64,000 nucleotides of DNA from the human T2T-CHM13v2.0 reference genome, Homo sapiens: assembly GCF_009914755.1 (NCBI RefSeq), contig NC_060931.1. One strand, given 5' to 3'. This document shows positions 1-64,000 of the stretch, piece by piece. The notes under the pieces were generated by a model. The model searched no databases, was not told the origin of the DNA, and saw only the letters and a list, made by a program, of their open reading frames with translations. The first letter of the stretch is position 1. The number at the start of each line of letters is the position of its first letter. Made by a program: the position numbers and the translations under genes.

Positions 1-699
1 GCCAGATGGCTGCTGTCCAAAGAGGTGCATCAGAAAGGTGACCAGATGCGGCGCATGAGGGGAGAGGGTGGGGCCGCTTCCCGCCCCGCCTCCTGAGGAA
101 TTCCACATCTACGGAGTTTGTCCCTTCCATTCTTCTATGCCTTTTTTTTTCCTTCCCTTTTGTTTTCCATAGTTCAGAGTCAGATTTCCTCTCCAAACCA
201 CAGTGCTTCAGGTTTTTTTTTGTTTTTGGCACTGCTTCTTTCCAGATGGACTTCTCAGGTGGCCTCATCTGCACCACCCGGTTGGCTGGCCCCGCATCTC
301 AGCCCTTCCTGGGGCTGCAGCCACACCCCTCACGCTTCTGTGCCCCCAGTTCCAAAGCAAAGAAGGCTCTGATTCAGTATTTCAAAAATGAGCTTCTTTT
401 TAGAAGCTCAGAACGAACCCAAGTCCTTGTCTGCATTTCCTTCCGGATCTTCTTTGTTTTGTGACGTGGCCTTAGCAAATTATTGAATGTGCCCACTGGG
501 ACGGGGGTGGCCTCCTATGGGGCACTGAGTTTGTGTGTGTGATGGGAGGGGATTTGCTTTAACGGTGAGGAGGGATGCCCTCACGATGGTCTGTCCTCTT
601 GAGCATGGCCCTGCAGCCTTCTGTGAGCTGGCCTCTGTCCACCACTGCCGGCTCATCTCTCCCTCCCCCATCTTCCTCTCTCTGGGCCAGCCCTAGTGA

Positions 700-2925
<2,226 letters not shown>

Positions 2926-3456
2926 CTGCCAGGGAACAGGAGCAGCCATGAAGGAGGGGCCCAGCTACGCAGCCAGGCCTCTCACAGGTGTCGCAGTCCC
3001 AGGGCTCTGAGGTCCTCATCAGGGGTGACCCACTGGTGGGGGAAAAGGGAAAGAAAAAAAGCAAAACAAAAGGATTGGGGGAAAAGAAAGATGCCAGAAG
3101 ACGGGGGGCGGAGGAGGTAGCTTTGGTAGGGAAGCAAGCGTCTCACACTCAGCTATGAGACTGAGGACAGTGTGGACGAACGGGATGACAGAGGATGGCA
3201 AAATCAATGGTTTCCGGCCCCACATGGTTGCGGGGCTCTCTCTGGCAACAGCATATCTGTACTCCCCATGGAGAGTTTATAGGACTTTTGAAAACGGTTC
3301 TGTCCCTGAGAGTCCCAGTGGAGAGCATCTCTGTCTCTTGAGGAACTGTTACCTGCTAGGTGGAAATCCCAGACTAGCATGGAACGCCCAGCAGGCCTGA
3401 GCAGCACTTCGGAGACTCGCTGCCACCTCAAGAAGGTGTTTTTTAGGTAACCCTGA

Positions 3457-4599
<1,143 letters not shown>

Positions 4600-4957
4600 T
4601 TATAGAGGTGATACAGACTTGAAATGTAAATAGGTTTCAATAAAATGTATGAAAGAAAACGGGCTATTAAAAGAAATTAAGGATGTTCAGTGCAGATCCC
4701 TAACCTGAGGCCAACATCATGCAAAGGAACACCCCAGCTGCCATAGCATAGTTCTTGGGCTTGCCGCATTGGGCAGAGTCCTAGGCTGGATGGATTGAGG
4801 GTGGAACTCATGATGAGTGATCTGGGCCAGCTCTAGGGGTGGGGAGAAGACACCAAGGAATTGGACTGCTCACTGAAAGGCAGCCCCTCTGAGCACGGAG
4901 ACTCGGCTGTCTGGGCCACTGCCTCCCCAGGGAGAAGGAAGGAGTCTGACAACTCAC

Positions 4958-5098
4958 CTCAGTTCCTGAACCTGGCAGGAAGTTCTTGACAAGGATGGTT
5001 TTGCCCAGGGCTGGGAAAGGGGCTTCCATGACACTTCTCATGAGTGGCTGAACCAGGGCAGGAGAGATGCCTCGTCTTTTTTCCACCTCATCCAAGAT
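4958..5098 (-). CDS. DENND2A: Exon 13 (141 nt): ILDEVEKRRG...PFPALG...SGTE
   Basis: ttgcag|ATC acceptor, GAG|gtgagt donor, phase 0 to 0. Confidence 0.96.
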
Positions 5099-5249
5099 CT
5101 GCAAGGGTCAGAAAAGCAGCTTAGCTATTCCGAAGCCAAAGCACCAAGGTGGAGCTCAGTTCTAGGTGAAGTGGGCCTGCCATGGTGACTCAAGAATTAT
5201 GGGGAAGCCCTGCTTTCCCCATGAGGCCAAAACAGGCCCTTTGACCCTA

Positions 5250-5385
5250 CACATGATTGTCCCCAATTCTTCTCTCCTCTGTGTGTCCACACCCTTTGCC
5301 ATGCAATGTTGCAGCTCCTACTCAGGAGTGAAGTCCACTTCCTTGCCCCTTTGACCTAGGGTTTGGCCATGTGACAGGTTGTACT
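5250..5385 (+). mobile_element. MLT1 (ERVL-MaLR) LTR, 5' part
   Basis: cccctttgacctagggtttggccatgtgac MLT1-type motif. Confidence 0.6.
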
Positions 5386-5389
5386 AATA

Positions 5390-5556
5390 CATGCATTCTC
5401 AATGAAGGTAATATAACCCCAAGAGGGTAAGAACTGGTTTTTGGGAGGAATGAAAAAACTTAGATATTACAGTGGTTTGTAGCCCTCTAAGAGGTCACAG
5501 TACATAAACAGATATACAGTTTATTTATGAAATGAAAATGTCATGGGAGGGGATAG
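5390..5556. mobile_element. hAT-Charlie non-autonomous element (Charlie4/MER80-like), left part; right part at about 9108-9177 and 9500-9519
   Basis: catgcattctcaatg...cagtacataaacagatatacagt; right part aaaaggctgcttaggggg...gggacactg. Confidence 0.55.
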
Positions 5557-5559
5557 CCA

Positions 5560-6460
5560 TCATGAAAATACAAATCAAAAGCACCATGAGATACCACTTC
5601 ACACCCGTTAGGATGACTCTAATAAAAAGATGGATAAGAACAAGTGTTGACAAGGACATGGAGAAATTAGAAATCTCATACACTGCTGGTAGGAATGTAA
5701 AATAGTGAAGCTACTCTGGAGAACAGTCTGGTAGTTCCTCAAAAGGTTAAACATAGAGTTACCATATGACCCAGCACATAGCACTCCTAGGTACCTACCC
5801 AAAAGAAGTGAAAACATATATGTTCACATAAAAATTTGTACATGATTGTCTGTAGCGGCATTATTCATAATAGCCACAACACAGAAGAAACTTAAATGTC
5901 CATTAACTGATGAAGTGATAAACAAAATGCACTATATCCATATAATGGAATATTATTTGGCCATCAAAGTGCTGATACATGCTATAACTTGGATGACTCT
6001 TGAAAACATTATGCTAAATGAAAGAAGCTAGTCATAAAAGGCCATCTAATGTATGATTCCACTTAGATGAAATGTCCAGAATAGAAAAATCCAGAGAGAC
6101 AGAAAGTGGATTGGAGGTTGCTTAGAGTTAGGGAGTGGCGGCTAATAGGTATAGGGTGTTTTGTTGGGGTGATGAAAATGCTCTAAAATTGTGGTGATGG
6201 TTGTATAACTCTGTGAATATGCTGAAAGCCACTGAACTGTATATATTTTTTATTTTTTATTATTTTAGAGATGGGAGTCTTGCTAGGTCGCCCAGGCTTG
6301 CCTTCAACTTCTGGGCTCAAGTGTCCTCCTATGTCAGCCTCCTGAGTAGCTGAGACTACAGGCGCTTGCCACTGTGCTCAGCAAATTGTGTACTTTAAAT
6401 GAATGAATTGCATGGTATGTGAATTATATCTTAATAAAGCTACTACTAAAAAACTAAAAA
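5560..6460 (+). mobile_element. Old L1M (L1MB-like) ORF2 end and 3'UTR, interrupted by an Alu monomer at about 6245-6385
   Basis: atgagataccacttcacacc, catacactgctggtaggaatgtaaaa, gaattatatcttaataaagct followed by an A-tail. Confidence 0.8.
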
Positions 6461-6493
6461 AAAAAAAAAAAATTCCAAACTCTCCACAATCTA

Positions 6494-7832
<1,339 letters not shown>

Positions 7833-7834
7833 AA

Positions 7835-9070
<1,236 letters not shown>

Positions 9071-9519
9071 AAAAGACAATAATATGAACAAAAATAAAAA
9101 GAATTTTGGGGGAGACAGTTAGGGAAAACACACCTGAAAAGGCTGCTTAGGGGGACAGTAATGAAAAAAAAGCTTGTGGCCGGGCACAGTGGCTCATGCC
9201 TGTAATCCCAGCACTTTGGGATGCCGAGGCAAGCAGATCACCTGAGGTCAAGAGTTCGAGACCAGCCTGGCCAACATGGTGAAATCCCGTCTCTACTAAA
9301 AATACAAAAATTAGCTGGGTGTGGTGGCGGGCTCCTGTAATCTCAGCTACTCGGGAGGCTGGGAAGGAGAATCACTTGAACCTGGGAGGTGGAGGTTGCA
9401 GTGAGCCAAGATCACGCCACTGCCCTCCAGCCTGGGCGACAGAGCAAGACTCCATCTCAAAAAAAAAAAAAAAAAAAAAGAAAGGAAAAAGGAAAAGAAA
9501 AAAAGCCTTTGGGACACTG

Positions 9520-9862
9520 GGCAGAACGAGGCAGAAGCGTTGCCATGCGGGTTCTCTGGCCAGGCCTTAGGAGGCCTGCCTTCGTGTTTTGTGTGCCCTT
9601 TTGTGCCTCTGCCATTGCCACGAGAAGAGCACATGTGGGCCATCTCACTGTCTAGGAGCATGGGAGACATGTGGACCAGGCCTGCGCCCAGACTTGTAGC
9701 CTCTAGAGCAGCTAGACCAGCCTCAATCAGCCAACCCAGCCTCTTCACAATACTTGCCAAGCCCAAACCCCAGCTGACCTCACAGCTGGGAGAACAAATG
9801 ATTGAATCTTGAAGCCTCTGTGGTTCACTAGACAGTATTACTATAGCAATTGTTAACTGATA
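9520..9862 (+). mobile_element. MLT1 LTR, 3' part
   Basis: gccttaggaggcct and gccacgagaagagca motifs; end gcaattgttaactgatac. Confidence 0.6.
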
Positions 9863-10439
9863 CCCTTTTCTTCAGAAATTCTGAGACCTGCTCTTCTTCT
9901 CCATGACTCCTTTCTGTTCTAAAGGACAATATGCATTTTGGCCATCCTTGCTCCACGCCTAGAAATAGCTCAAGTTCCTGGGATCAGTTAGCTAAAGCTC
10001 TGGTTCTGGTTCTGTCCTGAATAACTGCTGTGTGGTCTTCGGCAAGTCATTACACTGCACTCCTAAAATATCCCTGGTCAGAAAACAGACATGAAAACAA
10101 AGGACTGTGCATCACAGAAATATGTTAGCACATTTACTGGCTCCACGTCCCCTGCCCATGACAGCAGTGAAGCTTACGTGAACTTCAAAGCCTCCACTTG
10201 GAAGCTGGCCTAACTCACATGAGCTGTTTTACTTCTGGTGTTCATAAGCATTCTGACAACAACAAAGGCTATGACCTATAACCTTACTTCACATGTAAAC
10301 AAATCACATGAAAGCCTGGCCTGAGCAGTAATGCCTAGTCTGCTAGACCTTGCCAATGGCCAACCCCAACATAAAGTGATGAGCACTTCTGGTGGAGGGG
10401 AGGGGAGACCTTGGCTCAGATTACACTGATAGCATTCAT

Positions 10440-10571
10440 TTTCTTTCTTTCTTTTTCTCTCTTTTTCCCTTCTTTCATTTTCCCTTCCTTCCTTTCCCTC
10501 TCTCTCTCCCTTCCTCCCTCCCTCTCCCTCTCCTTTCCCTTCCTTCTTCTTTCTTTTTCTTTTCTTTCTTT
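10440..10571 (+). repeat. Polypyrimidine low-complexity tract (Alu tail derived)
   Basis: Nearly all C/T. Confidence 0.85.
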
Positions 10572-11140
10572 ACAGGGTCTCACTATATTGCCAAGGCTGG
10601 AGTGCACTGGTGTGAACATGACTCGCTGCAGCCTCAGCCTCCTAGGCTCAAGCAATCCTCCCACCGCTCAGCCTCCCAGGTAGCTGGAACTACAGGTGCA
10701 CACTACCATGCCTGGCTAATTTTTTTGTATTTTTTGTAGAGACAGGGTTTCACCATGTTGCCTAGTCTGCTCTTGAACTCGTGGGCTCAAGCGATCCTCC
10801 CACCTTGGCCTCCCAAAGTACTAGGATTACAGCTGTGAGCCACTGCGCCTGGCCTTCTTTTGTGTTTTATTTTTTAATTAGAGACAGGGTCTTGCTAGTT
10901 TTCCCAGGCTGGAGTGCAGTGATACGATCACAGCTCACCACAGCCTCGAACTCTTGGGCTCAAGTGATCTACTGGCCTCAGCCTCCTGACCAGGCATTAA
11001 TTCTTTCTAACAGATTTACAGAGAAGTACAAGTTCTACCATGGGAAGAGATTGTACTATGTTTGTATAATTCAGGTTTCCTCTGAGTTTAGGTGGAGGGT
11101 GGGCAGGAGGAAGGCTTTTTTATAGAAATGCTTTTAGGGG

Positions 11141-12099
11141 TGAAGGGGTGGGTTGCCCCTCCACACCTGTTGGTGTTTCTCGTTAGGTGGAATGAGAGAC
11201 TTGGAAAAGAAAAAGACACAGAGACAAAGTATAGAGAAAGAAATAAGGGGACCCAGGGAACCAGCGTTCAGCATATGGAGGATCCCGCCAGCCTCTGAGT
11301 TCCCTTAGTATTTATTGATCATTCGTGGGCGTTTCTCCGAGAGGGGGATGTGTCAGGGTCACAAGACAATAGTGGGGAGAGGGTCAGCAGACAAACACGT
11401 GAACAAAGGTCTTTGCATCATAGACAAGGTAAAGAATAAAGTGCTGTGCTTTTAGATATGCATACACATAAACATCTCAATGCTTTACAAAGCAGTATTG
11501 CATGTTCCACCTCCAGCCCTAAGGCGGTTTTTCCCTATCTCAGTAGATCGAACGTACAATCGGGTTTTATACCGAGACATTCCATTGCGCAGGCACGGCA
11601 GGAGACAGATGCATTCCTCTTGTCTCAACTGTAAAGAGGCATTCCTTCCTCTTATACTAATGCTCCTCAGCACAGACCCTTTATGGGTGTCGGGCTGGGG
11701 GACGGTCAGGTCTTTCCATTCCCAGGAGGCCATATTTCAGACTATCCCATGAGGAGAAATCTTGGACAATACCTGGCTTTCCTAGGCAGAGGTCCCTGCG
11801 GCCTTCCGCAGTGTTTGTGTCCCTGGGTACTTGAGATTAGGGATTGGTGATGACTCTTAACGAGCATGCTGCCTTCAAGCATCTGTTTAACAAAGCACAT
11901 CTTGCACCGCCCTTAATCCATTTAACCCTGAGTGGACACAGCACGTTTCAGAGAGCACGGCGTTGGGGGTAAGGTTATAGATTAACAGCATCTCAAGGCA
12001 GAAGAATTTTTCTTAGTACAGAACAAAATGGAGTCTCCTATGTCTACTTCTTTCTACACAGACACAGTAACAGTCTGATCTCTCTTTCTTTTCCCCACA
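11141..12099 (-). mobile_element. Solo HERV-K(HML-2) LTR, LTR5_Hs-like, 959 bp, 5-bp TSD AGGGG
   Basis: Minus strand begins TGTGGGGAAAAGAAAGAGAGATCAG and ends GGGGCAACCCACCCCTTCA; TATAAAA at 11565-11571, AATAAA at 11311-11316; AGGGG at 11136-11140 and 12100-12104. Confidence 0.93.
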
Positions 12100-12276
12100 A
12101 GGGGCCGGATGCAGTGGCTTGTGCCTGTAATCCCAGCACTTAGGGAGGCCGAGGTGGGCGGATTACGAGGTCAGGAGATCAAGACCATCCTGGCCAACAT
12201 GGTGAAACCCCGTCTCTACTAAAAATACAAAAATTAGCCGGGTGTGGTGGCATGTGCCTGTAGTCCCAGCTACTCA

Positions 12277-12420
<144 letters not shown>

Positions 12421-12686
12421 TCATGGACCGTAGGTGCAGGAACTTCAATTCCCCAAAAGAAAGCTCAGACAGAGCTATATACTCAAGAAGGATTGAAAAT
12501 AAATTTATGAATTAGGCCAGACGCGGTGGCTCACGCCTATAATCCCAGCACTTTGGGAGGCCGAGGTGGGTGGATCACTTGAGGTCAGTTTGAGACCAGC
12601 CTGGGCAATATGGTGAAACCCCATCTCTACTAAAAATACAAAATTAGCCAGGCGTGGTGGCACGCGCCTGTAATGCCAGCTACTCA

Positions 12687-12815
<129 letters not shown>

Positions 12816-13272
12816 TTAGACACTCATGTCTGGTTAATACAGGAAATGATGTTGGATTATACCTAGCTTTTGAGATCAGCATCATATAGGATAGTAATTC
12901 TCTCCTATATACCAATCCAGAATACCGGGGTAGATGAGCTAATTCAATACGGCAATTCCTATGCGTTCATATGTTGGCTCATTTTCCAGAAAAGAAGACC
13001 AAATTATATGAATATTTTGATAAACTTAGAGCACTATTAAAATAATTAATCCCCCCTCCACAAAACTGTTATATATACATGACACATATGTACGTGGGTA
13101 CACACCTATCCATCTATTACAGTAGCCTTTTTTCACGCCAAAGCTCATATGACAAAAGGCAATTCTCAGAAGAAGAAAAATAAAACACCTGGAATATTCT
13201 GGGAGGGTCTTCCACCCCTCCCTTTCTCAACTTCAATTATCTTGCCGTCCCTGCACCACACACACTTTCTGA

Positions 13273-13417
<145 letters not shown>

Positions 13418-13791
13418 TAGCTGGGGTTACAGGCGCCCGCCACCACGCCTGGCTAATTTTTTTTTTGTATTTTTAGTAGGGATGGGCTTTCACCATGCTG
13501 GCCAGGCTTGTCTCGAACTCCTGACCTCAAGTGATCCGCCCGCCTCAGACTCCCAAACTGCTGGGATTACAGGCATGAGCCACCCCGCCACCACACCGGG
13601 CCTATCAACTCTCATTTCCTGAACCAATGGTGAGAGAATAGAGGGGTGATGAGGAGAGGAGTGAAGAAATGGGAAGGGAAGTAGGTAGAGAATAAGATGA
13701 TAGAAGGCCCAGGACATGGGGGTATTCCCTGGAGCCCTCTAGAGCCCTCCCGTTCCTTCCCTTCCTCTTTCTCTGAGGTCCAAGTTCTCAC

Positions 13792-13869
13792 CCTTGAAAA
13801 GAGGCTGAAGCATCCCAGGCGGCTCACAATGCAGTAAACTTCAGGAAGGCGCTTCCCTTTGCCTCCAGG
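13792..13869 (-). CDS. DENND2A: Exon 12 (78 nt): PGGKGKRLPEVYCIVSRLGCFSLFSR
   Basis: gaaaag|CCT acceptor, AGG|gtgaga donor, phase 0 to 0. Confidence 0.94.
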
Positions 13870-14129
13870 CTTTTCGGAGAGAAACACAAGGGAATTATGA
13901 GTGTTGACAACCTCAGGGAAGAAAGGAACCCACATGTTTTTTGCGAGACTATCATGTGCCAGATGTTTCCACATATCATAGCTCTGGAAAACCCAATAAA
14001 GTAAGTTGTTATTCCATTGTGTTTATTATAATGTTTGTTATAATTGTTTTGTATCCCTATATGTTTATTATAATGATAATTTCAAGTGAGAAATCATTTC
14101 TGAAGATCTTTCTGAAAACTCAGTTTTAA

Positions 14130-14714
<585 letters not shown>

Positions 14715-15585
14715 TGAACTCCTGAGCTCAGGCAACCTGCCCACCTCAGCCTCCCAAAGTGCTAGGATTACTGGTGTGAGCCTGTGCCCGACCTCAGTCT
14801 CAATACTTTAACCCTAAAGTAATTTGATCAACAAAATTATTATCTCACTTACCTTTTTCAATTATCCATGCTTTTTATTTTACTGATTAATTCAAAAAAT
14901 GTTTCTTGAACACCTACTATGTGCCACGCATTATACTTGACCCTAAAGTTTTTCAGCCTATTTCAGAGACTCAAGTATATTCTCAGTGGAAAAAGATTCA
15001 CCATTACTGAAGATTTTCAAAAGAATGGGCCTGAAAATGACAATTCTAAAATGCTTTAGCAGGATCATTGCACTGAAATAAGTTTCTGACTTTGAAAGGT
15101 GACTATTCTGAAGGGGACATTCTTGAATTATTTGAGTCTTCTCTCCTTAGCAACCATTCTGAATGTTCTCTCTAAGTGATCAGGGTCTGTTTGGCATGTT
15201 TTATTAGAAAAAAAAAAATTCGCTTAAAGAGAGAAAGGTCTTTTATTTGGCAGGAAAAATAATGGAGAAAGTATTTTTGTCCAGTTGCGGTGGTTCATGC
15301 CTGTAATCTCAGCACACTGGGAGGCCGAGGTGGGAGGATTACTTGAGCCCAAGAGTTCGAGACCAGCCTGGGCAACACAGCAAGATCCTGTCTCTACAAA
15401 TAATTAAAAAATTAGCCATGTGTGGTGGTACATGCCTGTGGTCCCAGCTACTCGGGAGGCTGAGGCAGGAGGATCACCTGAGCTGGGGAGGTCGAGGCTG
15501 CAGTGAAACATGATCCACTGCACTCCAGCCCAGGCAGCAGAGTGAGACCCTGTCTCAAAATGAAATAAAAGTATTTTCTTTCTGA

Positions 15586-16138
<553 letters not shown>

Positions 16139-16257
16139 TGATTTTAACTATGCTGATTCACCTGCCACTCCCCCTGCTCCTTCTCCTCCTGTGCCTCATC
16201 GGGGAATCTCAGTCTCACGGGACTGGGAAGCCAGACCTGGCTCTTGCACCAGGACTA

Positions 16258-16848
<591 letters not shown>

Positions 16849-17868
16849 CTATCTCAAAAAAAAAAAAAAAAAAAAAAGTCAGTGAGACTGAGACCTAAAG
16901 TGTCGCTGTGGCCTGAGACAAAATGTGGTGCTTTGTTTCCATCCTGGGCTATCCTGTCATTTTCTCTTTTTTTTTTTTTTCAAGATGGAGTCTCACTCGG
17001 TTGCCCAGGCTGGGATGCAGTGGTGTGATCTCGGCTCACCACAACCTCTGCCGCCCGGGTTCAAGCGATTCTCCTGCCCCAGCGCCTGCCACCACCATGC
17101 CTAGCTAAGGGCTCTCCCATCATTCAATCACCTGAGCTGCCCCATTGTACAAAACACAACTGTCATTTACTCTGGAGGCTAAAGAGAGGGAAGAGCCTGG
17201 GGTGCTGTCCTCAGGGAACTGAGCATGTGTGAGTGCAGTGACATCTGCTCATCTAGGGATGTGACTCGGTGAGGGAGCAGCGGAAGATGGGGACAGTTCT
17301 GTGCCCCTCTTGGAATTGCCCTGGGGCAGCTCTCTCAGGGCATGGTCTGTACAGGGCAGCCCCGGGGCTTGGACGGTCCTTAAAGACTGCTGAGCCACCC
17401 TCAAGGAACGCGGTACCCCTTAAAGACAGGACCCGCAGCCTACTGAGTTTGGCCAAATGCGGAAACATCTGATAATAAAAACACTGGTGTCTAATTACTC
17501 GGGATGAAGCAGAAATGTAAACGGATCCCAATCCAAGAAACATCTGGATAGGAGACTGAAGAGATGTTTCAGGATGAGAACGGGGAAGGGCAATGTTGCC
17601 CTAACTTTTCCCAGGCTAAGAATTATCTTCCGGGAGGCTTCTGAAACAAGTATCCCCAGATTGAGTGGGAAGCCCGGGAGGTCTGCATGCTGGGCAGGTG
17701 ACTTCACCTTCAGGGAAGCTTTAAAAACACCCCTTGGGGAAAGCTCTAGGCCAGGCCCATCAGGATTACTTAACGGTGGGAATGACTCATGTGGTCTGCC
17801 ACCTGTAACCCCGTCTCTAAGTCTCGCCTTAGTCTTTGGGGCTGCGAAGGGGAGAAGCCAGCTCGTAC

Positions 17869-17978
17869 CTGGTGAACTGCTGGACAGGAACCCAATCCTT
17901 GGCATCGGGAAAACAGAACTGGGGAATGGCCTTCAGTTGGTCCTCAGCTTCTCTCATGAACTTGAAAGACCTTTCCAA
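17869..17978 (-). CDS. DENND2A: Exon 10 (110 nt): LERSFKFMRE...IPQFCFPD...QQFT
   Basis: uDENN FCFP motif; ctgcag|TTG acceptor, CAG|gtacga donor. Confidence 0.96.
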
Positions 17979-18704
17979 CTGCAGGGAGAAAGGTGAGAGA
18001 AAATTCGAGAACAAATCTCAGCATGGGAAATTGAGGCGGATGATGGTAAGGATGGCCTCTCCCACCTTTCCACATTTGTGACTGCCGCCTTAGCCTCTTC
18101 CCTTGGGAAGAGCTTGCAGCTCAGTCGGCTGGGGCATTTTCCCCCCAGTGCACTTCCAACTATAGACCTCTGGGAGAAGTTGGGAGGAAAAAATAGGATG
18201 CTTTAGAGAATGATTCTCTATGCTTGACATTCTAGAATGTAACTATTCCAGTGAATTAAAAAAACTGCCAGCAATCCTTTCCAAATAGGAGGCTCAGGAA
18301 TCTGGAAGGCAGAGCCTCTAATCAGGCCTCTCTGTCTCTGGGTCCAGGCAAAGCTGTCCCTTTCGAACTCCAGGCAAAGACTGTTACAACATTCTCAGTG
18401 AATAAATCCAGTAAAACCATATTATGCTGGGAAATTCAACTAATTTCAGACAGTCATTGAGTGTTGGAACTAGAAGGAAGCGTGACACCATCCAGCCTGA
18501 CATTCTTATTTCAGCAAGAAGGAAATAAGCCCCGAGGTGTGAAGTGATGTGTCCTGGTCACATGAGTTAATGTTCAAACTAGGAAGAAAAATGATCTTAA
18601 TCTTTTTTTCCTCTCTCTCTCTCTTTATGATATTCTAGCACATCATACAGTATCTGACATATCAAAGACTGGATGAATGTTATCTTGTTAAAGAACAGGA
18701 GGAG

Positions 18705-25122
<6,418 letters not shown>

Positions 25123-25254
25123 TAATTAGGACCCATTTTCAAGATTCTAGATGCTAGGTGTTCCTCAGACTCCCACACCTCCCTCAATTCATGAGTCCCA
25201 ACAAGGTGATGGTTAGAACCCTGGCAGGCCACAGGGACCTGGCCACCCTGTTAC

Positions 25255-25442
25255 CTTCAGAGGGAACTGTTGGGTGAGTTCTGGCACGTAGGCAGCCCCG
25301 GCCTGCTTCTTGTGCAAAGACACAACCACAAAGTACTCGAAGAGCTGCCTCTCCTGGTACTCGATGAGTTCCCGGGCAAGTGATGGGTACCGAGGCGCCT
25401 GCTTCAGCCGGGACTTCACGTTGACCAGGCGCTGGCTGTGAG
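25255..25442 (-). CDS. DENND2A: Exon 9 (188 nt): AHSQRLVNVK...QLFEYFVVVSL...QQFPLK, start of uDENN
   Basis: cccag|CT acceptor, AAG|gtaaca donor, phase 1 to 0. Confidence 0.96.
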
Positions 25443-25450
25443 CTGGGTGA

Positions 25451-25456
25451 GGGAGG

Positions 25457-25510
<54 letters not shown>
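25451..25510. repeat. (GA)n/(TC)n microsatellite forming the exon 9 polypyrimidine tract
   Basis: Direct reading. Confidence 0.95.
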
Positions 25511-25515
<5 letters not shown>

Positions 25516-26125
25516 TGAGCAAAGAGCCTGAAATGACCATGAGTCCATGTGGAATTGTGCCGAGCTGCAATAGGTTATGTAATTATCAGCTCAAGTACTT
25601 TTTTCTAATCCCCAAAGTGTTTCTGTGTCTAACAAATTAGTAGGAAACTCTTTATTTGGGATCTCTGCCAAAGTTCTGGGAGAACCAACATTCAGTTGGC
25701 TACCAAACCAATCAGGGTGCAGGAGCCTGGCTCTGCTCTGCCATGGTTTTGCTGTCTGGACTCTGGGCAGAGGCTGAAGATGTCCTTGCCTTCATCTGTC
25801 TGATGAGATGGGGACAGTGACTCCTCCCCTCACCCATTTCCCTCGTCTTTTGGTTGGTGTGATGTGACAGAATCCAGACTATAGGGCTTTTGGAGCTGGG
25901 AGCTTTGTAAACATCCCTTGTGACTCAACTGGCAGAGATCCCACTAACTCAGGAACTCCTGTCCACCTCCCCTCCTGCCACTAACTCTGCAATGAAATGG
26001 CCTTGCTTCATTCTAGAGGTGAGTCCGGGAGCAGCTGGGTGTCAGAGGTGAATGCAGCAGGGTCACTGAGTGGACAGGTCCCTGTCACCTCGTTCAGCAA
26101 TCTGGACTTGCTTTCTTTTTTTTGA

Positions 26126-26269
<144 letters not shown>

Positions 26270-26927
26270 TAATTTTTCATATTTTTAGTAGAGACGAGGT
26301 TTCACTATGTTGGCCAGGCTGGTCTTGAACTCCCGACCTTGTGATCCACCCGCCTCGGCCTCCTAAAGTGCTGGGATTACAGGCGTGAGCCACCACGCCC
26401 GGCCCCTGGACTTGCTTTCTTTGGCTTCTCCCTGGGGTCTGAAAAATTGCAGAAAACTCACTAAAGCCTTGGCCTAGACTATTTAATTTTAGACCCATAG
26501 GGACCAATTATTTCAACAACTTCATCAGACAGATGAACTAGAGGCCCTGGATCTTAAGTGATTTCCTCCAGATCACACAGTAATTTGAGCAGAAGTGGGC
26601 AGAAGCTCCAGGTCTCTGGAGGCTTAGGGCTGCAGTGTCAAGCCTTGAAGTGTGGAAAACCCTCAGGACATAGGGAGAGGCATGGGAGCAGGGGTCGCTG
26701 CCGTTACTGCAGCCACCCTGGCTCTCAGCAACTGTAGTGCCATTTTGATCATGCCCATGACGGACCGGCTCTGGAGCACCCTGTGGCCCCACTGTCTCCC
26801 GAGATGTCCACGCCTTGCCAAGCAAGCTCCGGCAGGACGCTTCTGTCCCTCATACTAAGGAGGAGGGGCCACCTTTGCAGCTTCCAAGTCACCTGCCTGA
26901 GTCCTGCACAGTAGTGGCTCTCCTCAC

Positions 26928-26978
26928 CTTTCAGCTTCTCCTCTGTGTCACTGTCAGACTCACTGTTCTCATCTGTCA
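26928..26978 (-). CDS. DENND2A: Exon 8 (51 nt): VTDENSESDSDTEEKLK
   Basis: ttttcttctag|TG acceptor, AAG|gtgagg donor, phase 1 to 1. Confidence 0.93.
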
Positions 26979-26982
26979 CTAG

Positions 26983-27213
<231 letters not shown>

Positions 27214-27809
27214 TGAGTAGCTGGGACTACAGGTGTATGCCACCATGCCTGGCTAATTTTTCTATTTTTTAGTAGAGACAAGGTTTTGCCATGTTGGCCA
27301 GGCTGGTATAAAACTTCTGACCTCAGGTAGATCCGCCTGTCTCAGCCTCCCAAAGTGCTGGGATTACAGGTGTGAGCCACCGCGCCCCACCTCTTGTTGT
27401 CTCTTTCAATGTATTGCACAAACCACGTCTCGTCCAACTCGATGTACTGCCAAATTAATTTGGCTCTAGTTCAGATGGTACTAGATGGTACCTATATCAG
27501 ATAATACAACAGAAGGTCCTGGCCCCTTTTGTGCAGGCTAAGCAAGGAAGGCTGCTCCCACAGTCAGGCCAGGGCCTGCAGTACTGGGCTGACTTGGTGG
27601 TGGACCAGGACAAGGATGGGGAGGCAGGGGACATGCTGCCCCGGCTGAGCTCCCAGCCCCACCACTGTCCCAAAGACAGTGCGGGACATTTACAAAGCAT
27701 CAGCTTGTTCTCCTCCTTGGTGAGCCAACCAGAAAAAACAGGAAGCCACTTCTGGAAAGAATCTCTTTTCCGATTCTTGCGGGAGGAGGGCTGGTGGTGG
27801 GGGTTCTAC

Positions 27810-27903
27810 CTTTTCCTGAGTTGCTCTCCATTGACTGGGACAGCCTCTTCACCCGTTTCTTTCCTCTCCGGACCTCATAAATGGCGTTGATTCGCAACAC
27901 CAG
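27810..27903 (-). CDS. DENND2A: Exon 7 (94 nt): LVLRINAIYEVRRGKKRVKRLSQSMESNSGK
   Basis: tggcag|CTG acceptor, AAG|gtagaa donor, phase 0 to 1. Confidence 0.95.
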
Positions 27904-29317
27904 CTGCCAGACACCAGGAGAAGAACAGCCAGTGTTAGCAGCCCACTCTCTGTGGCAGCTGGGCTTCCCTCACTGCCCCTCTCCTAGGATGATGGAGGGC
28001 CAGGGCCAGGGGGAGTGGGAGAAACTTCCCATGGGCTCATGGGTGTCTTTCAATCATTTTTTTTTTTATTTTTTTGAGGCAGAGTTTCGCTCTTGTCGAC
28101 CAGACTGGGGTGCAATGGCGCAATCTCAGCTCACTGCAGCCTCTAACTTCTGGGTTCAAGAGATTCTCCTGCTTCAGCCTCCTGAGTAGCTGGGATTACA
28201 GGTACCCACCATTATGCCCAGCTAATTTTTGTATTTTTAGTAGAGACAGGGTTTCACCACATTGGCCAGGCTGGTCTCGAACTCCTGACCTCAGGTGATC
28301 CACCCGCCTTGGCCTCCCAAAATGCTGGGATTACAGGCGCGAGCCACCGCACCCAGCCCAGTCATTTTTTTCTACCACACAGGAACGTGACTGTCAAGGA
28401 CACTAAAGGAGGCTGCCAGCTCCACTGCCCTATGGGCGTCTGTTGTCTGGATCTGCTCACGAGCAGCAGAGACCCATGGGGAGACAGCCCATTGCTCATG
28501 ATGCGATGGCTGCTTTCCCTCTGAGGCCTCGATGTCACTGCGGCTTGGGAAGGAGCTTTTCCTCCCAAAACAAAACAAGAAAAGGAAGAAACAGAAAAAA
28601 AAAGTTCCCAGGCAGGGCTCCCTTCATGGGAACCATTCCAAAGAATGTCAGAGCAGCCCTGAGTGGGGTGGGAAACGGGATCAGAACTGCTCCCGAGCCC
28701 TAGCTTGGGACTACGGGGAGTGGTGCCATGCACCCGAGCGTGCAGCCCCATCTGCAGAGGGACACGCTCCCCAGATGTCATGTACCCTCCATGTGTTCAC
28801 AGAACACACACATGCAGTGTGCAAGTGCACATGGATACCCTGGTGTGGGACACATCCCAAGCCTCCAAGCAGGCCACTCAGCCTATGTGGTCTCCCCCAT
28901 CACCACTGCCAGACGCCCTGTGCCCTGCCCCTCCCCACCTCCCAGGCCAGCCTAGTTGTCTGATGCATTTGAAAGGAGACCTGCTTCCATGGAAAATGTT
29001 TTTCATATTTCAGACCAAAAAAGTTTGGTGTTTCCTATGTATTTGTTTTCCCTCTTCTTGCGTGAGAAGCTGGTGAGTGCGAATTTATGTATTTTGCTTT
29101 GCTGGGTCCCCCAGGGCTTGCTATCAAAGAGTACACGCTCATGGCATATGTGATTCAGAATCCCACACGTGGAGGAACTCTAAAATTAGTTGTTCTGTGT
29201 GCTTACAAAATTAATCTTATTATCTCACAGCTATATGTTAAATGTTATATAACACTTTTATCTGTATAGGTCAGTAAACAAAAATATAGGACGGTAATCA
29301 ATTTCCATGTTCTATAA

Positions 29318-29503
<186 letters not shown>

Positions 29504-30705
29504 TAGTAGAGACGGGGGTTTCAACATGTTGGCCAGGCTGGTCTCGAACTTCTGACCTGAAGTGATCTGCCCACCTCAGCCTCCCAAAGTGCTGGGATTA
29601 CAGGCATGAGCCACCGTGTTGGCTTGAATATTTCAATTCTTATTTTCAATATTTAAACATTGTCTGGCCCTCTTTGCTTCTAGCTGGTTGGGTGTCTCTG
29701 GGCCATTTAGTTGGCTTCTATGGGGTCAAATGTCCTCATCGGGAAAATGAAGGGGTTGGAGTGTTTCAACAGTCACTTCTGTTGAAACACTCCAACTTTC
29801 TAACAGCCAAGTGTCCATGGACGGATAGATGGATTTACAAAATGTGGTATATACATACGATGGAATACCATTTAGTCTTAAAAAAGAAGAAAATGCTGAC
29901 ACATGCTTAAACCTTGAAGACACTAAGCAAAGTGAAATGTCATTCACAAAGGACGATTCTGTGTGATTCCACTTACCTGAGATATTTCCAACAGTCTAAC
30001 TTTCTAGGTTCTAGGATGACAGTTCTTAGCTGTCCTCAGACTTGCCAAGTCCTTTCATAACCTCTCCTAGTGCTGCCAAGGTGAGTCACTCAGTAGGCAC
30101 CACTACTTAAAGGTGCATTCCCTAAGTGGACTTCAGCAGAACCATCTCTCTCTCTCTCTCTCTCTGTCTCTCTTTTATTTTTAGAGGCAGCATCTCGCTC
30201 TGTCACTTAGGCTGGAGTGCAGTGGCATGATCATAGCTCACTGCAGCCTCTAACTCCTGGGCTCAAGTGATTCTCTCTCACCTCAGCCTCACATGTAGCT
30301 GGGACTACAAGTGCACACCACCATGCCTGGCTAATTTTAAATTTTTTTTGTAGAGATGGGGTTCCACCATGTTGCCCAGGCTGGTCTTGAACTCCTGGGC
30401 TAAAGTGATCCTCCTATCTTGGCCTCCCAAAGTGCTGGGATTACAGGTGTGAGCCACTGTGCCCAGCCTCCCTGGACTTTCTTTCAGGTCAATGGGTCAC
30501 TCAGAGAAGTCCCTTGAAAGCTACAGACAGTGTCCCACACCGAAACTTATCTGCATAAAGTTTTACATTTTTATGGGTTTCATGACCCCCTAAAGCCCAT
30601 CCATGAACTCTGAAATTAAGAATCCCTGCTCTCCAAGTTCCTGGCTGGGCACGGTGGCTCATGCCTGTAATCCCAGCACTTTGGGAGGCTGAGGCAGGCG
30701 GATCA

Positions 30706-31420
<715 letters not shown>

Positions 31421-31969
31421 GTACCAAATTGGTCAATGAAGAGAGACCAGAACTGCAGCACTGAAATTGAGCAAAAGGAAATGTAACCAACAACGGATGC
31501 ATATAGAATGTGTATTTCCAAGCCCCTGGGAATATTTTACCTTTTTGGCTGCAAAGAGCCACAAGAGGTATTGTTGACAAGGCTGTCTCAGAGCACAGAC
31601 TGGGACCTGCCTCTGCAGCGGGTGTCGACCGTCTCAGGTCAGAGCATGATGGATGGAGTTCTGTTTTTTGTGGCGGTGAAGGAAGGAGCTGTGGCTTTTT
31701 GAGGATAGGCATTAAAACCTTGTCTGGGATTAGACAAGCAGCTAAGATTGGGAGAAGAGTGGCTAAGAGGAAGACCACAGGACCACAAAAATGATCAGGA
31801 CGAAGGTCCGGATATTCCAGCCTGCTGGCTTCACTGTGTCCCCCTGGCCTGCAGCAACACAGGTGGGAGAGGGGCCAGTGATGTATTCTCCACCCAGACC
31901 CCTCTGCAGTCTTCTTTCACAGAGAAGGGGTCATGCATACCTGAGCATGAAGCTTGTTGCCACCATTAC

Positions 31970-32170
31970 CTTGGGTATCTTTCTCTTCTTCCTGCCGTTC
32001 TGTGGGTCTCCAAGGTTAAAGAAAATGTCATCAGGGCTGCTGGGAGTGGAGGGAGGGCTGATTTTGGAAGGGGACCCAGTTCCATCCCGACTCAGCTTCC
32101 TAGTGTCCAGCAGCTTGAAGTTCCTCCTCTCTGAATTTTGTCGGAAAAAAGCAGGTTTGGACAATGACTG
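31970..32170 (-). CDS. DENND2A: Exon 6 (201 nt): QSLSKPAFFRQNSE...RKIPK
   Basis: ccttcacag|CAG acceptor, AAG|gtaatg donor, phase 0 to 0. Confidence 0.95.
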
Positions 32171-32860
32171 CTGTGAAGGAAAAGGAGAAAAGAAGAGTAA
32201 ATGAATTCAAAGGAGACTGACCGGGGGATAACTGGTGGTGCCAGGGACGAGACAATGAAATTGAGAAGAGGAACTGGTCTATGTTCCCAGGTTAGGTGGA
32301 GTTTGGTTATGCCAGTAAGTGTTCAATGAATACATATCATCCAATTACCAAAACTGTGTGTGATGAGCGATGTAAATCTAATTCAGTTTCTTTTTTTTGA
32401 GATGGAATCTTACTCTGTCACCCGGGCTGGAGTGGAGTGGCGCGATCTCTGTTCACTGTGACCTCCGCCTCCTGGGTTCAAGCAAGTCTCCTCCCTGAGC
32501 CTCTCGAGTAGCTGGGACTGCAAGCACACACTGCCACGCCCAGCTAATTTTTCGTATTTTAGTAGAGACGAGGTTTCACCGTGTTGCCCAGGCTGGTCTC
32601 GAACTCTTAAGCTCAGGCAATCCGCCTGCCTCAGCCTCCCAAAGTGCTAGGATTACAGGCATGAGCCACCGCACCTGGCCCGGTTTCTCTTTTTAGACAA
32701 GTGCGAGGTCACCTGCCTCAATCCCAAGACGTTACAGCTGAGGCTTTCTGACAACCCAAGACACATGGACTAGGGGTTACAAGGCCTAAGCCTCACTTTG
32801 GCCTTGCTGCAGGATTGCTGAGTGCCTTTTATACAAGGAATTGTGTTTCTTTGGCCCTCA

Positions 32861-33223
<363 letters not shown>

Positions 33224-33249
33224 CTAAAAAAATTTAGAACCCATAGACG

Positions 33250-33963
<714 letters not shown>

Positions 33964-35531
33964 CTATTAAAAATACAAAAATTAGCCTGACGTGGTGGCA
34001 TGCACCTGTAGTCTCAGCTACTGGGGAGGCTGAGACAGGATAATTGCTTGAAGCCAGGAGGTAGAGGTTGCAGTGAGCCGAGATCACACAACTGCACCCC
34101 TGCCTAGGCAACAGAGCAAGACTCTATCTCAAAAAAAAAAAAAATAAATAAACAAAAAACTTAATGTACTGATATGGAAGGTTCTTTCAGATATATATAT
34201 ATATATAATTATTTTTACATCATTGACATTTTTTCATACTTCAATGCGCCAACTGTATTTTTCTTTAGTGTATTTTTTATGTTCTTTGTTTATCTTTTAG
34301 GATTCTAATGTTTTTACTATTTTCAATGAGCTCTACATAGAACAGATATTAACTATTTGTCAGGTTTGCTGTAAGTGTGCTTTTCCCATGTGATTTACTT
34401 GTATTTTTATTTTAGTTATAATAACTTTTTATATGAAAATGTGTTAATCTTTTCTTTTGTAATTCATTTAATCTCTTCTTTCTTTGCCTAAAAAAACTAT
34501 CTCCTTTTAGATGTTCAATAAATATTCAATTCCATTTTCTTCCAGATTTTCTTGGTTTTGTACACATTTTATTTATTATTCCATCGGTAATTTATTTTGT
34601 GATATGTTCATCTAAACCATTTTCCCCCAAAATAACTTATCCTTGTTCTATTTAATGAAAGAGCTTTTCTTTATCAACTTATGAGGCCACATTTATCCTA
34701 TCTTAAACTCTCACAGAATAGGCATATTTTGCTCCATTGATTTCTCCATTCGCTATTTGCTTAGTTCCAAATAGTAAGTAGCAATAACTTCAGAATCTTT
34801 TCTTTTTAAAAAGATTTCCAAAAATAAAGACTCCTAGTTTCCTAAGTGGCCAGCTCCAATGTTTTATCACAGGTCTCCAAGGAGCAATAAATTGCTTAGT
34901 GCCATAAACTTTCAGTAGAGGAAGAGCTGACCTGGATTGGGCACCATAAGAGCACAAAAAGAAGGAAGAGGGGCAAGCCTTCTTCGAGGCCAAATTCCAT
35001 CTACAATAAAATCCAAGGAAATGCTCCTACCATTGCACTGGAATCTCCTGTCAAACTGTTGGGAAAACGTAGGTTCTGCTTTTGTTAGAGATGTAGATTG
35101 TGATGGTGTTCATTCAAAGGAGATATGACCTATGAAAAGGTCAGAGAAGAAAGAAACCAGAGAAGGAATGGAAACACAACACACAGCTTTCTGAAGAATG
35201 TGTGGGCTGCATCTCTGAGTGGTCACCCTGCTGGAGAAAGGGGATCCTGATGTGTTCCAGGGCACCCCAAATAAGCCACCAAATGTTCAGGGAGCTTTCA
35301 TGATGCGGTGGGATTTCAGTAGATATTTATTTGATAGAATGGGAAGACTTAGCTGTGGGGGAGAGTATTAGCAATGACACAGTACTATCTGAGAATAGTG
35401 GTGAGGGAGAGTAAATTAGATCAAAAGAGTCTTCAAGCCTTAGAGTAAGCACAGTGAAACAGATGGAAGAGATGATACAGCAATGAAGACATCTAATTGT
35501 CTATTGAAGGCCTTTGAAAGTGAGGATATGA

Positions 35532-36035
<504 letters not shown>

Positions 36036-36930
36036 TTGCTTGTCACACCCAGAACTATGGCATAAAAGGGAAGTCACTCTAGGATCCTAAGAACGATGTG
36101 TCAGACTGTGGTCCAGAGAAGATTCTAGCTTTTGATCAGAGGACCTTACACCAACATGTATGGCACCTAAATCCCATTGTGTCCCTCTGGAGTAACCTCA
36201 GGGGCTTAGCTCTGCTGAGAGGCTCCTAGACAACCCTAATTGTATAGATCTCCGACTCATGATGGCACAGCAAAAGATCTGTAGTGTCCAAAAGGGAAAA
36301 GAGACAAGAACCCTGATGGTCTGAGGTCCAACCTCCCTGCTGAAGCCTCTTCAGTTGTTTCAGGAGAGTGGCCAGGGGACATCCTGGGCGGGGTGGGGGG
36401 TGCAGTGGCAAGGAAGCTGTGTGCCCCATCAGAGGGGGCCAAGCTGGATTCGAGCCCAGGTTCATTAACCCTTCTTGTCTGTGAACGGTGGCTGGTGGCT
36501 CAATTCCTTCCAGTCCTCTACTGCCCCTGACTTTACTGCCTCAGGAGACTCTGCCTGTGGGAGACTACAGGGATCCTTGATATAAACTATCCCCATCCCC
36601 CTCACCCATCTCAACATCATTCCTACTCTTAGGAGACCTCCTGTGCTGTCTGTCATTCACACAAACATACATATTTGCTCATATGTGCCTGTAGGTACAC
36701 ACATTCTTGCATGAAAAAAGAGACACTTCTCTAAATATATATACAGAGAAAGGCATACAAGGGCCAGGTGCAGTGGCTCACGCCTGTAATCCCAGCACTT
36801 TGGGAGGCTGAGGCGGGTGGATCACTTGAGGTTAGGAGTTCGAGACCAGCCTGGCCAACACGGCGAAACCCCGTCTCTACTAAAAATACAAAAATTAGCT
36901 GGGTGTGGTAGTGGGCACCTGCGCTACTCA

Positions 36931-37062
<132 letters not shown>

Positions 37063-37239
37063 TTACAAGGGCATTCTAACAATGGGGACTAATGACATTC
37101 TATGAAGATAATGGGATACCTTGCAGGCAATAAAAACTGTTTCTAAAAATAAATTAGGCTAGATGCGGTGGCTCATGGCCTGGAGCGGTGGCTCATGCCT
37201 GTAATTCCAGCACTTTGGGAGGCCACGTTGGGCGGATCA

Positions 37240-38109
<870 letters not shown>

Positions 38110-38450
38110 TGATGAAACCCCGTCTCTACTAAAAATACAAAAAAATTAGCTGGGCATGGTGGTGGACGCCCATAGTCCCAGCTACTTGGGAAACTGAGAC
38201 AGAGGTTGCAGTGAGCTGAGATCATGCCACTGCACTCCAGCCTGGGCAACAAGAGGGAAACTCCATCTCAAAAAAAAATGTAAATCTATTACAGAAATAT
38301 TAGAAAATAGAGGCATAAAGAAAAGTAAAATTCCCCAATTGTGGACGAGTTTTTTTCTTCATTAAACTTTGCAGTAATTGAAACACTTATTCTTTATCAT
38401 GTAACCAGAAAAACTTTACAATTACAATGTTTTCAGAAAAAAAAGAAAGG

Positions 38451-38512
38451 CATGTATGTATGCATGTATGTATGCATGTATGCATGTATGCATGTATGCA
38501 TGTATGTATGTA
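38451..38512. repeat. (ATGY)n tetranucleotide repeat
   Basis: catgtatgtatgcatgtatg... Confidence 0.9.
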
Positions 38513-39132
38513 TTTATTTATTTTTGGAGACAGGCTCTCACTCTGGAGAGCTGTGGCACAAAAATAGCTCACTGCAGCCTTGGACTCCTGGGTTCAAGTG
38601 AATCTCCCATGTCAGCCTCCCGAGTAGTTAGGACTACAGGCATGCACCACCATGCCTATCTAATTTTTAAATTTTTTATAGAGATGGGGTCTTACTATGT
38701 TGACCAGGCTGGTCTTGAATGCCTGGCCTCAAGCAATCCTCCCACCTTGGCTTCCCAAAGTGCTAGGATTACAGGCATGGACCACTGCACCCAGCCTGTT
38801 ATTTTACTATTATTATTATTTATTTATTTTTGAGATGGAGTCTCATTCTGTTGCCCAGGCTGGAGTGTAGTGGTGCAATCTCAGCTCACTGAAACCTCCG
38901 CCTCCCAGGTTCAAGAGATTCTCCTGCCTCAGCCTCCCAAGTAGCTGGGACTACAGGCGAGTGCCACTACACCTGGCTAATTTTTGCATTTTTAGTAGAG
39001 ACGGGGTTTCACCATGTTGGCCAGGCTGATCTCGAACTCCTGACCTCAGGTGATCTGCCCACCTTGGCCTCCCAAAGTGCTGGGATTACAGGTGTGAGCC
39101 ACTGTGCCCGGCCACCCAGCTTGTTATTTTTA

Positions 39133-39324
<192 letters not shown>

Positions 39325-41281
39325 TCAGCTAGTCAGAGGGTGGGGCATGAGAATCACTTGAACCCAGGAGGTGGAGGTTGCAGTGAGCCAAGATTGAGCC
39401 ACTGCACTCCAGCCTGGCTGACAGAGCAAGATTCTGTCTCAAAAGAAAAGAAAAGAAACGGTGGGTGATGCGTAGCAAGAAAAGAAAACAGTCCCTTTCA
39501 GGAGCTTGCAGTTTGCGTTCAGCAGCAGCAGCATCTGCCCGCAGCTACACATTGGTCCTTTCTGAGGAGAGCCTATCCAACAGGCCCTTCCCTCTCGAAT
39601 GGAAATTCTAGTGACCCGAATAACTAGCTGTGGCCTAATGAAATGAACATCCCAAAGATGGCTGAGGATCTCTCCGCAGCTGGTGGGGGAGGTCACATGG
39701 AGGGACTGCTCCTGCAAGCTTTAGGGTCCCAGATGCAGCCCAGATGCGGTAGATACTCCATGAATATTTGATGAGCTAATGGAGGAAGTGGTGAAGTCTC
39801 CAGCTGTCCCCTAGAACAGGGCACACAGCAGACACCCAGATGTGGATGAGCAGAATAATGAGCACGGACACCGTGTCCCGCTGAGGGCTTGCAAGGATCC
39901 GTGGCAATCAGACACGTGCTCTGGACAACTGGATTCTCTTTGTTCAGGACAGCTACAGATACAGATACAGCTGGACGTTAAGTTCTTGTTGACATTCTCA
40001 CCTACTGGGCTTAGCTGCTTTGGTGGCAGAGGCTCTAGGTTTTCTCCAGCCCAGCAGTGACAAGAAGAAAAGGGTTGGTAAGCCTTTATTTCCTGGTATC
40101 AGGGAGGAGCGTTCTGCCCTGAATGCAGAGCTGCCTTGGGCAGATGTTTTTTTTTTTTTTGAGACAGAGTTTCACTCTTTTACCCAGGCTGGAGTGAAGT
40201 GGCATGATCTTGGCTTACTGCAACCTCTGCCCCCCAGGTTCAAGTGATTCTCCTGCCTCTGCCTCCCGAGTAGCTGGGATTACAGGCACCCGCCACCACA
40301 CCTGGCTAATTTTTGTATTTTTAGTAGAGATGGGGTTTCGCCATGTTGGCCAGGCTGGTCTCAAACTCCTGACCTCAGGTGATCCACCCGCCTTGGCCTC
40401 CCAAAGTGCTAGGATTACAGGCAGGAGCCACCGCGCTTGGCCTGGGCAGATGTTTTTCATTGTTCCTCAGGGGTGAGGCAGTTCACTCCCCGCATGAAGT
40501 GGGGAGCCAGGTAGGACCCAGAGGGGACAGACCAGGTGTGACAGCTTGCTTTCTTCTTCTAAGTCAGGCTTCTCTGCCATGGGAAATGAAGGATTTCCTA
40601 AATGTTGAAGACATCCCTATTCCAATGAAAACACCAACAACACATTTCCAAGGCAAGCAGAGAGCATTTGCTAATTGTCAGTTGCCATGGATTATTCTTG
40701 ATGACACCCTTTTCCATATGAGAAGAGAAATGACAGTTAACTGGTGCAGGCAAGTATTGTAGCAATTTATCTGGGTCTGTAAGATCCATCCTTTGGGATA
40801 GGTTGTTCCCTCACCTCTTCCAGAAGCCTGGTGGCAGGCAGCATCCCTTTATGGCCATCAAGCACAGGAGACAGGCTTCAGGTGGAGACAGCCCCACCTG
40901 CCAGCGATGCTGACCCTGTGGGGCTGGGACAGGAAGACCACTGCTTTTCCTAGGCTGGAAACAGAGCCTTGCCATGAGATTTAAGTTGACCTTTGCAGCT
41001 GGTACTTGGCCTTCCTTAATTTCTTCCACTAAATATTGTAGAACTGTTAGGCCTTCCAGGAAAACCAAAGAAATAGAATATATACATTTTTCTTTCTTTC
41101 TTTCTTTTAACTTAGGTTTAGAATATATACCTTTTGACCTTGAGGAATTTATAATCTAGTTGGGGAGATGTTTTTAAGATATATTAAGGCTGGGCATGGT
41201 GGCTCACGCCTGTAATCTCAACACTTTGGGAGGCTGAGGCGGGTAGATCATGAGGTCAGGAGATCGAGACCATCCTGGCTA

Positions 41282-41449
<168 letters not shown>

Positions 41450-41684
41450 TCACTCCAGCCTGGGCGACAGTACGAGACTCTGTCTCAAACAAACAAACAA
41501 ACAAGCAAACAAAAATAACAAAAAAAGAAATGGTTTAACTGAGTGTTACAGATAATCAGAGAGAAAGAAGTCCCAGGGATTGGGATGGCTGGAGACGCTT
41601 CTTAAAGGACGCATGATTGAACTGGGCCTCAGAGGATGGGGAGAGGTCCCGGTAAGAGCCAAGGGCAGAGTTAAAAATGACCTC

Positions 41685-42595
<911 letters not shown>

Positions 42596-43766
42596 TGCGC
42601 ATGTCCCAGGCCTGCATCAGAGGGGTAGTTGGTAGGCTCTGGATGGAAGGGGCATTTGTATGTAGGATCTATGGGAGATTAGGGGTAATGGGTGCCAAGA
42701 TATCTGTTACAAATGCTAGTCCTGCAGGCAATGGGTTGAAATTACCATCTATATCAATAAGGTTATATTATCTATGTGCATATGGTATGTAACTCCAGAA
42801 AGTTCAAAAGGATATTCTGTAAAAAGAAGGTCAGCCTTCCCCCTGCCCTCTGGGCATTCAGACAGGACAACTCCTCTGAGGTCCTCAGTTACTCATGCTT
42901 GGGTATCCGCACAGAGATTTTTTTTTCACCTCCAACATTGGGGATGGAGATATTCTTACACATACATGTGTAAGTTTACATATATGTATATTCTTTCATC
43001 TTTATATATATGCATGTTATTTCATTTAAAAAAACCCACATATAGACATGTGCGAGTTTACATGTATGTATATTCTTTCATTAAAAAACCCACAGGCTGG
43101 GTGCGGTGGCTCATGCCTGTAATCCCAGCACTTTGGGAGGCCAAGGCAGCTGGATCACTTGAGCCTAGGAGTTCAAGATTAGCATGGCCAACATGGTGAA
43201 ACCCCGTCTCTACAAAAAATACAAAAATTAGCTGGGCTGGTGGCGTGTGCCTGTAATCCCAGGTACTTAGAAGGCTGAGGTGGGAGGATTGACTGAGTCC
43301 AGGAGTTCAAGGCTGCAGTGCGCCGTGATTGCACCACTGCACTCCTGCCTGGGTGACAGAGCGACAACACCCTGACTCAATTAAATCAACAACAACAACC
43401 CACAAATGGCAAAATACTTTAAAACTACTGTTCTACATCATGCCTTTCCGTCTTGTATCTTAGAGTATGCTCTATGTTAAGACATTCTTAACAGTTGTAT
43501 GGGACGGATGTACCATCTTTTATTTACCCAGTTTGAGGAGGTTTCTGAGCCAGAATCTCAATCGTATTTTAGGAAGCTTTTTTGAGCAGAGGGGCTCCAA
43601 GAGAACTAGAGGGAGGAAGACCAGTCAGCCAGCGTTGTACAAATCCAGGAGCCCGGCAGGGCAGGTGGAGGTGGCCTGGAATTCCAGTGCTGGCCGGAAC
43701 TCCAGAGTGCTCAAGGCCACCATGCTTTGGCCCCCTCTCCTGCCACCATTCCCAGGGGACTCATAC

Positions 43767-43888
43767 CTTGGTGAGTGTGTCAGGGATGGAAGAGGTGGGA
43801 GAAGCAGGAAAATTCAAGACACACTTCTTTCCCAGGCAGCGACCATGTAACTCGATGTCCTCATAAGGGTTCTCCTTCATTGGCGGAT
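43767..43888 (-). CDS. DENND2A: Exon 5 (122 nt): DPPMKENPYEDIEL...PDTLTK
   Basis: acacag|ATCC acceptor, AAG|gtatga donor, phase 1 to 0; not in ORF track, translated by hand. Confidence 0.93.
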
Positions 43889-44009
43889 CTGTGTTCAAAG
43901 GCAATGTGTCAGGAACCTGGGAACACTGAGGACATTTCCCTTTTCAAAACACTGAGGTCAGTATCTTGGCCTCTCCTGTGTCCATTCTTGTAGGCATATC
44001 TGCTGTTTT

Positions 44010-44873
<864 letters not shown>

Positions 44874-45349
44874 TTAGATCTGGGAATCCCGCTGCTTTGG
44901 CAGGAGCCCATCTCCAGCAGCCTGGACACAGATGCAATTCCAATTGCTTAGCTAAGCATCTGCCTTCCTCAAATTTTCTATTTCCTCCTTCTGTAAGTTT
45001 TTTCTAGTATTGATGATTACATGCCAGCATGTCTGCATATATCCACCCTACCTGCCCCTCACCAGCACACACATATGGGTTTCTCCCTTTTATCAGCTTG
45101 TTTCTTCCCCCACCTTTCACCCGCACCGTAAGCAGTTGGAGCTCGCCCTTCACTAAAACCATCAACCTCCCTGAAGATGACTGAACTCACCAAACTCTGA
45201 ATCTGAGACCCACTCTGAAATCTCAGAGGACGCTTTAGAGCCAAAGTTACTTTTTAAATCACATTTAGTCTGTGTTCTGATGCCCTGTTAGTGCCACACT
45301 CTGACAGTTTCTGAAGGAGGCTCTGTTGTGTAGTGTTTTCTTTCATTCA

Positions 45350-45570
45350 GTAATCCCTGCAGTTGACTGAGCATCTGTCATATGTGAGGTAGTTGACACA
45401 ACATTCTCTCCAGTCCTTAACCTTGCAAGGGAGCTAGCTTCATCCTCATTATGCAGATGGGAGAACTCAGTTCAGAGACGTGAAGTCACTGGCTCAATGT
45501 CCTGCGGCCAACAGGCAGCAGAACCAAGATGTGGTTCTGGATCTTCAGACTCCAGGCCCCACGCTTCTCG
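45350..45570 (-). mobile_element. MIR
   Basis: cagatgggagaactcagttcagagacgtgaagtcact. Confidence 0.6.
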
Positions 45571-45830
45571 CTATGCCACGCTGCCACACTGCCTCCTTGG
45601 CCACTCATTACCAGCTAGTCTTCCCCCTCCAGCCCTAGGGTCTGTCATATATCCCACAAGGCTCACTCTCCCACCCCACCTGCCTGCTTTTTCATCCGAG
45701 TGCACAGGTGTCTTCAAGTGTGTGTGTGTGTACATGTGTGTGCACGTGTGTTTCCAGCAGCCAGCCCCATTCTCCCTCCCCTTTCTCCCAGACAGACTCA
45801 GATCCGCACACAGACGCTGTGGCTTCTTAC

Positions 45831-45958
45831 CTAGAATGTCTTCATAGACGTTCTCCTCCGATAAAGTGCGTGTCAGCCCCAGCTTAGTCTGCGCGTACCA
45901 GTCCACCCTGCTGCTCTCAGAGGAAGACTGCAGTAAATCTTCAAACTCATAGGACTTT
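45831..45958 (-). CDS. DENND2A: Exon 4 (128 nt): KSYEFEDLLQ...ENVYEDIL
   Basis: ttccag|AAAG acceptor, TAG|gtaaga donor, phase 2 to 1. Confidence 0.95.
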
Positions 45959-46701
45959 CTGGAATGTGCCAGATGGGAGGAAAAAACAAAGAATTTGAAT
46001 CAAATTAGGCTGTTTCAGAGAATATATTAATATATCCCCTCGGCCAAATTTTCTTTTTCTTAGAAAAATTGTTACCGAAATCAACTTTTATTTTATTTCA
46101 TTTTTTGAGACAAAGTCTTGCTCCGTTGCCCAGGCTGGAGGGCAGCGGCGCCATCTTGGCTCACTGCAACCTGCGCTTCCTGGGTTCAAGCAATTCTTCT
46201 GCCTCAGCCTCCAGAGAAGCTGGGACTATAGGCATGCACCACCATGCCTGGCTAGTTTTTGTATTTTTAGTAGAGACAAAGTTTCACTGTGTTGGCCAGG
46301 CTGGTCTCGAACTCCTGACCTCAGGTGATCTGCCTGTCTTGGCCTCCAAAAGTGCTGGGATTATACACTGTGCCCGGCCTGAAATCAACTTCTGTTATTG
46401 TAAAAGGTGTGAAAATCCATGAATAAGAGATGTGGCTTTTATGTGCAAGAATGTTCATGCTATTATGCTAAGTGAAAATAATAAAGTATATGTAAAAAAA
46501 TAAAATCCCAACTTTGTAAACAAACATAGACGTAGAAAATAGAAAAGGGGGCCGGGAGCAGTGGCTCACTAGTATAGACAGGGACTGTCTATACTATTTT
46601 ACAAATCAGGACACGAAGTTTCAGCCCATTTATGTAGTTCATCCAAGTCTAAAAGGCTTGTGACTAAGGATATGGAACAGTCCTTATTATAGTACAGATA
46701 G

Positions 46702-47157
<456 letters not shown>

Positions 47158-48269
47158 TGATCTGCCTGCCTCAGCCTCCCAAAGTGCTAACATTACAGGC
47201 GTGAGCCACTGTGCCCGGCCTCTTATACACATTTTATTTATCAGAAGACAGAGGCATAGAGGGGTTAGATAAATTGCTCCAGGTATATTGGGAAAAGGTG
47301 GTGGAATTAGGGTCTGACCGCAGGAAGTCTGGTTGGAGACTGATGCTTTTAATGACACAGGGCATTATGGAGAGCATTTATTTAAGTGAGGCATGTCAGG
47401 AGGGAAGCTGCATTCACAGGCTCCAAACTAAAACAGGCTGAATTTCAACAGTTTGCTGTTGGGAACCTGAACTAATTTTCCATACAAAACTGCATTACAC
47501 AGTGATAATTACATTGCTGCATTACACAGTACTGTGCGATACCCAGGCAGACCCTCTGTTTCCCTCAAGTAGTAAGTAATCTATGCTATGAGGAGATGCT
47601 ATGAACCCTTACAGGGAAAAGGGGGACAGGAAGGGGTCATTTCACTGGAAGCCAGGCAGTTTCTCCCACTCTCAGGGCCAGGGTAGTAACCACCACCTAC
47701 AGGTAAAGCCTTGACTGCCTAGAATTACAGCACGACCCTGGCTGAGTTTGGCCTTTTCTTTGAGAGAGAGAAAGGGGCTGTAGCTGTGCCTTGCTTTGCC
47801 ATGGCGAGAGCTCTATTTATTTTTAGAAACAGGTTCTCCCTCTGTTGCCCAGGCTGGAGTGCAGTGGTGCCACCACAGCTCACCGCACCTCAAATTCCTG
47901 GGCTCAGGCAATCCTTGTCCTTCAGCCTCCGGAGTAGCTGAGACTGCAGTTGCATGCCACCATGGCTGGCTAAGTTTTAATTTTTTGTAGAAATGGAGGT
48001 CTTGCTTTGCTGCCCAGGCTGGTCTCAAACTTCTGGGCTCAAGCGATCCTCCTGTCTCAGCCTCCCTGTTGTCTGGGATTATAGTTCTGTTTTTATTTTT
48101 TAAAATCTCATTGGAAACAATATTTGTATAGGTCAAATTTCGAAATGATAAAGTACCTATGAAATAACATCTGAATCTTTAAAATGTTTTCATAATAACT
48201 GCCCTAACAACAGAAGATATTTGTATGGTTAAAGGCTCTCCAAATCTCAGCGGATGACTCGCTTATTTA

Positions 48270-48647
<378 letters not shown>

Positions 48648-48887
48648 TTAGCTTTTATCCCAGTGGTTACTGTCAGACACCTGGGATTTCAAGACATAGT
48701 TTGAATGTTTTGTATAATCCTTCTATATTTCCAAGAACAAGATGCTAATATAAGAGCTCAGGCCAGACACAGTGGCTCATGCCTGTAATCCCAGCACTTT
48801 GGGAGGCTGAGGCAGGAGGATTGCTTGAGGCCAGGAGTTCAAGGCCAGCCTGGGCAACAAAGTAAGATCCCATCTCTACAAAAACTA

Positions 48888-49091
<204 letters not shown>

Positions 49092-49275
49092 TTACATTTG
49101 ATTTCTGACACATAAAAGGTCACTAGTCTAAACAGCATTAGAAAAGTCCAATTTGAAAACAATTAAAAACTCCCTTTAAAAAAATGAAGATGGGGGTGGG
49201 CGCAGTAGCTCACACCTATAATCCTAGCACTTTGGGAGGCCGAAGCAGGTGGACTGCTTGAGCTCAGGAGTTTCA

Positions 49276-49461
<186 letters not shown>

Positions 49462-49814
49462 TCATTTTGAGACAGAGTGAGACCCTGTTTCAAAATAAAA
49501 GATGGTTATTCACGTTGCAAAACTAATTTGCAAAACGATTCATCAAAAGGTTTCTCAAATAGCAGCTCTATTTCCTGTATTAAAGGGTTAGTTTTCAGGT
49601 GACTAATTCCTATGCAGGAAGTCTGAAAGGCAAACAAATTAACATGAGGTACAGTCCATACAAGATCAAGGAGAAGCCAGAAATCTTTACATGCCCAGTT
49701 TCTAGAACTAGTAGGAAAGTAGGATTCCAATTATAACATTTGATCTATCATTGTCATGTGTTGGTAACACATGCCAAAGCATTTAGAAAGTTAGCTCTTC
49801 CTAGCAGTTCTTTA

Positions 49815-50235
49815 TTTTCCCTCCCTTCCTTCCTTTCTTTCTTTCTTTCTCTTTCTTTCTTTCTTTCTTTCCTTCCTTCCTTCCTTCTTTCTCTCTCTTT
49901 CCTTTCCTTTCTCTCTCTCTTTTCTTTCTCTTTCCCTCCCTCCTTTTCTTTCCTTCCTTTCTTTCTTTTCTTTTCTTTCTTTCTTTTTCCTTCTCTTTCT
50001 TTCCCTCCCTCCCTCCCCTTCCTTCTTTCCTTCCTTCCCTTCCCTTTCCTTCCTTCCTTCTTTCTTTCTTTCTTTTTCTTCCTCTCTCTTTCTCCTCCCT
50101 TCCCTTCCCTCCCCTCCCCTCCCCCCTCCCTACTCCCCTCCCCTCCCCCTCCCCTCTCCCTCCTCTCCCCTCCCCTTCCCCTCTCCCTCCTCTCCCCTCC
50201 CCTCCCCTTCTTTTCTTCTTCTTTTTTTTTTTTTT
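49815..50235 (+). repeat. About 420-bp polypyrimidine/polypurine tract (TTTC, TTCC, TCCC units)
   Basis: Almost entirely C/T on the plus strand; continuous with an Alu tail. Confidence 0.95.
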
Positions 50236-50670
50236 GATGGAGTTTCGCTCTTGACGCCCAGGCTCTTGTCACCCAGGTGCAATCTCGGCTCGCTGCAGCC
50301 TCTGCCCTCTGGGTTCAAGCAATTCTCCTGCCTCAGCCTCCCGAGTAGCTGAGATTACAGGCGCCTGCCACCACATCTGGCTAATTTTTATTTTTTTTTT
50401 TTGAGACGGAGTCTCGCTCTGTCGCCCAGACTGGAGTGCAGTGGTGCGATCTTGGCTCACTGAAAGCTCCACCTCCTCGGTTCACACCATTCTCCTGCCT
50501 CAGGCTCTCGAGTAGCTGGGACTACAGGCGCCTGCCACCATGCCCAGCTATTTTTTAAAATTTTATTTTTAGTAGAGACTGGGTTTCACCGTGTTAGCCA
50601 GGATGGTTTTGATCTCCTGACGTTGTGATCTGCCCACCTCAGCCTCCCAAAGTGCTGGGATTACAGGTGA

Positions 50671-51084
<414 letters not shown>

Positions 51085-51779
51085 TAGCATTATTTCTACA
51101 GCCTACATAAATGTCAGGGACATCAGTCCTCCCCTTCTGAGGTTTAGGTAGGTGATTAGGCTCCCTGAAGAGGAGAAATGTGATCACACCAATCCTTCAA
51201 CTGCTAACCTAATTCTGTTCTCTACAAATATTTTTTTTAACTTGAAAGTTTTAGTACCTTCATTTACACATTAACTTTGAGAGAAAGGAAACTGTGAAAG
51301 GTTAATGAACGATAACCACATCCAAACAGGCTTCTCTCTAATTTAAACATTTTCAACATTCATTCCACATCCCGCCTGCAAGTTTAATAAGTAAACATGC
51401 GAGTCACATTGTGCTCAAAGTGGGTGATACAAAGGCGAGAGGTCCCTGCCTTTGGGGAGCCCACAGCCTGGGGAAGAGGTGTAACCTCCACTCAGCCTCA
51501 CTTTACTTCCCAGGTCCTCAAATGATCGTTTGATATTTGGTGCTTCTGAGTTTCAGAGATGCTAGAATGAGCTGGTTGTTCCAAAGAACTTTGCTGAAGG
51601 GCGTTATAACCTATGTAATAGCCAAATTTCAACAACCAATGCCAAACACTGTGATTCTGAGTCGTATTTTGAATGTTCTTCATGACTTCTCCATATTTTT
51701 GTAAATGAAATGCTAACTTAGAGCTCCTCCCATTTGGACAATGCGGAAGAATCTCAAAGCTGAACTCGTAATCCTATTG

Positions 51780-53491
<1,712 letters not shown>

Positions 53492-55215
53492 TGAATATTT
53501 TAAAAGCTGGTTTTAAGTGCTACATTTACTGTTTATAATTTATCCCTACTTCAAGATTTAAAAAAAAAAAGCAGCTGTATTATTGAGTTAATTTTTAGTA
53601 AATTGTTTTGAATCCATTTCCCCCAGGATTATTTTCCTCTATGGATTAAAAAAGCTTGGCTACAGGCCAGGTGTGGTGGCTCACGCCTATAATCCTAGCA
53701 CTTTGGTAGGCTGAGGCAGGCAGATGGCTTGAGTCCAGGAGTTCAAGACCAGCCTGGGCAACATAGCAAAACCCTGCCTCTACAAAAAATACAAAAATTA
53801 GCTGGGTGTGGTGGCATGTGCCTGTGGTCGCAACTACTCCGGAGGCGGAGGCAGGAGAATCACTTGGCCCAGGAGGCGGAGGTTGCAGTGAGTTGAGATT
53901 GCACCACTGCACTCCGGCCTGGGAGACAGAGCAAGACCCTGTTTAAAAAAAAAAAAAGCTTGGCTAGCCTGGCACCTAGCGACCATTTAAAACATCATCC
54001 AGCTGGGTTAGAAATCAAGGATGCCACGCGCTGACTTCCATCCTCCTCCTCCAGCTGCCAGAGTCTTTCTGCCTGTCTCTCCTGAGTGGCCACGGCAGCT
54101 CTTCCCCATGGCTCGCCATACTCAGGAAGGGCTTTCCTACCACCAGGTGCTCAGGGCAGGCGGCTAGGCAGGAGGAGACTTCCGTTAGCTCTCAGCTTGC
54201 ATTCTGTTATCGGGTAACTCCTCCACCGTGTACTAGGATCACTCACAGGGTTTCTGCTTTTCTCTATCCTGGATCTAAACCCTAAATGTCAGAAGGAAAA
54301 ACTATTTCTGTCCCTCATTGTGGCTAATATCCAACGATTTCCACCTTTCAATGAGAAATGACATGAAAATCACTCTTGTAATGGACAACAGCAACCTTGG
54401 AAGAGCAAGCACCGTCTCTCTGTTTTCCAATGCAGCTTCTATTGAAATAAATGGCTTTACTAAATCAAGTTTCTCAGAAGCTTCCAGAGTAGCTTTTGCT
54501 CTAAACATCAACTTAATCAAACAATGCGCTCCTTTGAAGACTTGAAACATTCAGTTTTTAGACGTGGTAATTCCGAGTTGTCTCAGGGATGCCTTGCTGA
54601 CTGAGATGGACCACAGCTTGGCTGGTAAGTTAATTTTAACTGTTAAACCTGTGAGAGCCGAGGGTTGCTGCCCAGCCAGAGAGCTGTGGGGATCCGTATC
54701 AGTCCCATAGAAGATGGAAATTATGGAATCAATAACAGCACAGTGTGATCTGGCAGCCATATAATGACTGAGGTTTCACGTCCTCAAGAAGTTCTGAAAG
54801 TCTTACACTAAAGCTCCAAGGAAAGGCCAAATCTATATGATGCCAAAATAATCAGCTGAAAAGTTGAAATTTTGGTCATTGCAGTTATTTGGTTTCATAA
54901 AGATCTACAAGCTGTCACATGACCAGGTTAAACTAAAATTTAAAAATCTGAATTCCAGTTAAGACATTTTGAGTATGTAGATACATGTGAATTCAGGATG
55001 GTGCTCACACTTAAAGAGTAGTAACTTTTCTTGTTAAATGTCGGCCTTAAGGCATTCTTGCCAGAGCTATTAAGTGTATGCCATAAAACACATATAACCA
55101 AGTTAATGTTGTTGTAGGAACCTTATCTTTGGAATTTCCTGACATTTGAGGGTTTCTCATTTTCCATTTTAGGATTGAAGGCCTAAGTCCTTGCATTTAA
55201 TTTCCTGGGGCTTTA

Positions 55216-55341
55216 AAGAAATGAAGAAAGAAAAGAGAAGACAGCAAATAGAGAGGGAGAGAGAAAAGGAGGGAAAAGGAAGGAAAGAGAAGAGGAGAAA
55301 AGAAAAAAGAAGAGAGAGAAACAGGAAGAGAAAAAGAAAAA
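55216..55341 (+). repeat. GA-rich polypurine tract
   Basis: Direct reading. Confidence 0.8.
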
Positions 55342-56129
55342 TACGCTTTCTTAAACCGAGGATCTGAATCCGCTGGTTTTGCTCTTAAGGAGGTGAAATA
55401 ATTGGCCTATGAAAATAAGCTGAATACATTCTCTAAGGCACACACAGCCTGGCCATGAAATTTGAAACCCTCATAACCTCTAAATCCTTAATCATTTCTT
55501 TCTTCAACCTTGGTTTGGCTTTCCTCCCTCAAAGAGGGTGGTGCGTCTGCCAAATTCGTGGTACAGTCCTTTTTGTTTTTAAGAGATAGGACCACAATAA
55601 AGAGCATACTTTATTTTTTTAAGAGTAGAAAGTGAATATCTTGCCCTAATCACCTCCATTGTACTATTTTAAACAAAATGAAAAACCCAAAGTCAAAATT
55701 GTTAAAACACAGCTGATGAAACCATATTCAAACTGGCCAAGAAAAATTTCATCTTTGGACTGAAATAAGTAACTTTAGCTGTTTATAAAGAAAACACTGG
55801 AAGACTGAAAAGCGCAGATGATAGTTAAGAGAGAAAAGATAATGGGAATAACTGTTCCCCAGGTTGACTCGCCTGCCCAGTGATGACACAGATGAAGGAT
55901 TCCAGTTTCCCAGAATCAACCTGTCCCTGGGGGTGTGGGACCTCCTTGGAGGAAGAGCCAGAAGGGGCGTGGAAGGGCTGCTGTGGGAAGCACTGGGCAG
56001 GGGCAGGGAAGTCATGGGAGTGCTCGGGGACCCGGGCTTTGGCACTGGCTGGAGAAAGGATTTATTATTGGAGATGGATTCAGATTTTCTCAGAACATAA
56101 AGAAGGAAGCATCTAAGTTCTTCTCCAGA

Positions 56130-57230
56130 CCTCAAGTAACACTGAAACTCAAACCTAGTAAAGATAGTGCAATCATCCTGTATGTATTCTGCAAAAAAAA
56201 GATAGTGCAATAAAACCCAAGTCTAGACCAGTCTAATTTATTTACTGATACAAAAATCTTAAAATATTAGCAAATAAAATTCAGTAGTACATTAAAAGAA
56301 TAATAAACCAGGCCCGAATGGGAATTCATCCCCCACATTTAAGGATGGGTTAATATTAAAATATAAATTCAATATGAATGGATCAGAGCAGAAGAATCAT
56401 ATGATCATCAGGAGTTTCTGAAAAGTACTTTAACAAAAATCTAATCTCTAGTCCTAATTTTTAAAACTCTAAGTGAAAAAATAAATATAAATGGACACTA
56501 ACTTGATAACATAAAAACATATCTCAAATAAGAGTGCCTGTGAGTGAAACTCTAGATGCGTTACCATTAAAGTTAGGGGCGAAGTAAGACTGTACGCTGC
56601 TTTCAGCACTACGATTTAACACTGTTCGGAAGTCTCAGCCAGTGCAATTTGGTAAGAGAATTAGGTATAAATTAAAAAGAAAAGGTAAAATGATGATTCT
56701 TTGTAGACAATATGGTTATATTCATAGTTTCTATGAATCAACTAACAGACTATTAGAAATAATAAGAAATTTAAGATGTCTTAAAAAATACACATATATA
56801 TACACACAAACACACACAAAATAAGAGTTTTCTTAAATACAAAGACCATATGAGAAAAAAGACATTAACCATTGCATTAAAAAGAGAAAAGACTTAGAAA
56901 TAAATGTAGCAAATACATAGCATGTCAAATAATTATATATTAATTACAAAAACCCCCACATATTTTATGTATGTGAAATTTGATAGTAATATTTAGAACA
57001 TTCAGAAAAATACAGGCAGAAACACTCAAGACATTTTTGGAAAAGGTGAATAATAAGTAAATAAACAAACAAGAGGTTTATAATTACTAAAAAGGAGAGA
57101 GACAAAGTGATTATTATTTTTTTTTGCATATGACATGATGTTATATATAGGAAGTCCAAGAGGATCAACTGACTAATTATTAGCAACATTAAGAACTTTC
57201 TATAAGCTCTACTAGATATTAAAATACATT
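56130..57230 (+). mobile_element. Degenerate L1M ORF2 fragment
   Basis: aaaatattagcaaataaaattcagtagtacattaaaagaataata; A-rich ORF2-like sequence. Confidence 0.65.
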
Positions 57231-57295
57231 ATGGTCTGGGTGTGGGGCTCATGCCTGTAATCCCAGCAGTTTGGGAGGCCAAGGCAGGCAGATCA

Positions 57296-57541
<246 letters not shown>

Positions 57542-57619
57542 TTAAAATAATAGTTTGGTACTGAAAAAAAAATAGCCTGATTAATTAAACAGAATGGAGC
57601 CAGAGAAAAATAAAACACT

Positions 57620-57800
57620 TCACACATATTGAACAGGCTCTGTACTAAGTTTATGTTATACATGTTAACTCATTCAATCTTCACAACAACTCTGTGAAGT
57701 GGTTACTATAATATAATTATCACCATTTTACAGATAGGTAAAATGAGGCCAACACAATTTAGTTGCTTGTCCAATGTCCCACAGCTAGTAAGTAGCAAAA
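57620..57800 (-). mobile_element. MIR
   Basis: ccattttacagatagg...acagctagtaagt. Confidence 0.7.
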
Positions 57801-57999
57801 CTAGTAATGCTATATGCTCCTTATCACAGCATTATTTGTAAACTGGGAATAACTTATATATATTTACATATATATATACAAATATATGTAAATAAATTCT
57901 AGAATATGCAAACTTTTTCCCCCTTGAAGAGAACACAAGAAATTATGCTATTATGCTATTTACAGAGAAAGTGGGGAAAAAAAAGAAATTATGCTATTT

Positions 58000-58930
58000 A
58001 CAGCCAAAAGAATCATCCTACATGACAGACCATGCTGAGTGGGGGGTGACAGGATTTAATTTATAGTTTATATTTTTAGAAGACTCCTCTGGCTGCTGAG
58101 GGAGGAATGTTCTACGGATGGGAAGTGAATCCAAGATGATTAAGATGGTAGCAGTGGAGGAGATGTAGGCAGATTTGGGATAAAGTTTTGAAACTAGAAC
58201 CAAAGGACCTGGTGATGAATTAGGAAGGGGTATATGAAAAAGAGAGGAATTGGAGATGACTTTTTAGGTTTGTGGCCTAAGCAACTAAACAAACGGTGAT
58301 GCCATTTAGAAGGATGACAATTATTTTAGGAGGTGGTTACTGGTGGCCTGGATGGAGAACTTGGGTTTGGACACGTTAAGTATAAATGATAAGACAACCA
58401 AATGGAGATCCAAGCAGGAGATGACTACACAAACCTTAAGCTGGGGGAGGGAGTTGGGGCTGAATGCCTCAATTTGGGAATCATAAGCATGACATTGACA
58501 TTTAAAGCCATGGGACTGGATGAGATCATTTAGGGAGTGAGTGTAGATGGAGAAGAAAAGTCTCAGGTCTGGCCCTGGGTTGAGGTGGGGATAGGTTCGG
58601 GGTGTGCTCTGACAGATAGAAGGAAAAAAGAATGGAACTCAAAGGAGCCAGAGAAGCAGGACTTCCAGGGACATGGGTGACCCAGAAGCCAAATGAAGGA
58701 AGTGTTTCAAGATGGAGCAAGTCAACAGGTGTTCCTCGAATACTGAGAGGGGCCAATTAAGAAAAAAACAAAGAACTGGCAATTGGATTTAGCAAGATGG
58801 AGGTTACTGGTGGCCTCGGGACAGGGTAGTTTCAGGAGGAGGTTCCCAAAGCTCAATGGGGTGGGTCAAGAGAAAATAGGAGGTGAAATGATGAAAGGGA
58901 GTACAACAACTGTTCTGAGGAGTTTTGCTC
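58000..58930 (-). mobile_element. L2 fragment
   Basis: tttaaagccatgggactggatgagatca, gaagccaaatgaaggaagtgtttcaag, ttggatttagcaagatggagg. Confidence 0.75.
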
Positions 58931-59114
58931 TAAAGCTGGTTTCTAGATTAGTGGGTATCAAACCAACTAGCATGTTACAGAAATGGACTAGAGATTAAGT
59001 TGCAAAATAGAAAAATTGTTTTCGAAGCACAGATTTTATTTTTAAGCATTAACATGCTTTATTATTTAATGTGTTATTTTAACGTTATAAAATATTCACA
59101 GTGCGTGCATCCAT

Positions 59115-59185
59115 ATGTATAAATGAGGAAACTGAGGCTTCGAGAGGTTAGATAACTTGTTTAAGGTCACATAGATAGACACTGA
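59115..59185 (-). mobile_element. MIR core
   Basis: atgaggaaactgaggc...aacttgtttaaggtcaca. Confidence 0.75.
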
Positions 59186-59580
59186 TAGGGCCAGTGTATT
59201 TCTAAAGCCCACACCAAGAAAAATTCAAGCACTGGTAGTTAGCAGGGACTACCAAGTTGTAGACTGCCAGGGTTAACATAAGTCCTTCATTTAACTCTTG
59301 GTTACTGTCCCAATTCCAAGTCCTTATTACATCTAAAGGGTAATTTTTAAAAGCACATACTCTTCTTTTTTGAGGACTGAGAACAAACACAAAATACATG
59401 CATCAGTTACCAAGTTTCCAGGTTAATTAACAAAGTATCTTAAGCTATGAACCATCTGGACTACAAGATCCATCAGTTTAATAAAACAAATAATTCAGCT
59501 GAGAACAGACGGTTATGATGGGACACAAACCACTGAGAGAGTCAGGTGGCGACACTCTGCCTGGCCACACCGGCACCTAC

Positions 59581-60575
59581 CTGTGGTCTGCACTGGATTT
59601 CTGTCTCCCGGTCCACAGTCTTCTGTTCACAGAGGAAGGTGGGGGAGAGGAGGGCAGAGGCGGGGGAGGTAGAGAGGGCAGAGGAGGCAGATTTCTTTTC
59701 TCTTTCCTGAAGCCGATGCCAGGCTTCCCATCTTTGTCCCCTTCTCCGGCATGTTTGAACGTTCTCCGGGGTTTTGGCAGAGGGTTGATGAAGGGCTTTG
59801 TGGGGGAACCCTCCGAGCCCCTATACACGTTCTCAAGGCTCCGGTCCCAGGGCCTTCTGCATGAACCTTTCCTGTCCTCCACAAGCTCAGGGGTGGGCTC
59901 CCTGCCTTCCAGGTCCGAGGGGTGGACCCTCTGGCTGACTTCTGAGCCACTCCCGCCTCCCAGGTTCTCAGGAAGGGTGGACCCTGCCTCTGCCTTGTCA
60001 GGAGGGCAGTGTGGGGAGTAACAAGTCCCTGGTAACTGGGGATCCAGCCCTGCCGACCCATCCTTCAAAGCCTGCTCGAGTTTCTTGACCTGCTTCAGCA
60101 CGGAGAGGTGATCGTTCTGAAAGCGTAGCTTGCCAAGTCTTGGCTCTCGGCCTCGGCCCCAGCTAGGATCCACTTCCCGTTCTGGCTGGCTTAGGTCTTG
60201 CCCCGGCTCTGGGTCCTGTCCCCCGACGTTCACTGCTCCTTTATTCCTCTCCTTCTCTGTGCTCTCTGTTCCTGGCCTCATTCCATTCTTAGCCTCTGTG
60301 ACCTGAGTTCTCACCCCATCACTACTCCTCCTCTCCACCGTAGAGGACGGCAGATAATCCTCCTGTCCGTCTGCTCTCCTGCTGGGTGCAGGAGTGGGCA
60401 CCTCTTTCTTCCCTTCCCATTCTGATATCTTGTCCTTTATGTTGAGGGACTTGTGCCGGGGTCTGGCTCTGGCAGATGGGCAAGGGTTCTGAACACCTCT
60501 GAGCTGCTTCTTCCCAGCCCTGCTGGCTTCTGCAGCTGGGTCACTGATGATCATATCCAAGCTGAACATATCCAT
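59581..60575 (-). CDS. DENND2A: Exon 3 coding part (995 nt, aa 1-332), disordered Pro-rich N-terminus
   Basis: 332-aa ORF; strong Kozak agaATGG; donor CAG|gtaggt; ends in phase 2. Confidence 0.97.
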
Positions 60576-60720
60576 TCTTGACTCTAGCGTGAGGTTGTGG
60601 AGGCCTTCCAGGGGACTCCTTCTGAAGCCTGACTCCTGATCAGTCTCTAGGAATGGAATGGAGGACTAAAGTGGATGCCTTCGAGGGTCTTTCTCAGTCC
60701 TTGGACCTTCCACCTTGACC
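60576..60720 (-). other. DENND2A: 5'UTR part (145 nt) of exon 3
   Basis: Acceptor tttgtctttcttgtgcag|GGTCAA with branch-like actcac upstream. Confidence 0.85.
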
Positions 60721-60861
60721 CTGCACAAGAAAGACAAACACCAGGTGAGTGATTCTTATTGTTCTTGGCTGGTCATAGAGATTTGCTAGAACTTAGATAT
60801 AAATGTTATATGCAAGTCACAAACCACAAACATTGAAATTCCTATTAAAAAAAAAAATTCA

Positions 60862-60984
<123 letters not shown>

Positions 60985-61029
60985 CTACAAAAATTTTTTT
61001 TAAAAACTCAATTTGTGTTTTCCTTGGGG

Positions 61030-61175
61030 AGACAGCATGGTGAAATGAAGGAGCAATCGGGTTTAGGAGTCAGATAGGCTTGGGTTTAAATCCTAATTCA
61101 GTCACGTGACCTTAGGCAAGTTGTTTAAGTCCTCTAAACCTCAGTTTCCACCTCTGTAAAATGAAGATCATAATA
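61030..61175 (+). mobile_element. MIR
   Basis: gtgaccttaggcaagttg...cctcagtttcc..ctgtaaaatg. Confidence 0.75.
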
Positions 61176-61891
61176 ATATGGGCCAGGCATTGTGGCTCAC
61201 ACCTGTAATCCCAGCACTTTGGGAGGCCGAGGCGGGTGGATCACGAGGTCAGGAGTTTGAGACCAGCCTGGCTAACATGGTGAAACCCCGTCTGTACTAA
61301 AAATACAAAGATTAGCGGGGTGTGGTGGCAGGCCCTGTAATCCCAGCTACTCACTCAAGAGATTGAGGCAGGAGAATTGCTGGAACCCGGGAGGCAGAGA
61401 TTGCAGTAAACTTAGATTGCACCACTGCACTCCAGCCTGGGCAACAGAGAGAGACTCTGTCTCAAAAATAAAAATAAAAATAAAATAGGAGTAATTTCAC
61501 GAGGTAAAAGATTACATAGGCTGCTTTTCCTGCTTTTCTTATCCACAGGCAGTTCTTTGCAATGACTATTTAAAAACTAAAACAACATCACAAGTCATGA
61601 AGTTTGTGCTACCCCTGAACTTGACAAATTGTCTGATTCAAGTGGGCAAAGCCACAATGATTGGATGCATCTGAACAGAACCTCCTCTGGAATGGGGCCT
61701 CACTAGAGTGAGCTCTTCATGAGCCTTGCCACCAGGGCAGGGATTATTCTGTTATTTTGGCCTGTTGTAGCCAAGTCTGCACCCCTAGCACCCAAAACAA
61801 TACCTGGGAGAGTTGGTGGTCAATAAATATCTGGTGCATGAATGAATGCGTGAATAAAGAGGCAGATTCAGATTTCACACTTGGCTTAGAA

Positions 61892-62078
61892 ATGCACTAT
61901 CTAATAGAGTAGCCACCAGCCACACGTGACTATTTAACCTTAAATCCAATGAAATTCAAGCTTCAGTTCCTCAGTTACACCTGCCACATGTCAAGGACTC
62001 AGAAGCGCCATGTGGCTGATGGCTACCGTACTGGATGGGGAAGAAGAATATTTCCATCACTGAATAAAGTTTTGGCCT
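61892..62078. mobile_element. MER3-like hAT element
   Basis: gtagccaccagccacacgtgactattta ... atgtggctgatggctaccgtactgga. Confidence 0.7.
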
Positions 62079-63882
62079 AGAACATATATGTAATGATACA
62101 TGCTTCCAAATGTAATTTTAGATTAGATAATGCCATGAAGATATTAGAAATTATTTTGAAGGAAAAACATTTTTAAATTAGTCTAACAAGAATGAGAGTA
62201 TCTGTGTTGTCCAATGCAAACATTATTCCACCAGCAAAGGTTATGACTGAGTACAGTGACTTTGGATGTGCCGACATTAGCTAACACCTCACGGTGCCCA
62301 TTTTCTGAATGTATAGATCTGACCGCATGGAAATTCTGAAACTCCAGTTAAGGTTCACCGTGAGGGATGAATAAGTAGCAATTTCATGCATCCTGTTACT
62401 ATTTAGCTTTCTATTCCCAAGGTTGTTTGTGTAAAGACCTCTTCCTCAGTGGAGACATTAGCACATAAATTACGCCACTGTTCTTGGTTGCATGGCATAA
62501 AATAGAAACTTGCGAAAACGCAAACACATTTTTTTGGCAAACACATTTTCCTATTTTAAATATGGCTATCAAGGCAGAATTCCTTATTTAAATAAACAAT
62601 TAGGATTCCTAACAGTGTGTTTACAAAGAGAAAATATTTTTAAATTGTTCCATCACCACTGGAGATATTAGCATGAATTAAGATTTTAGTCAGAATCAGT
62701 TTGTTATCTCACTGAGGGTTCAAAAGGCAGAAGTGATGGTCCTTGCTCTCACAGTGCTAGAGGCAAGATGAAGAGAGAGGACAGACACACACATTAAAAA
62801 CACAACAATCCAGGTTAGTGTCTGCATGGTGATGACTGATGGTCTACAACGTGGTTATTAATGTCCTATATGCTGTGAGGCACTATGGCCTAGGAGCTAA
62901 ATACATGGGCTTTGGAAATGAGGGACTTGAGACTTGAATCCTGAGTTTTTCATCTTCCTTCTGTAGACTGAAACTCTATGAGTCAGAGGCCACATTTATA
63001 TTGTTTACTGTGCCTGGTGCATAGCAGCTAGTCAACAAATATTTATTCAATGAATGAATGAATTCATGAGTTAACATGTAATGTGCTCAAAGTACAGCAT
63101 ACTTTCTAAATCTTGGTATCAACAAATGGTAACTAGTGTTATTGTAAGTATCATAGTTATTGTCTAAGAGCCCAAACACATGGAGTGACTTCACAACTAT
63201 GGAAGCTCTGTCGGAAAACTTGAGAGGAACAAAGGATGGCTTGCTGAAAACTCACACTGGATTTACAAAACTCACGCAACAGAGGCAAGGATGCCGCAAC
63301 TGTCCTACGAGTCCCCAAGGACAGAGTTCCTGCTCCATGTGGTTGCCAGCCCAAGAGTTTCTAGAGTTCCTGTTTCCAGGATTCTCCCGCCCCATAAGGG
63401 GTTCCAGACTGGGGTGCAGAGCTAAGAACCCCTCAGTGGCTGCCAACTGCTTTGTGGAATGTGAGAGGATCAGAGAAAGGGCTCCATCTGGGGAGAAGGA
63501 AACAATCACGCTGGTATTAGATGGGAAAACTGACTGTGTACAGGTACAGCTGCAAAGACTTAGGGCTCAAACATAAGTAAAATACCTGAACATCCTAGTA
63601 GTTAGAAAAATAAACCCAGAATTGGAATGCGTCATGGGGATAGGGCTAAAGTTACCAAGGGATCATCCTCTCCTCACACTGGCCATTAGTCAGACTCTCT
63701 CGATCAGTTTGGCCTGAAGCCTTAAATGAATGCAGTGCATGGAGGCGGTCTGCAGGAGGCTCATTAGAATGACCTGGAAAAGAGCTCCTTAGCTCAAGGA
63801 AGTAGGATCAGTGAAGAAGGAGGTGGTAGGAGAGTAAGAAGCTGGGTCAGCGTCTACACTCTCGGGGGAGAAGTGTTCTTAC

Positions 63883-63984
63883 TTGTCAGCCAATTTGTAG
63901 CTCAGGTTTTCAGTCTGGCTGTGGCTGCCCTTGGCCGGCCTGCACACTGTCATCATGTCAGTACCGAGGGGAGTTCCAGGTCAC
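63883..63984 (-). other. DENND2A: Exon 2 (102 nt), 5'UTR relative to the main ATG; contains tandem upstream ATGs at 63956 and 63953
   Basis: Acceptor ccctgtccccccag|GTGACC, donor GACAA|gtaaga; size fits recalled c.-247..-146 exon. Confidence 0.8.
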
Positions 63985-64000
63985 CTGGGGGGACAGGGAT

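What the first reader, a model, noticed from the sequence alone, without database searches (positions are those of the whole stretch)
59581..60720. Exon 3 as a circRNA: 380 codons, one stop short of an infinite ORF, predicting a 349-aa protein
Seen: 1140 nt is divisible by 3 and the exon contains the strong-Kozak main ATG. Back-splicing makes AG|G and continues in frame as ...SADHR-VKVEGPRTEKDPRRHPL to TAG at 60666-60668, the only stop in that frame around the circle. The product would be aa 1-332 plus a 17-aa tail, with no DENN domain. Recalled, to verify: a single-exon circDENND2A has been reported, mostly as a miRNA sponge. Loss or read-through of the TAG would allow rolling-circle translation. 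The circle is also the natural lariat by-product of the skipping event above.
Basis: partly seen in the sequence, partly recalled or inferred. Interest (0 to 1): 0.75.

Follow-up and report, generated by a model that had tools for sequence, protein, structure and literature searches.

The report
Known circular RNA circDENND2A, translation unproven

Summary
All the sequence facts hold. The exon at 59581-60720 (-) is 1140 nt with AG and GT splice flanks. Its ATG at 60575 has A at -3 and G at +4. On a circle, the ATG frame has one stop, TAG 60668-60666, which gives a 349-aa ORF: residues 1-332 plus a 17-aa tail.

The circle is already in print as hsa_circ_0002142 (circDENND2A). The published junction siRNA spans the predicted back-splice junction exactly. 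PMC11657290 gives exon 3, 1140 bp, Sanger-confirmed. An ENCODE table lists 578 junction reads.

"One stop short of infinite" is not unusual: 38% of shuffled 5'UTRs have one stop or none. Stagsted 2019 found ORF tails at chance length and no translation signal for this class of circles. I found no report that circDENND2A is translated.

New here: the same TAG also ends a 42-aa upstream ORF that starts in exon 2. Tail footprints, tail peptides and stop-loss variants are therefore not specific to the circle. Trypsin also cuts at the junction. Inverted Alu and MIR-like repeats flank the exon.

Verdict: a known, probably non-coding circle; coding is possible but untested.

The parts
59581..60720 (-). 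DENND2A exon 3, 1140 nt. This is the body of the single-exon circRNA hsa_circ_0002142 (circDENND2A).
   Evidence: Searches give length and splice flanks; the published junction siRNA and divergent primers match. PMC11657290 gives hg19 chr7:140301202-140302342, exon 3, 1140 bp; 578 ENCODE junction reads.
60721..60722 (-). AG of the 3' splice site (the back-splice acceptor), preceded by a pyrimidine-rich tract
59579..59580 (-). GT of the 5' splice site (the back-splice donor), CAG|GTAGGT
60573..60575 (-). Main ATG of DENND2A, with A at -3 and G at +4
   Evidence: hub annotation (coding starts at 60575)
60669..60720 (-). 5'UTR stretch read after the back-splice: the last base of the junction Arg codon plus 17 tail codons. 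In the linear mRNA the same 17 codons end the exon-2 upstream ORF.
60666..60668 (-). TAG. It is the only stop in the ATG frame around the circle, and it also terminates the exon-2 upstream ORF of the linear mRNA.
63954..63956 (-). First ATG of an ATGATG pair in exon 2. It starts a 42-codon upstream ORF in frame with the main ORF, ending at TAG 60668-60666.
61106..61158 (.). Intron-2 arm of a proximal inverted repeat, 386 nt from the acceptor. The MIR-like label is recalled, not tested.
   Evidence: 53 nt, 75% complementary. RNA duplex of 121-nt windows -73.1 kcal/mol against -35.8 +/- 4.8 in 300 shuffles.
59118..59170 (.). Intron-3 arm of the same inverted repeat, 411 nt from the donor
61172..61487 (+). 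Full-length Alu-like SINE in intron 2, antisense to the gene
   Evidence: two sub-threshold Metazoa_SRP matches on the + strand; about 300-nt inverted matches to at least 7 elements in intron 3.
60864..60993 (+). Alu-like monomer, 144 nt from the acceptor, in the same orientation as the full-length element
53192..53485 (-). Nearest full-length Alu-like element of opposite orientation in intron 3, 6096 nt from the donor. Others lie at 52900-53199, 52079-52385, 50779-51082, 50384-50683, 46967-47220 and 46086-46363.
59801..59808 (-). 8-mer seed match to miR-625-5p. Two more 6-mer matches begin at 59667 and 59646.
   Evidence: using the miRNA sequence printed in PMC6446274 Table S1.
60005..60011 (-). 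7-mer seed match to miR-34a (seed recalled from memory)

Best explanation
Exon 3 of DENND2A is the known single-exon circular RNA hsa_circ_0002142 (circDENND2A). It forms when the exon's own donor (59581) is back-spliced to its own acceptor (60720). Pairing between inverted repeats in the two flanking introns most likely helps this. The candidates are an Alu and an Alu monomer next to the acceptor facing at least 7 opposite-sense Alus in the 13.6-kb downstream intron, plus a short MIR-like pair about 400 nt from each splice site.

The circle belongs to the start-codon-containing ('AUG') class. Its 349-codon junction-spanning ORF follows automatically from three things: the exon holds the main ATG, its length is a multiple of three, and the 5'UTR carries an in-frame TAG. 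In the linear mRNA that TAG closes an exon-2 upstream ORF and separates it from the main ORF.

The circle most likely acts, if it acts at all, as the cytoplasmic non-coding RNA that the literature describes: a binder of miR-625-5p and miR-34a, and of LDHA.

Shown: the circle's identity and the ORF arithmetic. Inferred: the biogenesis route, and that little or no protein is made.
For: Identity:
- The published siRNA equals 15 nt of the exon end plus 6 nt of the exon start, and is absent from the linear window on both strands.
- The published primers are divergent within the exon and give a 129-nt amplicon on the circle.
- PMC11657290 (passages) states exon 3, 1140 bp, hg19 chr7:140301202-140302342, with a Sanger-confirmed junction.
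- Stagsted 2019 Table S2 lists 578 junction reads for it, out of 741 summed over the 19 DENND2A rows held.
- PMC6446274 (passages) reports RNase R resistance and a cytoplasmic FISH signal.

Chance-level ORF:
- P(<=1 stop)=0.38 and P(tail this long or longer)=0.47.
- Stagsted 2019 (passages) reports that 8% of AUG circRNAs have infinite ORFs, the median tail is 10 aa and close to the geometric expectation, and the stops are not conserved. It found no in-frame phasing of ribosome-profiling reads across back-splice junctions and no product from three tagged circles.

No translation report:
- 0 papers hold DENND2A + circRNA + polysom*.
- All 10 papers holding circDENND2A + IRES are reviews by title.
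- DENND2A is absent from 8 readable supplements of Fan 2022, from 11 readable supplements of the immunopeptidomics paper, and from a 2025 review of circRNA-encoded proteins.

Repeats:
- 28 inverted blastn matches (HSPs) cross the exon between the two introns. There are 0 inverted pairs inside intron 2.
- The proximal inverted-repeat (MIR-like) pair gives a duplex z-score of -7.7.

Sponge claims fit the sequence: 3 miR-625-5p seed matches (one an 8-mer) and 1 miR-34a 7-mer.
Against: - circDENND2A sits at row 3514 of the ENCODE table, and Stagsted's ribosome-profiling analysis used only the top 1000 circles. Their negative result therefore does not test this circle directly.
- Absence from mass-spectrometry catalogues is weak evidence. 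Trypsin cuts after the junction Arg, and all tail peptides are 5 aa or shorter without missed cleavage (read from the outputs).
- Fan 2022 (passages) argues that circRNA translation is pervasive and driven by short elements present in most circles.
- The circle is cytoplasmic and hypoxia-induced, and it carries a strong-context ATG. A GGACT motif lies 125 nt upstream of the ATG and one AAGAAG hexamer lies downstream.
- The sponge role rests on very few sites per circle.
- Intron 3 has many internal inverted Alu pairs that would compete with cross-exon pairing (151 matches, each pair counted twice).
- The MIR-like pair is only 53 nt, whereas PMC7371899 found that about 200 nt were needed for ciRS-7.
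Confidence: 0.8

Rival explanations
1. The circle is translated cap-independently from the main ATG across the junction to TAG 60668-60666. This gives a 349-aa, about 38-kDa, basic, proline-rich N-terminal fragment of DENND2A without the DENN domain. The fragment could compete with the full-length protein for its localisation partners.
For: - The ORF is intact, with A at -3 and G at +4 and no ATG in the 145 nt upstream within the exon.
- The circle is cytoplasmic and hypoxia-induced.
- A GGACT motif lies 125 nt upstream of the ATG, and one AAGAAG hexamer of the kind Fan 2022 names is present.
- In the paralogue DENND2B, an N-terminal construct localises like the full-length protein but is inactive (PMC4347646, passages).
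- Tryptic proteomics would miss the product.
Against: - No report of translation was found.
- DRACH motifs are not enriched: 29 against 24.8 +/- 4.3 in shuffles.
- The tail length is at chance.
- There is class-wide negative evidence.
- Fan 2022 reports that circRNA-coded tails often destabilise the product.
Confidence: 0.12
2. Read-through or loss of the TAG turns the circle into an endless 380-codon ORF that is translated in rolling-circle fashion into concatemers.
For: - The length is a multiple of three and TAG is the only in-frame stop.
- Rolling-circle translation of endogenous circles is reported for circPSAP, circPFAS and circABHD12 (Fan 2022 passages).
Against: - The defining feature, no stop in frame, is not met.
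- The stop is followed by TCC..., which is none of the read-through contexts I recall (the motifs are recalled).
- A stop-loss allele would also fuse the exon-2 upstream ORF to the main ORF of the linear mRNA, so any effect would not be specific to the circle.
- It also requires the first rival to be true.
Confidence: 0.02
3. Biogenesis rival: the circle is made inside the lariat released when exon 3 is skipped (exon 2 joined to exon 4), rather than by direct back-splicing.
For: - This is a recognised pathway (PMC7371899 passages describe both routes).
- Skipping would give a plausible mRNA. The exon-2 ATG then falls in frame with the DENN-encoding part and stays open for 468 codons to the window's last exon.
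Against: - No skipped transcript was seen or could be looked for with these tools.
- Inverted repeats flanking the exon favour direct back-splicing.
- For ciRS-7, the one case read here, the lariat route was excluded.
Confidence: 0.2

Closest known systems
hsa_circ_0002142 / circDENND2A (PMC6446274, PMC7490337, PMC11657290)
   Same: The same molecule: same junction, same exon, same 1140-nt length.
   Different: None in sequence. The papers treat it as non-coding (miR-625-5p and miR-34a sponge, LDHA binder). In what I read or searched, none mentions its ORF.
AUG circRNAs (Stagsted et al. 2019, PMC6487579)
   Same: It contains the host start codon, and its ORF runs across the junction into the 5'UTR and stops after a chance-length tail.
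   Different: Their table labels this circle 'Ambiguous circRNA' because host isoform annotations diverge. They describe the class as largely Alu-independent, whereas inverted Alus do flank this exon.
Rolling-circle (infinite-ORF) circRNAs such as circPSAP, circPFAS and circABHD12 (Fan et al. 2022, PMC9242994)
   Same: Length divisible by three, with the host reading frame kept across the junction.
   Different: This circle has an in-frame TAG, so the ORF is finite. DENND2A is not in their readable supplements.
MIR-dependent circRNAs (ciRS-7, circCDK8, circSPNS1; PMC7371899)
   Same: An inverted pair of MIR-like sequences lies within 500 nt of each splice site.
   Different: The pair is only 53 nt at 75% complementarity, against about 200 nt needed for ciRS-7. 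Alus are present here too. The MIR label is recalled, not tested.

Membership tests
Exonic circRNA hsa_circ_0002142 | Canonical AG...GT splice sites bound the circularised exon | tested here: met
Exonic circRNA hsa_circ_0002142 | The back-splice junction sequence equals the published junction reagents and coordinates | tested here: met
   The siRNA covers 15+6 nt over the junction and the primers are divergent. Length and exon number agree. hg19 spacing to exon 2 is 3264 nt, the same as in the window.
Exonic circRNA hsa_circ_0002142 | RNase R resistance and no amplification from genomic DNA | not testable with these tools
   Reported in PMC6446274 and PMC11657290 (passages).
Exonic circRNA hsa_circ_0002142 | Complementary sequences in the flanking introns | tested here: met
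   28 inverted matches across the exon; MIR-like pair with duplex z=-7.7
AUG circRNA | Contains the annotated start codon but not the host stop codon | tested here: met
   hub annotation. The authors' own label is 'Ambiguous'.
AUG circRNA | Alu-independent biogenesis with very long flanking introns | tested here: inconclusive
   The introns are 3162 and 13622 nt. Inverted Alus are present, but the nearest opposite-sense partner is 6.1 kb from the donor.
Translated circRNA (circRNA-encoded protein) | ORF spanning the back-splice junction | tested here: met
   349 aa
Translated circRNA (circRNA-encoded protein) | An IRES or m6A element that drives cap-independent initiation | tested here: inconclusive
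   29 DRACH motifs against 24.8 +/- 4.3 in shuffles, two GGACT and one AAGAAG. These are motif counts only.
Translated circRNA (circRNA-encoded protein) | Ribosome association or a junction peptide | not testable with these tools
   Nothing was found in print. Tryptic data are nearly blind to this junction.
Rolling-circle ORF circRNA | Length is a multiple of three | tested here: met
   1140 = 380 x 3
Rolling-circle ORF circRNA | No stop codon in the frame around the circle | tested here: not met
   TAG at 60668-60666

The most novel reading that the evidence does not exclude
Under hypoxia, when the circle accumulates and cap-dependent initiation falls, circDENND2A is translated from the main ATG into the 349-aa DENN-less N-terminal fragment. 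That protein, rather than miRNA sponging, would carry part of the migration and invasion phenotypes attributed to the circle, by competing with full-length DENND2A for its localisation partners.
Probability: 0.08. Interest if true: 0.5.

Novelty: already known. Interest (0 to 1): 0.2.

Why it matters
The circle is a published cancer- and hypoxia-associated RNA, and its reported phenotypes are explained only by sponge or scaffold models. If its ORF were used, those papers would need re-reading, and a dominant-negative form of a Rab exchange factor would be added to the list of circRNA-encoded proteins.

As things stand, the value of this check is practical. It shows that the ORF is a by-product at chance level. 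It shows that the tail and the TAG are shared with an upstream ORF of the linear mRNA. It also shows that trypsin destroys the junction peptide, so three of the obvious tests would mislead unless they are redesigned.

Tried and rejected
- One literature look-up failed on a too-short term and was repeated correctly.
- PMC7490337 gave no structural detail on the circle: 0 occurrences of exon, chr7, back-splice, circBase or RNase R.
- Pfam on aa 1-331 found nothing. It therefore gives no functional handle on the fragment beyond its composition (12.6% Pro, pI 9.6, eight PxxP motifs).
- DRACH and hexamer counts cannot decide whether the circle is translated.
- A mir-3135 match at 61384-61443 (48.1 bits against a gathering score of 80) lies inside the Alu. 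I take it as Alu-derived resemblance, not a gene.
- Conservation of the TAG and the tail in other mammals, gnomAD variants and circBase/circAtlas records could not be consulted. No mammalian genomes or such databases are held.
- The Stagsted table was cut when stored, so a mouse counterpart could not be looked for.
- I did not run the large protein searches, structure prediction or complex prediction. None of them bears on whether a circle is translated.

Full report
**1. The observation**

Read on the minus strand, the exon at 59581-60720 is 1140 nt. It is preceded by a pyrimidine-rich tract ending in CAG and followed by GTAGGT. The annotated ATG lies at 60575-60573, with A at -3 and G at +4. 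It is the first ATG in the exon. The coding part is 995 nt, that is 331 codons plus AG.

If the exon end is joined to its start, AG|G gives Arg. The linear mRNA also has Arg there (AGA). Around the circle that frame has one stop, while the other two frames have 13 and 11. The product is 349 aa, about 38.4 kDa, pI 9.6, 12.6% proline, with a cluster of PxxP motifs at residues 297-311. It has no Pfam match in residues 1-331.

**2. Is it more than chance?**

No. The 331 coding codons are open because they are coding. Only the 49 codons of the 5'UTR part are informative.
- Their composition predicts 2.05 stops.
- In 20,000 shuffles, 11.7% had no stop and 38.0% had one or none.
- 47.3% had a tail at least this long.

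Stagsted et al. 2019 (PMC6487579, passages read) report the same for the whole class. About 8% of start-codon circles have endless ORFs. The median tail is 10 aa, close to the geometric expectation, and the tail stop codons are not conserved.

**3. What it is**

The circle is already in print.
- PMC6446274 names hsa_circ_0002142 (circDENND2A). Its Table S1, read whole, gives an siRNA and a primer pair.
- The siRNA's target is absent from the linear window on both strands. It equals 15 nt of the exon end followed by 6 nt of the exon start.
- The primers sit at 59629 and 60664-60641, pointing away from each other, and give a 129-nt amplicon only on a circle.
- PMC11657290 (passages) states that the circle is chr7:140301202-140302342 (hg19), exon 3, 1140 bp, with a Sanger-confirmed junction.
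- Table S2 of Stagsted 2019 lists 578 ENCODE junction reads for exactly these coordinates, labelled 'Ambiguous circRNA'. That is 578 of 741 reads summed over the 19 DENND2A rows in the part of the file that is held; the file was cut when stored.
- RNase R resistance, hypoxia induction and a cytoplasmic FISH signal are reported in PMC6446274 (passages).

Reported functions:
- Sponging of miR-625-5p (PMC6446274).
- Sponging of miR-34a (PMC7490337; abstract start and passages).
- Binding of LDHA (PMC11657290; title and passages).

The sequence is compatible with the two sponge claims. It has three seed matches for miR-625-5p, one of them an 8-mer at 59808-59801. It has one 7-mer for miR-34a at 60011-60005, using a seed recalled from memory. 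That is very few sites per circle.

**4. How it is probably made**

- Intron 2 (60721-63882, 3162 nt) holds an Alu-like monomer 144 nt from the acceptor and a full-length element at 61172-61487. Both lie on the + strand, supported by sub-threshold Metazoa_SRP matches.
- Intron 2 has no internal inverted pair.
- Intron 3 (45959-59580, 13622 nt) holds at least seven elements of about 300 nt in the opposite orientation, at 77-82% identity. The nearest is 6.1 kb from the donor.
- In all, 28 inverted and 14 direct matches link the two introns.
- Intron 3 also has many internal inverted pairs (151 matches, each pair counted twice). These would compete with cross-exon pairing.
- Closer in, 59118-59170 and 61106-61158 form a 53-nt inverted pair at 75% complementarity, about 400 nt from each splice site.
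- The RNA duplex of the surrounding 121-nt windows is -73.1 kcal/mol, against -35.8 +/- 4.8 in 300 shuffles.
- I recognise the MIR core in this pair from memory. That label is not tested.
- Inverted MIRs drive ciRS-7 circularisation, but about 200 nt were needed there (PMC7371899, passages). This pair may therefore be too short to matter on its own.

Direct back-splicing helped by intron pairing is my inference.

**5. Is it translated?**

I found no evidence for it.
- 0 papers hold DENND2A, circRNA and polysom* together.
- The 10 papers holding circDENND2A and IRES are all reviews by title.
- DENND2A does not occur in the 8 readable supplements of Fan 2022, whose data list 990 junctions with spectra; one file was unreadable.
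- It does not occur in the 11 readable supplements of the immunopeptidomics study PMC10943130; one file was unreadable.
- It does not occur in a 2025 review of circRNA-encoded proteins.

Class-wide, Stagsted 2019 found no in-frame phasing of ribosome-profiling reads across junctions and no product from three tagged circles.

The case against is not closed either.
- Stagsted's ribosome-profiling analysis covered only the top 1000 circles, and this one sits at row 3514 of their table.
- Fan 2022 argues for pervasive circRNA translation.
- This junction is nearly invisible to tryptic proteomics. Trypsin cuts right after the junction Arg, and without missed cleavage every tail peptide is 5 aa or shorter (read from the outputs).
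- Motif counts do not decide it: 29 DRACH against 24.8 +/- 4.3 in shuffles, a GGACT 125 nt upstream of the ATG, and one AAGAAG.

**6.

Exon 2 (63883-63984) carries an ATGATG pair at 63956-63951. In the linear mRNA, this pair opens a 42-codon upstream ORF in the same frame as the main ORF. That ORF ends at the very same TAG, and its last 17 residues are the circle's tail. Three things follow.
- (a) Footprints or peptides from 60719-60666 do not prove circle translation.
- (b) A stop-loss variant at the TAG would also give the linear mRNA an N-terminally extended DENND2A. The proposed gnomAD test therefore cannot isolate the circle.
- (c) The TAG has a plausible role in the linear mRNA, so it needs no circle-based explanation.

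Only the junction itself is specific to the circle.

**7. Read-through and rolling circle**

The defining condition, no stop in frame, is not met. The stop is followed by TCC, which resembles none of the read-through contexts I recall. I rate this reading at about 2%.

**8. What the protein would be, if it were made**

It would be a DENN-less N-terminal fragment. The DENND2 family has a C-terminal DENN domain and little else that is distinctive. For the paralogue DENND2B, an N-terminal construct localises like the full-length protein but is inactive (PMC4347646, passages). DENND2A knock-down affects Rab9-linked late-endosome traffic. A competitor or dominant-negative role is therefore a reasonable inference by analogy, with no direct support.

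**9. Verdict**

- The circle is already known.
- The ORF is real but at chance level and unproven.
- The rolling-circle idea fails its defining test.
- Interest is low (0.2).
- The useful additions are the shared upstream ORF and TAG, the trypsin blind spot, and the repeat architecture of the flanking introns.

Noticed in passing
window 63951-63956 (-) to 60666-60668 (-): An ATGATG pair in exon 2 opens a 42-codon upstream ORF that crosses the exon 2-3 junction in the main ORF's frame. It ends at the same TAG as the circle ORF and shares its last 17 residues. A TGA at bases 2-4 of exon 2 closes that frame further upstream.
   Followed up: yes
window 63883-63984 joined to 45831-45958 (-): If exon 3 were skipped, the exon-2 ATG would fall in frame with the DENN-encoding exons and stay open for 468 codons to the last exon in the window. 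Without the exon-2 ATG, the next in-frame Met is residue 378 of the linear protein.
   Followed up: partly
window 59581-60720 plus 63883-63984 (-): A two-exon circle of exons 2+3 (hg19 140301202-140305606; 17 ENCODE reads) is 1242 nt, also a multiple of three. Its ORF stops at the TGA directly after the junction codon, giving 332 aa with no tail.
   Followed up: partly
window 61384-61443 (-): A sub-threshold Rfam match to mir-3135 (48.1 bits; gathering score 80) lies inside the intron-2 Alu. It is most likely Alu-derived resemblance.
   Followed up: no
window 59640-59690 (-), residues 297-311: A dense proline run with six of the eight PxxP motifs, a likely SH3-type docking stretch. It also accounts for the C-rich miR-625-5p seed matches.
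   Followed up: no
window 45959-59580: Intron 3 is packed with Alu-like elements in both orientations: 151 internal inverted blastn matches (each pair counted twice), 78 of them 200 nt or longer. These would compete with cross-exon pairing.
   Followed up: partly
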